From an uncultured Candidatus Binatia bacterium (GTDB lineage Bacteria > Desulfobacterota > Binatia > UBA9968 > JAJDTQ01): DNA of 64,000 bases. Numbering within the stretch: position 1 is the first letter of the stretch; every line of letters starts with the position of its first letter. The notes under the pieces are model-generated. The model was given only the letters and a program-made list of their open reading frames with translations. It was not told the DNA's origin and searched no databases. This document shows positions 1 through 64,000 of this stretch, one piece after another. The stretch is taken from NCBI GenBank assembly GCA_965242525.1, contig OZ251459.1, positions 1,088,001-1,152,000 of the forward strand, given 5' to 3'. Position numbers and translations under genes: made by a program.

Positions 1-1557
1 GGCTTCCATGTCGGGGAAGCGTACCAGGACGCTTCCGGCCAGATAGTAGTGCGCCCATGTGATCTCCGGGGACCATTCCGGATTCATGGACTCGAGGACC
101 AGGACCGCCTTTCCCCGGGTGGTTTCGCGGATGGCCCCGAGTTCGGCCATGGCGGTCCGTTGGGTCTCGGCCGCATGGGCGTCGAGGCCCCATCGTTGAT
201 CCATCCGGAAGGTGGAGGCCGCGAAGGCGAGCAGGGCCGCGGCGGCAAGGCCGATTACCGGACGAGCCCCCCATCGTTCGCGAACGTACAGCAGGAGCAG
301 CGAGTAGAACACCAGCGGGACGCCCACGTAGAACAATGCCTCGTGGTTGTGGTGTACGGAATTGTTGCGCATGGGCAGGGCCCAGCAGAACCCGGACAGG
401 GCGAGGGCGGCCATCAGGAGGCATTGCCGCCCTGGCAACAGCGGCCCCGCAAGGCGAACGAGGGCTGCGGCCGCTCCCACGACCGTCAGCAACGCCAGGA
501 GGTAAATCGACAACGTCAGCCCCGACATCCCGGGGCCCAGGAAACCCGGGGCCAAAGGGGAAAGGTGGAGAAACCACCCCGCCATGTCGGCTGCCCGATC
601 GGTGAGCAGGAAGGGAACGGAGGCCACGCAGACGCGAAAGAACTGCTGGCGCAGGAAGCGCACCCACCACTCCACGGCGAAGCTCCGGTCCAGTCCCATG
701 TGCCTGAGCACGGACTGGAACGACGGCAGTTCGGTCACCGGGGTCTCGCCTCCGAAGGCGGCGTACTCGTTGGCGAAGTTGAAGGTGAGGAGGGCCGCGC
801 CGAAGAGCAGCGAGGCCAGGCCCAGGGCGGTGTAGCGGCTGCGCAGCACTGCGGCTGCGGCGGAGCGCGCACGGGACCGGAAAGCCGTTCCCTGCTTCCA
901 GGCCCGGAGGGCTTCCCGGGCCAGCCCCAGGAGGATGAAGGGAAGCAGGAAAGCGTACACGTGCCAACCCAGGAGCAGGGCGACGCCGGTCTTGGCGAGC
1001 AACTGGGGGAAGCGTCCTTCCTGTACGAATACGGCCATGCCGTGGAAGGCCAGCATGACCGCGAACAGGTCCACGCTGCCCTCGGTGGTGACCGCGTCGC
1101 CGTAGAACAGCATGTAGTAGGAAGAGAAGGCCATGAGGGTGGCGGCCAGTGCGATCCAGGGGCGGGAGGTGATGCGCGCGAGGGAGTGGAAAGCGAGGAC
1201 CGCGGCGGCGCTGAACAGGAGGAGCATGAGGATTCGTGCGGTGAGGATCTTTGCGGAGAGGTCGTTTCCGAAGGGGAGGATGGCGAGTTTGAGGAGTGCG
1301 TAACCGCCGACGGGAAAGCGGCTGTACATGTCGTAGGTCGGGGAGCCGCTTGATCCCTGGTGCCGCGCCCGGAACAACCGGAAACCGTGGTCGGGGGACA
1401 GGTTCTCGGCGATGGCCAGGTTCTTCGCGGAAACGTGGGCATGGTGGCCGGGGCGGTAGATGTGTCCCTCGTCCACCACGTACAGGAACGACGTGGACAG
1501 CGCGATCAGCAGCAACAGCAGGGGCAGGCGTCGGGGCCGGAAATCCGGGGGCGTCAT
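1..1557 (-). CDS. Multi-pass membrane protein, GT-C/ArnT-like architecture (3' end outside window); paralog of 62191-64000
   Basis: Read by hand on the - strand from ATG 1557: MTPPDFRPRRLPLLLLLIALST...YSRFPVGGYALLKLAILPFGNDLSAKILTARILMLLLFSAAAVLAF...LLLGWHVYAFLLPF...NFANEY; open to position 1. Nearly the same motifs occur in the 62191-63936 ORF. The GT-C assignment is inference. Confidence 0.75.
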   Translation of the reverse strand, partial: MTPPDFRPRRLPLLLLLIALSTSFLYVVDEGHIYRPGHHAHVSAKNLAIAENLSPDHGFRLFRARHQGSSGSPTYDMYSRFPVGGYALLKLAILPFGNDLSAKILTARILMLLLFSAAAVLAFHSLARITSRPWIALAATLMAFSSYYMLFYGDAVTTEGSVDLFAVMLAFHGMAVFVQEGRFPQLLAKTGVALLLGWHVYAFLLPFILLGLAREALRAWKQGTAFRSRARSAAAAVLRSRYTALGLASLLFGAALLTFNFANEYAAFGGETPVTELPSFQSVLRHMGLDRSFAVEWWVRFLRQQFFRVCVASVPFLLTDRAADMAGWFLHLSPLAPGFLGPGMSGLTLSIYLLALLTVVGAAAALVRLAGPLLPGRQCLLMAALALSGFCWALPMRNNSVHHNHEALFYVGVPLVFYSLLLLYVRERWGARPVIGLAAAALLAFAASTFRMDQRWGLDAHAAETQRTAMAELGAIRETTRGKAVLVLESMNPEWSPEITWAHYYLAGSVLVRFPDMEA

Positions 1558-1789
1558 GGCATGTATCAGATTCGAAGGCCTCCGCCGGATCATACAACCT
1601 GACGGCCTGTTTGGACAAACTCCCAACGGGAGTCCGAAAGGGCGTGACCCCTCTCTCCTCCAGCGGCATTGCCGAATTGGAATATGCGGGGAGACGGCGC
1701 GCGCGTTCCATCGGAAGCCCGCGGGAACGGTTTGACAACGTCTCCCGGGCGGGCTAATCACGGTGCCAGCAACGAAGGGAAAACCGACC

Positions 1790-2536
1790 ATGACGCTCGA
1801 GGGAAACGTCGCTGTCGTCACCGGGGCAGGGCAGGGGTTGGGCCGGGCCATTACCTTGGTGCTGGCGCGGGCCGGAGCGGCGGTGGCGGCGGCGGACGTG
1901 AACCCGGAGGCGGCCGAAGGCGTCGCCGGGGAAGTCGCGCGGGCCGGGGGAGAGGCACTGGCGGTCCGGGTGGACGTGGCGGACGAGGGTTCGGTCAACG
2001 CCCTGCGGGACCGGGTCCTGGGCCGTTGGGACCGGGTGGACATACTGGTCAACAACGCCGGCCTGTATCCCCACTCCCTGGTGGTGGACATGTCCGAGGA
2101 GGCCTGGGACCGGGTCCTCGACGTGAATGTCGGCGGCCAGTTCCTGTGCGCCCGGGCGTTCGCGCCGGTGATGAAGCGCCAGGGCCGCGGACGCATCATC
2201 TGCACGGCGTCGGCCATCGGCTACAAGGGCGCAGCCGGCTTCGCCCACTACGCCAGCTCCAAGGCCGCGGTGCTGGGGTTCGTGCGCGGGTTGGCGCAGG
2301 AACTGGCGCCCCACGGGATCACCGTGAACTCCCTGGCTCCGGGCACCGCCAACACCGCCATGCCTCGACAGCACCGCTCGGAGGAGTCGCTGCAGGAGCG
2401 GGGCGCCAAGGTCCCCCTCGGGCGCATCGCCGAGCCCGGCGACATCGCCAACGCGGTGGTCTTCCTCGCCGGCGACGCGGCCTCCTACGTCACCGGCCAG
2501 TCGGTCCTGCTCACCGGCGGGGACCTGATGGTGTGA
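1790..2536 (+). CDS. SDR family oxidoreductase (FabG-like)
   Basis: TGAGQGLG, NNAG and YASSK motifs. Confidence 0.93.
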   Translation: MTLEGNVAVVTGAGQGLGRAITLVLARAGAAVAAADVNPEAAEGVAGEVARAGGEALAVRVDVADEGSVNALRDRVLGRWDRVDILVNNAGLYPHSLVVDMSEEAWDRVLDVNVGGQFLCARAFAPVMKRQGRGRIICTASAIGYKGAAGFAHYASSKAAVLGFVRGLAQELAPHGITVNSLAPGTANTAMPRQHRSEESLQERGAKVPLGRIAEPGDIANAVVFLAGDAASYVTGQSVLLTGGDLMV

Positions 2537-2561
2537 GTCAACCCCGGGAAGGAACGCCCCC

Positions 2562-3713
2562 ATGCTGCGAAAGAAGGTCTGCCTCGTGGGCTACGGCTCC
2601 ACGGAATACTCGCGGAAGTCCGACCGGCCGCTGCTGTCCTATTATGCCGAGGCCATGCAGAACGCCATGGCCCAGACCGGCCTCACCAAGAAGGAGATCC
2701 ACGGCTTCTCCATGGTGACCCAGGCGAGCCCCGACTATTCCCCCTACGTGGCGGAGCAGTTGGGCCTGGAGCTGGACTGGGTGCTCAATGGCGACTGCGG
2801 CGGCGCGGGCGCGGTGTGCGCCGTGCGGCGGGCCGCGGACGCCATCGAGGCGGGGTACCTGGACGTGGCGTTCATCGTGGCGGGCAACGCCTTCGACAAG
2901 AACGTGTCCCACCAGCGGGTGCTGGAGTACCAGCGGGCCAACTTCATCGACGTCTATGGCTACGGCGGTCCCAACACGCTGTTCGCCCTGGTGCAGCGCC
3001 GCCACATGGAACAGTACGGCACCACGCTGGAGCAGGTCGGCAAGATCGCCGCGAGCCAGCGGCAGAACGCCGTGCCCAACCCCCAGGCGCTGCTGCGGAC
3101 GCCCATGAGCATCGAGGACTACCTGAACTCGCGGCTCATCTCCGACCCCATCCGGCTCTTCGACTGCGTGATGCCGTGCTCCGGCGGCGAGTGCGTGGTG
3201 GTGGCATCGGAGGAGCGCGCAAGGCAGATCACCGACAAGCCCGTCTATCTGGTGACGGACGCCGAGAAGATCGGCTTCCAGGCGTCCAACATGCTGCCGG
3301 ACAAGACCACCACGGGCATGAGCGTGGTGGGAGAGCATCTGTTCTCGGAGATGAGCCGGGACAACATCGACGTGCTGGCCATCTACGACGACTATCCCAT
3401 CGCCGTCATGATGCAGCTCGAGGACCTGGGCTACTGCGCCAAGGGCCACGGGGGCCGGTTCGTGGACGACCACGACCTCACCTACGGCGGCGACTTCCCG
3501 GTGAACACCGGCGGCGGCGAGCTGTCGGTGGGGCAGGCGGGGCTGGCCGGGGGCATGCTGCACGTGGTGGAGGCCCTGCGGCAGTTGCGCGGCGAGGCCG
3601 GGGAACGGCAGGTCAAGGCGGCCGAGACCGCCCTGGTCACCGGCATCGGCTGGTTGTCCTACGCGAGGAACCTCAATACCACGGCCGCGATGATCCTGGA
3701 GAGGAGGTCCTGA
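2562..3713 (+). CDS. Thiolase-family (SCP-x/lipid-transfer-like) protein
   Basis: IYDDYP...NTGGGELSVG and ALRQLRGEAGERQV motifs; paired with a DUF35 gene. Confidence 0.9.
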   Translation: MLRKKVCLVGYGSTEYSRKSDRPLLSYYAEAMQNAMAQTGLTKKEIHGFSMVTQASPDYSPYVAEQLGLELDWVLNGDCGGAGAVCAVRRAADAIEAGYLDVAFIVAGNAFDKNVSHQRVLEYQRANFIDVYGYGGPNTLFALVQRRHMEQYGTTLEQVGKIAASQRQNAVPNPQALLRTPMSIEDYLNSRLISDPIRLFDCVMPCSGGECVVVASEERARQITDKPVYLVTDAEKIGFQASNMLPDKTTTGMSVVGEHLFSEMSRDNIDVLAIYDDYPIAVMMQLEDLGYCAKGHGGRFVDDHDLTYGGDFPVNTGGGELSVGQAGLAGGMLHVVEALRQLRGEAGERQVKAAETALVTGIGWLSYARNLNTTAAMILERRS

Positions 3714-4117
3714 TGGCCGGCAAGAGTCTTCCCGTCGTCAACCCCATCGACCGCGGGTTCTGGGAGGGGGCCGCCGCGGGAGAACTGCGGCTCCAGAAGT
3801 GCCGGGCCTGCGGCAGGGTCCAGTTCTTCCCCCGGGCCGTCTGCACCGGTTGCCTCGGCAGCGACCTGGAGTGGGTGGCCGCCAGCGGCAGGGGAAAGGT
3901 CCATACCTTCTCGCTGGTGAGGGTGCCCCGGAACCGGGCGTTCATGGACGAGGTGCCCATCTACTTCGCCGAGGTGGAGCTGGAGGAAGGCGTGCGCATG
4001 GCCACGCGCATCGTGGGGGACAACCGCGACCAGGTGGCCCTGGGCGCTCCGGTGACCCTCACGTTCCTGGACACCGAGGACCCCCAGGTGAAACTGCCGG
4101 TGTTCGAGTTGGCCTGA
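3713..4117 (+). CDS. DUF35 Zn-ribbon/OB-fold protein
   Basis: MAGKSLP..FWEGAAAGELRLQKCRACG...PRAVCTGC; TGATG overlap with the thiolase stop. Confidence 0.92.
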   Translation: MAGKSLPVVNPIDRGFWEGAAAGELRLQKCRACGRVQFFPRAVCTGCLGSDLEWVAASGRGKVHTFSLVRVPRNRAFMDEVPIYFAEVELEEGVRMATRIVGDNRDQVALGAPVTLTFLDTEDPQVKLPVFELA

Positions 4118-4144
4118 CCGGTCCTCCGGGCCGGCGCGCGTCCC

Positions 4145-4402
4145 ATGGCTACCGTCGAGATCTACCTCAAGGCGTGGTGTCCGTACTGCCGGATGGCCAA
4201 GCGGCTGCTGGAAGGGAAGGGGCAGACGTTCACCGAGTTCGACGTGGAGGCGGACCCCGAGCGCTACCGGGAGATGCTGGACCGGTCGGACGGGCGATGG
4301 ACCGTGCCGGAGATTTTCATCGACGGCGACCTCATCGGAGGCTACGACGAGTTGCGGGCCATGGACTCGGACGGCCGACTCGACCAACGCCTCGAGTCCT
4401 GA
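4145..4402 (+). CDS. grxC: Glutaredoxin 3
   Basis: CPYC active site, TVPEIFI and GGYDEL. Confidence 0.93.
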   Translation: MATVEIYLKAWCPYCRMAKRLLEGKGQTFTEFDVEADPERYREMLDRSDGRWTVPEIFIDGDLIGGYDELRAMDSDGRLDQRLES

Positions 4403-4544
4403 GGAACCGCCGAACGACCCCCCCTCCTTGTTCGTCCTGAGCGTAGCAATTCCCCCGTTCGTCCTGAGCGTAGCGAAGCGAAGTCGAAGGACGCGCTTTC
4501 CCATAGGGGAGAGGCGCATCGAGCCGCAATTGTCCAGAGGTTCC
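4403..4544. mobile_element. MITE (family A) containing CGTC-type REP hairpins
   Basis: Termini GGAACCGCCGAACGA / TTGTCCAGAGGTTCC; CTGA on both sides (4399-4402, 4545-4548); internal CCGTTCGTCCTGAGCGTAGCGAAGCGAAGTCGAAGGACG. Confidence 0.7.
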
Positions 4545-4550
4545 CTGAGA

Positions 4551-6059
4551 CTACTCCCCGCGGTGGATGAAGTCCGCCACCCGCTCCCCGATCATCATGC
4601 AGGTCACGTTGGTGTTGGCGTGGGTCACGGTGGGCATGATGGAGGCGTCCGCCACCCGCAGGTTGTCGATGCCGTGGACCCGCAGGCGTTCGTCCACCAC
4701 GGTCATGGGGTCGGAGGCGGGTCCCATGAGGCAGGTCCCCGCGGCGTGGTGGTAGCTGTCGAACGCGGTGCGCGCGAACCTGGCCCAGTCGTCGCCCCGG
4801 CGGGGCTGGATGGGCGGTCCGTAGTATTCGGGCATGTCCCCCGTCCGGGTCAGCAGGTCCAGGAACTCCATGGTGGCCGCCATGGCCGCGATGTCCCCCG
4901 GGTGCTCCAGCATGCGGGCGTCCACCCCCGGAAGCTCGTGGGGGTCCGCGCTCTGGAGGAACACCCGGCCGCGGTTGCGCTGCTCCAGCAGCGCCGCGGA
5001 GACGTTCAGGATCCGCCCGACGCCGTCCAGCACCGTCGGGGGCCGCATGAAGACATGGAAATCGCCGGTCTCCCGTGACGGGTCGCTCCGGGTCACCAGC
5101 CGGAAGGGCGGCACCACCCAGTCCACCTCGAAGGCGCCGCGGCCCTCGAAGCCCATGTGCAGCATGGCGTGGTCCTGGTAGTTCTCGCCCACGCCGGGGC
5201 GGTCGTGGAGCACCTCGATGCCGTGCCGCCGCAACTCCGGGGCCGGGCCGATGCCCGACAGCATCATGACGTGGGGGCTGTGGAAGGCCCCCGCGGTGAG
5301 CACCACCTCGGCCCCCTGCGCGGTCTCGCGCCGGCCGTTCCGCTCGTAGTTCACACCGGTGACGCGGTTCCCCGACAAAGACAGGGACGTCACCGGGGCG
5401 TCGGCCGCCACCGTGAGGTTGGGCCGGCCCCGGGCGGCGTCGAGGTAGGCCACGGTGGTGGACTGCCGCATGCCGTCCCTGACGTTGAAGGGCGAGGTGC
5501 AGACCCCCCACGGGTTCGGGTCGTTCAGGTCGCCTTCCGGCAGTCCGAGGCTCCGGGCCGCGTCCATGAAAGCCTGCACCGGCCGCACCGCCTCCTGGCC
5601 GAAACGGTAGGGGCGCCGGAAGTACAGGGGGCCGCCGTGGCCGTGGTCGGGGCTGTCGGGATGGTCCCGGTCGTCCTCCAGTCGCTTCAGGAAAGGCAGC
5701 ACATGCTCCCACGCCCACCCGGGGTTCCCGGCCGCGGCCCACGCGTCCATGTCGGCCCTGATGGGCCGGATGACCGACATCACGTTGACCGAGGAGCCGC
5801 CCCCCATGATCTTGCCGGCCAGGGAATAGAAGACGCTCCCGTCCAACCCGCGCCTGGTGGGGTACATGTTGACGTAGGGGGTCTCCAGCAGCAGCCGCTC
5901 CCGTTTGGACGCCTCCGCCACCACGTCGGGGATGGGCCGCGGGTCCGGCCCCGCTTCCAGCAGCAGCACTTTGCGCTTCGGGTCCTCGGAAAGCCGCGCC
6001 GCGGCCGCGCAGCCCGCGGAGCCGCCTCCCACCAGGATCACGTCGTAACCGTTCGCCAT
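4551..6059 (-). CDS. GMC family oxidoreductase (choline dehydrogenase-like)
   Basis: GGGSAG FAD motif, GKIMGGGSSVN, GVGENYQDH, LRVADASIMP...NTN. Confidence 0.93.
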   Translation of the reverse strand: MANGYDVILVGGGSAGCAAAARLSEDPKRKVLLLEAGPDPRPIPDVVAEASKRERLLLETPYVNMYPTRRGLDGSVFYSLAGKIMGGGSSVNVMSVIRPIRADMDAWAAAGNPGWAWEHVLPFLKRLEDDRDHPDSPDHGHGGPLYFRRPYRFGQEAVRPVQAFMDAARSLGLPEGDLNDPNPWGVCTSPFNVRDGMRQSTTVAYLDAARGRPNLTVAADAPVTSLSLSGNRVTGVNYERNGRRETAQGAEVVLTAGAFHSPHVMMLSGIGPAPELRRHGIEVLHDRPGVGENYQDHAMLHMGFEGRGAFEVDWVVPPFRLVTRSDPSRETGDFHVFMRPPTVLDGVGRILNVSAALLEQRNRGRVFLQSADPHELPGVDARMLEHPGDIAAMAATMEFLDLLTRTGDMPEYYGPPIQPRRGDDWARFARTAFDSYHHAAGTCLMGPASDPMTVVDERLRVHGIDNLRVADASIMPTVTHANTNVTCMMIGERVADFIHRGE

Positions 6060-6199
6060 GGAATCCCCTTGCGTGGTTTCGATGCTGCGTACCCATACCA
6101 AGCCCGGCGGCGCCGTTCAAGAACGCCCGCATGCAGACCGGAAGACGAGGGCAGGGCGAGGGCGGGATGTGGGGACTGCATACGATGGGGGCCGGGCAG

Positions 6200-6344
6200 A
6201 AGCGGTTCGACGACGTTGATGAACGTCGGGAGCGGGCTCTCCTTCCGAAAGGGAGCCCGCTTTTCTTTGACCGATCCGACCGAGGCAAGCCCATGTCGAA
6301 ACAACCTTCAGGGATCATCTCCGGCTACCACGCCCACGTCTATT
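6200..6344 (+). repeat. 145-bp direct repeat, copy 1 (terminator plus first ~17 codons of the dioxygenase gene)
   Basis: Matches 9492-9636 with about 6 mismatches counted by eye. Confidence 0.92.
6231..6268 (+). terminator. Intrinsic terminator-like hairpin (duplicated copy)
   Basis: AGCGGGCTCTC-loop-GGGAGCCCGCT followed by TTTCTTT. Confidence 0.7.
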
Positions 6345-6485
6345 CTCCCCTTGACACGCGCCGGGATTTGTGTGTAGATGCTTCCGGCAAGCTCAGGTCG
6401 GTTGACGTAACCCGACCGGAACCCATGGCAGGTTCGAAGATCACTCCCGCACAAGACCGTACGGCTCTCCACGAGAGGCAACCTG

Positions 6486-6509
6486 CCCCCCCCCCCCCCC
6501 CCCCCCCCC
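6486..6509 (+). repeat. Poly-C homopolymer (~24 C) upstream of the adhesin gene
   Basis: Read directly from the sequence. Confidence 0.95.
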
Positions 6510-6865
6510 GATTTTCCGGAAACCTCCTAACCGTTCGATTTGCAAGGGGTTTTTTTACCCTTTCCCCTCTTATCCATCTGCCGGGCCGCTCCTTTCCGGC
6601 CCTTGTCCTGCTCCGTTCCGAACCCGGACTCCGTCCGACCTCGGGTTCCGCGCCCCGGTCCCGGCCCCAAACCCGGGCCGGACCTCTGTATTCCATTCTC
6701 AAGGGCGCCTTTCGCAACAACATACGATGGCGGTGACGCCATGAACGAAATCGGGAGGCGTCACCGTTCACCGGAACCGGAAAATCGTCGTTGGCAGTAA
6801 CGGAAAGAGACCCGCTTCATGCAGAGGTCTCGAACAAACCCAGGTATTCCGAAAAGGAGGAAACC

Positions 6866-8854
6866 ATGCATTCTGAACCCATGACGAATGATTCCGACCG
6901 CGTAGCCCCTGACCGCCGCATCCACCTCCCAAGTCCAACCCCCGTGCGGCCTCGCCGGCGCATTGCCGCGGGTGTCCTGTCCGTCCTGCTCGGCCTCTCC
7001 TGCTTCGCCGCCTCTCCGGCCTGGGCGGTCAAGCTCGGAGAAGGCGCCAATGACACGCCCTTCGTCCAGGAATACGACAACGTCGCCGCCTACATTAGCA
7101 GTCCTCCGGATGAGGCCGATCGCCTCACTTTTGTCAAGATCAGACATTTACGCACAGGCACGCTATACACCCTCAAGCACGTGGACCTGAAAGCGTTCGA
7201 TAAGGACAACACCCTGGACGAAAACACCCTGATCGAGAAGTATCCTACTTATCAGGCCTATGTTAGGGACGCCAAGAACACCACCCGACTCTATGCCTAC
7301 ATTCGGCACGCGGTGGACGGGGTGTACCGTGTGTACCGTGTCGCCGAGATCGAACAAGCGCGTAGGGATGCCCTCCCGGGCCAGTCCATACTAGCCCTTG
7401 TAGCCCCTGTAGAGGAGACCCCCGGGCGCAATACGGCCATCGGCGATGGCGCCAGCGCAACAGAGTACAGGGCCATCGCCATCGGCAATGATGCCAGCGC
7501 AACGAGCCGCGGCGCCGTCGCCATCGGTCTGCTGTCCCGGGCATCCGGTCGGAAGTCCATTGCCATAGGCGCAGACGCCAACGCCGATGCCGGGATTGCA
7601 ATGGGAAGGAACGCCCGAGCCCATGGTGGCATCGCCTTGGGCCGGTTCGCTAAAGCTGTTGGCGGTGTGTCGTTGGGCAACGGTGCTAACGCAGTCGGTG
7701 GCACGGCAGTGGGAGGCGGTTCCTGGGCAACCGGTCTCCACGGTAGTACAGCCATCGGCGGCGGCAGCAACGCCGCCGGCGAACGGAGCACCGCCCTCGG
7801 TTCGATCGCCAAGGCCGGCGGCTCGCACAGCACCGCCGTGGGCGAGGCCTCCGAGGCTCAAGGTAGCCACGCTGTCGCTGTCGGGAAAAACGCGATAGCC
7901 GGCATGAGGGTAGGAAAGAGGTACAACAACGCGGCTGATTATCTGAAAGACAGGACGACCTGGACCAGCACCACCCATACCCATGTTCGGATCGGGAACA
8001 AGGTCTATAAGGTCACCACGCTGGATGCGTTCTCAGGTCTCACCGACGACAAGCGCCCTCGCGCGACGACAGTCAACCCAGGCGGCGTCGCCGTGGGCGT
8101 AAACGCTCGGGCTACGGGCATGAACAGTATCGCCCTGGGCCGGGGCGCGTCCGCTACCGGGAACAAGGGCATCGCCATCGGTTCGGGAGTCTCGGCCGGA
8201 CAGAACAAGGTGGTCATCGGCACCGATGACCATACCTACGAGTTGCCGGGCTTGGCCAAGCACACTTCAGGGACCCGGGTGGTGATCGTGGACAAGGAGG
8301 GGAGGCTTTCCACACAGGCCGCAACCTCTTCCCCTGCTTCCCCTTCCCGGAGCGCCTCCCTGCGGGGCGCCGCAGTGCTTTCCTCCGAAGTGACCTCCCT
8401 GAACCGGGACCTCGGGACCCGGACGGACGCTTCCGACTACGAGAAGGCCCCGGCCATCGGTTCGGGTCCCGAGGCGCCGGAAACCGCAGAACAGCGGCGG
8501 GTGGTGGTGCAGGACACCAACCGGGACGGCTCGGTGCGCCTGCGCACCCTGGACTTCGGTGACCTGACGGGAATGGACCGGCGGTTGGCGGGAGTGGAGC
8601 AGCGAATGACGTCGCTCAGCGACCGGCTGAACAAGGCCACTGCCATGTCAGCGGCGTTGAGCGCGTTGCCCAACGTGGTGCCGGGGGACAACCGGTTCTT
8701 CCTCGGGGTGGGCGCGGGCCACTACAGCAGCGAGCAGGCTCTGGCCATCGGCATGAGCGCCCGGGTCGGGCGCCACGTGTTCGTGAACGCGGGAGCAGCC
8801 CTTGCCAGCGGCGACGATGCGAGCGTTCGCGGCGGCGTGGGCGTAGTCTGGTAA
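6866..8854 (+). CDS. Trimeric autotransporter adhesin (YadA/Hia-like head repeats and C-terminal anchor)
   Basis: AGGAGG RBS; signal peptide (…GLSCFAASPAWA); many (N/S)TAIGxxAxA head repeats; anchor ATAMSAALSALP…GVGAGHYSSEQALAIG…VRGGVGVVW. Confidence 0.92.
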   Translation: MHSEPMTNDSDRVAPDRRIHLPSPTPVRPRRRIAAGVLSVLLGLSCFAASPAWAVKLGEGANDTPFVQEYDNVAAYISSPPDEADRLTFVKIRHLRTGTLYTLKHVDLKAFDKDNTLDENTLIEKYPTYQAYVRDAKNTTRLYAYIRHAVDGVYRVYRVAEIEQARRDALPGQSILALVAPVEETPGRNTAIGDGASATEYRAIAIGNDASATSRGAVAIGLLSRASGRKSIAIGADANADAGIAMGRNARAHGGIALGRFAKAVGGVSLGNGANAVGGTAVGGGSWATGLHGSTAIGGGSNAAGERSTALGSIAKAGGSHSTAVGEASEAQGSHAVAVGKNAIAGMRVGKRYNNAADYLKDRTTWTSTTHTHVRIGNKVYKVTTLDAFSGLTDDKRPRATTVNPGGVAVGVNARATGMNSIALGRGASATGNKGIAIGSGVSAGQNKVVIGTDDHTYELPGLAKHTSGTRVVIVDKEGRLSTQAATSSPASPSRSASLRGAAVLSSEVTSLNRDLGTRTDASDYEKAPAIGSGPEAPETAEQRRVVVQDTNRDGSVRLRTLDFGDLTGMDRRLAGVEQRMTSLSDRLNKATAMSAALSALPNVVPGDNRFFLGVGAGHYSSEQALAIGMSARVGRHVFVNAGAALASGDDASVRGGVGVVW

Positions 8855-8934
8855 CTCCCCGACCGGATGCTTGCGCGACAGACGGTTCGGCAACCCGCGA
8901 TGCCGCCCGCGGGCGCGGGAGTACTGCCCGGGAA

Positions 8935-9119
8935 CCTCCGGCGCTTCAGGGGGATGGTCGAGGACGACAACCTGGCGCGGGTGCCGGCGGATTTGCTGCC
9001 TCGGCTGCGACTCGTCCTTTCGGCGCTGGCTATTCGGCTGGAGCAACGCCGACTACTGGATGCGCTTTCAGGCGGCCTACGACCTCGCCCAAGCGCGGCT
9101 CAGGCAGGCAGCGGCCTGA
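8935..9119 (+). pseudogene. Collapsed higB/higA-like toxin-antitoxin remnant
   Basis: HigB-like N-terminal stretch (RRFRGMVEDDNLARVPADLLPRLRLVLSAL) joined to a HigA-like C-terminus (LAIRLE / GWSNADYWMRFQAAYDLAQAR) across a frameshift; recognised by motif resemblance. Confidence 0.6.
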
Positions 9120-9152
9120 CGCCCGCAATCGGGAAGGCCGGGATGGTTTTGC

Positions 9153-9181
9153 TTGACACGGGCTGACCGCGAGATTAGACT
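9153..9181 (+). promoter_or_regulatory. Sigma70-type promoter
   Basis: TTGACA (9153-9158), 17-nt spacer, TAGACT (9176-9181). Confidence 0.75.
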
Positions 9182-9187
9182 ATCTTT

Positions 9188-9560
9188 GCTCGTTGCCGAA
9201 CGGGCAGGAGCTCGGAACCGCAGGCGGGCTCGTTCCGGGCTCGGTCATCAAAGCATCAGGAGGTGTCCGATGACGCAATCCGGTCCACCCTTCGCAAAGC
9301 GCCCGTGAACACCACGGGCAGGCTGGCTCCACGGGGTCCTGCCCAACGCGGTTTCCCGGCTGACCGTCCCAACTCGCGTGTTGGATAACACGGCGCAGCT
9401 CGCGAAAGTCCGGGGACAGGCGGCAGAGGACCACGGTTCCGGAATACCGCTCACGGCAGGGCCGATACCCGGAAGCCACAACAAGCATGAAAAGCGGTTC
9501 GACGACGTTGATGAACGTCGGGAGCGGGCTCTCCTTCCGAAAGGGAGCCCGCTTTTCTTT
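9188..9560 (+). ncRNA. Candidate structured RNA / attenuator leader of unknown class
   Basis: Lies between the promoter and a terminator and contains several clean hairpins; I could not match it to a known RNA family by eye. Confidence 0.45.
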
Positions 9561-9636
9561 GACGGATCCGACCGAGGCAAGCTCATGTCGAAACAACCTT
9601 CGGAGACCATCTCCGGCTACCACGCCCATGTCTATT
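9492..9636 (+). repeat. 145-bp direct repeat, copy 2
   Basis: Matches 6200-6344. Confidence 0.92.
9523..9560 (+). terminator. Intrinsic terminator-like hairpin upstream of the dioxygenase gene
   Basis: AGCGGGCTCTC…GGGAGCCCGCT plus TTTCTTT. Confidence 0.75.
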
Positions 9637-9929
9637 ACGACCCGGACACGAAGCCCGTAGCGGAGCGCGTGCGCGAGGGGCTGGGCGCGCGCTTCGACGT
9701 GGTGCTGGGGCGCTGGCACGACGAACCCGTGGGACCGCACCCCCAGGCCATGTACCAAGTCACCTTCGCGCCCGAGGAGTTCGCCCGGGTGGTCCCGTGG
9801 TTGATGCTCAACCGCGAAGGTCTCGACGTGCTGGTCCACCCCAACACGGGGGAGCACGTGGGCGACCACCGGGACCGGTCCCTGTGGCTGGGCGCCAAGT
9901 TGCCGCTCAAGCTGAGCTCGTTTCGCTAA
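9585..9929 (+). CDS. DOPA 4,5-dioxygenase family protein
   Basis: GYHAHVYY, PVGPHP, WLMLNREGLDVLVHPNTG…DH…LWLG. Confidence 0.92.
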   Translation: MSKQPSETISGYHAHVYYDPDTKPVAERVREGLGARFDVVLGRWHDEPVGPHPQAMYQVTFAPEEFARVVPWLMLNREGLDVLVHPNTGEHVGDHRDRSLWLGAKLPLKLSSFR

Positions 9930-10049
9930 CTTGCTCCCTCGTCATGGCAAAGTTTGGCAAAGGGCGGCTTTGCGTCTAAAATCGTGCTTGACAACAAACA
10001 GGAAGTCCCTATGGAGCCGGTTTTCCCAAGTTTGGAAAGGAGGTGTGTC

Positions 10050-10313
10050 ATGGGTGATCCGCTTGGTAGCGAGAAGGAATATCTCAAGGCCAACAGGGAC
10101 CGGTTCATGCAGGAATACCCGGGTAAGTACCTTCTCATCAAGGGTGACCAAGTTTTTGGAGCGTTCGAGACCTATGAGGAAGGCGTGAGGGAAGGAGCGC
10201 GAGCGTTTGGGGTCGGTCCTTTTCTGGTCAGGTCCGTCTTGCAGCCTGAAGACGCCAAGGCGCCGAGCATCCCCGCGCTATCCATAGGAGTTCCCTTTAG
10301 TGCGAACACTTAA
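10050..10313 (+). CDS. Small DUF5678-like protein
   Basis: GGAGG RBS; YLKANRDRFMQEYPGKYLLIKGDQVFGAFETYEE pattern; lower GC. Confidence 0.7.
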   Translation: MGDPLGSEKEYLKANRDRFMQEYPGKYLLIKGDQVFGAFETYEEGVREGARAFGVGPFLVRSVLQPEDAKAPSIPALSIGVPFSANT

Positions 10314-10480
10314 CATCCGAATCCAAGGGGATGGAAAGGATAACAAGGGGAACCTTGTTCCTCTTTCCCCGGCAGTAGCCCTACGGAGTGCTGGCCCGAT
10401 AGTTTCGGTGGTGCTATCCCCGCTGCCCGAGCATGTAAAATCCTCGGCTGAAAAGGGGCAACAGCTACCCGAGCCGTTAC
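10300..10480 (+). pseudogene. Truncated retropepsin-like aspartyl protease (N-terminal part only)
   Basis: Overlaps the DUF5678 stop; …ALRSAGPIVSVVLS…GQQLPEP resembles the segment that normally precedes LIDTGA, which is absent. Confidence 0.5.
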
Positions 10481-10516
10481 ACCTAGCGCCGCCCTCCCTG
10501 CTGCCCCTGTGCCGGC

Positions 10517-11002
10517 TTACCCGGAATCACCCCCCTCGGACCCGGCGCCGTCCCGGGCCCGCAGCTTCGCCGCGATGAAGTCCTTGTGGGGGACGCCGAT
10601 GAGGCCGGCGATCTTTCGGACCAGGTATTCCTCGTGCTCGTCCACGCCGTGGTCGGCGAAGGCCACCGCCCACAGGTATTCCACCACCTTCTCCTTCTGC
10701 TCGGGGGAGAAGCCGGTCTTGATGAGCGACGTGAACTGGTAGTGGTCGATGGAGTCGTCGGCCTCCGCTTCGGCCAACTCCATCAACTCGCGGGTCTCGT
10801 CTTCGGTCAGGTCGAACTTGCTCCGCAGGGCGGCCAGCACCACCGCGCGCTCGTTCTCGGTGGACTCCACGTCGGACCGCATCATCTCGATGAGCAGCGC
10901 GCCCGTGGCCACTTGCAGCCGGTGGCCGTCCGACTGCCGGACGTCGCGGTGGCCCGGGTCGATGCGGCGGTCGAAGAACCGTTGGATGGCCCGGAGCATC
11001 AT
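10517..11002 (-). CDS. TerB family (tellurite resistance-like) protein
   Basis: ATGALLIEMMRSD…FTSLIK…LWAVAFAD…EEYLVRKIAGLIGV…FIAAK. Confidence 0.88.
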   Translation of the reverse strand: MMLRAIQRFFDRRIDPGHRDVRQSDGHRLQVATGALLIEMMRSDVESTENERAVVLAALRSKFDLTEDETRELMELAEAEADDSIDHYQFTSLIKTGFSPEQKEKVVEYLWAVAFADHGVDEHEEYLVRKIAGLIGVPHKDFIAAKLRARDGAGSEGGDSG

Positions 11003-11583
11003 CGGCCCGACCCGTTGAGGAACCGCACCCGGTAGTCCTTCCACTTGTCCGCCGGACGGGTGATGTCGCCGGCGTAGGTGCCGAAGCGGCCCCGGCGCCG
11101 GTCCCGGAAGTAGAGCTTCAGGGTCTGCTCCACCACGGGGAAGGCGATGCGGTCCCAGGGGACGTCTTCCTCGCGGCACAGCCGGACGTCCAGGCTTTCC
11201 GGTCCGGGGCCGAACTCGCCATCCCGCATGGCGCCCCGGAACATGACATAGACCTGGTTGATCTGCGGCAGGTTGATGAGGGTGTAGAGCTCCGAGATCT
11301 CCACCGCGGCCAGGGCTTCCTCCCGGGTCTCGCGGGCGGCCCCCTCGATAGTGGTCTCGAAGTCCTCCAGGAACCCTGCGGGCAGGGTCCAGAACCCGTA
11401 GCGCGGCTCGATGGCGCGGCGGCACAGGAGGACCGCGTCGCCCCACTCCGGGATGCAGCCTACCACCACCTTGGGGTTGGTGTAGTGGACGGTGTGGCAC
11501 GACCCGCACACGTGCCGGGGCATGTTGTCCCCCTCCGGGATGCGGAGCTCCACCGGGGCGGCGCAGGCGCTACAGTAGTTCAT
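10999..11583 (-). CDS. NUDIX hydrolase with N-terminal Zn ribbon
   Basis: CSAC…CGSC…HYTNPK; GFLEDFETTIEGAARETREEA Nudix box. Confidence 0.92.
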   Translation of the reverse strand: MNYCSACAAPVELRIPEGDNMPRHVCGSCHTVHYTNPKVVVGCIPEWGDAVLLCRRAIEPRYGFWTLPAGFLEDFETTIEGAARETREEALAAVEISELYTLINLPQINQVYVMFRGAMRDGEFGPGPESLDVRLCREEDVPWDRIAFPVVEQTLKLYFRDRRRGRFGTYAGDITRPADKWKDYRVRFLNGSGR

Positions 11584-11710
11584 ACCCAACCTTCCAGTCG
11601 GTTCCCTCGGGGGCCGATGCGGCAGGCGTCGGCTCTCGCCACTATAGGGGGATCACCCTGCAGGGTCAATCCGTCCCGCCCGCCGCAAGCGTGCGCCGCG
11701 GGATACTGGC

Positions 11711-13234
11711 TTGATTCGATTCCGCCCGCCGGATATGACTTCGGGTGCGCCGCAACTGCGGGCTGCATCCCGCGATACGGAGACACGCGCCTTGTTGCCC
11801 GAACGCCTCGAAGCATGGTTCCGCGAAGCCGCGCCCGGCGTCCGCTTCTGCTCGCTCCGGTACGTCAGGGAGCGGTCCGAGCGCGTTTCCGTCCGCCGCG
11901 GCGTGGTGGAGCCCCCGGCGTCGGGAGACGATGCCGGGGCCATGGTCACCGTGCTCGACAGCGACGGCCTGGGCTACGCCGGGACTTGCGACCTGACCCC
12001 CGGGGGTCTCGCCCGGGCCTTGGGCCAGGCCCGGGAATGGGCGAGGCGCACCGGGGCATGCGGCGTCGCGGCCTTCTCCGCGCTCCCGCTCCAGGAGCCC
12101 GTCCAGGGCGACTACGCAACGCCGGTGGCGGTCCCGTGGGACTCCGTGCCCTTGGGCGAAAAGATCGACATCCTGCGCGCCCGGAGCGAACGGCTGCGCG
12201 CGGACCCTCGCATCGTCGATTGGGACGCCTCGCTGTGGCGCACGGAGACCGAGACCCTCTACCTGACCGGCGACGGCGCCCGCGTGCGCCAGACCCTGGA
12301 CCAGCTCGTGCCCACCATGGGCTGCACCGCCAACCACGGCCCGGTGACGGTGACGCGGACCTTCGGCGGAAGGGGCGTCTGCCGCCAGGGCGGACTGGAA
12401 CTGCTGGAGCGGACCGGGTTCTCGGACGCGGCCCCGGGTCTGGCGCAGGAAGCGCTGGAGTTGCTGGCGGCGCCCAACTGCCCCACCGGGACCATGGACC
12501 TGTTGCTGGCCCCGGACCAGCTCATCCTCCAGGTCCACGAGTCCATCGGCCACCCGCTGGAGCTGGACCGCATCCTGGGCGACGAACGCAACTACGCGGG
12601 CACGAGTTTCGTGACCCCCGACATGTTCGGCTGCTACCGCTACGGCTCGGACCTGTTGAACGTCACCTTCGACCCCACCGACCCCGGGCAGTTCGCCAGC
12701 TACGGCTTCGACGACGAGGGGCTCCCCGCCCGCCGGCAGCACCTCATCCGGGACGGGCTGCTGCTGCGCGGCCTGGGCGGGCATCTCTCCCAGCACCGGA
12801 CGGGGCTCCCCGGGGTGGCCAACTCGCGCGCGTCGAGCTGGAACCGTCCGCCCATCGACCGCATGGCCAACCTGAACCTGGAGCCGGGGAGTTCCGGGTT
12901 CGACCACATGGTCCGGGCCATCGAGCGCGGCGTCTTCATGCAGACCAACTGTTCGTGGTCCATCGACGACTCGCGCAACAAGTTCCAGTTCGGCTGCGAA
13001 CGCGGGACCGTGATACGGGACGGGGAGTTGCGGGAGGTGGTCAGGAAGCCCAACTACCGGGGACTGTCGGCCACTTTCTGGCGCAGCCTGACCCACGTGG
13101 GCGGCCCCGACACCCGGGAACTCCTGGGCACGCCCACCTGCGGCAAGGGCGAGCCCAACCAAGCCGTCCGCGTGGGGCACGCCGCGCCCGCGTGCGCGTT
13201 CTCCGGCGTACAGGTCTTCGGCGGGGAGTCCTGA
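11711..13234 (+). CDS. tldD: TldD/PmbA family metalloprotease (TldD-like); exact start uncertain
   Basis: HESIGHPLE zinc motif, FDDEG, RMAN, CGKGEP. Confidence 0.88.
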   Translation: MIRFRPPDMTSGAPQLRAASRDTETRALLPERLEAWFREAAPGVRFCSLRYVRERSERVSVRRGVVEPPASGDDAGAMVTVLDSDGLGYAGTCDLTPGGLARALGQAREWARRTGACGVAAFSALPLQEPVQGDYATPVAVPWDSVPLGEKIDILRARSERLRADPRIVDWDASLWRTETETLYLTGDGARVRQTLDQLVPTMGCTANHGPVTVTRTFGGRGVCRQGGLELLERTGFSDAAPGLAQEALELLAAPNCPTGTMDLLLAPDQLILQVHESIGHPLELDRILGDERNYAGTSFVTPDMFGCYRYGSDLLNVTFDPTDPGQFASYGFDDEGLPARRQHLIRDGLLLRGLGGHLSQHRTGLPGVANSRASSWNRPPIDRMANLNLEPGSSGFDHMVRAIERGVFMQTNCSWSIDDSRNKFQFGCERGTVIRDGELREVVRKPNYRGLSATFWRSLTHVGGPDTRELLGTPTCGKGEPNQAVRVGHAAPACAFSGVQVFGGES

Positions 13235-13397
13235 AGAACCCCTGGACGATCGAGACATCCGGGATGGATTCCCTCACCCTGACGTTCCCGTCCCCGTTCG
13301 TCCCGGACGTAGCGAAGCGGAGTCTTCCGTTCATCCTGAGCGTAGCGAAGCGGAGTCGAAGGACGCGCTCATGCTCCCTCGATCGTCCAGAGGTTCC
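13235..13397. mobile_element. MITE (family A) with REP hairpins
   Basis: TIRs AGAACCCCTGGACGATCGAG / CTCGATCGTCCAGAGGTTCC; CTGA duplicated at 13231-13234 and 13398-13401. Confidence 0.8.
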
Positions 13398-13410
13398 CTG
13401 AGACCGCGCC

Positions 13411-14736
13411 ATGCAGACGTACTTCCACGAGCTGGCGGACTTCGCCCAATCCCTGTTGCAGGCCCATGAGGTCCTGCTGTCGGCGTTCTCCGGCGAGGAG
13501 TCGAGCTTCGTGCGTTTCAACCGCAGCGCGGTGCGCCAGGCGGGCTCGGTGGAGCAGCGCCGTCTCGGCCTCCAACTCATCCACGGCAAGCGCCGGGTCG
13601 CCGCCCACCTCACCGTGTCCGGCGACATGTCCCTGGACCGGGGCCGGGTCCGGGAGGCGGTCCGGGACGTGCGCGAGAGGCTCGGGGCCGTGCCCGAAGA
13701 CCCCTACCTGCTGTACGCCGCGGAGGTCCGCTCCACCGAGTCCGGGCGCGCCAACCGGCTGCCCGAGGACGAGGGCCAGGTGGTGGAGTCCATCGTGGCG
13801 GCAGGGGAGGGGCGCGACCTCGTGGGCCTGTACATGGCCGGGGGGGTCCATCGAGGGTTCGCCAACTCGCTGGGACAACGGAACTGGTTCTCCACGTTCA
13901 CCCACCACTTCGACTGGAGCTTCCACCTGGAGGGCGACAAGGCGGTGAAGTGCGCGTACGCGGGCTTCGTGTGGGACCCGTCCGAGTTCCGGGAGAGGGT
14001 CGAGCGGGCGGCCGCGGAACTGGACGTCCTGCGGCGGCCGCCCCGGACCCTCCGGCCCGGACGCTACCGCGTCTATCTGGCGCCCCAGGCCCTGGCCGAG
14101 GTGGTGGACCTGCTCCGCTGGGGCGGGTTCGGGGTCACCGCCCGTCGGACGCGCCGGACGCCGCTGCTGCGGATGGTCGCGGACCGCGCCGCTCTGGACC
14201 CCTCGGTGAGCATGGTCGAGGACACCGGGGCGGGCCTGACCGCCGACTTCGACGATGCCGGTTTCCTCAAGCCGGACCGCATCACCCTCATGGACCGGGG
14301 GAGGTTGGGAGAGCCGCTGGTGTCGCCGCGGGCGGCGCGGGAGTACGGCCTCCCCGCCAACGGCGCGGGCGCGCGCGAGTCCCCCGAGTCCCTGGCCATG
14401 GCCCCGGGCTCGGTGCCGCAACGGGAGGTCCTCGCCGCCCTGGGCACGGGCATCTTCATCAACAACCTCTGGTACCTCAACTACTCGGACCGGGACGCCT
14501 GCCGCATGACCGGCATGACCCGCTTCGCCGCCCTGTGGGTGGAGAACGGGGAGGTGCAGGCGCCGGTGGACGTCATGCGGTTCGACGAGACCCTGTACCG
14601 GATGCTGGGCGACAACCTCGTGGGCCTGACCCGGGAACGGGAGCTGCTGCCGGACGCCAACACCTACGGCGGCCGCTCCACCCGGAGCATGCGCCTGCCG
14701 GGCGCCATCGTGGAGGACTTCGCCCTGACCCTGTGA
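13411..14736 (+). CDS. TldE/PmbA-like partner protein
   Basis: FVRFNRSAVRQ, PGRYRVYLAP, NLWYLN…TGMTR; follows tldD. Confidence 0.85.
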   Translation: MQTYFHELADFAQSLLQAHEVLLSAFSGEESSFVRFNRSAVRQAGSVEQRRLGLQLIHGKRRVAAHLTVSGDMSLDRGRVREAVRDVRERLGAVPEDPYLLYAAEVRSTESGRANRLPEDEGQVVESIVAAGEGRDLVGLYMAGGVHRGFANSLGQRNWFSTFTHHFDWSFHLEGDKAVKCAYAGFVWDPSEFRERVERAAAELDVLRRPPRTLRPGRYRVYLAPQALAEVVDLLRWGGFGVTARRTRRTPLLRMVADRAALDPSVSMVEDTGAGLTADFDDAGFLKPDRITLMDRGRLGEPLVSPRAAREYGLPANGAGARESPESLAMAPGSVPQREVLAALGTGIFINNLWYLNYSDRDACRMTGMTRFAALWVENGEVQAPVDVMRFDETLYRMLGDNLVGLTRERELLPDANTYGGRSTRSMRLPGAIVEDFALTL

Positions 14737-14849
14737 GGAAGCGGGGGAGCCGGAACCGGGGCCGTTGCCCGCGTGGGGAGGCTCCGGCGTTGCACACAGC
14801 CTGCTCAAGTGGTTTATTGGAACTTCCGGACGATCCCGGAAGAAGAGCG

Positions 14850-14889
14850 CGTCCTTCGACTTCGCTTCGCTACGCTCAGGACGAACGGG
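14850..14889 (-). repeat. CGTC-type REP hairpin (family A); other copies at ~4455, 13327, 35126, 35765(-), 48290 and 51512(-)
   Basis: Reverse complement of CCGTTCGTCCTGAGCGTAGCGAAGCGAAGTCGAAGGACG. Confidence 0.85.
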
Positions 14890-14915
14890 GATGGCAAGGC
14901 CACGGGGAGGCAGAG

Positions 14916-15767
14916 ATGAAGACCAACGGTTACGATCGCAAGGCCGACGACCTCGGCAACGTGGTGGCCCTGGAGCACGTCAACATCACCATCCCGGACC
15001 AGGCCAAGGCCGTGACGTTCTACGTCCTGGGGCTCGGACTGACCCGCGACCCCTACATGAACGTGGGGCTGAACAACATGTGGATCAACGTCGGCGACCA
15101 GCAGTTCCACTTGCCCACCCGGGGCGTCCAGACCGTCCCCGGACACATCGGCCTGGTGCTCTCGGACCTGGAAGCCCTGAAGGAACGGCTGGCCGCGGTG
15201 AAACCCGAACTCAAGCGCACCCGGTTCGAGTGGAGCGACGCCGGCGGCCACGTGGCGGTCACCTGTCCCTGGGGCAACCGCTTCCGGTGCCATGCGCCCG
15301 GGCCGGAGTTCGGCGACATGACCATCGGCATACCCTACGTGGAGTTCTGGACCAGGCCCGGCACGGCCCGGACCATCGGCAAGTTCTACAAGTCGGTCCT
15401 GCAGGCGCCCGTGTCCTACCGGGATGGCGGCGTCCGGGTGAGCGTAGGGCGCAACCAGAGCCTGGTCTTCACCGAGACCGACCGGCCCCTCCCGGAATAC
15501 GACGGACACCACATCGCGGTGTACATCGCCAACTTCTCGCGCGCCCACCGGTTCCTGCTGCGACGCGGCCTCGTCATGGAAGAGAGCAACGCGCACCAGT
15601 ACCGCTTCAAGGACATCGTGGACCCGGCCTCGGGGGAGACCGCCTTCGAGCTGGAGCACGAGGTCCGCAGCCTGTACCATCCCATGCTCGGACGCACCAT
15701 GGTCAACCGGAACGCCGGCCAGACCCAGCGCAACTACACACCCGGACACGACGCCTACCATCCGTAG
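14916..15767 (+). CDS. Conserved hypothetical protein, VOC/glyoxalase-like fold
   Basis: LEHVNITIPDQ…FYVLGLGL…QFHLP; YDGHHIAVY; GC3-rich frame. Confidence 0.75.
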   Translation: MKTNGYDRKADDLGNVVALEHVNITIPDQAKAVTFYVLGLGLTRDPYMNVGLNNMWINVGDQQFHLPTRGVQTVPGHIGLVLSDLEALKERLAAVKPELKRTRFEWSDAGGHVAVTCPWGNRFRCHAPGPEFGDMTIGIPYVEFWTRPGTARTIGKFYKSVLQAPVSYRDGGVRVSVGRNQSLVFTETDRPLPEYDGHHIAVYIANFSRAHRFLLRRGLVMEESNAHQYRFKDIVDPASGETAFELEHEVRSLYHPMLGRTMVNRNAGQTQRNYTPGHDAYHP

Positions 15768-15894
15768 CGCCCCCGTAGCGGCCCGCGAAGGTCGGAAGGG
15801 GAGGACGTAGGACAGGAGAGGCCGGGAAGGGGAACCGTGCAGGCATGGAGAGGCAGGAGAGACGCATACGGTCCAGGAAACGGGAGGACACCCA

Positions 15895-17013
15895 TTGAGC
15901 ACTGACGCCATGCCGGTCATCGACGTGGATTCGCACGTGGAGGAGCCGCAGGAAGCCTGGGAGCATCTCGACCCCGCATACGCCGACCGAAGGCCCTTCC
16001 CGGTGGTGGCCAGGGACGTGCCGGCCCTGGGCGGGATCAACGCCTTCTGGTACATCGACGGGACCGTCTATCCCAAGCCCGTGGGCCGGGGCAACCTGGT
16101 CTATGGCACCCCCACGGAGATGCGCTTCGCCAGGCAGAAGACCTTCAGCATCGGCTCCCAGACCATGACCGACATCGACGCCCGCCTGAAGGACATGGAC
16201 GCGGTGGGCATCGACGTCCAGGTGGTCTTCTCCACGGTCTTCCTCCAGCCGGTTTCGGACGACGTGCTGTTCGAGGCCGCGCTCATGCGCAGCTACAACA
16301 CCTGGATGGCGTCGGCTTGCGCCCAACGGCCGGACCGCCTGAAATGGGGCGCCATCCTGCCCATGCGGGACCCGCGGCTGGCCGTCGAGGAGCTCCACCG
16401 GTGCCTGGAACTCGGCGCCTCGGTGGCCGGGATCTACGGCACCGTGGGCGAGACCATGCTGCACGACCGCTACTACGACCCGTTCTTCGCCGAAGTGGAA
16501 CGCCTCGGCGCGCCCCTGGCCATCCACGCGGGCTGGAGCCATCCGGGCATCACCCGCAGCATGGACGACGTCTCGGGCGCCCGCGCCCTGAGCTTCACGC
16601 TGCCGGTGATGATGGGGTTCTACAGCTTCCTGGCCGGGGGCATCCTGGAGCGGCACCCGCGCCTCCGGGTGGCGTTCATGGAGATCGGCGCCCAGTGGGT
16701 GCCCTACTTGGTGCAGCGGTTCGACCACTACCACCACGCGGACGGCGCCCTGGGCATGCCCTTGCCCATCCAGCAACCGGTGTCCGAGACCCTGAAGCAG
16801 AGCGACGTCTATTTCACCCCGGAAGCCGACGAGATCTTCCTGCCCCAGGTGGCCGAGTACCTGGGGGAGGACCGGCTCCTGTTCGAAGGCGACATGCCCC
16901 ACGCGGAGGCCCGGGAGGGCGCGAAACAGGAGTTGCTGGAGCGGGACGACCTTTCCGAAGACCTCAAGTGGAAGATCCTGAGCGTCAACGGGCGGCGGTT
17001 CCTCGACCTGTGA
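15895..17013 (+). CDS. Amidohydrolase family protein (Amidohydro_2)
   Basis: IDVDSHVEE, AIHAG, LFEGDMPHAE. Confidence 0.9.
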   Translation: MSTDAMPVIDVDSHVEEPQEAWEHLDPAYADRRPFPVVARDVPALGGINAFWYIDGTVYPKPVGRGNLVYGTPTEMRFARQKTFSIGSQTMTDIDARLKDMDAVGIDVQVVFSTVFLQPVSDDVLFEAALMRSYNTWMASACAQRPDRLKWGAILPMRDPRLAVEELHRCLELGASVAGIYGTVGETMLHDRYYDPFFAEVERLGAPLAIHAGWSHPGITRSMDDVSGARALSFTLPVMMGFYSFLAGGILERHPRLRVAFMEIGAQWVPYLVQRFDHYHHADGALGMPLPIQQPVSETLKQSDVYFTPEADEIFLPQVAEYLGEDRLLFEGDMPHAEAREGAKQELLERDDLSEDLKWKILSVNGRRFLDL

Positions 17014-17023
17014 CGGAAGCGGC

Positions 17024-17215
17024 ATGAGCCCGGAAGCGCTGGCGGACAGGATCTTCGACCTCCTGAGACAGGGGCCGCTCCACTTCGAGGACGTGTTGCG
17101 GCAGTTCGAGGAAGAGCCCTACCGGGTGGTGCTCCAGGCATGGGGCCGGTTGCGGGAAGCCGGCCGCCTGGGCCGGGAGCTGGAGACCGGCAAGTACGTG
17201 GCCAACGAGGACTGA
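17024..17215 (+). CDS. Small hypothetical protein (possibly winged-helix-like)
   Basis: Fills the gap between the amidohydrolase and the SDR in operon spacing. Confidence 0.65.
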   Translation: MSPEALADRIFDLLRQGPLHFEDVLRQFEEEPYRVVLQAWGRLREAGRLGRELETGKYVANED

Positions 17216-17218
17216 TCC

Positions 17219-17983
17219 ATGACGACAGGTTTCGACGGCAAGGCAATCATCGTCACGGGCGGCGCCCGGGGCATCGGCCGGGTCTATTCCAACGCGCTGG
17301 CCAAGGCCGGCGCCAGGGTCGTGGTGTCGGACGTCCTCGACGGGGAGCCGTGCGCTTCGGAGATACGGGAACGGGGGCAGGAGGCAGTGTTCGTCAAGGC
17401 CGACGTGACCAGTGAGGACAGCGTGACTGCGCTGGCCGCGGCCGCACACGACCGCTTCGGGCGCATCGACGGCCTGGTGAACAACGCCGCGATCTTCGCC
17501 AACCTCCGCTACGCGCCCTTCGACGACATCACCGTGGCCGAGTGGGACGCGGTGATGGACGTGAACGTCAAGGGCGTATGGCTGGCCTCCCGCGCGGTCT
17601 ATCCCTACATGAAGGAGCAGGGCGCCGGCAAGATCGTGAACATCGCCTCCGGCGTGCCCTTCAAGGGCGTCCCGATCTATGTCCACTACACCGTGTCCAA
17701 GGGCGCGGTGGTGGCGCTCACCCGGGCCCTTGCCCGGGCCGCGGGCAAGGACGGCGTCTGCGTCAACGCGGTGGCGCCGGGCCTCACCCGCAGCGAAAGC
17801 CTGCTGGAAGTCCGCGGCGCCCTGGTGGACGAGGACGACATGCCCCAGATCCAGAGCCGCGCCATCCCCCGAAGCCAGTACCCCGAGGACATCGTCGGCG
17901 CGGTCCTGTTCTTCCTGTCGGACGCATCGAGCTTCATCACCGGCCAGACCCTGCTGGTGGACGGCGGTTCGTACATGCACTGA
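17219..17983 (+). CDS. SDR family oxidoreductase
   Basis: TGGARGIG, NNAA, YTVSK. Confidence 0.93.
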   Translation: MTTGFDGKAIIVTGGARGIGRVYSNALAKAGARVVVSDVLDGEPCASEIRERGQEAVFVKADVTSEDSVTALAAAAHDRFGRIDGLVNNAAIFANLRYAPFDDITVAEWDAVMDVNVKGVWLASRAVYPYMKEQGAGKIVNIASGVPFKGVPIYVHYTVSKGAVVALTRALARAAGKDGVCVNAVAPGLTRSESLLEVRGALVDEDDMPQIQSRAIPRSQYPEDIVGAVLFFLSDASSFITGQTLLVDGGSYMH

Positions 17984-18098
17984 GGTTCTCGGAGCAGGAC
18001 TGCGGCGGTTTTTTTTCGATCCCGATGCCCTTGAACCCGAAAGTTGTTGGCGTTCCTGCCGATGGTTCCTTTCATGGAAACATGACGGGAGGACCATC

Positions 18099-18509
18099 AT
18101 GACCGATTTCGAGATGGCGTCGCTGGCCGTCCGAATCCTGGTCGGGGCGGGTCAGATCGCAGTGGTGTGGTGCGGGATCAGGGCCATGCTGCGGGTTACG
18201 GCCGACCGGGAAACCCAGGGCAAGGAGCAGGCCGAGGCGTCCAGACAGCAGCACGTGGAAGTGATGGCGGCTGCGGACCGGCGGCACGCCGAAGCCATGC
18301 AAGCCGCCGACCGGCAACACACCGAGAACATGAAGGAATCCGAGCGGCGACATGCCGAGACCATGCAGGCTGCCGACCGGCAACACGTCGAGAACATGAA
18401 AGCATCCGAACGGCAGCACGCCGAGACCATGGCCCTCCTGGATGCGCAACGCCGGGCCCTGGAGGCCCTCATCGAGCGCACCGCGCCGCCAAGGGAAAAC
18501 CGTGTGTAA
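18099..18509 (+). CDS. Single-TM protein with His-containing 11-aa repeats, copy 1 (136 aa)
   Basis: GGAGG RBS; MTDFEMASLAVRILVGAGQIAVVWCGIRAM… then 6 [AS][DER]R[RQ]H.E.M.. units, ending LDAQRRALEALIERTAPPRENRV. Confidence 0.85.
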   Translation: MTDFEMASLAVRILVGAGQIAVVWCGIRAMLRVTADRETQGKEQAEASRQQHVEVMAAADRRHAEAMQAADRQHTENMKESERRHAETMQAADRQHVENMKASERQHAETMALLDAQRRALEALIERTAPPRENRV

Positions 18510-18571
18510 CGAAAGCCGCACAACCACCGGAAGCGCCGTTCCTTTCATGGAAGCATGACGGGAGGACCATC

Positions 18572-19111
18572 ATGACCGATTTCGAGATGGCGTCGCTGGC
18601 CGCCCGAATCCTGGTCGGGGCGGGTCAGATCGCAGTGGTATGGTATGGGATCAGGACCATGCTGCGGGTCACGGCCGACCGGGAAGCCCAGGGCAAGGAG
18701 CAGGCCGAGGCGTCCAGACGGCAGCACGTGGAAGTGATGGCGGCTGCGGACCGGCGGCACGCCGAAGCCATGCAAGCTGCCGATCGGCAACACGTCGAGA
18801 ACATGAAAGCATCCGATCGGCGACATGCAGAGACCATGGCTGTCCTGGATGCGCAACGCCGGACCTTGGATGCATCTGAGCAGCAGCACACCGAGACCGT
18901 GAAATCATCCGAGCGGCAACACAGCGAGACCGTGAAGTCATCCGAGCAGCAACACACCGAGACCGTGAAGGCATCCGAACGGCAACACACCGAGAGAATG
19001 AAGGCATCCGAGCGGCAACACGCTGAGACCATGGCTGTCCTGGATGCGCAACGCCGGGCCCTGGAGGCTCTCATCGAGCGCACCGCGCCGCCAAGGGAAA
19101 ACCGTACGTAA
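18572..19111 (+). CDS. Single-TM His-repeat protein, copy 2 (179 aa)
   Basis: Same N- and C-termini as copy 1; 9 His units plus an internal partial duplication of LDAQRR. Confidence 0.85.
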   Translation: MTDFEMASLAARILVGAGQIAVVWYGIRTMLRVTADREAQGKEQAEASRRQHVEVMAAADRRHAEAMQAADRQHVENMKASDRRHAETMAVLDAQRRTLDASEQQHTETVKSSERQHSETVKSSEQQHTETVKASERQHTERMKASERQHAETMAVLDAQRRALEALIERTAPPRENRT

Positions 19112-19159
19112 CGAAAGCTACGCAACCACCGGAAGCGCCGACAACTGCTTGACGAAGCA

Positions 19160-19211
19160 TTGCGAGTATCAAAGTGGTTGGCTATATTGACTAGTTGAAT
19201 AAACTGGTTGA
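19160..19211 (+). promoter_or_regulatory. Putative TA promoter/operator
   Basis: TTGCGA-17-TATATT followed by two ACTRGTTGA repeats. Confidence 0.45.
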
Positions 19212-19229
19212 TTTCGGTAGGAGATTCCC

Positions 19230-19469
19230 ATGATCGAAGTCGGCGCGTTCGACGCGAAGACGCATTTGTCTTCGCTCCTCGAGAAAGTCTCGCAGGGCGA
19301 GGAAGTACTCATCCGCAGACGAGGCGTGCCCGTTGCCCGGCTCGTGCCCGTCCACCGCACCGAAGAGGCGCAGGTAGAGGAAGCCATTGCCGCATTGCGC
19401 GCCCACCGCACGGGTATGAAGCTGGGCGGCCTCGACTGGAAGGAACTGCGCGACGGCGGACGGCGGTGA
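19230..19469 (+). CDS. Phd/YefM family antitoxin
   Basis: MIEVGAFDAKTHLSSLLEKVSQGEEVLIRRRGVPVARLVP; AGGAGA RBS. Confidence 0.93.
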   Translation: MIEVGAFDAKTHLSSLLEKVSQGEEVLIRRRGVPVARLVPVHRTEEAQVEEAIAALRAHRTGMKLGGLDWKELRDGGRR

Positions 19470-19480
19470 GCGTCTTCGTT
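19466..19480 (+). pseudogene. Stump of a PIN/VapC toxin gene (about 5 codons)
   Basis: GTGA overlap with the antitoxin stop gives MSVFV, like the start of a PIN domain (xxVLD), then unrelated sequence. Confidence 0.45.
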
Positions 19481-19724
19481 CCGGCAGTTTGCCAATGTTT
19501 GCTCCGTCTGGTCAGCTAATACCGGCGCCATTGAGGAAACTGGGCTTGGGCTTGGGAAGTTCGAGACGGTGTAGCCCGAAGACCTTGCATGATCCCGGAC
19601 ACCAACATCGAGGGTCTCGGAGCAGGGCTCCCGCGGTTTTTTCGATCTCGATGCTCTCGAACCCGAAAGTTATTGTCGTTCCTGCCGATGGTTCCTTTCA
19701 TGGAAACATGACGGGAGGACCATC

Positions 19725-20036
19725 ATGACCGATTTCGAGATGGCGTCGCTGGCCGCCCGAATCGTGGTCGGGGCGGGTCAGATCGCAGTGGTATGGTGCG
19801 GGATCAGGGCCATGCTGCGGGTTACGGCCGACAGGGAAACCCAAGGCAAAGAGCAGGCCGAGGCGGCCAGACGGCAGCACGTGGAAGTGATGGCGGCTGC
19901 GGACCGGCGGCACGCCGAAGCCATGCAGGCTGCCGAACGGCAGCACGCCGAGACCATGGCCGTCCTGGATGCGCAACGCCGGGCCCTGGAGGCTCTCATC
20001 GAGCGCACCGCGCCGCCAAGGGAAAACCGTACGTAA
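19725..20036 (+). CDS. Single-TM His-repeat protein, copy 3 (103 aa)
   Basis: Same termini as copies 1 and 2; 3 His units. Confidence 0.85.
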   Translation: MTDFEMASLAARIVVGAGQIAVVWCGIRAMLRVTADRETQGKEQAEAARRQHVEVMAAADRRHAEAMQAAERQHAETMAVLDAQRRALEALIERTAPPRENRT

Positions 20037-20111
20037 GCTCCGTTCTTGGTCCACGCCGAAACGGCGCTCCACACGCTCAAGGCTGCCGATGGTTCCTTCC
20101 ATGGAAAATTC

Positions 20112-20394
20112 GGCTCTTCAGGAATTCGTGTGGGTAAGGCAGGAAGGAAAGGGAAGCGACGTCTCCGCGGACACTCACCCGTCATTCCCGCAAACGCCCC
20201 ACCTTCCGTCATTCCCGCGAAAGCGGGAATCCAGACCTTGCGAGCAAACCCCGTGGACGCCCTGACGAGAGGGTTTGTACAACGAGAGCGAGGAAACTGG
20301 ATGGATTCCCGCTTTCGCGGGGATGACGAGGCGAGGCTTTCGCGGGGATGACAGGATGGGGAGTGTCGCAACCCACACGAATTCCGGAAGCGCC
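20112..20394. mobile_element. MITE (family B) containing an inverted pair of CGTCATTCCCGCGAAAGCGGGAATCCA REPs
   Basis: 24-bp TIRs GGCTCTTCAGGAATTCGTGTGGGT / ACCCACACGAATTCCGGAAGCGCC. Confidence 0.8.
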
Positions 20395-20502
20395 CCGAAG
20401 CCTTGCCACTCGAAAGCCCGGCAACCGGCCTTGCACAGGCAGGGCCTGCCGTGTATTTCTTGGACGCTGTGAGGAAGGTATTCCGCCAAGTCAGGAGTTG
20501 AC

Positions 20503-22203
20503 GTGCCGTCGCTGCAATTCAAGGGGAAGGTGTTCGTGGAGAACTTCCATCTGGGGGTTCCGTTCCACGAGTTGATCCCGGTGCGCGGCAAGGGGCTGGG
20601 CAGGAAGGCGAGCCTGCACGACAACCTGGTGATCGAGGGGGACAACCTTGCCGCGCTGAAGGCGCTGCTGCCCACCTACCACGGCAAGGTGAAGTGCATC
20701 TACATCGACCCGCCCTACAACACCGGCAACGAAGGCTGGGCCTACAACGACCGGGTGAACTCCCCCATGATGCAGGACTGGTTCGGCAAGGTGGTGGACC
20801 GGGACGACCTGACCCGCCACGACAAGTGGTGCTGCATGATGCTGCCCCGGTTGAAGCTGCTGCGCGAACTGCTGCGGGACGACGGGGCCATCTTCGTGTC
20901 CATCGACGACAACGAGGTGCATCGGCTGCGGTCCTTGATGGATGAGGTGTTCGGGGAAGACAACTTCGTCGGCATGATCGCTTGGAGAAACGTCACAGAC
21001 AACAACCCAACCAACATCAGTGTCGAGCACGAGTACATGGCATGTTATGCAGCATCCAAGGATCGACTCGAGACGGTATGGCAGTCCACGCTTCCGATTC
21101 AACAAAAACTGATCGACGTGGGCAACGAGTTCGTTGCCAACTATCTCGATCAGGAGGAACGCCAAGCAGAGTACACCAAGTGGTTCAGCCAAAATCGGAG
21201 CCAACTTCGTCCACTCGACCGTTACAAATACATAGATGCTCAGGGCGTCTATACTGGTAGCCAGAGTGTCCACAACCCTGGAAAGGAAGGTTACCGGTAC
21301 GACGTTATTCATCCCAAGACGGGGAAGCCGTGCAAACAACCTTTGATGGGGTATCGTTTTCCACTGGAGACGATGCAAGAGATGCTAAGGCAAGAACGAA
21401 TCCTGTTTGGAGAAGACGACAGCAAGATCATCGAGATCAAACTCTATGCCACTGAATACCGATCCAAGTTGCCCAGTGTCATTGATCTCGATACGAGACT
21501 GGGATCGTATGAACTCAAGGACATCTTTCCCGAACACAAGCGAGCTTTTGACTTTCCAAAACCTTCCCAATTGATTCATGACCTCGTTTCATTCGCCACC
21601 GACAAGGACTCCATCATCCTCGACTCCTTCGCCGGCTCCGGCACTACCGCCCAGGCGGTCCTGGCGCTGAACCGGGAGGACGGCGGCAACCGCCGTTTCG
21701 TGCTGGTCGAGTGCGAGGACTACGTGGATTCGATCACCGCGGAGCGGGTCCGGCGGGTCATCGCGGGCGTGCCCTCCGCAAAGGATGCGTCCCTCAAGGC
21801 CGGTCTTGGCGGCACCTTCAGCTACTTCAAGCTGGGGCGCCCCATGCGGCGGGAGTCCATGCTGGGCGGGGCGAAGCTGCCGAGCTACGAGAAGCTGGCC
21901 GGGTACGTCTTCTTTACCGCCACGGGCGAGGAGTTCGAGCCCGAAAAGCTGAATCGGAACAGGTGGTTCATCGGCAAGAGCCGGCTGTACGACGTGTTCC
22001 TCATCTATTCGGAAGACGTGGACGAGCTCAAGGACATGGCCTTGACCCTGGACGCCGCTCGAAAACTGTCCCGGGGCCAGCGCAACAAGCTGGTCTTCGC
22101 GCCCACCAAGTACGTGGAGCGGGAGTTCCTGCACCAGTACCGCATCACGTTCCAGCAACTGCCCTTCGAGATATACGAGGCGGTGGAAAAGCTCGAACGA
22201 TGA
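20503..22203 (+). CDS. mod: Type III R-M methyltransferase (Mod), system 1
   Basis: YIDPPYNTG (motif IV) before DSFAGSGTT (motif I), with a central lower-GC TRD; AGGAG RBS. Confidence 0.92.
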   Translation: MPSLQFKGKVFVENFHLGVPFHELIPVRGKGLGRKASLHDNLVIEGDNLAALKALLPTYHGKVKCIYIDPPYNTGNEGWAYNDRVNSPMMQDWFGKVVDRDDLTRHDKWCCMMLPRLKLLRELLRDDGAIFVSIDDNEVHRLRSLMDEVFGEDNFVGMIAWRNVTDNNPTNISVEHEYMACYAASKDRLETVWQSTLPIQQKLIDVGNEFVANYLDQEERQAEYTKWFSQNRSQLRPLDRYKYIDAQGVYTGSQSVHNPGKEGYRYDVIHPKTGKPCKQPLMGYRFPLETMQEMLRQERILFGEDDSKIIEIKLYATEYRSKLPSVIDLDTRLGSYELKDIFPEHKRAFDFPKPSQLIHDLVSFATDKDSIILDSFAGSGTTAQAVLALNREDGGNRRFVLVECEDYVDSITAERVRRVIAGVPSAKDASLKAGLGGTFSYFKLGRPMRRESMLGGAKLPSYEKLAGYVFFTATGEEFEPEKLNRNRWFIGKSRLYDVFLIYSEDVDELKDMALTLDAARKLSRGQRNKLVFAPTKYVEREFLHQYRITFQQLPFEIYEAVEKLER

Positions 22204-24731
22204 TCCTCAAGGAATACCAGAAGCAGGCGCTGGAGACGGTGCAGAAGTTCCTGGAGCAGCTATCCGAGTGGCGCGGGAAGGCCGAGGCGGTCATGGAGGT
22301 GGCGCCGGACCTGCCGGTGGACTGGGTGGGGAAGGCGTGGAGCAACACGGCGCCGGGCCGGGCCTACCTGCCGCGCAGGAACGGCCTGGGCGAGCCGCTG
22401 CCGGCGTTCTGCCTGAAGATCCCCACCGGAGGCGGCAAGACCCTCCTGGCCACGAAGGTCATCGACCTGGTGAACACCCGCTTCCGGCGGCGGCAGACCG
22501 GGCTGGTGCTGTGGATCGTGCCCAGCGCCCAGATCTACGACCAGACGCTGAAGGCATTGAAGGACCGGGACCACCCCTACCGGCAGCAACTCGACGTGGC
22601 CTCCGCGGGCCGCACCCTGGTGCTGGAGAAGACCACCGGCTTCGGACCGCAGGACGTGCGGGAGAACCTGTGCGTGTTGTTGCTGATGCTGCCATCGGCC
22701 AACCGGGAGACCCGGGAGCAGCTCCGGATGTTCCGGGACAGCGGCGGCTTCGACCGCTTCTTTCCGTCGGACGACGACCCTTCGGCCCACGAGGCGCTGC
22801 TGCGGGAGGCGCCGAACCTGGACACGTTCGAGCGGGCGGGCGGGGTGTGGGGGAAACCGGCCAAGACCTCCCTGGGCAACGCGTTGCGCCTGCTGCGACC
22901 GCTGGTCATCCTGGACGAAGGCCACCGGGCCTACAGCCGCAACGCCAAGGCGACCCTCGAAGGGTTCAACCCGTGCATGGTCGTGGAGTTGTCCGCCACG
23001 CCGCCGCGGGAAGCCAACGTGCTGGTGGAGATCTCCGGCCGGGCGCTCGACGCCGAAGAGATGATCAAGCTGGACCTGCACATCGCCAACAAGGCCAGGG
23101 CGAGTTGGCAGGACACGCTGCTGGCCGCGGTGGAGCACCGAAACTCGCTGGAAGCCCGGGCGCGGGAGCACGAGGCCGAGACCGGCGAATACATCCGCCC
23201 CATCTGCCTCGTCCAGGTGGAGCGCACGGGCCGGGAACAGCGCCGGGCCGGGGTCATCCACGCGGACGACGCCCGGGACTACCTGTTGACCTGTCCCGGA
23301 ATCCGTCCCGAGCACGTGGCGGTGAAGACAAGCCAACGGGACGAGTTGAAGGAAGTGGACGAGGTGGGCGGCCTGCTGTCGCGGGACTGTCCCATCCGTT
23401 TCATCATCACCAGGCAGGCGCTGCAGGAGGGCTGGGACTGCTCGTTCGCCTACGTCCTCGCCATACTCGCCAACCCCGCTTCCGCGAGCGCATTGACGCA
23501 ACTGGTGGGCCGCATCCTCCGCCAGCCCCACGCCAGGAAGACCCGGGTCCCGGCGCTGGACGAAAGCTACGTCTTCTGCTTCCAGCGCCGGGGCGCGGAC
23601 CTGTTGCAGGAGGTGCGCAAGGGGTTCGGCCTGGAAGGGTTGCAGGGACTGGAAGGCAAGGTGGTGGAGGACCCCGAAGGACCGGTGGCGCCCAGCAAGC
23701 CGGTGGTGACGCGACAGCGGCCTCCGTACCGGAACGCCGCCCGGGACCTGGTGCTGCCGGCGTTCATGGTGCGGGACGGCCGGGAGTGGCGGTTGGTGCA
23801 TTACGAGGCCGACATCCTCTCCCGCGTGCGCTGGGACGAGGTGGACGTAAGCCCGCTGTTCGACTTGGCGCTCAGCCGGGAGGGAAGCGGGGACTTCACC
23901 CTCAGCACCGGGCTGGACGCGGGCCGGCTGCTGGCCGATGGCGAGACCGCGGCGACCGTGGCCGAAGAAGGCGTCATCGACTACTACTTCGCCGCCAGCC
24001 ACCTGCGCGACGTCATGCCCAACCCGTGGCGCGGCGCGGAAGCGGCCCGGCGGGTGTTCGACGAATTGCTCGGGAAACGCCCGCGGGAGCAGGTGGCCGC
24101 CAACTACCTGTTCGTGCTGGAAGAGTTGCGCAAGCAACTGGAGCGCGAACGGGACAGGCTTTCGCGGCGGGTGTTCGAGGAGATGCTGCGGTCGGGGACC
24201 CTGCGCTTCATCGTAGTGACCGACGACCTGCAATGGAACCGGCTGCCGCGCACCATCGAGACGCCGGACGCGAAGCAGGCCAACCGGGAGGACGGCGGCG
24301 CCTACCAGTTCAACCTGTTCGACCGGACCAACGAAGACGACTTGAACGGCCTGGAGAACAAGGTGGCCACCTACCTGGACCGGCAGGAGCGGCTGTTCTT
24401 CTGGTACCGGAACCGCGCCCGCAGGGACTACTACGTGCAGGGCTGGAAACCCCGGCGCATCTACGCGGACTTCATCGTGACCCTCAGGCCCGACGAGCCC
24501 GACGCAGAGGACGAATACCACCGGGTCTTCGTGCTGGAGACCAAGGGCGTCCACCTGAAGGGCTCCGAGGACACCGCCTACAAGCGCTCGGTGTTCGACC
24601 TCTGCTCCAGGCACGCCCGGAAGACGGACTGGTCGGAGTTCGTGCCGGCCATGCGCAACAAGGTGGTGCGCTTCGAGGTCGTGGACGAAGAGGAATGGCA
24701 GCAGCGCCTGAACGCGATGCTGGCGGCGTAG
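22200..24731 (+). CDS. res: Type III R-M restriction helicase/endonuclease (Res), system 1
   Basis: IPTGGGKT, LDEGH, LQEGWD, QLVGRILR and C-terminal ADF…LETKG nuclease; ATGA overlap with mod. Confidence 0.9.
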   Translation: MILKEYQKQALETVQKFLEQLSEWRGKAEAVMEVAPDLPVDWVGKAWSNTAPGRAYLPRRNGLGEPLPAFCLKIPTGGGKTLLATKVIDLVNTRFRRRQTGLVLWIVPSAQIYDQTLKALKDRDHPYRQQLDVASAGRTLVLEKTTGFGPQDVRENLCVLLLMLPSANRETREQLRMFRDSGGFDRFFPSDDDPSAHEALLREAPNLDTFERAGGVWGKPAKTSLGNALRLLRPLVILDEGHRAYSRNAKATLEGFNPCMVVELSATPPREANVLVEISGRALDAEEMIKLDLHIANKARASWQDTLLAAVEHRNSLEARAREHEAETGEYIRPICLVQVERTGREQRRAGVIHADDARDYLLTCPGIRPEHVAVKTSQRDELKEVDEVGGLLSRDCPIRFIITRQALQEGWDCSFAYVLAILANPASASALTQLVGRILRQPHARKTRVPALDESYVFCFQRRGADLLQEVRKGFGLEGLQGLEGKVVEDPEGPVAPSKPVVTRQRPPYRNAARDLVLPAFMVRDGREWRLVHYEADILSRVRWDEVDVSPLFDLALSREGSGDFTLSTGLDAGRLLADGETAATVAEEGVIDYYFAASHLRDVMPNPWRGAEAARRVFDELLGKRPREQVAANYLFVLEELRKQLERERDRLSRRVFEEMLRSGTLRFIVVTDDLQWNRLPRTIETPDAKQANREDGGAYQFNLFDRTNEDDLNGLENKVATYLDRQERLFFWYRNRARRDYYVQGWKPRRIYADFIVTLRPDEPDAEDEYHRVFVLETKGVHLKGSEDTAYKRSVFDLCSRHARKTDWSEFVPAMRNKVVRFEVVDEEEWQQRLNAMLAA

Positions 24732-24766
24732 CTTGGCGGCCGTCGCACGAGGGCAGGGGAGAGGCC

Positions 24767-26134
24767 ATGAGCGAGAGACACACACTGCCGTACCATGACA
24801 TGCGGGGCCTCATGGCGTTGCTGGAATCCGAGGGGCAGCTTCGGCGGATCCGCAAGCCGGTGGATGCGCGCCATCTCCATACGCTGCTGGCCCAGGCCGA
24901 CACCGCGCTGTTGATGGAGGACGTCGAGGGCTATGACATACCGGTGGCGGGGGGACTGGTGGGGTCGCGCCAGCGGGTGGCCCTGGGGCTCGGCTGCGAC
25001 CAGCGGACCCTGGGGCGCAGGTTCATGGAAGCTCTGGACGACCCGGTGGAGGCGGAGGCGGCGACGGACGGTCCGTGCCAGGAAGTGGTGAAGGTGGGCG
25101 ATGAGGTGGACCTCACGGAGTTGCCCATCCCCTTGCAACACAGGAAGGACGGCGGACCGTACCTCTCGGCCGGCGTCTCGGTGTCCAGGGACCCGGAAGG
25201 GCGGCGCAACGCCGGGTGCTACCGGCTCATGTACCGGACCCCGCGGGAGACCGGCATCGACCTGGTGTCGCCGTCGGACATGCGCTTCAGCTACGAGGCA
25301 GCGCTCGGGCGGGGCGAGCCGCTGCCCATCGCCGTGGCCTTCGGCGTGGGCACGCCCGAGCTCATCGCCGCGGCCTACAAGGCGCCGCCGGGGTACGACG
25401 AGTTCGCGGTGGCCGGGGCGTTGTACGGCAGGCCGGTCCCCCTGGTGAAATGCAAGACCGTGGACCTGGAGGTCCCCGCCCATGCGGAGGTCGTCCTGGA
25501 AGGGGAGATCTCCACCGATGGCTGGACCATCGACGAGGGCCGTTACGGGGACTTCACCGGGCACCAGTGCTCCATCCGCTGGAACCCGGTGTTCCGGGTC
25601 AAGGCGGTGACGCACCGCAAGCGCCCGATCCTCCAAACCATCCTGATGCCGTGGGAGAACGACTGGCTGGAGGCCCCGCCGCTGGAGGCCGCGGGATGGC
25701 GCGCCCTGCGCGAGGCGAGCGTCAGGACCGCGGCGGTGTACGCCACCCCGGGAAGCGCGTGCTACTGGCACCTCTACGCCGCCGTCCACAAGCGGCCCGG
25801 CGAAGGCAAGAACGCGCTCCTGGCGCTCATGTCCCTGCACGCGGTGAAACTGGTGCTGGTCACCGACGCCGATGTGGACTTGACCGACCCCATGGCGGTG
25901 GAGCGGGCCATGGCCTTCCGGGTCCGGCCCGACGAGGACGTGGTCATCGTCTCCGGCGCCCGGGGCAAGCACCTGGACCCGACCCTCAACGCCTCCCGGC
26001 TCGCCAGGGGTTCGCTCCCCACCACTTCCAAGATGGGCATCGATGCCACCATCCCCGAGGACGTGGACCCCGCGGAGTACGAACGGTTGGAGTACCCGTT
26101 CATGGACCGGGCCAAGCTCGAAGACTTCCTGTAG
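24767..26134 (+). CDS. UbiD family decarboxylase
   Basis: DLTELPIP..HRKDGGPY, NAGCYR, EVPAHAEVVLEG, EGRYGDFTG, SKMGIDAT. Confidence 0.92.
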   Translation: MSERHTLPYHDMRGLMALLESEGQLRRIRKPVDARHLHTLLAQADTALLMEDVEGYDIPVAGGLVGSRQRVALGLGCDQRTLGRRFMEALDDPVEAEAATDGPCQEVVKVGDEVDLTELPIPLQHRKDGGPYLSAGVSVSRDPEGRRNAGCYRLMYRTPRETGIDLVSPSDMRFSYEAALGRGEPLPIAVAFGVGTPELIAAAYKAPPGYDEFAVAGALYGRPVPLVKCKTVDLEVPAHAEVVLEGEISTDGWTIDEGRYGDFTGHQCSIRWNPVFRVKAVTHRKRPILQTILMPWENDWLEAPPLEAAGWRALREASVRTAAVYATPGSACYWHLYAAVHKRPGEGKNALLALMSLHAVKLVLVTDADVDLTDPMAVERAMAFRVRPDEDVVIVSGARGKHLDPTLNASRLARGSLPTTSKMGIDATIPEDVDPAEYERLEYPFMDRAKLEDFL

Positions 26135-26180
26135 AGGACCCCGACTAAACTTCCCGCGTTCCCTGCCGATTCCCTGCCTC

Positions 26181-26963
26181 ATGGACGAGGCGAGCGGTGG
26201 AGCCGTCCGCGCCTCGGGGCGCGCGGCTCGACGGATACTGACCGCGGTACTGGACGTCGTCTTCCCGCCCTGTTGCGAGGCTTGCGAGAGCTTCCTTCCG
26301 TCCGGGTCCCGGGACTGCTTCTGCGCACCCTGCCGCGACCGGCTCCGGCTCGTCCGGCCGCCGTTCTGTCCCCGGTGCGGGCGGCCCTACCTGCACGACT
26401 GGCAGGGCGGGCACCTGTGCGGCGGCTGCCTGCTCCAGCCCCCGTGCTTCTCCCTTGCGCGCAGTTGGGCCTGTTACCCGCGGGACGGGGATCCGGCGCA
26501 TCCGTTGCGGCAGGTGGTCCACAGGTTCAAGTACGGGAGGGCCGCGTCCCTCGGACAGCCCCTCGGACGGATCATGGCCCGGTCCTGCCAGCCGTGGTTC
26601 CGGACCGCGTCCCTGGACCTCGTGGTCCCCGTGCCCCTGCATCCCCGGCGGCTCCGGTGGCGCGGCTTCAACCAGTCCGTGTTGCTGGGCCGGGAAGTCG
26701 GCCGCGCCTGGGGCATACCCCTGGACCCCTTCGTCCTGACCCGGAAGGTGGAGACCACGCCGCAGACCACCCTCGCCATGAGGGAACGGCGTTCCAACGT
26801 GCGCGGCGCTTTCGCGGTGCGCAGGTCCGTGGAGGGGAAACGGTTGCTGCTGGTGGACGACGTCTATACCTCCGGGGCAACCGTCAACGAATGCGCCCGG
26901 GCGCTGCTGCGCTCCGGGGCCCGTGACGTGCAGGCGCTCACGCTGGCCCGGACCATGTCCTGA
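26181..26963 (+). CDS. comF: ComF family protein (double Zn ribbon plus PRTase)
   Basis: Several CxxC pairs, VPLHPRRLRWRGFNQS, LLVDDVYTSGAT. Confidence 0.9.
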   Translation: MDEASGGAVRASGRAARRILTAVLDVVFPPCCEACESFLPSGSRDCFCAPCRDRLRLVRPPFCPRCGRPYLHDWQGGHLCGGCLLQPPCFSLARSWACYPRDGDPAHPLRQVVHRFKYGRAASLGQPLGRIMARSCQPWFRTASLDLVVPVPLHPRRLRWRGFNQSVLLGREVGRAWGIPLDPFVLTRKVETTPQTTLAMRERRSNVRGAFAVRRSVEGKRLLLVDDVYTSGATVNECARALLRSGARDVQALTLARTMS

Positions 26964-27087
26964 CTCCGCGGGGCCGCGGCCGCCGGAGCGCACCCCCGGA
27001 ATCGGCCTGTACGGGGCCGCGGGCGAAGCCCCCGTGCCGCGCGGGACCACGGCCGCCGGAAGCCAAACCGGGGCAGGCTGGATTTGG

Positions 27088-27434
27088 GGCGTTTCAGGCT
27101 TTCGTGTGGGTAAGTCAGGAAGGAAAGGGGAGGGAAAGGGACCACCTGTGATTGCTCCGCAGACGCCTGCCTCGTCATTCCCGCGAAAGCGGGAATCCAT
27201 CCAGTTTCGTCGCTCTCGTTGTACAAACCTCTCCGGCTCGGATTACGATGGATTCCCGCTTTCGCGGGAATGACGGGGGTGAGGCTTTCGCGGGAACGAC
27301 GGGGTGGGCGTCCGGGAGCCCGCCCTTGGTTTACTTCCTGTCGTGGCAGGCTCCGCAGAAGCGGAGCAATGACAGCCGGACCCCTGCCGCACCCCTTCCT
27401 CTCCTGCCTTGCCCATTCGAAAGCCGGAAGCGCC
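27088..27434. mobile_element. MITE (family B) with an internal REP pair
   Basis: GGCGTTTCAGGCTTTCGTGTGGGTAAG…CTTGCCCATTCGAAAGCCGGAAGCGCC; internal GTCATTCCCGCGAAAGCGGGAATCCA…TGGATTCCCGCTTTCGCGGGAATGAC. Confidence 0.75.
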
Positions 27435-27540
27435 GATTTTGCCAAGCTGGATTTTCCACCTCGATCCGACTATGATCCGCGGACGGATTTTGCCGTGGTG
27501 GAACCGTCCTTGCCGCGGCAGGTTCCTTCGGGAGGAGTAC

Positions 27541-28143
27541 ATGGCCGAATACGTGGTCGAGCCCGTGTCCCACGCCGAGCCGGCGACGAGCCGGAAGACC
27601 TACATCAGCGCCCAGTCGCTGCTGGAGGACTCCTTCCGGCTCGGCATGCAGATCCTGGAGAGCGGCTTCCGCCCGAGCTTCATCGTCGGCATATGGCGGG
27701 GGGGCACCCCGGTGGGCATCGCGGTGCAGGAACTGCTGGCCTACTTCGGCGTCGAGACCGACCACATCGCCATCCGTACCTCCTTCTACAAGGGCATCGG
27801 ACAGACCGGCTCGCGCATCCGCATCCACGGCATGCAGTACATCATCGACAACGTCAACGCCGACCAGGGACTGCTGATCGTCGATGACGTGTTCGACACC
27901 GGCCTCAGCATCGACGCGGTGCTGTCGCACCTGAAGCGCATGGCCCGCCGCAACACCCCCGCGGACGCCCGCATCGCCACCGTTTACTACAAGCCCGACA
28001 ACAACCGCACCGATCGGGAACCCGACTACTACGTGCACGAGACCGGCAACTGGCTGGTCTTCCCGCACGAGCTGCACGGGTTGACGCGGGAAGAGATCCT
28101 CGAGCACAAGCTGGGGGTCCTGCCGTTCGCGGCGTCCCTGTAA
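27541..28143 (+). CDS. Purine phosphoribosyltransferase (hypoxanthine/xanthine PRT-like)
   Basis: GIWRGG, LIVDDVFDTG, WLVFPHE; upstream of a purine ABC transporter. Confidence 0.88.
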   Translation: MAEYVVEPVSHAEPATSRKTYISAQSLLEDSFRLGMQILESGFRPSFIVGIWRGGTPVGIAVQELLAYFGVETDHIAIRTSFYKGIGQTGSRIRIHGMQYIIDNVNADQGLLIVDDVFDTGLSIDAVLSHLKRMARRNTPADARIATVYYKPDNNRTDREPDYYVHETGNWLVFPHELHGLTREEILEHKLGVLPFAASL

Positions 28144-28242
28144 CCCTCCGCCCGGGCCGTTGCATCCGGGAACCGCGCATACTATATGTAGTGCCTTCCC
28201 GTCCCTGGCGGCCTTCATGTTGCGCTTTCCCGAAAACGGTCC

Positions 28243-28353
28243 GGCTCTTCCGGCTTGCGTGTGGGCAGGGTCCCACGGCATGGCGTTCCCTCCTCCCTTG
28301 AGAGGGAGGGGATCGGAGTTTTCGGTAGTACCCACACGAAACCCTGAAGAGCC
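28243..28353. mobile_element. Short MITE (family B)
   Basis: GGCTCTTCCGGCTTGCGTGTGGGCA … TACCCACACGAAACCCTGAAGAGCC. Confidence 0.7.
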
Positions 28354-28443
28354 AACGCTCTCCGCGCCTTTCGCCGCGGTTCCCCTGCCCGGAGGAAGTC
28401 CCCGGAAGGGCGGACGGAGCCCCCGGACCCCGGAGGCCCCGGC

Positions 28444-30006
28444 GTGAGCGCGACCCGCGGCGCCGACGGCGGCTACCTGCTCGAAGCGGTGGAGATCACC
28501 AAGCGTTTCGGCGACTTCACGGCCAACGACCGGGTGACCCTGAGGCTCCGGCCCGGGGAGATCCACGCCCTGCTGGGCGAGAACGGGGCCGGCAAATCGA
28601 CTCTGGTCAAGGTCATCTACGGCTCGTTGCAGCCCACCGCGGGACGGCTTCGCTGGCGCGGCGAGACCGTCTCCGTGCCGGACCCGGGGGCCGCCCGGCG
28701 GCTCGGCATCGGCATGGTCTTCCAGCACTTCTCGCTGTTCGACGCCCTCACCGTGGTGGAGAACGTCGCCCTGGCCGCGCCCGGCCGGTTCGACCCGGAC
28801 GCGCTGGCCCGACGGGTCTCGGAAGTGTCCGCGGAGTACGGGCTGCCGCTGGACCCGGCCGCGCTGGTGGCGGACCTGCCCGTGGGGGTGCGCCAGCGCA
28901 TCGAGGTGGTGCGCTGCCTGCTCCAGGAGCCGCGGCTCCTCATCATGGACGAGCCCACCGCGGTGCTCACGCCCCAGGAAGCGCGTCGGCTCTTCGTGAC
29001 GCTGCGGCGGCTGGCCGGCGAAGGCTGCGCCGTCCTCTACATCTCGCATCGACTCGAAGAGGTGCGGGAGCTCTGCCACCGCGCCACCATACTGCGCCAA
29101 GGCAGGGCGGCGGCGAACGTGGACCCCCGGACCGAGACCGCGGCGTCCCTCGCCCGCCTCATGATGGGCGCCGACGCGCACTCGGTGAAGGCCGAAGCGG
29201 GTGGGCCGTCCGGCCCGCCGGGCCTCGTGGTGACCGACCTTTCCCTTCCGGCCGAGGGACCCTTCGGCGTCTCCTTGCGCCGGGTCTCCCTCCGGGTCCG
29301 GAGCGGCGAGGTGACCGCGGTGGCGGGGGTGGAGGGCAACGGCCAGAGCGAGTTGTTCGAGGCCCTGTCGGGGGAACGGCTGGCGCCCGCGCCCGAGGCC
29401 GTCGCCATCGCCGGCCGGCCTTGCGGCCGCCGGGGCATCACCGGGCGGCGGCGTCTCGGCGCCGCCTTCGTGCCGGAGGAGCGGTTCGGGCACAGCGCGG
29501 TTCCCGGCTTCCGGTTGTGGGAGAACCTGCTCCTCACCCGCCACGCCACCGGCGAGTCCCTGGTCCGGGCCGGGTTCATCGCCGGAGGACGCGCCCGGGC
29601 CTTGACCGACAGGGTGGTCCGGCGCTTCGACGTGCGCGCCAGCCGCAAGGACCCCTACGCGCAGACCCTCTCCGGCGGCAACCTCCAGAAGTTCGTGCTG
29701 GGCCGGGAGCTCGACCGGGAGCCGCGGGTGCTGGTGGTCCACCAGCCCACCTGGGGAGTGGACGCGGGAGCCGCGGCGCTCGTTCGCCAGGCCCTGGTGG
29801 ACCGGGCCCGGGCCGGAGCCGCGGTGCTCGTCATGAGCCAGGACCTGGACGAGGTCTTCGAGATCGCGGACCGCATCGCGGTCATCTCCCGGGGGACCCT
29901 GTCCCATGCGTACCGGGCCGACGCCATGGACCGGGAGCGCATCGGCCTGCTCATGGCCGGCGCCCATGAGGCCGGCCCAACCCCGGACGAGGACCTGCGC
30001 GCGTGA
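28444..30006 (+). CDS. ABC transporter ATP-binding protein (CUT2/nucleoside type)
   Basis: GENGAGKST, MDEPT, LSGGNLQK, QPTWGVD. Confidence 0.93.
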   Translation: MSATRGADGGYLLEAVEITKRFGDFTANDRVTLRLRPGEIHALLGENGAGKSTLVKVIYGSLQPTAGRLRWRGETVSVPDPGAARRLGIGMVFQHFSLFDALTVVENVALAAPGRFDPDALARRVSEVSAEYGLPLDPAALVADLPVGVRQRIEVVRCLLQEPRLLIMDEPTAVLTPQEARRLFVTLRRLAGEGCAVLYISHRLEEVRELCHRATILRQGRAAANVDPRTETAASLARLMMGADAHSVKAEAGGPSGPPGLVVTDLSLPAEGPFGVSLRRVSLRVRSGEVTAVAGVEGNGQSELFEALSGERLAPAPEAVAIAGRPCGRRGITGRRRLGAAFVPEERFGHSAVPGFRLWENLLLTRHATGESLVRAGFIAGGRARALTDRVVRRFDVRASRKDPYAQTLSGGNLQKFVLGRELDREPRVLVVHQPTWGVDAGAAALVRQALVDRARAGAAVLVMSQDLDEVFEIADRIAVISRGTLSHAYRADAMDRERIGLLMAGAHEAGPTPDEDLRA

Positions 30007-31133
30007 GGCTGGTGCTGGAAAAACGCCCGGAGCGCAGCCGGGCCATGCAGGCGGCCTCTCCGCTCCTGGCCATGGCCCTCACCGTCTCCTTCGGCAGCCT
30101 GCTCTTCGCGGCCCGGGGCTTCGACCCCGCCCACGCCCTCCACGTCTATTTCGTCGGACCGTTGACCACCCTGTGGTCGGTGGAGGAGCTCATCGTGAAG
30201 GCCGCGCCGCTGGTGCTGGTGGGCGCGGGCCTCGCGGTCTGCTTCCGCGCGGACCTGTGGAACATCGGCGCCGAGGGCCAGCTCATCGCCGGGGCCTTGG
30301 CGGGGGCGTCCATCCCCATCCTGGCCCCCGGTTGGGATTCGGCGCTGGCGGTCCCCCTGATGCTGCTGCTGGGGGTGCTGGGGGGCATGGCTTGGGCCGC
30401 GGCGCCGGCCCTGCTCAAGAACCGTTTCGGCGTCAACGAGATCCTCACCAGCCTGATGCTGGTCTATGTGGCCCAGTACCTGCTGGACTGGCTCGTGCGC
30501 GGCCCCTGGCGCGACCCACAGGGGTTCAACTTCCCCAAGTCCATCAGCTTCCACGACTGGCACCTCCTGCCCACGTTCGGCGACGGGCGCGTGCACCTGG
30601 GCGCGGTGTTCGCGGTGCTGGCGGCCGCGCTGCTGGCGCTGTTCATGGCGCGCACCCTCAAGGGGTTCGAGATCCGGGTGAGGGGAGAGGCGCCCCGGGC
30701 CGGCAGCTTCGGGGGCTTCTCGCCCCCGGGCGCCGTGTGGCTCTGTTTCGGGATCTCCGGCGCCCTTGCCGGTCTCGCCGGCATCTGCGAGGTGGCGGGA
30801 CCCATCGGGCAACTCCAGCCGTCGATCTCGCCGGGGTACGGCTTCACCGCCATCATCGTGGCCTTCCTCGGACGGCTGAACCCCCTGGGAGCGCTGTTGG
30901 GCGGATTGGTCCTGGGGGTCTGCTACCTGGGCGGCGAGGCCGCGCAGGTGGAGCTCTCCATCTCCGGGAAGACGGTGCAGGTGTTCCTGGGCATGCTGCT
31001 CCTGTTCATCCTGGCCTGCGACACCCTGATCCTCTACCGGGTGCGGCTGGAGCGGGCGCTGCGGCAACGGGCCGCCCCATGGCCCCGGGGAACGATTGCC
31101 CGGACCGGGGACGCCGGGGGGAGCGCGGAATGA
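30003..31133 (+). CDS. ABC transporter permease
   Basis: WNIGAEGQ, NEILTSLML, GYGFTAIIVAFLGRLNP. Confidence 0.93.
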   Translation: MRLVLEKRPERSRAMQAASPLLAMALTVSFGSLLFAARGFDPAHALHVYFVGPLTTLWSVEELIVKAAPLVLVGAGLAVCFRADLWNIGAEGQLIAGALAGASIPILAPGWDSALAVPLMLLLGVLGGMAWAAAPALLKNRFGVNEILTSLMLVYVAQYLLDWLVRGPWRDPQGFNFPKSISFHDWHLLPTFGDGRVHLGAVFAVLAAALLALFMARTLKGFEIRVRGEAPRAGSFGGFSPPGAVWLCFGISGALAGLAGICEVAGPIGQLQPSISPGYGFTAIIVAFLGRLNPLGALLGGLVLGVCYLGGEAAQVELSISGKTVQVFLGMLLLFILACDTLILYRVRLERALRQRAAPWPRGTIARTGDAGGSAE

Positions 31134-32050
31134 GCGGGCTGGAGGCGGTGCTGCTGACCATCGTCACCGCGGCGACGCCGTTGCTGCTGGCCGCGGTGGG
31201 GGAGCTGGTGGTGGAGCGCTCCGGCGTGCTCAACCTCGGGGTCGAGGGCATGATGATCATGGGCGCGGTCACCGGTTTCGCGGCCGGGTACGCCACCGGA
31301 TCGGCCGCGGCGGGCGCGGCCGCGGCCGTCTGCACGGGCGTCGCCATGTCGCTTCCCTTCGCCTTCCTGACCCAGACCCTTGCGGCCAACCAGGTGGCCA
31401 CGGGCCTGGCCCTCACCCTGTTCGGGATCGGGCTGTCGGGACTCGTGGGCGAGCCGTTCACCGGCCTCCCGGGCGTGAAGCTGGCGCCGGTCCGCGTCCC
31501 GGTCATGGGAGACCTGCCGCTGGCGGGGCCGGTGCTGTTCGGCCAGGACCTGCTGGTCTATGCCTCCGCGGCCCTCACCGCGGCCGCGGCCTGGACCCTC
31601 GCGCGCACCCGCATGGGCCTCGTGATCCGGGCCGTGGGCAACAACCACCACTCGGCCAACGCCCTGGGCTACGACGTGCGCGCGGTGCGTTACGGCTGCA
31701 TCGCCTTCGGCGGCGGGTGCGCGGGGCTCGCGGGCGGGTACCTGTCCCTCGCCTACACGCCCCAGTGGATCGAGAACATGACCGCGGGACGCGGCTGGAT
31801 CGCCCTGGCCCTGGTGGTGTTCGCCACCTGGAGGCCGGGCCGGGTCATGGCCGGCGCCTACCTGTTCGGCGCCGTGTGGATCATGGGCCTCTACGCCCAG
31901 GGCGTCGGCGTCGGCGTCCCGCCCCAGTTGCTGGCGGCCCTGCCTTACCTGGCCACCATTGCCGCGTTGCTGGCCATTTCCGGCAACCGCGTCTTGATGA
32001 TAGTGAATACCCCTGCTTGCATCGGTCAAACGTTCGTGCCGGACCGCTGA
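31130..32050 (+). CDS. ABC transporter permease
   Basis: ERSGVLNLGVEGMM, TAGRGWIALALVVFATW. Confidence 0.93.
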   Translation: MSGLEAVLLTIVTAATPLLLAAVGELVVERSGVLNLGVEGMMIMGAVTGFAAGYATGSAAAGAAAAVCTGVAMSLPFAFLTQTLAANQVATGLALTLFGIGLSGLVGEPFTGLPGVKLAPVRVPVMGDLPLAGPVLFGQDLLVYASAALTAAAAWTLARTRMGLVIRAVGNNHHSANALGYDVRAVRYGCIAFGGGCAGLAGGYLSLAYTPQWIENMTAGRGWIALALVVFATWRPGRVMAGAYLFGAVWIMGLYAQGVGVGVPPQLLAALPYLATIAALLAISGNRVLMIVNTPACIGQTFVPDR

Positions 32051-32084
32051 ACCCGCGGCACACGCCACCCCCAGGAGGAAGAAC

Positions 32085-33149
32085 ATGCGCAAGTCGATAC
32101 TGTTGGCCACCGCCCTCGCCCTGTCCCTCGCCGCCGCCACGGTGGGCGCGGAGACCCTGAACGTCGGCTTCATCTACGTGGGCCCCATCGGCGACCACGG
32201 CTGGACCTTCCAGCACGACCGGGGCCGGCTCGGCATCGAGAAGGCCCTGGGCGACCGGGTCGAGACCGTTTACGTGGAGAACGTCGCCGAGGGCGCGGAC
32301 AGCGAGCGCGCCATCACGCGCCTGGCCCGACAGGGCGCCGGCCTCATATTCACCACCTCGTTCGGGTACATGGACCCCACCATCAAGGTGGCCAAGCGCT
32401 TTCCCGAGGTCCGTTTCGAGCACGCCACCGGCTACAAGCGGGCCGAGAACGTGGCCACCTATTCCGCGCGTTTCTACGAGGGACGCTACGTCATCGGCCA
32501 GATCGCCGCGAAGATGTCCAGGAGCGGGGTGGCGGGCTACGTGGCCTCGTTCCCGGTGCCGGAGGTGGTGCGGGGAATCAACTCCTTCATGCTCGGCGCC
32601 CAGTCGGTGAACCCCGACTTCAAGGTGAGGATCGTGTGGGTGAGCTCCTGGTTCGACCCCGGCAAGGAAGCCGACGCCACCAAGGTGCTCATGGGGCAGG
32701 GGGCGGACGTCATCTCCCAGCACACCGACTCCACCGCGCCGCTCCAGACCGCAGGGCAGAAGGGCGCCCTGGCCTTCGGACAGGCGTCGGACATGCTGAC
32801 GTTCGGGCCCAGGACCCAGCTCACCGCCATCATCAACAACTGGAGGCCCTACTACCTCCAGCGCGCCAGGGCGGCCCTCGACGGGTCCTGGAAGTCCACG
32901 GACACCTGGGGAGGGTTGTCCAGCGGCATGATCCGCATGGCCTCTTACACCAACATGCCCGCGGAGGTCGCGGCCATGGCCAAGGCCACGCAGGAGCGGA
33001 TCCGTTCCGGCAAGCTGCATCCCTTCACCGGCCCCATCCACAGGCAGGACGGCTCCCTGGCCGTGGCCCCGGGCGAGCGCCTGGACGACGGCGTCCTGCT
33101 GGGCATGAACTGGTACGTGCGCGGCATCGACGACAAGCTGCCGCAGTGA
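32085..33149 (+). CDS. BMP family ABC substrate-binding protein (purine nucleoside)
   Basis: GFIYVGPIGDHGW, FTTSFGY, WFDPGKE, QHTDS. Confidence 0.93.
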   Translation: MRKSILLATALALSLAAATVGAETLNVGFIYVGPIGDHGWTFQHDRGRLGIEKALGDRVETVYVENVAEGADSERAITRLARQGAGLIFTTSFGYMDPTIKVAKRFPEVRFEHATGYKRAENVATYSARFYEGRYVIGQIAAKMSRSGVAGYVASFPVPEVVRGINSFMLGAQSVNPDFKVRIVWVSSWFDPGKEADATKVLMGQGADVISQHTDSTAPLQTAGQKGALAFGQASDMLTFGPRTQLTAIINNWRPYYLQRARAALDGSWKSTDTWGGLSSGMIRMASYTNMPAEVAAMAKATQERIRSGKLHPFTGPIHRQDGSLAVAPGERLDDGVLLGMNWYVRGIDDKLPQ

Positions 33150-33161
33150 CCCCGGCGGGGC

Positions 33162-34976
33162 CTACCGCAGGTCCCGCCGCTCGGAGGTCAGGTCCCCGAA
33201 GGGGTCGGGTTTCCCGAGCCGCTCGCGGGCGTCCCGGTCCCCCTTGAGGCGCCAGTCGAACCACGCCCGCGCGTACCAGTCGCGGATGAGGTGGGGCAGA
33301 TAGACCTCGCCGGCGCCGCCCACCACCGCCCAGCCCAACTGGGTGTAGCGCTCCCCCGGGGCTCCCGGCGGGCCGAAGGCGGCCTTGCCGGTGGGCTTGC
33401 GGTTGCGTTCCGGGGTCTGGCCGAAGGCCAGCTCGCCGCGGCGGAACTTGGGCCACGGGAAGAGCCGCGCGAAGTCCTCGGCCATGGTGAAGTGGTCGGT
33501 ATCGCGGACGATCACCAGCATCCGGTCGGAGACCGCGCGCCGGTACGCGCTCAGGGCCACCGGTTGCGGGTTCTCCATGCGGTCCGGCGCGGCGCGCTCG
33601 GGGGCGAGGGGGAAGGCCTGGGCCGGGTCGCCGCCGGCCGCGGCCACCGCGGACTGGAACAGGCCGACGAACACCCGCTGGACGAAGTCGTCCTCGTCGC
33701 CGATCATGACGAGCAGGGGCTTGCGGCTGGCCACCGGCAGGCCGTCCCGGGCTTCGCCCGCGCCGAACACCTCCTCCGGCGTCCAGGTGAAGGGCGGGGC
33801 GTTGTTGAGGCCCAGGGCGGCGCTCACCCCGGGCAGGTGGTTGGCGGCCATCTGCGCGGTCATGGAGCCCAGCGAGTGGCCAGCGACGCCCACGCGCCCA
33901 CCGTCGATGCGCCCTTCCAGCAGGCCGCACAGGTCCCGCGCCGCGCTGGTGGCGCCCATGCCGGCCAGGGAGGTCCGACAGGCCTCCTCCTCCGCGCCCA
34001 GCAGCCGCACCGTGTGCAGCAACAGCCCCACGTCGGACACCCGCTGGCGGAACAGGTTGCGCATCATGGTGGTGGCGCGCTCCACGCCACCGGGCGGGAC
34101 CGTCGCCTTGGCGGGGTCGAAACCCTCCGGCGGCGCGAAGCCCCGGCCCTCCTGCCCGAACAGCAGGCGGTAGAAATAGGGGACCACCTTGATCCCGCCC
34201 AGGAGCAGCTCGTAGGCCTGCCGCAACTCCTCGGCCGACGCCTGTTTGGCGAAGGGGGAGTCCGGGTCGTGGAACACCAGCGGCAGGCCGCCGTCGGAGA
34301 CGAAGGTGAGGGAGGCCACTACGTAGCCGTGGGAGGCCAGGAACTCGCCCAGAGTGCTCCACATGCCGTGGTTGCCGGCAAGTCCGTGGGCCAGGAGGAC
34401 CAGCGGGAACTTCCCCTCCGCGGGCCGGGCGTCCCGCCACCCGCCCCGTGGCAGGTCGAGGATCCGGCCGCGGATGTCGGCCAGGGCCGCTTGCCGGGCG
34501 GCTCCGTCCGCCTCGGCGAGGCTGCCGCCGCCCCTCAGGCGGATGAACTGCGGCATCACCACCTGGGCCGCGGCGCCGATGCGCTGCGCCAGAGGGCCGT
34601 CTTCCCGGAAGAAGAAGTCCCGGTAGTCGGCGCGCCGCCCGCTGTTGGCCGGGAACGTGGAGCGCGGTCCGGCGAGGCGCCCCCGGGCCGGGTCTGGCGT
34701 GGCCGGATACCACAGGTGGAACACCACCGTGCGGGTCTGGCCTGCGGCCTCCACCCGGCGCAGCAGGTCCCGGTACTCGGGGCCGGCGTAAGCGCCGTTC
34801 CAGGGGTCGAAGCGTTGGCGGTTGTCCACCGCGAAGCCGGTGGCCACGCCTACGGCGTAGTCGCCATAGACGGCGCTTGCCGGCAACTTCTCCAACCCGG
34901 CCGCGCCCGACTCTCCGGCCGCCGCCCACACGAGGGCCGCGGCGAACGCGGCCAGAGTCCTTCCTCTCTTGCGCAT
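33162..34976 (-). CDS. Secreted alpha/beta hydrolase (PAF-acetylhydrolase-like)
   Basis: Signal peptide; FPLVLLAHG, LASHGYVVA and GHSLG nucleophile elbow. Confidence 0.8.
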   Translation of the reverse strand: MRKRGRTLAAFAAALVWAAAGESGAAGLEKLPASAVYGDYAVGVATGFAVDNRQRFDPWNGAYAGPEYRDLLRRVEAAGQTRTVVFHLWYPATPDPARGRLAGPRSTFPANSGRRADYRDFFFREDGPLAQRIGAAAQVVMPQFIRLRGGGSLAEADGAARQAALADIRGRILDLPRGGWRDARPAEGKFPLVLLAHGLAGNHGMWSTLGEFLASHGYVVASLTFVSDGGLPLVFHDPDSPFAKQASAEELRQAYELLLGGIKVVPYFYRLLFGQEGRGFAPPEGFDPAKATVPPGGVERATTMMRNLFRQRVSDVGLLLHTVRLLGAEEEACRTSLAGMGATSAARDLCGLLEGRIDGGRVGVAGHSLGSMTAQMAANHLPGVSAALGLNNAPPFTWTPEEVFGAGEARDGLPVASRKPLLVMIGDEDDFVQRVFVGLFQSAVAAAGGDPAQAFPLAPERAAPDRMENPQPVALSAYRRAVSDRMLVIVRDTDHFTMAEDFARLFPWPKFRRGELAFGQTPERNRKPTGKAAFGPPGAPGERYTQLGWAVVGGAGEVYLPHLIRDWYARAWFDWRLKGDRDARERLGKPDPFGDLTSERRDLR

Positions 34977-35125
34977 GGTGCATGCCCCCCTAGAATGGTT
35001 TGACCGCCCTGCGGTTTCCTCCCTTATGAAGGGAGTCCGGGTCCGAGTCAAACCCCCGGGACTCGTGCGGGACATGGAGGATGGATTCCCTCACCCCGGA
35101 CTCCTGTTTCCGTTCATCCTCATCT

Positions 35126-35202
35126 CCGTTCGTCCTGAGCGTAGCGAAGCGGAGTCGAAGGACACGCCCATGCTTCCCTTGTCCCGATTCTTCAGGGTTT
35201 CC
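35126..35202 (+). repeat. REP hairpin and MITE-like end; an inverted copy lies at 35726-35803
   Basis: CCGTTCGTCCTGAGCGTAGCGAAGCGGAGTCGAAGGAC…GATTCTTCAGGGTTTCC versus GGAAACCCCTGGAGAATC…GTCCTTCGACTCCGCTTCGCTACGCTCAGGACGAACGG. Confidence 0.75.
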
Positions 35203-35259
35203 GTAGAGGGGACACGATAGGGAGGGGAGGAACGACGGTGGAGTTCGGAGGATGGAGGT

Positions 35260-35334
35260 TGGCGCGCCCGCCAGGAATCGAACCTGGACTTAGGGTTCCG
35301 GAGACCCTCGTGATGTCCTTTTCACTACGGGCGC
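35260..35334 (-). tRNA. tRNA-Arg (anticodon CCG)
   Basis: GCGCCCG acceptor stem, AGGGT-CTCCGGA-ACCCT anticodon arm, GGTTCGATTCC T-arm, encoded CCA. Confidence 0.96.
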
Positions 35335-35394
35335 CCGTGTTATTCTTACCAGACCGGGGACCCCTTGCTCAAGCGGCGCCGTGCCCCGGGCGCG

Positions 35395-35610
35395 CTATGA
35401 TTCGGGAAACAGCCTTTTCCCCGCATCGTCCTCCACCGTGATGGCCTTGGTGGGACAGATCCGGGCAGCCAGCACGACCTTCTCCCGGGTGTCGCCGTCG
35501 GGGTCCGCGACCTCCGCGATGAACCGCTCGTTCATCCTGAAGACCGCGGGCGCGGCCTGTACGCACTTTTCGTGGCCGTCGCACTTGGCGGCATCGACCT
35601 GGACCTTCAT
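35395..35610 (-). CDS. Ferredoxin (single cluster)
   Basis: CDGHEKC…APAVF…CPTKAI. Confidence 0.88.
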   Translation of the reverse strand: MKVQVDAAKCDGHEKCVQAAPAVFRMNERFIAEVADPDGDTREKVVLAARICPTKAITVEDDAGKRLFPES

Positions 35611-35913
35611 GTTCCCTCCCGAATGCAGACGTAGATACCCGTTCTATACCCCACCGGACCGCGTCGTTCCAGCCCACGGCCGGCAACCGGGTCCCCCGGA
35701 AACCCGTTGCTTTGGTGTTCCTTCGGGAAACCCCTGGAGAATCGGGACGAGGGGAGCATGAGCCCGTCCTTCGACTCCGCTTCGCTACGCTCAGGACGAA
35801 CGGGGATGGGGACGAACGGGGACAGGAGGTCGGGGTGGGGATTCCATCCTCCCTGTCCGCCCGTTGCTTCGGTATTGCGGCGCCGGAAACGCATGGGATA
35901 TAGTGGACTCCCC

Positions 35914-37737
35914 ATGCGGGTCCACCGATATACGCAATGGGACGGGTCCCAGGTGGTCCGGTTCCCTACGGCAAACGACCTGCTGCGGCAGTTGTCGGAC
36001 GCGTTCCTCGAGGAAGAGGGGGTGCGCCGTGCGCTCCAGAGCCTCATGCGGCGGGGCTTCGAGTCCGAGGACGGGCGTCGTTCGGTGCAGGGGATGCGGG
36101 ACCTCCTGCGGCAGGCGGAGGAGAAGAAGCAGGAGCTGCTGAACAGGTACTCGCCCGACTCCTTCAAGCTCTCCCCCGAGGAGAGCGAAGCCCTCGCCGA
36201 CAAGTTGAACCGGTTGGCCGAGAAGCTGGAAGCATACCACGAGAAGATGCGCAACTTCATGGAGCGCCTGTCCGGCCGGTACGCCCGGAACATGGACGAG
36301 CTGGCCGAGAGGATGCGCCAGGCCCGGGAACGCTACCGGAAGCTTAGGGAGCGTCTGGGCGAGCAGGTGGAGCAACGCTCCATGGACCGGCCCCAGGACC
36401 TCACGGGACCGGGCGCCCCGGACCTCTCCCAACTGCTGGAGAGGCTGAACCGGCTGCTCGACGACGACGATTTCCTGCAGAACCTCCCCGACATGCTGGA
36501 CGCCGCGGTGGAGGACCTGGACAACCTCCTGGACGGCCTCGATTCGATGAGCGGGCAGGACCTCCAGCGCCTGAGCGAGGCCATGTCCCGGATGGAGCAA
36601 CTCGAACAACTCCTCAACCAGTACCCCTTCCAGGGAAGCCAGCGCATGGGCATGGGGGAAGCGGGGCAGGTGCTGGGGCAGCTACGGGACCTGGAGCAGT
36701 TCCTGCGTTGGGGGCGGCGAGGGCTCGGCGACGTCTCCGACCTCGACCTGGAGGCCATGCGCGAGCTACTCGGGGAGGAAGCCTACGATCAACTCAAGTA
36801 CCTCCAGGGCGTCGAGCAGATGATGGTGGACGCGGGCTACTTGGTGCGCACCGGGAGCGGCGTGAGGATCAGCCCCAGGGGCATGCGCCAGCTCGGCGAC
36901 AAGGCCCTGAAGGAGATATTCCAGCTCATGAACAAGAACCGCTGGGGCCAGCACGCCAGCGCCAGGACCGGCAACCAGGGTATGCGGCTGGAGGAGACCA
37001 AGCGCTACGAGTACGGCAACCCCCTCCACATCGACATCCGCAAGACCCTCATGCAGGCGCTGGAAGAGGGGAGGGGCGGGGTTCCGGTGCGGGTCGAGCC
37101 CGGCGACTTCCAGGTCCATGAGCACGAGTTCTCCACCGACACCGAGACCGTGTTGCTCATCGACGTGAGCTACTCCATGCTGATGAACGAGGCCCTGCAG
37201 GCCGGCAAGAAGGTGGCCCTGGCCCTGAACCGGCTCATCGAGACCAAGTTCCCCCAGGACGTGCTCCACCTGGTGGCCTTCCGCTCCAACGCCAAGGTCA
37301 TCCGCACCGAGGACCTGCCCTCCATCGTGGCCATCACCTACTTCATGGAGCACGGCACCGACATCAAGGAAGCCTTGAGGTTTTCCCGGCAACTTCTCGG
37401 GAACAACCGCTCCACGAACCGCCAGATCATCCTCATCACCGACGGGGAGCCCACCGCCTGCAACGTCGACCGGGGAGGGCGCCTCCACAGCGGCTGGGGT
37501 TCGGCGCTGCTCCACGAACGCATCGTCCGGGAGACCCTGAAGGAGGTGCAGCGCTGCACCCGGAGCGGCATCCGCATCAACACCTTCATGCTGGGGATGG
37601 ACTACTACCGCACGGGCTTCGTCGATCGGCTCACCCGGATGAACACGGGCCGCGTCTTCTACGCCTCTCCCGACCAGATCGGGAACTACATCGTGGTGGA
37701 CTACCTGGCCAACAAGCGCAAACGGCTGCGTCGGTGA
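35914..37737 (+). CDS. VWA domain-containing protein (coiled-coil N-terminus)
   Basis: RYTQWDGSQ start; IDVSYSM MIDAS, LITDGEP. Confidence 0.88.
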   Translation: MRVHRYTQWDGSQVVRFPTANDLLRQLSDAFLEEEGVRRALQSLMRRGFESEDGRRSVQGMRDLLRQAEEKKQELLNRYSPDSFKLSPEESEALADKLNRLAEKLEAYHEKMRNFMERLSGRYARNMDELAERMRQARERYRKLRERLGEQVEQRSMDRPQDLTGPGAPDLSQLLERLNRLLDDDDFLQNLPDMLDAAVEDLDNLLDGLDSMSGQDLQRLSEAMSRMEQLEQLLNQYPFQGSQRMGMGEAGQVLGQLRDLEQFLRWGRRGLGDVSDLDLEAMRELLGEEAYDQLKYLQGVEQMMVDAGYLVRTGSGVRISPRGMRQLGDKALKEIFQLMNKNRWGQHASARTGNQGMRLEETKRYEYGNPLHIDIRKTLMQALEEGRGGVPVRVEPGDFQVHEHEFSTDTETVLLIDVSYSMLMNEALQAGKKVALALNRLIETKFPQDVLHLVAFRSNAKVIRTEDLPSIVAITYFMEHGTDIKEALRFSRQLLGNNRSTNRQIILITDGEPTACNVDRGGRLHSGWGSALLHERIVRETLKEVQRCTRSGIRINTFMLGMDYYRTGFVDRLTRMNTGRVFYASPDQIGNYIVVDYLANKRKRLRR

Positions 37738-37813
37738 CCCGCGCCCCGGGGGCCGTTCCTTCGGACCCGGTGGCCGGTGGCCTGCGAGCGCCCGGTCTGC
37801 TATAAGGGGAACC

Positions 37814-38584
37814 ATGAAGATCATCCCGATTCCGTTGCTCAAGGACAACTACGGCTACCTCCTGGTCTGCGAGAAGACCAATCGGGCGGGCATCGTCGAT
37901 CCTTCCGAGGGAGAGCCGGTCTGGCGCCGGGTACGGGAGGAAGGGGTCGAGCTCACGGCCATCCTCAACACCCACCACCACCGGGACCACACGGGCGGGA
38001 ACGAATACCTGCTCCGGCAGGCCCCGGGTCTGGAGGTGTTCGGGGCCAGGGTGGACGAAGACCGCATCCCGGGCATCACCCGGCTCCTCGAAGAAGGGGA
38101 CGAAGTCCGGGTGGGGGAGGAGCGCGGGACGGTGCTGTTCATCCCCGGCCATACCCGCGGGCACATCGCCTTCGTCTTTCCCGGCAGGCTCTTCAGCGGC
38201 GACGCGCTGTTCGCGGGCGGGTGCGGACGGGTGTTCGAGGGAACCCCGGAGCAGATGACCGCCTCCCTCGGGAAGCTCCGGGGCCTGTCCGGCGACACCC
38301 TGGTCTATTTCGGCCACGAATACACGGAGAAGAACCTCCAGTTCGCCCTGACGGTGGAGCCCAACAACGAGAAGGTCCGCAGCCGGCTGGAGCAGGTCCG
38401 GGAGCTCAGGGCCAGGGACCGGTTCACGGCGCCCTCCATGCTTGCCGACGAGCTCGACACCAACCCGTTCCTCCGCTGGGAGAGCGGCGAGATCCAATCC
38501 GGCCTGTCGGAGCGCTTTCCGGGCATGGGAACCGACCCGGTGTCGGTCTTCGCCAAGGTCCGGGAGCTCAAGGACGCCTATTGA
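37814..38584 (+). CDS. gloB: Hydroxyacylglutathione hydrolase (glyoxalase II)
   Basis: DNYGY, THHHRDHTGG, PGHTRGH, GHEYT, NPFLR. Confidence 0.93.
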   Translation: MKIIPIPLLKDNYGYLLVCEKTNRAGIVDPSEGEPVWRRVREEGVELTAILNTHHHRDHTGGNEYLLRQAPGLEVFGARVDEDRIPGITRLLEEGDEVRVGEERGTVLFIPGHTRGHIAFVFPGRLFSGDALFAGGCGRVFEGTPEQMTASLGKLRGLSGDTLVYFGHEYTEKNLQFALTVEPNNEKVRSRLEQVRELRARDRFTAPSMLADELDTNPFLRWESGEIQSGLSERFPGMGTDPVSVFAKVRELKDAY

Positions 38585-38585
38585 G

Positions 38586-39446
38586 GTGCGGTTCGCCACC
38601 TTGAAGAACGGCAGCGTCGCCGCGGTGACGGGCGACGGAATGGTCATCCTGGACCACGCCTCCATGGCCGACTTGGCCGCCTCCTGCGCAACCGACCGGG
38701 AGGCCGTCGAGCGGGCCGTCTCGGAGAAGGCGCCGGTGAGCCTCGACCCCGGCCAACTCGCCGCTCCGGTGCCCAAGCCTTCCAAGATCTGGGGCGCGGC
38801 CGGCAACTACCGGCGCGGCGGCAAGGCTCTCGACAGCGCCGGCGGGCGAGGGGAGGCCAGGGAAGCCACGCCGGACGAGCTGCTGGAGTCCATCTTCCTC
38901 AAGCCGCCGTCCGCGGTCATCGGTCCCGGCGAGAGCATCGTCATCCCCCCCAACGCCGACACCGTCTTCCCGGAGCTGGAGTTGTGCGTGGTCGTCGGCC
39001 GGGAATGCCGGGGGTTGTCGGAGGAAGAGGCCCTGGACGCGGTGTTCGGCTACAGCGTCATCCTCGACGTCACCGCCCGGGGCTACGGCTCGGGAAAGAA
39101 CCTCATGGGCACCCGCTGCGTGCGCAAGGGCTTCGACACGTTCGCGCCGGTGGGTCCGTGGATCGTCACCCGGGACGAGATACCCGACCCGCAAGCGCTG
39201 GACATGCGGCTGTGGGTTAACGACGACCTGCGGCAGTCCGCCAGCACCCGCGGCATGATCAACGGGGTGGCGCGGCTGGTCAGCTACCTTTCCCATGTGG
39301 GCACCTTGTTCCCCGGCGACCTCATCGCCAGCGGCAACCCGGACGCCCCGGCCTTCCAGAAGCAACTGGCCCCGGGGGACGAGCTCACCGCGGAGATCGA
39401 AGGCGTGGGACAGCTTCGGGTGGGGGTGGCGCGGGCCGCGGGTTGA
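38586..39446 (+). CDS. Fumarylacetoacetate hydrolase family protein
   Basis: FLKPPSAVIGP, ELELCVVVG, DVTAR, KGFDTFAPVGP. Confidence 0.92.
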   Translation: MRFATLKNGSVAAVTGDGMVILDHASMADLAASCATDREAVERAVSEKAPVSLDPGQLAAPVPKPSKIWGAAGNYRRGGKALDSAGGRGEAREATPDELLESIFLKPPSAVIGPGESIVIPPNADTVFPELELCVVVGRECRGLSEEEALDAVFGYSVILDVTARGYGSGKNLMGTRCVRKGFDTFAPVGPWIVTRDEIPDPQALDMRLWVNDDLRQSASTRGMINGVARLVSYLSHVGTLFPGDLIASGNPDAPAFQKQLAPGDELTAEIEGVGQLRVGVARAAG

Positions 39447-39487
39447 CCGGAGCGCCCGGGCCGGTCCCCGCATCGGAGGCGACCCCC

Positions 39488-39967
39488 ATGAGCGAGGCCC
39501 CCGCCTTCCAGGACCAAGGCTCCACCACCGTGTGCTACGGCTGCGGGCCGGCCAACCAACAGGGTCTCCAACTCAAGAGCCGTTGGGACGGGGAGGAAGC
39601 CGTCTGCACCTGGACGGCGCAGCCCCACCACTGCGGCGGCGCGCGCAACGTGGTGAACGGCGGCGTCATCGCAACCCTGCTGGACTGCCACAGCCTCAAC
39701 CTCGCCATCGCCCGGGCCTACCGGGACGAGCAGCGGCCCATCGGCAGCGCCCCCCGGGTCTTCTTCGTCACCGCCAGCATGAACGTGAACTACCGGCGCC
39801 CGACGCCCCTGGGGAAGCCCCTGGAGTTGCGCGCCTCCATCCGCAAGGTGGAAGGACGCAAGACCTTCCTGCGGTGCACCCTCGGTTGCGAACAGGAACT
39901 GTGCGCGGACGCCGAAGTCCTGGCGGTCCGCATCCACCGGGACGAATCGGTGGAGCCCACCCGGTAG
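39488..39967 (+). CDS. PaaI/hotdog thioesterase
   Basis: CYGCG..N..GL, NGGVIATLLDCH, VNYRRPTP. Confidence 0.88.
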   Translation: MSEAPAFQDQGSTTVCYGCGPANQQGLQLKSRWDGEEAVCTWTAQPHHCGGARNVVNGGVIATLLDCHSLNLAIARAYRDEQRPIGSAPRVFFVTASMNVNYRRPTPLGKPLELRASIRKVEGRKTFLRCTLGCEQELCADAEVLAVRIHRDESVEPTR

Positions 39968-40159
39968 CGCCGCGCCTCCCAGCGCAGCCTTTTTGGCGAC
40001 GACGCAGTCCGGGCCGCCATCAGGGCGTCGCGTCTCTCTCTGCGCGGCCTTTTCGATGGCGTGAGGAAATGGCGCCTCCCGTGCGTTTGTGGTAACTGTT
40101 TCAGGATGGGATTCAAGTGCGCTTCGAGTGCGGCAGGGGAGAAACGGAAGGGGATCGTC

Positions 40160-40573
40160 ATGGGGACCATCGTCGTCAACGTGGGCTTGGAGAACGTGGA
40201 AGACCGGGCCGCCTTCAAGCGAGGTCTGTGCGACGAGGCGAGCATCCGCCGCACGGAAGTGGAGGGCGTCGTGGACACGGGCGCCGTCTCGCTGGCGCTG
40301 CCCGAGGACGTCGTGGAACGCCTCGGGTTGGACACGCAGGGAACGGCCGGGGTCACCTATGCGGACGGTCGGAAAGACGAACGCCCGGTGGTCGGCCCCC
40401 TCACCGTATCCGTCGTGGGCCGGAGCATGCACGTGGACGCCATCGTACTGCCCCCTTTCAGCGAAGTCCTTGTGGGCCAGATCGTGCTCGAGTTCCTGGA
40501 CCTCGTTGCGGACAGCCGCAACCGCACCCTCCAACCGCGAATACCGGACTATCCGCTGCTGGACATGAGATAG
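40160..40573 (+). CDS. Clan AA (retropepsin-like) aspartic protease
   Basis: VVDTGAVSLALP, YADGR, LVGQIVLEFLDL. Confidence 0.88.
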   Translation: MGTIVVNVGLENVEDRAAFKRGLCDEASIRRTEVEGVVDTGAVSLALPEDVVERLGLDTQGTAGVTYADGRKDERPVVGPLTVSVVGRSMHVDAIVLPPFSEVLVGQIVLEFLDLVADSRNRTLQPRIPDYPLLDMR

Positions 40574-40592
40574 GGACCTGTCCCGCGCCCGG

Positions 40593-43553
40593 CTACGCGA
40601 GGATCTCGTCTGCGGTGTGAAGGACACGGTAGCGCGCCGGCGACTCGCCGACTTGCAGCGCCTCGAAGTGCGCCTTGCCGCATTCCACCTTGGCCCGTTC
40701 GGCGTTCCGCAAGTCGTCCAGGAAGGCGCTGCCCTTGGTCTCGACCACCAGGTACAGCCGCTCGCCCTTGTCGTCCTCGATGAGCACGGCCCAATCGGGG
40801 TTGTAGGGGCCAAGCGGCGTCGGGACCTGGAACCAGCGGGGCAGCTTCGCATAGACCTTGACCGCGGTGAATTGCTCCAGCCTGGCCGCGAAGGCAGCCT
40901 CGTTGTCCGAGTCGTACACCACATGGTCGTAAACCGACTTCCTTGCCGCCATCGTGTTCTTGAGATAGCCGACCAGCTCTTCGTTTCGGAACAGTTCCTG
41001 GGCGAAGTAGTGTTCGTTGCCGAGCCGCTGGTACTTGATGCCTTCCACCAGGGCCAGGCGCTTGCGGCGGTTGACGGTTTCCGCGGCGACCTCGATGAAC
41101 CTGGTGGGATTGACGGCGAAGTCGTCCAGGCGTCCGCTTTCGATCAGGATGCGGGAGATGCTGCGCCGGGTCAGCCCCGTCCGGTCCTGCAAGTCCGATA
41201 GCAGGTCCGGCAAATCCGTGCCGGAATCGTCAACATACACGGCACCGGCTTCGCGCACTTCTCCCGCCACACCCCCGCGTCCCAGACTCAGGCCGCCCTG
41301 CCGCCATATCAAGCGAGGCCGCGGTATCGGCGGCGCGTCGGCGAGCGCTCGCGAGCAGGATTCGAGCATCCCCTCGTTGTCGAAGCGGACTCGAAAGGTC
41401 GTCCTGTGCTTGATGCGGTCCCAAAGGGCCTGGAACTCGGCGCCGTCCAGCACCGCCTCGCGGGGCTTCACTTGGCGGCGTTCGTCCGCCTGCCTTACCT
41501 TGATGCGGGTCGTGAACCTGCGCAACGTCCGGGTCACGGCTTCGCGCAACGGCTCGAATTCATCCGGCAGGACCACGCCATCGCCGTCCAGTGCTTCCTG
41601 CAACGCATCCAGGGCTTGCCCCTTGCCGTCCAGGTAGCCTTGCGAGACCAGATGATCCCAGAGCCGCTGCGATCGTTCGACGCCCAGAGGTCCGGCCTGG
41701 CCGTCCTCGTCCTCGACCACGATGGACGCGAACGAATGCCGTTCCACCAAACCGAACGGGACACCCGTCTCCTCCTCGATTTCCCGTTGCAGGTTCTCGG
41801 CGAACTCCTCGTAGCTCTCGCGGGCGACGACGGTCAGGGTGTTGACCTCGAACCCGCGCTGCCGTTCGCCCTCCTGGTTGACGCAAAGGCGCAAGCCCCG
41901 GCCGATGGTCTGACGGCGCTCCCGTTCCGTCGAAATGTCCCGCAGGGCGCAGATCTGGAACACGTTGGGATTGTCCCAGCCTTCGCGCAACGCCGAATGC
42001 GAGAAAATGAACTGCAAGGGCTCCTCGAAGCCGAGCAGCCTCTCCTTGTCCCGCATGATGAGACGGTACGCGCGTTCGGCGTTGTCGCGGTTGGCTTGGT
42101 TGTTCTCCTCGGTATCGGTCCAGCCGCCTCGGCGATCGACGGAAAAGTAGCCTTCGTGGGCGTGTTCCGCGGCCTCCTGCACGTCCACGCCCTCGAACAG
42201 CGCCCGGTACTCTGGCCGATTCGCGGCCCGCCGGTACTCGTCCTCGAAGATGCGCGCGTACTCGCCCTTGACGGGGTTGCCGTTGGCGTCGTAGCGCCGG
42301 TAATGCCCCACCTTGTCGATGAAGAAGAGCGTGAGCACCTTGATGCGCTGCGCCCGGAGCCGCATCTCCTTGTCCAGGTGCTCGCGGATCGTCTTGCGCA
42401 TCATCTCCCGGTGAACGGCCACCGGGTCCACGCCGCCGTGGATGTCCCCGGGCCGCATCCAGTGCTCGTCGTCCGGCAGCCGCAGTTCCAGGTACTCGTT
42501 GCCGCGCTGGACGCGGATCTCGCCGATTCGATGACCGCGGTACACCTCGCGGCGCGTCTTCTGCTCCAATTCGTCGCCATCGGTGACCTTCCGCGTGACG
42601 CGCCGCACGCCGCCTCCCGGGGTCGCCGCGTCCACCTCGACTTCGGCCCAGATGACTCCCCGCTGCCGGCGCGTGGCCACCAGGCGGACATAGGGCCGGT
42701 TGTGGTCGTCCGCGACCACTCCCGCGGCTACCTCGATCTGCTTCACCAGCTTGCGCTCGTAAGCGTCCACCGCGTTGAGCCGATAGACCATGTGGTGTTC
42801 GTCCGCGTGGGTGGCCGAGTAGCGCAGGGTGCAGAGCGGGTTCATCATCGCAAGCGCCTGCCGCCCTTGTCCCTTCAAGCCGCCGTCCACGCTTTGCGGC
42901 TCGTCCACGATCAGCACCGGGTTGGTGGCCCGCACCAGGTCGATGGGCTTCTCGCCGCCGGTCTTCTCGTTGGGCTGGTAGATGTTGTTGACGTCGCGCT
43001 TGTTGATGGCGCCGACCGTCACCACCATGACCTGCACTTGCGGGCTGGCGGCGAAGTTCCGAACCTGCCCCAGCTTGGTGGAGTCATATACGAAGTGCTC
43101 GAACGGCGTGCCCGAATACAGGGCGCGGAGGTGCGGCCCCATGATGTCCAGCGACTTGTTGACGCCTTCCTTGATGGCCACAGACGGCGCCACGATGACG
43201 AACTTCGTGAACCCGTACCGATGGTTGAGCTCGAAAATCGTCCGCAGATAGACGTAGGTCTTGCCGGTGCCGGTCTCCATCTCCACCGTGAAGTCGCGGG
43301 ATTCGAGCGACTCCGCCGGCAACAGGCCGTTGCGCAATTGCACTTGCCGAAGGTTGGCCAGCAGCGACTCGTCCGATAGCTGAAGCAGGTTCCCGACGCC
43401 GAGACCGCCTTCCTGGAGTCCCAGTAGCCGGGCCGTGAGGCTGCGGGATACCGTGAACTCCGTGCGGCAGGTCTCCTGGCCCTGGAACAAATCGCGGACG
43501 GCCGCGATGGCGTCCTGTTGATAGTCCAGGTCCGGCTCGAATCGCAGTTTCAT
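40593..43553 (-). CDS. res: Type III R-M restriction subunit (Res, EcoP15I/EcoP1-like), system 2
   Basis: MKLRFEPDLDYQ, METGTGKT, VDEPQ, LREGWDNPNVFQIC, QTIGRGLR, YNPDWA…VETKG. Confidence 0.93.
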   Translation of the reverse strand: MKLRFEPDLDYQQDAIAAVRDLFQGQETCRTEFTVSRSLTARLLGLQEGGLGVGNLLQLSDESLLANLRQVQLRNGLLPAESLESRDFTVEMETGTGKTYVYLRTIFELNHRYGFTKFVIVAPSVAIKEGVNKSLDIMGPHLRALYSGTPFEHFVYDSTKLGQVRNFAASPQVQVMVVTVGAINKRDVNNIYQPNEKTGGEKPIDLVRATNPVLIVDEPQSVDGGLKGQGRQALAMMNPLCTLRYSATHADEHHMVYRLNAVDAYERKLVKQIEVAAGVVADDHNRPYVRLVATRRQRGVIWAEVEVDAATPGGGVRRVTRKVTDGDELEQKTRREVYRGHRIGEIRVQRGNEYLELRLPDDEHWMRPGDIHGGVDPVAVHREMMRKTIREHLDKEMRLRAQRIKVLTLFFIDKVGHYRRYDANGNPVKGEYARIFEDEYRRAANRPEYRALFEGVDVQEAAEHAHEGYFSVDRRGGWTDTEENNQANRDNAERAYRLIMRDKERLLGFEEPLQFIFSHSALREGWDNPNVFQICALRDISTERERRQTIGRGLRLCVNQEGERQRGFEVNTLTVVARESYEEFAENLQREIEEETGVPFGLVERHSFASIVVEDEDGQAGPLGVERSQRLWDHLVSQGYLDGKGQALDALQEALDGDGVVLPDEFEPLREAVTRTLRRFTTRIKVRQADERRQVKPREAVLDGAEFQALWDRIKHRTTFRVRFDNEGMLESCSRALADAPPIPRPRLIWRQGGLSLGRGGVAGEVREAGAVYVDDSGTDLPDLLSDLQDRTGLTRRSISRILIESGRLDDFAVNPTRFIEVAAETVNRRKRLALVEGIKYQRLGNEHYFAQELFRNEELVGYLKNTMAARKSVYDHVVYDSDNEAAFAARLEQFTAVKVYAKLPRWFQVPTPLGPYNPDWAVLIEDDKGERLYLVVETKGSAFLDDLRNAERAKVECGKAHFEALQVGESPARYRVLHTADEILA

Positions 43554-45448
43554 CACAGGCTCCGCACGTCCTTGACGCCGTATTGCCGCAGGACCTCCGT
43601 CATGTTCGCCTTGGCCACGTCGTCCTCGAAGGCGCCGTCCCGGAAGACCACGGAGATGTCTTCCGCCTCCTTCATCTCGTCCCGCCACGCGACGATGCCC
43701 AAGGCCAACTCATCCACTTCGGGGCCTTCGATGGAGTCCGCGAGGCAGGCCACCAAGGCGCCGTCGGCGACGGCGTTGACGCGCTTGCCGGCGATCTCGC
43801 GTTGCTCCACCGGAGCGCAAAGGTCGAAACCGAGCTTGAGCAGCAGCTCGTGGAACAGGTCGTCCTCGCTGCGGTCCGGCTTGATGTGGTCAACGTAGTC
43901 GAGAAGGGATTGGGGCATGTTGGTCCGATCCGGCTCCCATGCCCGGATGTTGGAACTGTCGAGCTTGAACACGCGGAAGCCGAGATCCATCTCTACGGCC
44001 GGCTCCGAACCCAGGAGTGCCGACGTGCGGCGCAGTCTCTCCTTGGTCAGTTCCGACAGATTGTGACGCTTGCCGGCGTTCTCCAGAAACTCGGCGGCCA
44101 TTTGATGTCCGTTGTTGTCTTCGTCAACGGGTTCCGGAAACTGCACCAGGAAATAGCGGCGTTTGCCGCCGTCCTCCACGTTTTGCGCCATGACGGCATG
44201 GCCCGTCGTGCCGGACCCCGCGAAAAAGTCCAGCACGATGGCATCTCTATCGTTGGCGAGTTGCAGCAGATACCGAACGAGGCGGGTCGGCTTGGGTTGC
44301 GGAAACACCTTGTCAGCGCCCAACACCTCCCGAAGCTCCCTGGTGCCTTCCGCATTGAATCCGACGTCCTTGGGGTCGAGAACGGTGTCGGGAGGCACGC
44401 CTTCCTGCACCTCGGCCAGGTAGCGCTTCGCCTTGGGCTCGCCGCGCTCGAACGCTATCCTGTTTTCCCGATCCATTCTTGTGAGCGTGTCGGGCGCGTA
44501 TGCAGGATAGCGTCCCTTGGGCGGCTCCCACACCACGCCGTTCGCGAACTCGTGCCGGTACGGTGTGTAGTAGTTGCGCGCGTGAAGCGGATCGAGTTTG
44601 TAGGGGCCGCGCCCGTCGCCGTCGTCGTGAGGATAGTTCCCGGACTTGTCCTGCGGTTGGCGAATGTACCGCTCTGGCGATTCTTCGAACCACGCCTTGT
44701 TGCGCCCGTACACGAGCAGATAGTCGGCGTGCAGGTTGAAATCCTTGCTCGAATTGCGAACCGTGTGCATGGCGCGCCGCGTCAGGACGGCAAAGCGGTT
44801 CTCCTCGCCCAAAAGCTCGTCCATCATCTTCTGCAGGTTGGAAAGTTCCCCTTGGTCGATGGACACCGCGATGATGCCGTCTTCCCGCAGAAGGGTGTGC
44901 GCGATCTTCAACCGCGGGTACATCATGTTCAACCAGTTCGTATGAAACCGGCCGGAGGTCTCGGTGTTCGAGCATAGCTTGTCGCCGTTGCCGTCGAGCT
45001 GTCCGGTGATCTTGAGGTAGTTCGTTACCCCGTCCCTGTGGTTGTCACGATATACGAAATCCTTGCCGGTGTTGTAGGGCGGGTCAATGTAGATGAGCTT
45101 CACCTGGTTGGTGTAGCTCTTTTGCAACAGCTTGAGCACCTCCAGGTTGTCGCCTTCGATCATCATGTTCTGCGTCGAGTCCCACTCGACGCTCTCCTCG
45201 GGGCATGGGCGCAACGTGCCGGTGCTCGACGTCAGCGCCAATCGGCGGGCGCGGCGCTTGCCGTGCCAGCCAAGGCCGTACTTCTCATCGCTCTCGTCAA
45301 CGGCGTCGCCGAGCAATTCGCGCAGGACGGCGAAATCCACCTTGCCTTCGGTGAACGCTTCCGGGAAGAGGCGAGCCAACTGCGCGATGTTGTCCGCCAC
45401 CAGGTCAGCGGAACGGCTCTCGGGGTCTTCTTCGGTGATTCGCTTCAT
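43553..45448 (-). CDS. mod: Type III R-M methyltransferase (Mod), system 2
   Basis: IEGDNLEVLKLLQKSY, YIDPPYNTG, DFFAGSGTT, DLGFRVFKLDSSN. Confidence 0.93.
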   Translation of the reverse strand: MKRITEEDPESRSADLVADNIAQLARLFPEAFTEGKVDFAVLRELLGDAVDESDEKYGLGWHGKRRARRLALTSSTGTLRPCPEESVEWDSTQNMMIEGDNLEVLKLLQKSYTNQVKLIYIDPPYNTGKDFVYRDNHRDGVTNYLKITGQLDGNGDKLCSNTETSGRFHTNWLNMMYPRLKIAHTLLREDGIIAVSIDQGELSNLQKMMDELLGEENRFAVLTRRAMHTVRNSSKDFNLHADYLLVYGRNKAWFEESPERYIRQPQDKSGNYPHDDGDGRGPYKLDPLHARNYYTPYRHEFANGVVWEPPKGRYPAYAPDTLTRMDRENRIAFERGEPKAKRYLAEVQEGVPPDTVLDPKDVGFNAEGTRELREVLGADKVFPQPKPTRLVRYLLQLANDRDAIVLDFFAGSGTTGHAVMAQNVEDGGKRRYFLVQFPEPVDEDNNGHQMAAEFLENAGKRHNLSELTKERLRRTSALLGSEPAVEMDLGFRVFKLDSSNIRAWEPDRTNMPQSLLDYVDHIKPDRSEDDLFHELLLKLGFDLCAPVEQREIAGKRVNAVADGALVACLADSIEGPEVDELALGIVAWRDEMKEAEDISVVFRDGAFEDDVAKANMTEVLRQYGVKDVRSL

Positions 45449-45529
45449 CGGATACCTCGCTACGCTCGCGGGAACACGGGCTGGCAGGGGCTCCCCAGGT
45501 CAAGGCGACCGACGGCTTGCCTTCGGGCG

Positions 45530-46246
45530 TCACTGGAACGGGTCCCGAGACTTCAGCCTAACGGCATCGGGCCGCAGGTGCAACCAGAAGGACAGCAGCA
45601 GGTAATAGGCAGGGAAGAAGAGCGACGCCTCCGCCAACCCGTAAGGGGGGTCCGGCAGGGAGTACACGACCGTGATGCAGAGCGCGCCCCAGATGGTCCC
45701 CAAGGTGAGGGTGAGTCGCTGCAGGACGGCGTTCCGGCTCGGATACAGGTATCGGACCGGCACGAAGACCATCACCGACAACAGGACGAGCACGAAGGCG
45801 TTGAGCCGGGGGCCGGTGTCCAGCACGAAACAGTAGAAGGCCGCCACGTTCCAGTAGGAGGGGAAACCCAGGAAGAAGTGGTCGGAGGTCTTGGCGTTGG
45901 TTTGCGAGAAGCCGTAGGCGCTCGCCATCAAGGGCAGGCACGCAATCCACGACCCGTAGCCCGCAGGCAGCAGTTCCGCCCGGAGCAGCAGGAAGCAGGG
46001 GACGAAGACGTAGTTGAGGTAGTCCACCACGTCGTCCAGCCGGGCGCCGTCCACCCCCGGCAGCGCTTCCTTCACTCGCGCAGCACGAGCGAGAGTACCG
46101 TCGGTGGCGTCCAGGAGCAGCGCCAAGCCCATGAGCGCCAGGGCCTCGCGGTAACGGCCCTGGGCCACCATCGCCGCGGTGAACAGGGCCACGGCCGCGC
46201 CCAGGGCCGTGTAGAGGTGCACCAGCCAGGCAAGCAACCGCCGCAT
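45530..46246 (-). CDS. pcs: CDP-alcohol phosphatidyltransferase, phosphatidylcholine synthase-like
   Basis: AWLVHLYTA, DATDGTLAR…DG..LDDVVDY, FLGFPSYWN. Confidence 0.8.
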   Translation of the reverse strand: MRRLLAWLVHLYTALGAAVALFTAAMVAQGRYREALALMGLALLLDATDGTLARAARVKEALPGVDGARLDDVVDYLNYVFVPCFLLLRAELLPAGYGSWIACLPLMASAYGFSQTNAKTSDHFFLGFPSYWNVAAFYCFVLDTGPRLNAFVLVLLSVMVFVPVRYLYPSRNAVLQRLTLTLGTIWGALCITVVYSLPDPPYGLAEASLFFPAYYLLLSFWLHLRPDAVRLKSRDPFQ

Positions 46247-46383
46247 GTCGTGTACTCGGGCTTCCGCTTACGGGGTGCGGGAGACTGTCTTCTCCCAGGG
46301 TTTCGGCGCCGACGAGGCCAGACATCCCTCGCCGCGGTTCCGGGCTCGACCCGGAAACCGGGGTTCCCTGCCCGGACCGGTTC

Positions 46384-46986
46384 CTAGTTCCGGGTGGCTG
46401 CGTAGCTGGCCCTGGCGCGCAGCCGTTCGATCCAGGCGGCCACGTTCTTGTAGTCCGGGTCCAGGGGCACCTCGAACCGTTCCAGCAGGGCGACGTTGGG
46501 CATGAAGGAGATGTCGGCGAGGCTGAACGAGCCGGCCAGGTACTCCCTGCCTTGCAGTTGCCTCTCGACCGCGGTGAAGGCGGACCCGATGTTGCTCTGG
46601 GCCTCCCGGACCAGCGCCGGGTCGCGTTCCGGTTCCGGCTTCCGGTATTCGTGGATCAGCGTGACGAAGTGGGGGTTGACCCGGTTGTCGCGGTAGTCCT
46701 CCATCAGACGCGCCCGGGCGCGGTTCTCGGAATCCGCGGGCAGCAGGGCCGGATGCGGGTACTCGTCCTCCAGGTACTCGTTGATGACCGTGGAGTCATA
46801 GACGATGAAACCGTCGTCGTCGAGGGCGGGCACTTGGCCCAGGGGATGGATCTTCAGGTACGCCGGGTCCTTCTGCTCCTTCCGGGTCAGGTCGATGACC
46901 ACGCTCTCGAACTCCAGCCCCTTTTCCATCAGGGCGATGCGCACCTTCAACGAGTTCGTCGACGGCGGAAAGTGGTAGAGTTTCAT
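46384..46986 (-). CDS. Glutathione S-transferase family protein
   Basis: MKLYHFPPSTNS, HPLGQVPAL, DSTVINEYLE, FSLADI. Confidence 0.92.
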   Translation of the reverse strand: MKLYHFPPSTNSLKVRIALMEKGLEFESVVIDLTRKEQKDPAYLKIHPLGQVPALDDDGFIVYDSTVINEYLEDEYPHPALLPADSENRARARLMEDYRDNRVNPHFVTLIHEYRKPEPERDPALVREAQSNIGSAFTAVERQLQGREYLAGSFSLADISFMPNVALLERFEVPLDPDYKNVAAWIERLRARASYAATRN

Positions 46987-47149
46987 GTACCCGGACCTCC
47001 TGCTGTCCCCGCGTCTATGCTGTCCCCGCGTCCGGCCGGGACGATAGCACAAACGGGTTGGCAGGACTACCGGACCGGCGGGGGAGGCCGCGGCGGCCCG
47101 TGGTCCGCGGCCGCGGGGAAGGGGGGCAACCGGGGGAACCGGCGCCGCG

Positions 47150-48118
47150 TCAGACCGGCAGGCCCAGCCGCCGGACGCTTTCCACGTAGTCCCTGATTCC
47201 GGCGTCCAGGTCGTACTGCGGGGCGTAGCCCAGTTGCTCCCGGGCCTTGCCGATGTCGAAGACGCAGTAGCTCTGCTTGTAGCCGTCGCGGAAGTCCAGG
47301 CCCGGGCCGATGTCGATCCTGGCCTCCGGGAACAGGCGTTGCAGCACCTCGCCGAAATCCTTGAGGGTGACGCCCCGGCCGGCGCCCACGTTGAAGGTCC
47401 ATTGGGTGAGGCCCTCGGCCTCCAGGGCCAGCGCAACGGAACGGGCCACGTCCCCCACGTACACCACGTCGTTGCGCTGGTCGCCGCCCCGGGGGACCGC
47501 CACGTCCCGCCCGGCCATGGCGTCCTCGATGATCTTCCCGTACAGGGCCAGCACCCCGTGCCGGGCGAGCTTTCCCGGACCGTAGATGGAGGGGTAGCGC
47601 AGGGCCACGAACTCCACGCCGTAGCGTCTGCGGTAGTAGGCGCCCAGGGCCTCCGAGCACACCTTGGTGACGCCGTACAGGTCCGATGGGTCCGGCGCAT
47701 GGGACTCGTCCAGGGGCGCGAACTCCGGGTGCCCGTGGCGGCCGCGGATGTCGCCGGTGACCGCGTTGGAGCTGGTATAGACCACGCGCCGGACGTTGCA
47801 CGCCCGGGCCGCTTCCAGCACGTTCAGGGTCCCGTCCACTCCCACGGCTACGGCGAGGCGGGGATTGGCCTCGGCCGGCCCGGGCATGAGCGCGGCCATG
47901 TGCGCCACGTGGGTGACCGCATGGGCCGCCACCACTTCCCGCAACGCCGCGCCGTCCCGCACGTCGCCGGTGACCAGGTCCACGCGGTCCTCGATGTCCG
48001 CGACCAGGGAAAGGTCCACGCGGTTATCCAGCAGCACCGGGCGCTGTCCCCGGGCCACCAGGAGGCGCGCCGCGGCCGCTCCGTTCACGCCGGTGCCGCC
48101 GGTGATGAGAACCTTCAT
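47150..48118 (-). CDS. NAD-dependent epimerase/dehydratase
   Basis: ITGGTGVNG, YTSS, YGVTK. Confidence 0.9.
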   Translation of the reverse strand: MKVLITGGTGVNGAAAARLLVARGQRPVLLDNRVDLSLVADIEDRVDLVTGDVRDGAALREVVAAHAVTHVAHMAALMPGPAEANPRLAVAVGVDGTLNVLEAARACNVRRVVYTSSNAVTGDIRGRHGHPEFAPLDESHAPDPSDLYGVTKVCSEALGAYYRRRYGVEFVALRYPSIYGPGKLARHGVLALYGKIIEDAMAGRDVAVPRGGDQRNDVVYVGDVARSVALALEAEGLTQWTFNVGAGRGVTLKDFGEVLQRLFPEARIDIGPGLDFRDGYKQSYCVFDIGKAREQLGYAPQYDLDAGIRDYVESVRRLGLPV

Positions 48119-48134
48119 GCCAACCCCACCTTCA

Positions 48135-48359
48135 GGCACCTCCGAACGATCGAGACATCCGGGATGGATTCCCTCGCCCCGACACTCCTGTCTCCATTCA
48201 CCCTGATCCTCCCGTCCCCGTTCGTCCTGACCCTCTCATCCCCGTTCGCCCTGATCCTCCCGTCTCCATTCGCCCTGACACTCCCGTCCCCGTTCGTCCT
48301 GAGCGTAGCGTAGCGAAGTCGAAGGACGCGCTCACGCCCTCCGATCGTCCGGATGTTCC
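48135..48359. mobile_element. MITE (family A) with an internal ~24-bp tandem array and a REP hairpin
   Basis: GGCACCTCCGAACGATCG…CGATCGTCCGGATGTTCC ends; 5-6 degenerate CC[AG]TTCGYCCTGA.. units. Confidence 0.7.
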
Positions 48360-48403
48360 TTTAGCCGCTTACGGTGCATCATGCAATCCGTTATATTGGC
48401 TCC

Positions 48404-49144
48404 ATGATGTACCGGACCCAGCCGGCCTACGGCTCGTTCAGCTTCGGGGGGCCGGTGACCCCCGCGGTCAAGTGGCTGCTGGCGGTCAACGTCGCGGTGT
48501 TCGTGCTGCAGCTTCCCTGGCTGGCGGGCCGCCCGCTGCTGTGGATCTTCGGCCTGGTCCCCCGGCTGGTGTGGCAGGACTTCCACGTGTGGCAGCTCTT
48601 CACCTACCAGTTCCTCCATTTCGGGTTGTTCCACATCCTGTTCAACATGCTCGCCCTGTGGATGTTCGGCTGCGACCTGGAGCGGGCGTGGGGAACGCGC
48701 CCCTTCCTCAAGTACTACTGGGTGTCGGTCGTGGGGGGCGGCCTGTGCGTGCTGCTCCTGGAGCCCAACCAGGCCATACCCACCATCGGCGCCTCGGCCG
48801 GCATCTACGGGGTCCTGCTCGCCTACGGGCGGCTCTACCCCGACAACGTGATCTACCTCTACCTGCTGTTCCCCATCCGGATGAAGTACTTCGTGCTCAT
48901 CATCGGCGCCATCGCCTTCTTCTCGTCCCTCAGCCCGGGGAACTCCGGCATCTCCCACCTGGGCCACCTCGGGGGCATGCTGTTCGGCTACGTCTATCTC
49001 CGGTGGGGGTACGCGCTGCGCTGGCGGCGCACCTGGGCCACGGTCAAGCAACAGTACTACCTCTTCCGGCTGGCCCGCCTGAAGCGGCGGTTCCGCGTCA
49101 TCGACGGGAACAGGAAAGACGACGAGCCTCCCACCCTGCACTGA
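48404..49144 (+). CDS. Rhomboid family intramembrane serine protease
   Basis: WQLFTYQFLH, HILFNM, GASAG, HLGG. Confidence 0.92.
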   Translation: MMYRTQPAYGSFSFGGPVTPAVKWLLAVNVAVFVLQLPWLAGRPLLWIFGLVPRLVWQDFHVWQLFTYQFLHFGLFHILFNMLALWMFGCDLERAWGTRPFLKYYWVSVVGGGLCVLLLEPNQAIPTIGASAGIYGVLLAYGRLYPDNVIYLYLLFPIRMKYFVLIIGAIAFFSSLSPGNSGISHLGHLGGMLFGYVYLRWGYALRWRRTWATVKQQYYLFRLARLKRRFRVIDGNRKDDEPPTLH

Positions 49145-49163
49145 TCCGCCGCCCCGGGGCAGG

Positions 49164-49583
49164 TCACTCGGCCGGGTCGGGCCGCCGCGCCTTCTTGAGC
49201 TCGCCCCGCATGCGCTTGTCATCGAGCCGCCGCTGCCTGGACGCCGGGGACGGCGTGGTCCTGCGGCGGGGCGCCGGCGGTTCCGCGGCTTTGCGGACCA
49301 GCTTGACCAGGCGCTCCAGGGCGTCGTCCCGGTTGCGGGACTGGTCCCGGTAACGCCGCGCCTCGATGGTCAGGACCCCGCGCTTGTCCACCCGCGCGCC
49401 GCCCAGGCGCAGGAGCCGTTGCCGCACCGCCTCGGGCAGCGAGGGGGAGCCCGCGGCGTCGAACCGGAGTTGCACCGCGGTGGACGTCTTGTTCACGTTC
49501 TGCCCGCCGGGGCCGGAGGCGCGGATGAAGCGCTCTTCGATCTCGCGCTCGTCCAGTTGGATACGGCTGGTGATTCGCAGCAT
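49164..49583 (-). CDS. arfB: Alternative ribosome rescue factor B
   Basis: RASGPGGQNVNK, RDQSRNRDDA, basic C-terminal tail. Confidence 0.93.
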   Translation of the reverse strand: MLRITSRIQLDEREIEERFIRASGPGGQNVNKTSTAVQLRFDAAGSPSLPEAVRQRLLRLGGARVDKRGVLTIEARRYRDQSRNRDDALERLVKLVRKAAEPPAPRRRTTPSPASRQRRLDDKRMRGELKKARRPDPAE

Positions 49584-49696
49584 GTCTCGGAGGGTCCGGG
49601 GCCACAGGCGTAGCAGAGGGTCACACGTGTAGCAGATGGAGCCGCGCCGTGCGAGCACGGCTCCGCCGGGGGCAACCAACCGGTCGAGGAGGGTCC

Positions 49697-51466
49697 ATGC
49701 GTATCGTCCGAATCTTTCTCATGGTGGTGGGCGCCGGGGCCGTGCTGGCCGCGGCCGGCCTTGCCGCAGCCGTGTGGTTCTTCTCCGCACGGGACCTGCC
49801 GGTGCCGGAACGGACGGTCCTCGTCCTGGAACTCCACGGCCAGATCGTCGAATACGCGCCCCCCGACTTCACCCGGCTGCTCCGGCGCAGGACCCCCGGC
49901 GCGAGGCTCTGGAGGGTGGTGGAGACCCTCCACCGGGCCAAGGCGGACCCTCGGGTCCTGGGCCTCATGGTGCGCATCGGCGCTTCTGGCATGGGATGGG
50001 CGCAGGTCCAGGAGCTGCGCGACGCCGTCCTCGCGTTCCGGCAGTCGGGCAAGCCGGCCGTGGCCTTCGCCGAGTCCTTCGGGGAGTTCGGCCCGGGGAA
50101 CGACGCGTTCTACCTCGCCGCGGCCTTCGACGAGATCTACCTGCAACCCTCCGGCAACGTGGGACTCACGGGCCTGTTGGCCCAGCGCTACTTCGTGAAG
50201 GGCGCGCTGGAGAAGCTGGGCGTCGAGCCCCGGCTGGACGAACGGGAGGAGTACAAGGGCATCAAGGGGGTCTTGAGCGAGCGCGGCTTCACCCCCCCTC
50301 AGCGGGAGGCCCTGGTCCGGGTCCTCCGGTCCCTGTCGGAGCAGGTGACCGCGGGGGTGGCGGAAGGCCGGGGCCTCTCCCGGGCGGACGTCCGCGGGTT
50401 GATGGAACGGGCGCCCCTGTCCGCAGGGGAAGCCCTGGAAGCCGGGCTGGTGGACGGGCTGCGCTACGGCGACGAAGTGCGCCGCATGATGGAGCAGCGG
50501 CTGGGAGCGGACGCGGAGTTCCTGCCCCTGTTCCGTTACGGGAGGAGGCTGGAGCCCGAGGGGGAGCCGGCCGCCACCGTGGCCCTGATCTACGGCGTGG
50601 GCCAGGTCCGGGGAGGGCGGAACCGCTACGATCCCCTCGGGGGCGGCGTGTCCATGGGATCGGAGAGCGTCGTCCGGGCGTTCCGCCGCGCGGTGGAGGA
50701 CCACGAGGTCCGGGCCATCGTCTTCCGCATCGACAGTCCCGGAGGCTCCTACGTGGCCTCGGACGCCATCCGGCGCGAGGTGGCGCGGGCGGGACGGCGC
50801 CGCAAGCCGGTGATCGTCTCCATGGGGAACGTGGCGGGCTCCGGGGGCTATTTCGTGGCCGCCCCCGCGGACCGGATCGTGGCCCAGCCCGGCACGCTCA
50901 CGGGCTCCATCGGCGTGGCCGCGGGCAAGGTGGTGGTCCGGGGCCTGTGGGAGAAGCTGGGGGTGTCCTGGGACCAGGTGGCGGTCAACCCCAACGCGAC
51001 CTTCTGGAGCGCGCTCCACGACTACGACCCGGACCAGTGGAAGCGCCTGGAGCGACTGCTCGACGTCGTCTACGACGACTTCGTGGCCAAGGTGGCCGAA
51101 GGGCGGAAGCTCCCGGAGGAGGACGTGAGACGGGCGGCCAAGGGCCGGGTCTGGACCGGCGCGGACGCCAGGGAGCGCGGACTCGTGGACGAGCTCGGGG
51201 GGTACGCCGCGGCGCTGCGGGCGGCGCGGGAAGCCTTGGGCCTGCCGCCGGACAGCGTGCTCCGGCTGCAGGTGCTCCCGCCCCGGAAGTCCGCGGTGCG
51301 GCTCCTGCTCGAGGAACTGGCGGGGGACTGGGACGCCGACGCCCCGGTTCCGGCGGCCCCCGTCTGGAGCGAAACGCTGGCGCGGTTGGCGGGCTGGGCC
51401 CGTCAGGCCGGCCTGACGGGCCGCCCCGGCGTGCTGGAGATGGAGCTTCCGAGCCGGCTCCGGTAG
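49697..51466 (+). CDS. sppA: Signal peptide peptidase SppA (long form)
   Basis: N-terminal TM, RIDSPGG, SMGNVAGSGGY, TLTGSIGV, GRVWTG. Confidence 0.92.
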   Translation: MRIVRIFLMVVGAGAVLAAAGLAAAVWFFSARDLPVPERTVLVLELHGQIVEYAPPDFTRLLRRRTPGARLWRVVETLHRAKADPRVLGLMVRIGASGMGWAQVQELRDAVLAFRQSGKPAVAFAESFGEFGPGNDAFYLAAAFDEIYLQPSGNVGLTGLLAQRYFVKGALEKLGVEPRLDEREEYKGIKGVLSERGFTPPQREALVRVLRSLSEQVTAGVAEGRGLSRADVRGLMERAPLSAGEALEAGLVDGLRYGDEVRRMMEQRLGADAEFLPLFRYGRRLEPEGEPAATVALIYGVGQVRGGRNRYDPLGGGVSMGSESVVRAFRRAVEDHEVRAIVFRIDSPGGSYVASDAIRREVARAGRRRKPVIVSMGNVAGSGGYFVAAPADRIVAQPGTLTGSIGVAAGKVVVRGLWEKLGVSWDQVAVNPNATFWSALHDYDPDQWKRLERLLDVVYDDFVAKVAEGRKLPEEDVRRAAKGRVWTGADARERGLVDELGGYAAALRAAREALGLPPDSVLRLQVLPPRKSAVRLLLEELAGDWDADAPVPAAPVWSETLARLAGWARQAGLTGRPGVLEMELPSRLR

Positions 51467-51706
51467 CCCCCCGGGAGGTCCGCTCCATGCCGGCGCTCCC
51501 CCGGGAAAGCGCGTCCTTCGACTTCGCTTCGCTACGCTCAGGACGAACGGGAATGATCTCGGGAGGAACGGGGATGATGGTTTGGCGTTTCCCTCCGCGG
51601 ACCCGCCCCGGGAGGAACGGATCCCCGCGGCCGAGCGCGTCCGCTGCGGCTTGACACGGCGAACGGCGCTTTGCTAGGAGCCTGTCCGAACCTCCCTCGG
51701 TAAGAA

Positions 51707-52957
51707 ATGCTCGACGGAATCAGAGTCCTGGAGCTCGGCCACATCGTGGCCGGTCCCACCGCGGGTCTCGTCCTGGCTGCGCTGGGCGCGGACGTCATCA
51801 AGGTGGAGCGCCCGGGCAGCGGCGACCAGGCCCGGTTCAGCCGCGGCAACCAGGGGTATTTCCTGGCCTTCAACGGCAACAAGCGCAGCATCGCCTTGGA
51901 CTTGAAGGACCCGCGCGGCCGGGACGCGTTCGCGCGCCTCCTGCGCACGGCCCACGTGGTCATCGACAACTACGGCCCCGAGGTGCTGGAGCGCATGGGC
52001 CTCGGCTTCGAGGCCATGCAACGGATGCGGCCGGGACTGCTCCACTGCGGCATCAAGGGGTTCCTGGCCGGACCCTACGAAGGGCGCAACCTGCTGGACG
52101 AGCCGGCCCAGATGATGGGCGGGCTCGCCTACATGACCGGCCCTCCGGGCACGCCCCTGCGGGCGGGCGCTTCGGTGGTGGACCTGACCGGCGCCCTGTT
52201 CGGGGTCATCGGCATACTCGCCGCGCTGCTCCGGCGCCGGCACGACGACGGCGGAGGCGGCGGCGCGCAGGCAGGGCAGGGGAGGGACCGGGTTGACCCC
52301 GACCGCGCCGGCGGGGGCAACGACATCCGGGTGGGGCTGTTCGAGACCGCGGTGTTCCTGGTGTCCCAGCACATCGCCAAGGCCGGGATATCCGGGGAGG
52401 CGCCGGCCCCCATGACCGAGCGCGGCGTCGGGCAGGACCTGGGATGGGGCATCTACCGGGTGTTCGAGACCCGGGACCGGCGCCACGTGTTCATCGGCGT
52501 CACCAGCGACGTCCAGTGGGAGTCCTATTGCCGCGAGTTCGGGCTGGACGACCTCTGGGCCGAAGCGGCGCTGCGGAGCAACGCGGGCCGGCGCAGGGAG
52601 TTCGCCCGCTTGACCCGGCGCACCGAAGAGCTGGCGCGGGCTTGGGATTTCCACGAAATAGTCGCCCGGCTCGAGGCGGCCAACATCCCCCACGCGCCGG
52701 TCAACACCCCCATGGACCTGTTCGAGCATCCCCACCTGGCGGCGCGGGGGCACATGACGGAGCTCACCGCGCCGGACGGGACGTCGTCGCCGTTGCCCGG
52801 GCTGCCCCTGGACTTCCGGCATGCGGACCTGCCGCGCCGCGCGGACCCGCCCGCCCTGGGCGCCCACACGGTTCCCTTGCTGCGGGAATTGGGCTATTCG
52901 GATGAGGAGATACGGGCCATCACCGGCCCCGACCCGGTGGGGCAGGAGGGTGCATGA
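51707..52957 (+). CDS. CaiB/BaiF family (class III) CoA transferase
   Basis: LDGIRVLELG..AGP, GADVIKVE, NKRSIALDLK, PALGAHT. Confidence 0.93.
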   Translation: MLDGIRVLELGHIVAGPTAGLVLAALGADVIKVERPGSGDQARFSRGNQGYFLAFNGNKRSIALDLKDPRGRDAFARLLRTAHVVIDNYGPEVLERMGLGFEAMQRMRPGLLHCGIKGFLAGPYEGRNLLDEPAQMMGGLAYMTGPPGTPLRAGASVVDLTGALFGVIGILAALLRRRHDDGGGGGAQAGQGRDRVDPDRAGGGNDIRVGLFETAVFLVSQHIAKAGISGEAPAPMTERGVGQDLGWGIYRVFETRDRRHVFIGVTSDVQWESYCREFGLDDLWAEAALRSNAGRRREFARLTRRTEELARAWDFHEIVARLEAANIPHAPVNTPMDLFEHPHLAARGHMTELTAPDGTSSPLPGLPLDFRHADLPRRADPPALGAHTVPLLRELGYSDEEIRAITGPDPVGQEGA

Positions 52958-54072
52958 AGGCGGACGAGGGAGTCGATATGGCGGAGGTGGACGCGGCCAT
53001 CGACGCCTGGAAGGCGTTGACCGAACGGATGACCGGCTCGGTGGTGGAGGAGCGCAAGCCCTGGGTGACTTCGGTGACCGAGGACGCCATCCGGCACTTC
53101 GCCTACGGCACGGACGACGACAACCCCCTCTGGACCGACCCCGAATACGCCGCGGGCGCGTCCCACCCCAGGGTCCCGGCGCCTCCCGCGTTCGTGTTCG
53201 CCAACCGCTACCCCATACTCCACGGGGCGCCGGTGAAGGCCCCGCTGGCGTCCCTCATCGGCGGCGTGGAAGTAGAGTGGTTCGAGCGCGTTCACGCGGG
53301 CGACGCCCTGCGCTCCGAGCCGCGCCAGAAAGAGTCCTTCGAGAAGCGCAACCGGGAGGGGCGGCGCCTCAACTTCGTCATCTCGGAGATCGACTACTAC
53401 AACCAGCGGGACGAGCCGGTGGCCCGGGCCACGGGCACCATGATCATGGCCACGCAGGTCGGCCTCCAGACCATGATGGAGCACCGGACGCCCCGCTACG
53501 GCCGGGAGGACCTGGAGCGGCTGGAGGCCGTATGGCGCAGCGAGCGCCGCCGGGGCGCGGACCCGCTGTTCTTCGAGGACGTGGAAGTGGGCCACGAGGT
53601 CCCGTCCATCGTCCGGGGTCCCCTGACCATCGGCGACATGGTGGCGTGGAACGCGGCCATCGGGCCGTCCTACAAGGCCGGACGCCGGGGTTACCTGGAC
53701 CTCACCCAGGCCATGCACACCGCCATGGTGAACCCGGTGACGGGTTTTCCCGTCAAGTACTCCCAGCAGCACGAGGACGCCCACATGGCCGCGGGGCGCG
53801 GAATGCCGGCGCCCTTCGACAACGGCGTGATGCGGTTCGCCTGGGTGGCGCCCCTGGTGACCAACTGGATGGGGGACCGGGGGTTCCTGAAGCGCCTGAA
53901 GGTGCAGGTGGCCCGGCCGGGACTCTACGGCGACCTCACCACCTACACGGCACGGGTCACCGCCAGGGACCCCGAGGCCGGGACCGTGACCCTGGAGATC
54001 ACCGGGACCCGGCAGGGCGAGGTGGTGAACACCCGCGGCGCCGCGGAGGTGGCGCTGCCCGGCCGGTCCTGA
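52954..54072 (+). CDS. MaoC-type double hotdog dehydratase
   Basis: AIRHFAYG..DDNPLW (MaoC N-term); FEDVEVG…H.D..A…GMPAPFDNG. Confidence 0.82.
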   Translation: MKADEGVDMAEVDAAIDAWKALTERMTGSVVEERKPWVTSVTEDAIRHFAYGTDDDNPLWTDPEYAAGASHPRVPAPPAFVFANRYPILHGAPVKAPLASLIGGVEVEWFERVHAGDALRSEPRQKESFEKRNREGRRLNFVISEIDYYNQRDEPVARATGTMIMATQVGLQTMMEHRTPRYGREDLERLEAVWRSERRRGADPLFFEDVEVGHEVPSIVRGPLTIGDMVAWNAAIGPSYKAGRRGYLDLTQAMHTAMVNPVTGFPVKYSQQHEDAHMAAGRGMPAPFDNGVMRFAWVAPLVTNWMGDRGFLKRLKVQVARPGLYGDLTTYTARVTARDPEAGTVTLEITGTRQGEVVNTRGAAEVALPGRS

Positions 54073-54111
54073 AAACGGGGGACCGGGGAGACACCGGAAA
54101 GGAGAACGACC

Positions 54112-55623
54112 TTGAGCAAAGACGGCAACGGGCTGCCGGCCCGATGGGACCTGGAGACCGACGTGGTGGTGGTGGGCTTCGGTTTCGCCGGGGGCGTGGC
54201 CGCGGTGGCGGCCGCGGACGCCGGGGCGGAAGTGACCCTGGTGGAGAAGATGCCCAACCCCGGCGGCATCTCGATCCTGGCCGGCGGCGGCATCGCCACC
54301 GCGGTGGACGAGGACAAGGCGTTCGAGTACCTCCGGCACACCAACGCCGGAAGGACCCCGGACGACGTGCTGCGCGCCCTGGCCAGGGGCATGACCGAGA
54401 TGAAGGAGTTCGTGAAGGAGCTGGTGAAGGAGACGCCGTTCGATCTGGAGGAGCAGCGCAACGGCGGCACCTACCCCTTTCCCGGGGGGGAAGGGCTGGA
54501 CGGCTTCAAGATCGCGCCCATGGAGGGCTACCAGGGGTTCGAGTGGGCCAAGGGGCTGCGCGGCGGCGCCCGCCTCTTCAAGGTGCTGCTGGACAACGTG
54601 GAGGCGCGCCCGAAGATCTCGGTGCGGCAATCGACGCCCGCCCGGCGCCTGGTGCGGCACCCGGACCACGGCATCGTCGGGCTGGCGGCGGAGCACCGGG
54701 GCCGGGAGCTCGCCATCAGGGCCCGGCAGGGGGTCATCTTGGCCTGCGGCGGCTTCGAGAACAACGACGAGATGAAGCGCAACTACTTCGAGGCCATGCC
54801 CGTCTATACGCTCTTCACCGGCAACACCGGCGACGGCATCACCATGGCCCAGGAGGTGGGGGCGTCCCTGTGGCACATGTGGCACTTCCACGGCAGCTAC
54901 GGGTTCAAGTACCCGGAGTTCCCCCTGGCGTTCCGCCACTGCTTCCGGGGGCCGCGCAAGGAGGACTGGGTGATGCCCTGGATCGCGGTGGACAAGTACG
55001 GACGCCGGTTCATGAACGAGTACCCGCCCGCGGTCCAGGACACCGGCCACCGGGCGCTGGAGTTCTACGACGCCGACCGGCAGGAGTTCCCCCGCATACC
55101 CGCCTACCTGGTGTTCGACGAGAAGGGCCGCAAGCTGGGTCCGGTGGGGCAGCCCACGGTCCACGACGAGAAGGTCTCCTACGAGTGGAGCGAAGACAAC
55201 CTGGCGGAGGTGGAGAGGGGCTGGATCCGCAAGGCGGACGACCTCGAAGGCATCGCCGCGCTGATCCCCGGGGCGGACCCCGGGACGCTGGCCGGGACCG
55301 TGGAAGAGTGGAACCGGCTGTGCGCCGGCCAAGGGGTGGACCGTTACCACCGGCTGCCCGGCACCCGGCTGTCCATCGACACCCCTCCGTTCTACCTGAT
55401 GGAGGTCTGGCCCATCGTCTCCAACACCCAGGGAGGCCCGGTGCACGACGCCGGGCAGCACGTCCTGGACGTGCGCCGCGAGCCCATCCCGCGGCTCTTT
55501 TCGGCCGGGGAGTGCGGCTCGTCCTTCGGCCACCTCTACCTGGAAGCCGGCAACATCACCGAGTGCTTCGTGACCGGACGCATCGCCGGCCGCAACGCGG
55601 CCGCGCTGGAGCCGTGGCCCTGA
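54112..55623 (+). CDS. FAD-dependent oxidoreductase (SdhA/FrdA/KstD flavoprotein family)
   Basis: VVGFGFAG, LACGGF, NTGDG, NTQGG, IPRLFSAGE. Confidence 0.88.
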   Translation: MSKDGNGLPARWDLETDVVVVGFGFAGGVAAVAAADAGAEVTLVEKMPNPGGISILAGGGIATAVDEDKAFEYLRHTNAGRTPDDVLRALARGMTEMKEFVKELVKETPFDLEEQRNGGTYPFPGGEGLDGFKIAPMEGYQGFEWAKGLRGGARLFKVLLDNVEARPKISVRQSTPARRLVRHPDHGIVGLAAEHRGRELAIRARQGVILACGGFENNDEMKRNYFEAMPVYTLFTGNTGDGITMAQEVGASLWHMWHFHGSYGFKYPEFPLAFRHCFRGPRKEDWVMPWIAVDKYGRRFMNEYPPAVQDTGHRALEFYDADRQEFPRIPAYLVFDEKGRKLGPVGQPTVHDEKVSYEWSEDNLAEVERGWIRKADDLEGIAALIPGADPGTLAGTVEEWNRLCAGQGVDRYHRLPGTRLSIDTPPFYLMEVWPIVSNTQGGPVHDAGQHVLDVRREPIPRLFSAGECGSSFGHLYLEAGNITECFVTGRIAGRNAAALEPWP

Positions 55624-55658
55624 AGCCCGGGCCGGCACGCGTCCCCCCCGGGTGAGCC

Positions 55659-57728
55659 ATGTTCGACTACTTCGGCTCGCTGTTCGACGGACTCGCCGCG
55701 GTCCTGCCGTTCTCGGCCGCGGGGCAGGACCCCTTCGTGTTCATGCTGGTGGGCATCGCCATCGGCTTCGCGGTGGGCATCCTGCCGGGGCTCGGCGGCG
55801 CCACCACCCTGGCGCTGATGCTGCCGTTCATCTACAAGATGGACCCCACCACCGCGTTCGCCTTCCTCCTGGGCAGCCACGCGGTCACCGCCACCACCGG
55901 GGACATCACCTCGGTGCTGTTCGGGGTCCCCGGGGAAGGCATCACCGCGGCCACCATCGTGGACGGCCACGCCATGGCCAAGAACGGCGAAGCGGGCCGG
56001 GCCCTGGGAGCGGCGCTCATGAGCTCCCTGGTGGGAGCGGTCTTCGGCGCCTTCGCGCTGGCCCTGGCCATCCCCGTGGTCCAGCCCCTGGTGCTCTCCA
56101 TCGGCGCGCCGGAGTTCCTGATGCTCAGCCTCCTGGGCATCACCTTCCTGGCGTCCCTGAGCGGCGGCAACCTGTGCAAGGGACTGACGGCCGGCGGCTT
56201 CGGCCTGGTGCTGGCCATGGTGGGGCTCGACGAGATCACCAGCGTGTCCCGCTACACCCTGGAGCCCCTGCTCGGCAGCCGGAACGTCCTGTTCCTGTGG
56301 GACGGCCTGTCCCTGGTGGCGGTGACCGTGGGCCTGTTCGCCATCCCGGAGATCATCGAGCTGGGGACCCAGGGAAGCAGCATCGCCCGGGACGCTCCGG
56401 GCCGGCTGGGCGGGGTCATGGAAGGGATCCGGGACACCTTCCGGCACTGGAAACTGGTGCTCCGGTGCAGCGCCATCGGCGCCTACATCGGCCTCATCCC
56501 GGGGCTGGGCGGCGGTCCGGCCCAGTGGGTCGCGTACGCCCACGCGGTCCAGAGCGGCGGGGACCCGGGGCGCTTCGGTCGAGGCGCGGTGGAAGGGGTC
56601 CTGGGGCCCGGCGCAGCCAACAACTCCAAGGAGGGCGGCTCCCTGGTCCCCACCGTCGCCTTCGGCGTGCCCGGAAGCGTGGGCATGGCCATCCTGCTGG
56701 GGGCCTTCGTCATCCAGGGCATCGTCCCGGGGCCGGACCTGCTGAACCCCCACAAGCACCTGACCCTGACCTTCTCCTTCGTGTGGATCATCGTCCTGTC
56801 CAACGTGGTCACCGTGGCCGTCTGCCTGCTGTTCCTCAAGCAGTTGGCCCGGGTCACCTTCGTCAAGGGGACTTATCTCATCCCCTTCCTGCTGTTGCTC
56901 ATCTACCTGGGCGGATTCGCGGTCAAGAACAGCTTCGGCGACATGATCGTGGTGCTGCTGTTCGGCGCCGTCGGCTGGCTGATGGTGCGCTACGACTGGC
57001 AGCGCCCGCCCCTGCTGCTGGGGCTCGTGCTGGGGGGCATCGCCGACAACAACCTGTTCCTCACCAACCGCATCTACGGCATGAGCTGGGTGGCCCGGCC
57101 CGGAGTCCTCGTCATCGCGCTCATGATCGTCCTGGCCCTGCTGTATCCCCTGTGGCAGGGCCGCCGCCGGCGCAGGGAAGGCGCCGGGAGCGCCGAACTT
57201 GGGGGAGCGTACGCGGACGCCGGGCCGCAGGAGGCCGGAGGGAACTCTTTCGGTTGGGGCCGTCTCCTCTTCGCGCTCTTCATGGCCGCGGTCTTCTTCT
57301 ACGTGGTGGAAGAGGCCCTCTACGGCTTCGGCGCGGTGGAGAAGTCCGCGGCCCTGTTCCCCCTGGCGGTGGGCGTCCCGAGCCTGGTCCTCGCCCTGTG
57401 GGCACTGGTCCAGGAGTGGCGCCGTCCGGCTTCCGCCCCCGCGGCGGAGAGCGCCGCCGCGGCCGCGGAGCGCGCGGCCCTGCGCCGCCGCACCGGGGCC
57501 ATCGTCGGCTGGACCGGGGGCTTCTTCCTCATGATCTGGCTGCTGGGGTTCGTCGGCGCGTCCGCGGCGGCGACCCTGCTCTACCTCAAGCTGGGCGCGG
57601 GCGAGGGATGGGGCGTCAGTGCGGCCCTGGCCGCGGTGGCGTGGGCCTTCTTCTACGGGCTCTTCGACTATGCGCTGCGCCTGCCGTTCCCGCCGGGGGA
57701 ACTGTTCGTCTGGCTCGGCATGGCCTGA
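55659..57728 (+). CDS. Tripartite tricarboxylate transporter permease TctA with fused C-terminal TctB-like domain
   Basis: GILPGLG, FGVPG, DGHAMAKNG, ANNSKEGG; an extra ~150 aa ending FDYALRLPFPPG (TctB-like). Confidence 0.88.
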   Translation: MFDYFGSLFDGLAAVLPFSAAGQDPFVFMLVGIAIGFAVGILPGLGGATTLALMLPFIYKMDPTTAFAFLLGSHAVTATTGDITSVLFGVPGEGITAATIVDGHAMAKNGEAGRALGAALMSSLVGAVFGAFALALAIPVVQPLVLSIGAPEFLMLSLLGITFLASLSGGNLCKGLTAGGFGLVLAMVGLDEITSVSRYTLEPLLGSRNVLFLWDGLSLVAVTVGLFAIPEIIELGTQGSSIARDAPGRLGGVMEGIRDTFRHWKLVLRCSAIGAYIGLIPGLGGGPAQWVAYAHAVQSGGDPGRFGRGAVEGVLGPGAANNSKEGGSLVPTVAFGVPGSVGMAILLGAFVIQGIVPGPDLLNPHKHLTLTFSFVWIIVLSNVVTVAVCLLFLKQLARVTFVKGTYLIPFLLLLIYLGGFAVKNSFGDMIVVLLFGAVGWLMVRYDWQRPPLLLGLVLGGIADNNLFLTNRIYGMSWVARPGVLVIALMIVLALLYPLWQGRRRRREGAGSAELGGAYADAGPQEAGGNSFGWGRLLFALFMAAVFFYVVEEALYGFGAVEKSAALFPLAVGVPSLVLALWALVQEWRRPASAPAAESAAAAAERAALRRRTGAIVGWTGGFFLMIWLLGFVGASAAATLLYLKLGAGEGWGVSAALAAVAWAFFYGLFDYALRLPFPPGELFVWLGMA

Positions 57729-57774
57729 CCGGGTCCGCGGCGGCAAGGCGGGGGAACCGACGAGGGGTCGAGGG

Positions 57775-59325
57775 ATGGACGAAACCTGGGACCGGGAGAC
57801 CGACGTGGTGGTGGCGGGTTACGGGTATTCCGGCGGCGTGGCCGGGATCGTGGCCCACGACCACGGCGCCGAGGTGCAGATCCTGGAGAAGATGGAGCGC
57901 CCCGGGGGCAACTCCATCCTCTCCGGCGGTTTCTTCCGCATCACCGACGACGTGGACAAGGCGTTCGCCTACCTGAAGCGCCTGTGCCTGAACACCGTCC
58001 CGGACCCGGTGATCCACGCTTTCGCCAGGGAGCTGCACACCCTCCCGGGGTTCGTGAAGGAGCTCGCCGACGCCTCCGACGTGACCGTGCAGGAGCGGCG
58101 CGGCACCGGCGGCACCTACCGTTTCGAACACGGCCCTCCCGGAGACGCCCTGGGCCTGCTGGCGGTGAAGACGGACCGGGCCCAGTGCTATCCGTGGCTG
58201 CAAGTCCACGGCACCGGCTGGATCGCGTTCAAGGCGGTGGACGACAACGTGCGCAAGCGGGACATCCGCGTGTCGCTCTCCACGCCCGTGCGGGAACTGG
58301 TGTCGGACGGCAGCGGCCGGGTGGCGGGGGTGGTGGCCGAGGAGAAGGGGAGGCGCCTGCGCATCAGGGCCCGGAAGGGGGTGGTGCTCGCCGCGGGCGG
58401 GTTCGAGCACAACGAGCAGCTCCGGCTCCAGTACCTCCAGGCCCAGCCCTTCTACCCCATCTGCGCCCCGGGCAACACCGGCGACGGCCTGCTCATGGGG
58501 CAGAAGGCGGGCGCGGGCCTGTGGCACATGTGGCACGTGCACGGCGGCTACGGCTTCAAGGCGCCGGAGTTCCCCATCGCCTTCCGGCACCGCATCCAGG
58601 GACGGCACGGGGCCAACCACATGCCCCGGCCCGGGGAGGAGTTCTCCCTCAAGAGCGGCGACGAAGGGCCGAAGATGATGCCCTGGATCGTGGTGGACCG
58701 GTTCGGCAAGCGCTACATGGACGAGTACCCGCCCGCGCCCCAGGACAGCCCTTGGCGCGACATGAGCCTCTACGACGTGCACATCAAGGACTTCCCCCGC
58801 ATACCGTCGTGGATGGTGTTCGACGAGAACGGCCGCATCACCGGCCCCATGTTCACGCCCATCAGCGACGACCCGGCCTACCGTTACGAGTGGAGCGAGG
58901 ACAACACCGCGGAGCTGGCCAGGGGCTGGATCAGGCAGGCTCCCACCGTCGAGGAGCTCGCCCGCGCCATCGGCGTGCCGGAGCAGGCCCTGGCGGCTAC
59001 GGTGGCGCGCTGGAACCAGCTCTGCGAGCGGGGCGAGGACGTGGACTTCCAGCGGTTCGCCGGAAGCCATTTCCCCCTGTTCAAGCCGCCGTTCTACGCG
59101 GTGGAGGTCTGGCCCGTCATCACCAACACCCAGGGGGCGTTGGCCCACGACCGGCGCCAGCGGGTGCTGGACAGCCGGGGCGAGCCCATCCCCGGCCTCT
59201 ACTGCGCCGGCGAGATGGGCGGGGTGTTCGGACACCTGTACCTGAACTCGGGCAACAACTCGGAAGCGTTCATCACCGGCAGGATCGCCGGACGGAGCGC
59301 GGCCGGCGAGCGGGACCGCGCGTGA
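57775..59325 (+). CDS. FAD-dependent oxidoreductase, paralog of 54112-55623
   Basis: VAGYGYSG, LAAGGF, NTGDG, LWHMWHVHG, NTQG, IPGLYCAGE. Confidence 0.88.
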   Translation: MDETWDRETDVVVAGYGYSGGVAGIVAHDHGAEVQILEKMERPGGNSILSGGFFRITDDVDKAFAYLKRLCLNTVPDPVIHAFARELHTLPGFVKELADASDVTVQERRGTGGTYRFEHGPPGDALGLLAVKTDRAQCYPWLQVHGTGWIAFKAVDDNVRKRDIRVSLSTPVRELVSDGSGRVAGVVAEEKGRRLRIRARKGVVLAAGGFEHNEQLRLQYLQAQPFYPICAPGNTGDGLLMGQKAGAGLWHMWHVHGGYGFKAPEFPIAFRHRIQGRHGANHMPRPGEEFSLKSGDEGPKMMPWIVVDRFGKRYMDEYPPAPQDSPWRDMSLYDVHIKDFPRIPSWMVFDENGRITGPMFTPISDDPAYRYEWSEDNTAELARGWIRQAPTVEELARAIGVPEQALAATVARWNQLCERGEDVDFQRFAGSHFPLFKPPFYAVEVWPVITNTQGALAHDRRQRVLDSRGEPIPGLYCAGEMGGVFGHLYLNSGNNSEAFITGRIAGRSAAGERDRA

Positions 59326-60290
59326 GCGTGCTGGTCACCGGCGGGACCGGCTTCGTGGGCGTCCACGTGGCGGCCCAACTGGCCGAGTCGGGCGAGTCAG
59401 TGGTCTCTTTCTCCGCCGCGGACGGGCCGGACGACGCCTCGCTGGACCTCCTGGGGCCGGCCGGGAAGCGCGTGGCCTGGGTGCAGGGCGACGTCCTGGA
59501 CCTGGACCTCCTGTGCGGGGAAATGGAGCGCCGCGGGGTGGACGGGGTGGTCCACGGGGCCGCGGTCACCGCCATCGGCGAGTTGGAGGCGGAGGCCGCG
59601 CGGCAGGCCGCCACCGTGAACGTGGGCGGGGCCGCCACCGTGCTGGAAGCCGCGCGGCTCGCGGGAGTCCGGCGCTTCGTGCACCTGAGCTCGGCGAGCG
59701 TTTACGGCCCCGGGGACCCCGGGACCCCCTTGGACGAGGAGCGGCCCCCGGAACCCCGGGGCATCTACGGCGTCACCAAGCGCGCCGCGGAAGATGTGGT
59801 CCTCCGCTGCTTCGAACTCTTCGGCATGAGCGGCGCGGTGGTGCGCATCTCGGCGCCCTACGGCCCGCTGGAGCGCCCCACCCCCATGCGCACGGTCATG
59901 TCGCCGGTGTACCACTGGTGCCGCGCGGCCCTGGCGGGCCGGGAGGTGGAGCTCGCGGAAGACCTGGAGCGGGACCTCACCTACGTGTCGGACACGGCCC
60001 GGTGCGTGGCGCTGGCCTTCCGCAAGCCGGACCTGCGCCGCCGGGTCTATAACGCGAGCTGCGGCGAGAACCTCCGTTTCTCCGACGTCCTTGCGGCTCT
60101 GGCGCGGGTCCGACCGGGCTTCCGCTTCCGCCTCGCGGAAGGCCGGGCCCTGTCGCCGTTCTTCCGCGACAGCCTGCGGGGACCCTTGTCCATGGAGCGG
60201 ACCGGGGAAGAGCTCGGCTTCGCCCCGCGGTACGACATCGAAAGCGGGCTGGGCCGCTACCTGGAATGGCTGGAGCGCCATCCCGCCTGA
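59322..60290 (+). CDS. NAD-dependent epimerase/dehydratase
   Basis: VTGGTGFVG, SSASVYG, YGVTK. Confidence 0.9.
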   Translation: MSVLVTGGTGFVGVHVAAQLAESGESVVSFSAADGPDDASLDLLGPAGKRVAWVQGDVLDLDLLCGEMERRGVDGVVHGAAVTAIGELEAEAARQAATVNVGGAATVLEAARLAGVRRFVHLSSASVYGPGDPGTPLDEERPPEPRGIYGVTKRAAEDVVLRCFELFGMSGAVVRISAPYGPLERPTPMRTVMSPVYHWCRAALAGREVELAEDLERDLTYVSDTARCVALAFRKPDLRRRVYNASCGENLRFSDVLAALARVRPGFRFRLAEGRALSPFFRDSLRGPLSMERTGEELGFAPRYDIESGLGRYLEWLERHPA

Positions 60291-60314
60291 GCGCCCGTCC
60301 GGGAAGGAGTCCCC

Positions 60315-60989
60315 ATGCCGAAGCTCATCGACCTGAGCCTGCCGTTGACCACCCGGGTGACCGTGGTGCCGGGCCATCCGGGCCTGTCGTTCCACCCCAT
60401 CCATACCCACGAGACCCACGGGCGCTCCAACACCGAGATGCGCGCCAGCATCCACACGGGCACCCACTGCGACCCGCCGTTCCATTTCGTCCCCGAGGGC
60501 AAGACCATCGACCAAGTGCCGCTGGAGCGCTTCATGGGCCCCGCGGTCAAGATCGACCTGCGCCGCAAGGCCAGGCCCCGGACCGGCGTCACCATCGACC
60601 ACGTGCGCTCCTCCCCGGGCTTCCGCGAGGAGGACCTGGAGGGAAGGATCGTGGTGCTCCATACCGGCTGGAACCGCAAGATGTTCGGCGACCCCAACTA
60701 CTATTTCGACAACCCCTTCCTCACCGTGGAGCTGGCCCGCTGGCTGGCGTCGAAGCGCATCAGGGCGTTGGCCCTGGACTCGCCCCAGGACCGGGTGGAA
60801 GGGCCGCCGCACCCCGGCGACTTCCCGGTGCACCGCGCCTTCCTGGGCAGGGGCATCCCGTTCATCGAGCACCTGGCCAACCTGCACAAGGTCCGCACGC
60901 GGACCTTCACGCTGGTCGCGTTTCCCATCCGGATCGAGGGGGGAGACGGCGCGCCGTGCCGCGCCGTTGCGGTGGTGGAGACGGGGTAG
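60315..60989 (+). CDS. Cyclase family (kynurenine formamidase-like) metal hydrolase
   Basis: HTGTHCDPP, HTGW, IEHL.NL, DGAPCRAVA. Confidence 0.92.
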   Translation: MPKLIDLSLPLTTRVTVVPGHPGLSFHPIHTHETHGRSNTEMRASIHTGTHCDPPFHFVPEGKTIDQVPLERFMGPAVKIDLRRKARPRTGVTIDHVRSSPGFREEDLEGRIVVLHTGWNRKMFGDPNYYFDNPFLTVELARWLASKRIRALALDSPQDRVEGPPHPGDFPVHRAFLGRGIPFIEHLANLHKVRTRTFTLVAFPIRIEGGDGAPCRAVAVVETG

Positions 60990-61048
60990 GGGGCTGCGGC
61001 CCCTCCCGGAAGGAGACGCCGCAGCCGTTTCCGGTCAGGTCCCGGACG

Positions 61049-62086
61049 TCACCTGGGCAGCATCCACTCGAGTCGCTTCCTGGTCTCCGGGGACATGGAC
61101 AGGATCGTGTCCACGTGCCGGTCGGCCTCCTCCCCGGAAACGTACACCACGTTCAGTTTGGACTTCCCGGCGTCCGCCAGGAAAGCGGGGTCCTTCAGGG
61201 TGGCCGCATACGCCTTGCGCCAGACCGCCACCCGTTCCTTGGGCGTGCCCGGCGAGAGCGTCAACGGGCGCTGGAAGTTGTACTGGACGCCCCAGGCCCG
61301 GAGCATGGCCACGTTGTCCTCGCCCTTCACCAGGTCCCGCACCCGGGGCACGTCCCGGACCTCCGCGTCGGGAGGGTTGCCGTACACCAGGATCGGGATG
61401 AGCTTGTCGCCGCCCGCGGCGTCGAGCATGGAGCGGGCGGTGACCCGCATGGACTCGAACGCCATGCACACTCCGCCCAGCTCCCGGGCCTGCATGGCCA
61501 GGCGCACCTTGGAGGTGCCCTTGTACCCGGGAACGATGTCGAAGAGCTTCTTGCCGGAAGCGATGTTGAGGATGGTGGGCAGGGTGGTGCCGGTGCCCCC
61601 GGCCGAGCCCACCTTGAGGGGCTTGCCGGACTTCACCAAGTCGTCCCAGGTCCTGATTCCGGTGAACCCCATCACCGCGCAACTGGGCCACCCGGTGACG
61701 GGCGCGCCCACCCAGCCGAAGTTCCGTCCCTGGAAATGGACGCGCCGGGAGCCCAGCGCCTCGTGCAGGAGGAACACGTTGTTCCACACCCCCACAGTCA
61801 GGCCGTCGGGCTTGACCTTGTTGTAGAGGTAGTTGGCGACGATGAGGCCCCCCGCGCCGGTCATGTTCTGCACCACCGGGGTGGGGTTTCCGGGGAAATG
61901 CTTGCCGATGTGGCGCGCCGCGGTGCGGGTGTAGGTGTCGTAGCCTCCGCCCGGCGACGCCCCGACGATGAACCGAAGGGTCTTGCCCCTGTAGAAGTCC
62001 GCGTCGCTCCACGCGGCGCTCGAAAGGCCCAGCACGAGCGCCAGCGCGGCGCTGGTCCCCATCCACTTGGCAGGCGCTTTCTTCAT
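61049..62086 (-). CDS. TctC/Bug family substrate-binding protein
   Basis: Signal peptide; GASPGGGYDTYTR, VQNMTGAGG, KPDGLT. Confidence 0.92.
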   Translation of the reverse strand: MKKAPAKWMGTSAALALVLGLSSAAWSDADFYRGKTLRFIVGASPGGGYDTYTRTAARHIGKHFPGNPTPVVQNMTGAGGLIVANYLYNKVKPDGLTVGVWNNVFLLHEALGSRRVHFQGRNFGWVGAPVTGWPSCAVMGFTGIRTWDDLVKSGKPLKVGSAGGTGTTLPTILNIASGKKLFDIVPGYKGTSKVRLAMQARELGGVCMAFESMRVTARSMLDAAGGDKLIPILVYGNPPDAEVRDVPRVRDLVKGEDNVAMLRAWGVQYNFQRPLTLSPGTPKERVAVWRKAYAATLKDPAFLADAGKSKLNVVYVSGEEADRHVDTILSMSPETRKRLEWMLPR

Positions 62087-62190
62087 CCGTCCGCTCCCTT
62101 CCCGGTGGCGTTTCGGCCGGCGCCGAACCCGCGAAGGATGCAAGAGACCGCAAGGGTTTGTCAAGCGGCAAAAAGGAGGGGTTGGCGAGG

Positions 62191-64000
62191 TCAATCGGGA
62201 GCAGGGTTCGCCGGTATCTCTACTCTCCAGCCTTCCGCGTCATATACGGGTGACCCCCTGCGGTGTCCGTGGTGTCCCGTCCTGATGCGGGAGACGGGAT
62301 CATCGGGGAGGGGAAAGACAGCGATGCACTTCCCTTCGAATGGCACGACGGAGCTCCATATCCGCGAGTTGAAACCGCTGAGGAGGCGCCATTCGTGGGA
62401 ATTTTTCGGGTCTTCCGGGACCACCTCCACGAAGACTTGCCTCCATCTCAAATCCTCCCGGACGCAGGGAGCCTTGACGTGGGTCAGTGCGTCGTCACCG
62501 AGATAGACGTCGAACCGGGAACGCGCTACGAGGTCTCCGGACACCGCATGCCGGTACGTAGCCCGGTACAACTCGTCCAGGTCGTCGATACCTGCCGAAT
62601 CATACAGGAACACCAGTTCGTTTTCAGGGGTAAGCAGGGAGTCGCTCTCTACTCGGTCGTGGGTGAGGATGAAGTCGGCGGCGGCAACTCCCATGTCGAA
62701 GGGTTGCGCCAGCAAGCTTCCGGCGAGGTAGTAGTCCCATGTGCGATACTGGTGCATGAGATGCCCGGACCATTCCGGCCCGACGGACCCGAGGAGCATG
62801 ACCACCTTTCCCCGGGTGGTCTCGCGGATGGCCCCGAGTTCGGCCATGGCCGCCTTCTGGACCTCCACCGCACGGGGGTCAGCCCGCCGTCGTTGATCCA
62901 TCTGGAAGGCAGAGGCCACGAAGGCGAGCAGCGCCGCAACCGCAAGGCCGACCACCGGCCCACGCCCCCAGCGCCGGCGCACGTACAGCAGCAGCAGCGA
63001 ATACGACACCAGCGGCACGCCCACGTAGTACAGGGCCTCGTGCGCGTGTACGGGTTGCGCCACGTTATGGCGCATGGGCAGCGCCCAGCAGAACCCCGAC
63101 AGGGCAAGGGTGGCCAGCAGCAGGCGGTGGCGCCGGACCAACAGCGACCTCGCAAGCCGGACCACCACCAAAGAGGCCACCGCCGCCAGCAGCAACGACA
63201 CGACGTAAACCGACAACTCCGGCCACGAAAGGCCGGTCTCCGAAAAGGGGACCGACGGAAACAACCCCCGCAAACCCGCCCCCCAGTCGCTCACCACCAG
63301 GGGGACCGATGCCACCCGGACACGATGGAACTGCTGTCGCAGGAAGCGCAGCCACCACCCGGGGTCGAAGGAGGCCTCCACCTCCGGGTCCAGTCCGGTG
63401 CGCCTGAGCATGGACCGGAACGAAGGCAGTTCGCTCACCGGGGTCTCGCCTCGGAACGCGGTGTACTCGTTGGCGAAGTTGAAGCTCAGGACGGCCATGC
63501 CGAACAGCAGTGCGGCCAAGCCAAGGGCCGCGTAGCGGCTGCGCAGCACCGCCGCCCCGGAAGAGCACACACGCGGCCACACCGCGGTCCCGTCCCTCCA
63601 CGCCCGGATCGCCTCGCCCGCCAGGCCCAGGAGGATGAAGGGCAGCAGGAAGGCGTACACGTGCCACCCCAGCAGCAGCGCAACGCCGGTCTTGGCCAGC
63701 AACTGGGGGAACCGTCCCTCCTGCACGAACACCACCATGCCGTGGAAGGCCAGCATGACCGCGAACAGGTCCACGCTGGCCTCGGTCTGGACCGCCACGT
63801 CGTTGTAGAAGAGCATGTAGTAGGAAGAGAAGGCCGCGAGGGTGGCGGCTACTGCGACCCAGGGGCGGGAGGTGATGCGTGCGAGGGCATGGAAGGCCAG
63901 GACCGCGGCGGCACTGAACAGGAGCAGCATGAGCATGCGGGCGGCGAGGATCTTTGCGGAGAGGTCGTTTCCGAAAGGGAAGATGGCGAGTTTGATGAGT
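62191..64000 (-). CDS. Multi-pass membrane protein (GT-C-like) with C-terminal soluble domain; 5' end outside window; paralog of 1-1557
   Basis: ORF is open to the window edge (…KLAIFPFGNDLSAKILAARMLMLLLFSAAAV…) and shares long near-identical blocks with 1-1557. Confidence 0.8.
   Translation of the reverse strand, partial: LIKLAIFPFGNDLSAKILAARMLMLLLFSAAAVLAFHALARITSRPWVAVAATLAAFSSYYMLFYNDVAVQTEASVDLFAVMLAFHGMVVFVQEGRFPQLLAKTGVALLLGWHVYAFLLPFILLGLAGEAIRAWRDGTAVWPRVCSSGAAVLRSRYAALGLAALLFGMAVLSFNFANEYTAFRGETPVSELPSFRSMLRRTGLDPEVEASFDPGWWLRFLRQQFHRVRVASVPLVVSDWGAGLRGLFPSVPFSETGLSWPELSVYVVSLLLAAVASLVVVRLARSLLVRRHRLLLATLALSGFCWALPMRHNVAQPVHAHEALYYVGVPLVSYSLLLLYVRRRWGRGPVVGLAVAALLAFVASAFQMDQRRRADPRAVEVQKAAMAELGAIRETTRGKVVMLLGSVGPEWSGHLMHQYRTWDYYLAGSLLAQPFDMGVAAADFILTHDRVESDSLLTPENELVFLYDSAGIDDLDELYRATYRHAVSGDLVARSRFDVYLGDDALTHVKAPCVREDLRWRQVFVEVVPEDPKNSHEWRLLSGFNSRIWSSVVPFEGKCIAVFPLPDDPVSRIRTGHHGHRRGSPVYDAEGWRVEIPANPAPD

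Follow-up and report, generated by a model that had tools for sequence, protein, structure and literature searches.

The b subunit of ATP synthase (AtpF) combines an N-out membrane helix with a long, Ala/Arg/Glu-rich cytoplasmic hendecad helix and forms a parallel dimeric stalk. YhcB/ZapG (DUF1043) and PspB, products of single-copy core genes, are also small and bitopic and have their coiled coil in the cytoplasm. In the Rz-like i-spanins (PHROGs 1327, 2466 and 312; Pfam DUF2514), an N-terminal membrane helix is likewise followed by a charged coiled coil, here in an N-in/C-out orientation. SilE and PcoE, secreted periplasmic proteins of the sil and pco operons, contain no Cys and bear helices on which His and Met recur at intervals of three or four residues. 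Finally, an 11-residue periodicity that produces an 11/3 helix is found in group 3 LEA proteins, apolipoproteins and synuclein, all of them amphipathic helices that are soluble or lie on lipid surfaces and lack a membrane anchor.

We compared with these systems a family of small membrane proteins encoded in a 64,000-nucleotide window of an uncultured Candidatus Binatia bacterium (GenBank assembly GCA_965242525.1, contig OZ251459.1, positions 1,088,001 to 1,152,000). The window contains three paralogous family genes (Table 1). Each encodes a single N-terminal membrane helix followed by in-register 11-aa units, six in gene 1, nine in gene 2 and three in gene 3, where units are anchored on H-x-E. 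The three proteins have in common the N-terminal sequence MTDFEMASLAxRIxVGAGQIAVVWxGIRxM and the C-terminal sequence LDAQRRALEALIERTAPPRENR[VT], with ALEALIERTAP as their common end. In every unit the His position is constant and is followed by Glu two residues later and by Met or Val four residues later. At the DNA level, Tandem Repeats Finder reported 33-bp arrays in gene 1 (18276-18431; 4.7 copies, 73% matches), gene 2 (18768-19033; 8.2 copies, 75% matches) and gene 3 (19895-19958; 1.9 copies, 83% matches); a 66-bp period outscored the 33-bp period in the window arrays, at 83-84%. Gene 2 is an in-frame chimera of two unit subtypes, running from four units through a repeat of ...AETMAVLDAQRRTLDA to five units of the second subtype, and is probably co-transcribed with gene 1, from which a short spacer separates it.

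Table 1. Features of the window around the three family genes (positions count from the first nucleotide of the window).
Feature	Position	Strand	Details
SDR gene, conserved left island flank	17219..17983	+	Pfam adh_short_C2, E 3.1e-59
Leader of unit 1	17984..18098	+	T-run after SDR stop, then conserved 5' region to GGGAGG and ATG
Family gene 1	18099..18509	+	136 aa, 6 units
Spacer between genes 1 and 2	18510..18571	+	carries 3' 34 nt of leader only
Family gene 2	18572..19111	+	179 aa, 9 units, chimera of two unit subtypes
Sigma-70-like promoter match upstream of phd	19160..19188	+	TTGCGA-17-TATATT, 9/12 positions, consensus match only
Orphan Phd/YefM antitoxin gene	19230..19469	+	Pfam PF02604, E 9.9e-11; NCBIfam phd_fam TIGR01552
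17-codon ORF overlapping phd stop	19466..19519	+	read from sequence
Leader of unit 3, duplicate of 17984-18098	19606..19724	+	terminator-like hairpin 19619-19631, then T-run
Family gene 3	19725..20036	+	103 aa, 3 units
Orphan fourth partial leader copy (…GATGGTTCCTTCCATGGAAA…)	20083..20107	+	blastn, 25 nt, 96% identity
MITE/REP-like multicopy repeat	20106..20420	.	480 blastn matches merged into 199 genome sites
Type III Mod methyltransferase	20503..22203	+	Pfam N6_N4_Mtase; PADLOC MTase_III, E 3e-189
Type III restriction enzyme Res	22173..24731	+	Pfam ResIII; PADLOC REase_III, E 8.8e-171
UbiD-family gene, conserved right island flank	24797..26134	+	Pfam UbiD, E 2.4e-59

The pattern exceeds chance, since the same architecture recurs in 169 database relatives (E <= 0.01) and in the 517 cluster representatives recovered by a profile search, all of them 66-242 aa long. 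The family consensus reads MTxFEIASL...IGAGQIGxVWYGIRAM...DRRHAExMAAL..Q..ALETLIERTAP. The family is real and unnamed. The window proteins P0001-P0003 came nowhere near the Pfam or NCBIfam cut-offs, their best matches in PHROGs and PADLOC (E 0.018 and about 0.001) were not significant, and a PDB profile search returned no significant structure match (best E 0.28). When 123 members were scanned with Pfam, the only family to recur was DUF6479 (PF20087), which covers the membrane helix and the charged helix and is itself uncharacterised; it matched 6 of the 123 members at E <= 0.01 and none of the three window proteins, and one homolog exceeded its cut-off (26.1 versus 25.4 bits). Weak matches confined to single members involved Metal_resist (E about 1e-3), PF00430 and Apolipoprotein. 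A search for longer relatives as evidence of domain fusion gave four matches, none with an added known domain. In the literature, the motif strings LIERTAP, RHAEAM and RHAETM were not found; by title and abstract, IERTAP led only to unrelated papers, and publications on hendecads, histidine and membrane coiled coils contained no such family.

Across 672 units from 249 proteins, the core unit is R-H-x-E-x-M, with Arg at -1 in 81%, Met at +4 in 91% and Asp or Glu at -3 in 61%. At the level of whole proteins, 247 of 251 members contain H-x3-M and 244 contain H-x-E. Successive H-x-E motifs are spaced by 11 residues (212 times), 18 (75), 7 (74) or 29 (16) among 426 spacings, and 395 of the 426 displace His by no more than 40 degrees around the helix, which only 23% of the integers from 6 to 36 would do. 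Core residues thus recur every 11 residues or in combinations of 7 and 11 along an uninterrupted helix, the hallmark of a hendecad, seen both in the 33-bp DNA period and in AlphaFold2 models: P0002 was modelled as one helix (residues 3-171, pLDDT 93.1) and P0003 as one continuous helix (residues 3-95, pLDDT 86.5). The number of units ranges from 0 to 9 across the family.

These data bear out part of what a preliminary description of the locus had proposed about the proteins. The ORFs, termini and H-x-E counts agree with its three paralogs of common ends and differing unit number; the database searches agree with its uncharacterised family; the helix models and charge statistics support one membrane helix with one long helix behind it; and length is indeed set by a variable number of in-register units. 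Its stacked His/Glu sites held up in part. His and Glu(+2) are fixed, but on an 11/3 helix Glu should face opposite His, so that the stacked stripe would consist of Ala, His and Met rather than His and Glu. The same stripe, with the remainder of the helix highly charged, sets the family apart from LEA proteins, apolipoproteins and synuclein, to which we detected no homology.

Charge statistics over the 251 members predict an external N terminus and a cytoplasmic rod. The net charge of the N-tail has its median at -2, Lys and Arg are both missing from the tail in 161 members, and the 15 residues past the membrane helix are net positive in 230. Neither a signal peptide nor a lipobox is found in the sequence. 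In this predicted topology and in architecture the family resembles YhcB/ZapG and PspB, but these lack both repeat units and a His/Met motif, and neither Pfam model appeared in the three window proteins or among the 25 commonest families of the 123 members. AtpF comes close in architecture, hendecad periodicity and size, yet homology is lacking. A genome search with PF00430 found only two adjacent canonical atpF genes, the PF00430 match within the family was weak and limited to 1 of 123 members, and a profile comparison (alignment A1, hhalign) gave a probability of 0.15%; moreover, the family genes lie outside the atp operon, exist in 14 copies and vary in length.

The reverse orientation, N-in/C-out, would let the rod span the periplasm in the manner of TolA domain II or an i-spanin, or reach the envelope for host contact. 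TolA and the i-spanins resemble the family in architecture, the Rz-like i-spanins are its best library matches, albeit weak ones (E 0.018 to 0.00036), and a soluble part with His/Met motifs and no Cys would suit the periplasm. We nevertheless regard this orientation as very improbable. It runs against the acidic N-tail, the positive flank behind the helix and the lack of export signals, and a rod with 16% Arg would make a poor export substrate. Furthermore, no o-spanin, endolysin or other lysis gene, Tol-Pal gene or phage context was seen near the 11 loci of this genome or 40 loci from other genomes, and searches of 2.9 million viral contigs and of phage and plasmid collections found no relatives. 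The surface or host-contact role suggested earlier accordingly appears unlikely, given the charge statistics.

Our best explanation, to which we assign as a whole a probability of about 0.5, is that recent tandem duplication of one accessory gene gave rise to the three window genes, and that this bitopic inner-membrane family forms a self-associating, length-variable cytoplasmic stalk; here we infer the topology, the oligomerisation and the role as stalk or tether. Each protein would place a short acidic N-tail outside, cross the membrane once through a helix with the conserved G-x-G-Q...W-x-G-I-R-x-M, and run on through the cytoplasm as one long alpha-helix. Because the R-H-x-E-x-M units of this helix follow one another at 11, 18 or 7 residues, all His, Met and flanking Ala fall onto one stripe; a conserved leucine-zipper-like segment, (M)AxLxxQxxALExLIERTAP, closes the helix. 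Contacts for parallel self-association could come from the polar Gln within the membrane helix, from the Ala/His/Met stripe and from the zipper at the end, and the resulting stalk, about 10 to 25 nm long, would set how far below the membrane the conserved C-terminal segment sits. Unit number and copy number would shift when units or gene copies recombine unequally, and the genes would act as self-contained cassettes with their own leader, gained and lost in sponge-associated flexible genomes and shared across phyla. The anchor of the unit fits this picture poorly: Glu(+2), part of H-x-E in nearly all members, would point away from His, which a simple two-stranded core does not explain.

The same residues could also form a ladder of binding sites. 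In this alternative, which is possible but doubtful, each R-H-x-E-x-M unit together with Asp/Glu(-3) would bind a soft metal such as Cu(I), or heme or another cofactor, the ligands lying along one face of the helix or inside a bundle core, and the number of units and gene copies would set capacity. The conservation of H-x3-M, H-x-E, Met(+4) and the acidic -3 position speaks for it, as does a soluble part without Cys in 240 of 251 members, and the geometry of an 11/3 helix would place His, Met and Asp/Glu(-3) within about 65 degrees. Amplification of units and genes is the outcome expected from dosage selection, a cupredoxin-like gene lies directly upstream of the family gene at one locus (L050), and the weak Metal_resist match points in the same direction. 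On the other hand, the rod is predicted to be cytoplasmic, whereas Cu(I) His/Met sites are typically periplasmic, and its Arg content disfavours cation binding. No metal-efflux or resistance protein was recognised among the 139 neighbour proteins scanned, and 82 of 256 members have one unit only. Some paralogs of the same genome carry His-free EAQRRQ repeats, and the repeated property is therefore the helix register and not the ligand count. The resemblance to SilE/PcoE is likewise limited: there is no sequence match, and the family is membrane-anchored, predicted to be cytoplasmic and without metal-resistance neighbours. We also consider unlikely a combined reading in which a cassette exchanged horizontally within the sponge microbiome encodes a parallel coiled coil with a His-Met layer in its core every 11 residues, each layer binding a soft metal or cofactor and capacity being tuned by 33-bp units and gene copies.

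The genome carries 14 family genes at 11 loci, and tandem arrays of two to four copies occur at 15 of 53 loci from other genomes. The SDR gene has orthologs in 24 other same-genus genomes. The island between the SDR and UbiD genes (17984-24796) is missing in 21 of 24 same-genus relatives; the two flanking genes are directly adjacent in 21 of 24 same-genus genomes, and a family gene is present at this site in 2 of 25. Two further sites were similarly sparse: family genes occupy the lepA position in 2 of 26 same-genus genomes and the one at hisS in 1 of 28. Comparison within the genus marks each of the three loci examined as a recent insertion. One insertion, about 600 nt long, consists of just one family gene and its own leader. 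In the closest relative, whose flanking genes are 95% identical, the SDR site holds one copy of 158 aa with seven H-x-E units; the N-terminal 150 nt of this copy are only 82.7% identical.

Sampling at higher ranks found the family in 2 of 401 genomes of the phylum and in 44 of 301 genomes of the class, confined to 4 of 119 genera. It was also found in MAGs of other phyla, including Alpha- and Gammaproteobacteria, Nitrospinota and others, bacteria that appear to inhabit one and the same animal host, a sponge. DNA of the locus was detected in sponge-metagenome runs. In four metagenome runs the contigs of the locus were short and ended inside the repeats, and the MITE/REP-like repeat reached a contig depth 100 to 1000 times that of its flanks.

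Neighbouring genes and fusions pointed to no conserved partner gene. When all neighbour ORFs were clustered, the one gene to recur beyond syntenic groups was an SDR gene (11 loci). We rejected it as a partner, given how abundant SDR genes are in these genomes and that the copy in the window simply forms the flank of the insertion site. The preliminary description had placed the locus in a hotspot of toxin-antitoxin and restriction-modification genes, and the locus is an integration hotspot that carries both. As to the enrichment of such genes near homologs that it expected, restriction-modification, toxin-antitoxin or nuclease-type genes occur at 5 of the 11 loci of this genome; the neighbours at the 40 other loci are mostly metabolic, with restriction-modification at 3, transposases at 3 and toxin-antitoxin at 0.

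Rapid turnover and residence in defence-gene islands (at 5 of the 11 loci here and 3 of the 40 elsewhere) count against the stalk in so far as they also fit a role in conflict. The proteins might then be stand-alone inner-membrane effectors against phages or mobile DNA, acting by superinfection exclusion, by abortive infection or in a holin-like manner. Consistent with this are the location in the flexible genome, the divergence of the N-terminal 150 nt relative to the flanking genes, the presence of the family in several phyla of one habitat, the weak likeness to Rz-like spanin PHROGs, and matches to phage-hypothetical Atlas clusters (score 0.87), one of which has Holin_BhlA on 28% of its members. 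Still, the PADLOC and PHROG matches were not significant, viral, phage and plasmid collections held no relatives, the other loci are mostly metabolic, and 14 constitutive-looking copies per genome are hard to reconcile with lethality. We judge such an effector to be quite unlikely. The toxin or defence role put forward earlier finds no support, with no PADLOC match, no antitoxin at the 40 other loci, and each copy whose upstream DNA was inspected sitting behind its own leader.

As for the antitoxin gene between copies 2 and 3, it is an orphan, as first described, because only a 17-codon ORF comes after it; this ORF is likely the remnant of a lost toxin gene. The MITE and the Type III restriction-modification system downstream were confirmed as well (Table 1). 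Proximity alone could suggest that the family proteins are the toxin partner of this Phd antitoxin or a part of the Type III system. The start of gene 3, however, lies 256 nt past phd, beyond a terminator-like hairpin and a duplicated leader belonging to gene 3 itself, and an antitoxin neighbour occurs at none of the 40 other loci. In the closest relative the family gene is present but phd is missing from the 3.8 kb compared in the surroundings of the SDR gene. Most of the space that the Type III system takes up in the window is filled there by a DrmMI/Type IIG-like gene, and of Res only a 69-residue remnant is left. A Phd or Type III partnership is contradicted by these comparative data, and we give it next to no weight. 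Taken together, toxin, toxin-antitoxin, restriction-modification and phage-lysis roles are not supported.

The leader of gene 1 is ~90% identical to that of gene 3 and is conserved also in locus L016; within the genome its sequence is restricted to one locus (four blastn matches). This locus-specificity speaks against the leader as a common cassette boundary. A hairpin may form over the ribosome-binding site of gene 1 (-26 kcal/mol), but a riboswitch or known RNA in the leader was rejected: nothing matched in Rfam at E <= 1, the z-score is only -1.79, and no compensatory changes were seen by eye in L016. Also rejected were the sequence GGTTCC..TTYCATGG as a shared cassette boundary or recombination site, which occurs six times in the genome and at one family locus only, and the MITE as carrier of the family genes, since just 2 of 12 family positions have a MITE-like site no more than 2 kb away.

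Bitopic coiled-coil proteins of small size are widespread, but this family is unusual in combining four traits: a near-invariant R-H-x-E-x-M unit held in strict helical register and present 0 to 9 times; up to about 14 copies in a single genome; small cassettes inserted at otherwise conserved sites; and near absence from the sampled relatives of the host lineage together with a presence in other phyla, apparently within the same animal host. Such a family suggests a function connected with living inside sponges, be it metal handling, membrane organisation or phage conflict. Should the units prove to be a ladder of metal sites, the family would represent a metal buffer or sensor of a new kind, cytoplasmic and tethered to the membrane, present in at least five phyla of one host. 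With natural versions of three, six and nine units side by side, the window offers a simple system for relating helix length or the number of His/Met sites to function.

The three family genes of the window encode proteins with a common N terminus (MTDFEMASLAxRIxVGAGQIAVVWxGIRxMLRVTADRE) and a common C terminus ((M)AxLDAQRRALEALIERTAPPRENR), between which 33-bp (11-aa) repeats, such as ADRRHAEAMQA and SERQHAETMAV, fill the middle of each gene. The ORFs and H-x-E counts agree with the preliminary description, which had reported three near-identical genes with shared termini and six, nine and three units; its orphan antitoxin between the second and third copies (a Phd/YefM gene with no toxin gene) and its MITE and Type III restriction-modification system after the third (a multicopy MITE-like repeat, then a Type III pair) were likewise recovered. 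Gene 2 is an in-frame chimera of four units, a second pre-terminal segment (AETMAVLDAQRRTLDA) and five units of the TETVKS subtype. Upstream of genes 1 and 3, ~115 nt are alike (~90% identity) and comprise a T-run or terminator-like hairpin and then a leader ending in GGGAGG-N7-ATG; just the last 34 nt of this leader DNA are kept upstream of gene 2, and a 25-nt orphan copy lies downstream of gene 3. In a possible leader hairpin, GAUGGUUCCU pairs with the GGGAGGACCAUC ribosome-binding region (-26 kcal/mol, z -1.79, with equally good folds in 10 of 200 shuffles), and its stem is partly kept at another family locus (L016), without compensatory changes. This hairpin might act in translational control or be a matter of chance.

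Features of the window, of its genome (G000, contig C1) and of other stretches of DNA around family loci (L-numbers)
Feature	Location	Strand or context	Description
Family gene 1 (product P0001)	18099-18509	same strand as genes 2 and 3	ORF, 136 aa, 6 units
Family gene 2 (P0002)	18572-19111	same strand as genes 1 and 3	ORF, 179 aa, 9 units
Family gene 3 (P0003)	19725-20036	same strand as genes 1 and 2	ORF, 103 aa, 3 units
Possible leader hairpin	18061-18098; 19687-19724		
Orphan phd/yefM	19160-19519	between genes 2 and 3	sigma-70-like promoter match, lower-GC upstream DNA
MITE/REP-like element	20106-20420		
Type III restriction-modification pair		downstream of MITE-like repeat	
Paralogs with N-tail heptads	C1:1208205-1208660, 2380292-2380804, 1026523-1026882; L044, L058, L061		
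hisS-upstream insertion	L071:3355-5470 = C1:1024877-1026991		missing from closest relative
REP-like sequence (…GCTACGCTCRGGACGAACGGGG…)	C1:1208660-1208790; L107:700-770	before C1:1208205-1208660 (L072); before C1:2380292-2380804 (L073)	
CdaA-type diadenylate cyclase gene	L055:4562-6306	4-nt overlap with family gene	lineage-specific
Cupredoxin-like gene	L050:5308-6204	60 nt upstream of family gene	lineage-specific

Searches of the three products against Pfam and NCBIfam returned nothing close to the cut-offs; the match to DUF6479 was marginal, exceeded the cut-off in one homolog only, and was the commonest in a Pfam scan of 123 diverse members (6/123). PHROGs and PADLOC gave weak compositional hits only, for example to Rz-like spanins (E 0.018 to 0.00036), a PDB profile search reached E 0.28 at best, and the top ESM Atlas scores (≤0.87) were to small phage hypotheticals, a lead only. 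Among 263 candidates, 169 proteins fell at E ≤ 0.01, none of them named by any source, and a profile run against 1.84 billion representatives retrieved 517 (E ≤ 1e-3; 164 of them at E ≤ 1e-10), all with sizes of 66-242 aa. A search for longer forms gave four hits, none with an additional known domain. The family consensus reads MTxFEIASL - (optional Gln-rich heptads) - IGAGQIGxVWYGIRAM - variable repeats - DRRHAExMAAL..Q..ALETLIERTAP. We found no paper carrying the family motif strings, and titles and abstracts on hendecads, histidine, membranes and coiled coils held nothing relevant. The family is real, though the three products and the homologs tested have no curated-family match, and is new to the libraries searched; the earlier view of it as uncharacterised held up, with no significant match in Pfam, NCBIfam, PHROGs, PADLOC or the PDB.

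Anchoring on H-x-E, we collected 672 units from 249 proteins. Arg stands just before the His in 81% of these, Met at +4 in 91%, and Asp or Glu at -3 in 61%; since neither Arg nor Met was used as an anchor, their frequencies provide independent evidence for an R-H-x-E-x-M unit. Successive units are spaced by 11 (212 times), 18 (75), 7 (74) and 29 (16) residues, then by 25, 22 and 36, so that repeat length varies between members. With 3.63 residues per helical turn, 395 of the 426 spacings keep the His within 40 degrees, a condition that only 23% of the integers from 6 to 36 would satisfy. The helical register is always kept despite these differences in repeat length. Some paralogs in the window's genome carry His-free EAQRRQ repeats with an 18-residue period. 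By the geometry of an 11/3 helix, A(-4), H(0), A(+3) and M(+4) would line up as a single stripe bordered by D/E(-3) and R(-1), and R/Q(-2) would lie on the opposite face. E(+2) would also lie opposite the His, which argues against the stacked His/Glu sites first proposed and leaves a stripe of Ala, His and Met. A His/Met ladder for a metal or cofactor, the first rival in order, we consider unlikely.

AlphaFold2 modelled P0003 (residues 3-95, pLDDT 86.5, with an alignment) and P0002 (residues 3-171, pLDDT 93.1, from the single sequence) each as one helix. As read from the sequence, the last 20 residues make up a canonical a/d zipper (L-x2-Q-x3-L-x2-L-I), whose core includes a conserved polar Gln, and end in T-A-P. 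Across 251 members, the median net charge of the N-terminal tail is -2, and 161 of the tails lack Lys and Arg altogether; in 230 members, the 15-residue stretch that follows the membrane helix carries a net positive charge. Topology can be assigned from flanking charge by the positive-inside rule, under which these statistics predict an N-out/C-in protein with a cytoplasmic rod; a periplasmic stalk, third among the rivals, is improbable. The membrane Gln, together with the stripe and the zipper, may mediate self-association. We favor, with a probability of about 0.5, a self-associating N-out/C-in bitopic protein with a coiled-coil cytoplasmic rod. The rod would be a register-preserving hendecad/heptad coiled coil bearing the Ala/His/Met stripe, the number of units would set the distance at which the conserved C-terminal zipper sits, and unequal recombination would generate length and copy variants. 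In some paralogs the N-tail, predicted to lie outside, has repeats as well: Gln-rich heptads (such as ATLAYQQ or ATLDVQQ) in two to five copies ahead of the membrane helix, so length can vary on both sides of the membrane.

The genome that holds the window (4.23 Mb, 67% G+C) contains 14 family genes at 11 loci, one of 15 ORF hits having been excluded as an overlapping ORF in another frame. Tandem arrays of two to four family genes were present at 15 of 53 loci fetched from other genomes, and a Nitrospinota-like lineage has between one and three copies at a single syntenic locus. The Nitrospinota-like arrays comprise two old paralog types in a kept order. In these MAGs (L020, L021, L026, L031, L039, L057), a conserved block precedes each family gene individually; it includes a GGAGAGGAAAAG ribosome-binding site and, by eye, hexamers resembling TTGCTT-17-CATATT.

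An SDR ortholog directly precedes the UbiD gene in 21 of 24 other same-genus genomes, identifying 17984-24796 as an insertion; different DNA occupies the site in two more same-genus genomes, and the junction is an integration hotspot. The closest same-genus relative, G418 (SDR gene 95% identical), is the only other genome with a family gene there, a single copy of 158 aa. Its island spans about 11.3 kb, versus 6.8 kb in the window; both have the family gene with the same leader at the left edge, and the right edge in G418 retains 69 residues of the same Res gene as a remnant, whereas the middle holds a DrmMI/Type IIG-like gene in place of the Type III system. Between the two genomes, the N-terminal 150 nt of the family gene are 82.7% identical and the flanking genes 95%. 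Only these two of 26 genomes have a family gene between carB and lepA, with very dissimilar alleles (151 and 91 aa); the gap elsewhere is roughly 30 nt, indicating insertion of a single gene of about 400-630 nt. Upstream of hisS, one of 28 genomes carries a 2.1-kb insertion of a family gene and an AAA-ATPase_like/PDDEXK_9 gene, the latter with no PADLOC match. A REP-like sequence also precedes family paralogs in G418 and at two loci in the window's genome.

Neighbors were scanned using gene calls from our own GC3 heuristic. Restriction-modification, toxin-antitoxin or nuclease-type genes adjoin five of the 11 own loci (the Type III system of the window, GmrSD_N/HicB, HsdR, an Eco57I-type methylase and AAA-ATPase/PDDEXK_9), and housekeeping genes the other six (ssb, carB/lepA, dnaB/thiE, tct transporters, radA/dinB and an HbpS-like gene). 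After omission of 13 of the 53 other-genome loci as near-duplicates of syntenic groups and of seven of 146 neighbor ORFs, 139 proteins at 40 loci included restriction-modification domains at three loci, transposases at three, a terminase-like gene at one, TrfA at one, and antitoxins at none; the others were metabolic or without assigned function. We found no conserved neighbor beyond lineage-specific synteny. By these scans the family is not a component of restriction-modification, toxin-antitoxin or known defense systems, which lends no support to the toxin/defense effector suggested earlier. A conflict-related membrane effector, second among the rivals, is unlikely, and a Phd partner or restriction-modification component, the last, is effectively excluded. 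The scans characterize the family as accessory, tending toward variable spots. The CdaA-type and cupredoxin-like genes, and a MarR regulator directly upstream of the family gene in three Defluviicoccus-like MAGs (L023, L035, L049), all of them lineage-specific neighbors, might hint at function.

Within the island, the phd/yefM gene is preceded by a promoter-like site of its own, and its stop is overlapped by a 17-codon ORF only; its toxin gene was apparently lost at the start of the duplicated family unit, at ~19606. The MITE/REP-like element is built on ATTCCCGC..GCGGGAAT-type palindromes and gave 480 blastn hits, merging into 199 sites in the genome. Its summed contig depth in four metagenome runs was 100 to 1000 times that of its flanks, indicating abundance across the community.

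In evenly drawn samples, the family occurred in two of 401 genomes of the phylum, the window's own included, and in 44 of 301 of the class, confined to four of 119 genera (14/20, 21/26 and two others); genomes had up to 14 matches, and about a fifth of the matches listed carried one in-frame stop. No relatives were found among the viral contigs, plasmids and phages searched. The 53 loci drawn from the species-representative collection all come from MAGs, titled Binatia/Binatota, Alpha- or Gammaproteobacteria (including Defluviicoccus), Nitrospinota, Terriglobia, Thermodesulfobacteriota or 'bacterium'. A maximum-likelihood tree of 50 members groups the window trio with the G418 gene (support 100/97) as sister to an alphaproteobacterial array (96/90), and places five other paralogs of the window's genome in a separate clade (96/92); because the sequences are short, the tree only hints at exchange between phyla. 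DNA near-identical to the locus appeared in 11 runs from five studies, as a minor share of sampled words in seven; five runs are labeled 'sponge metagenome', two of them with word shares of 0.28 and 0.21. One paper lists SB06xx-series bins under sponge-associated Entoporibacteria, and another describes Binatota in sponges. The sponge microbiome is the likely habitat of the family as a whole.
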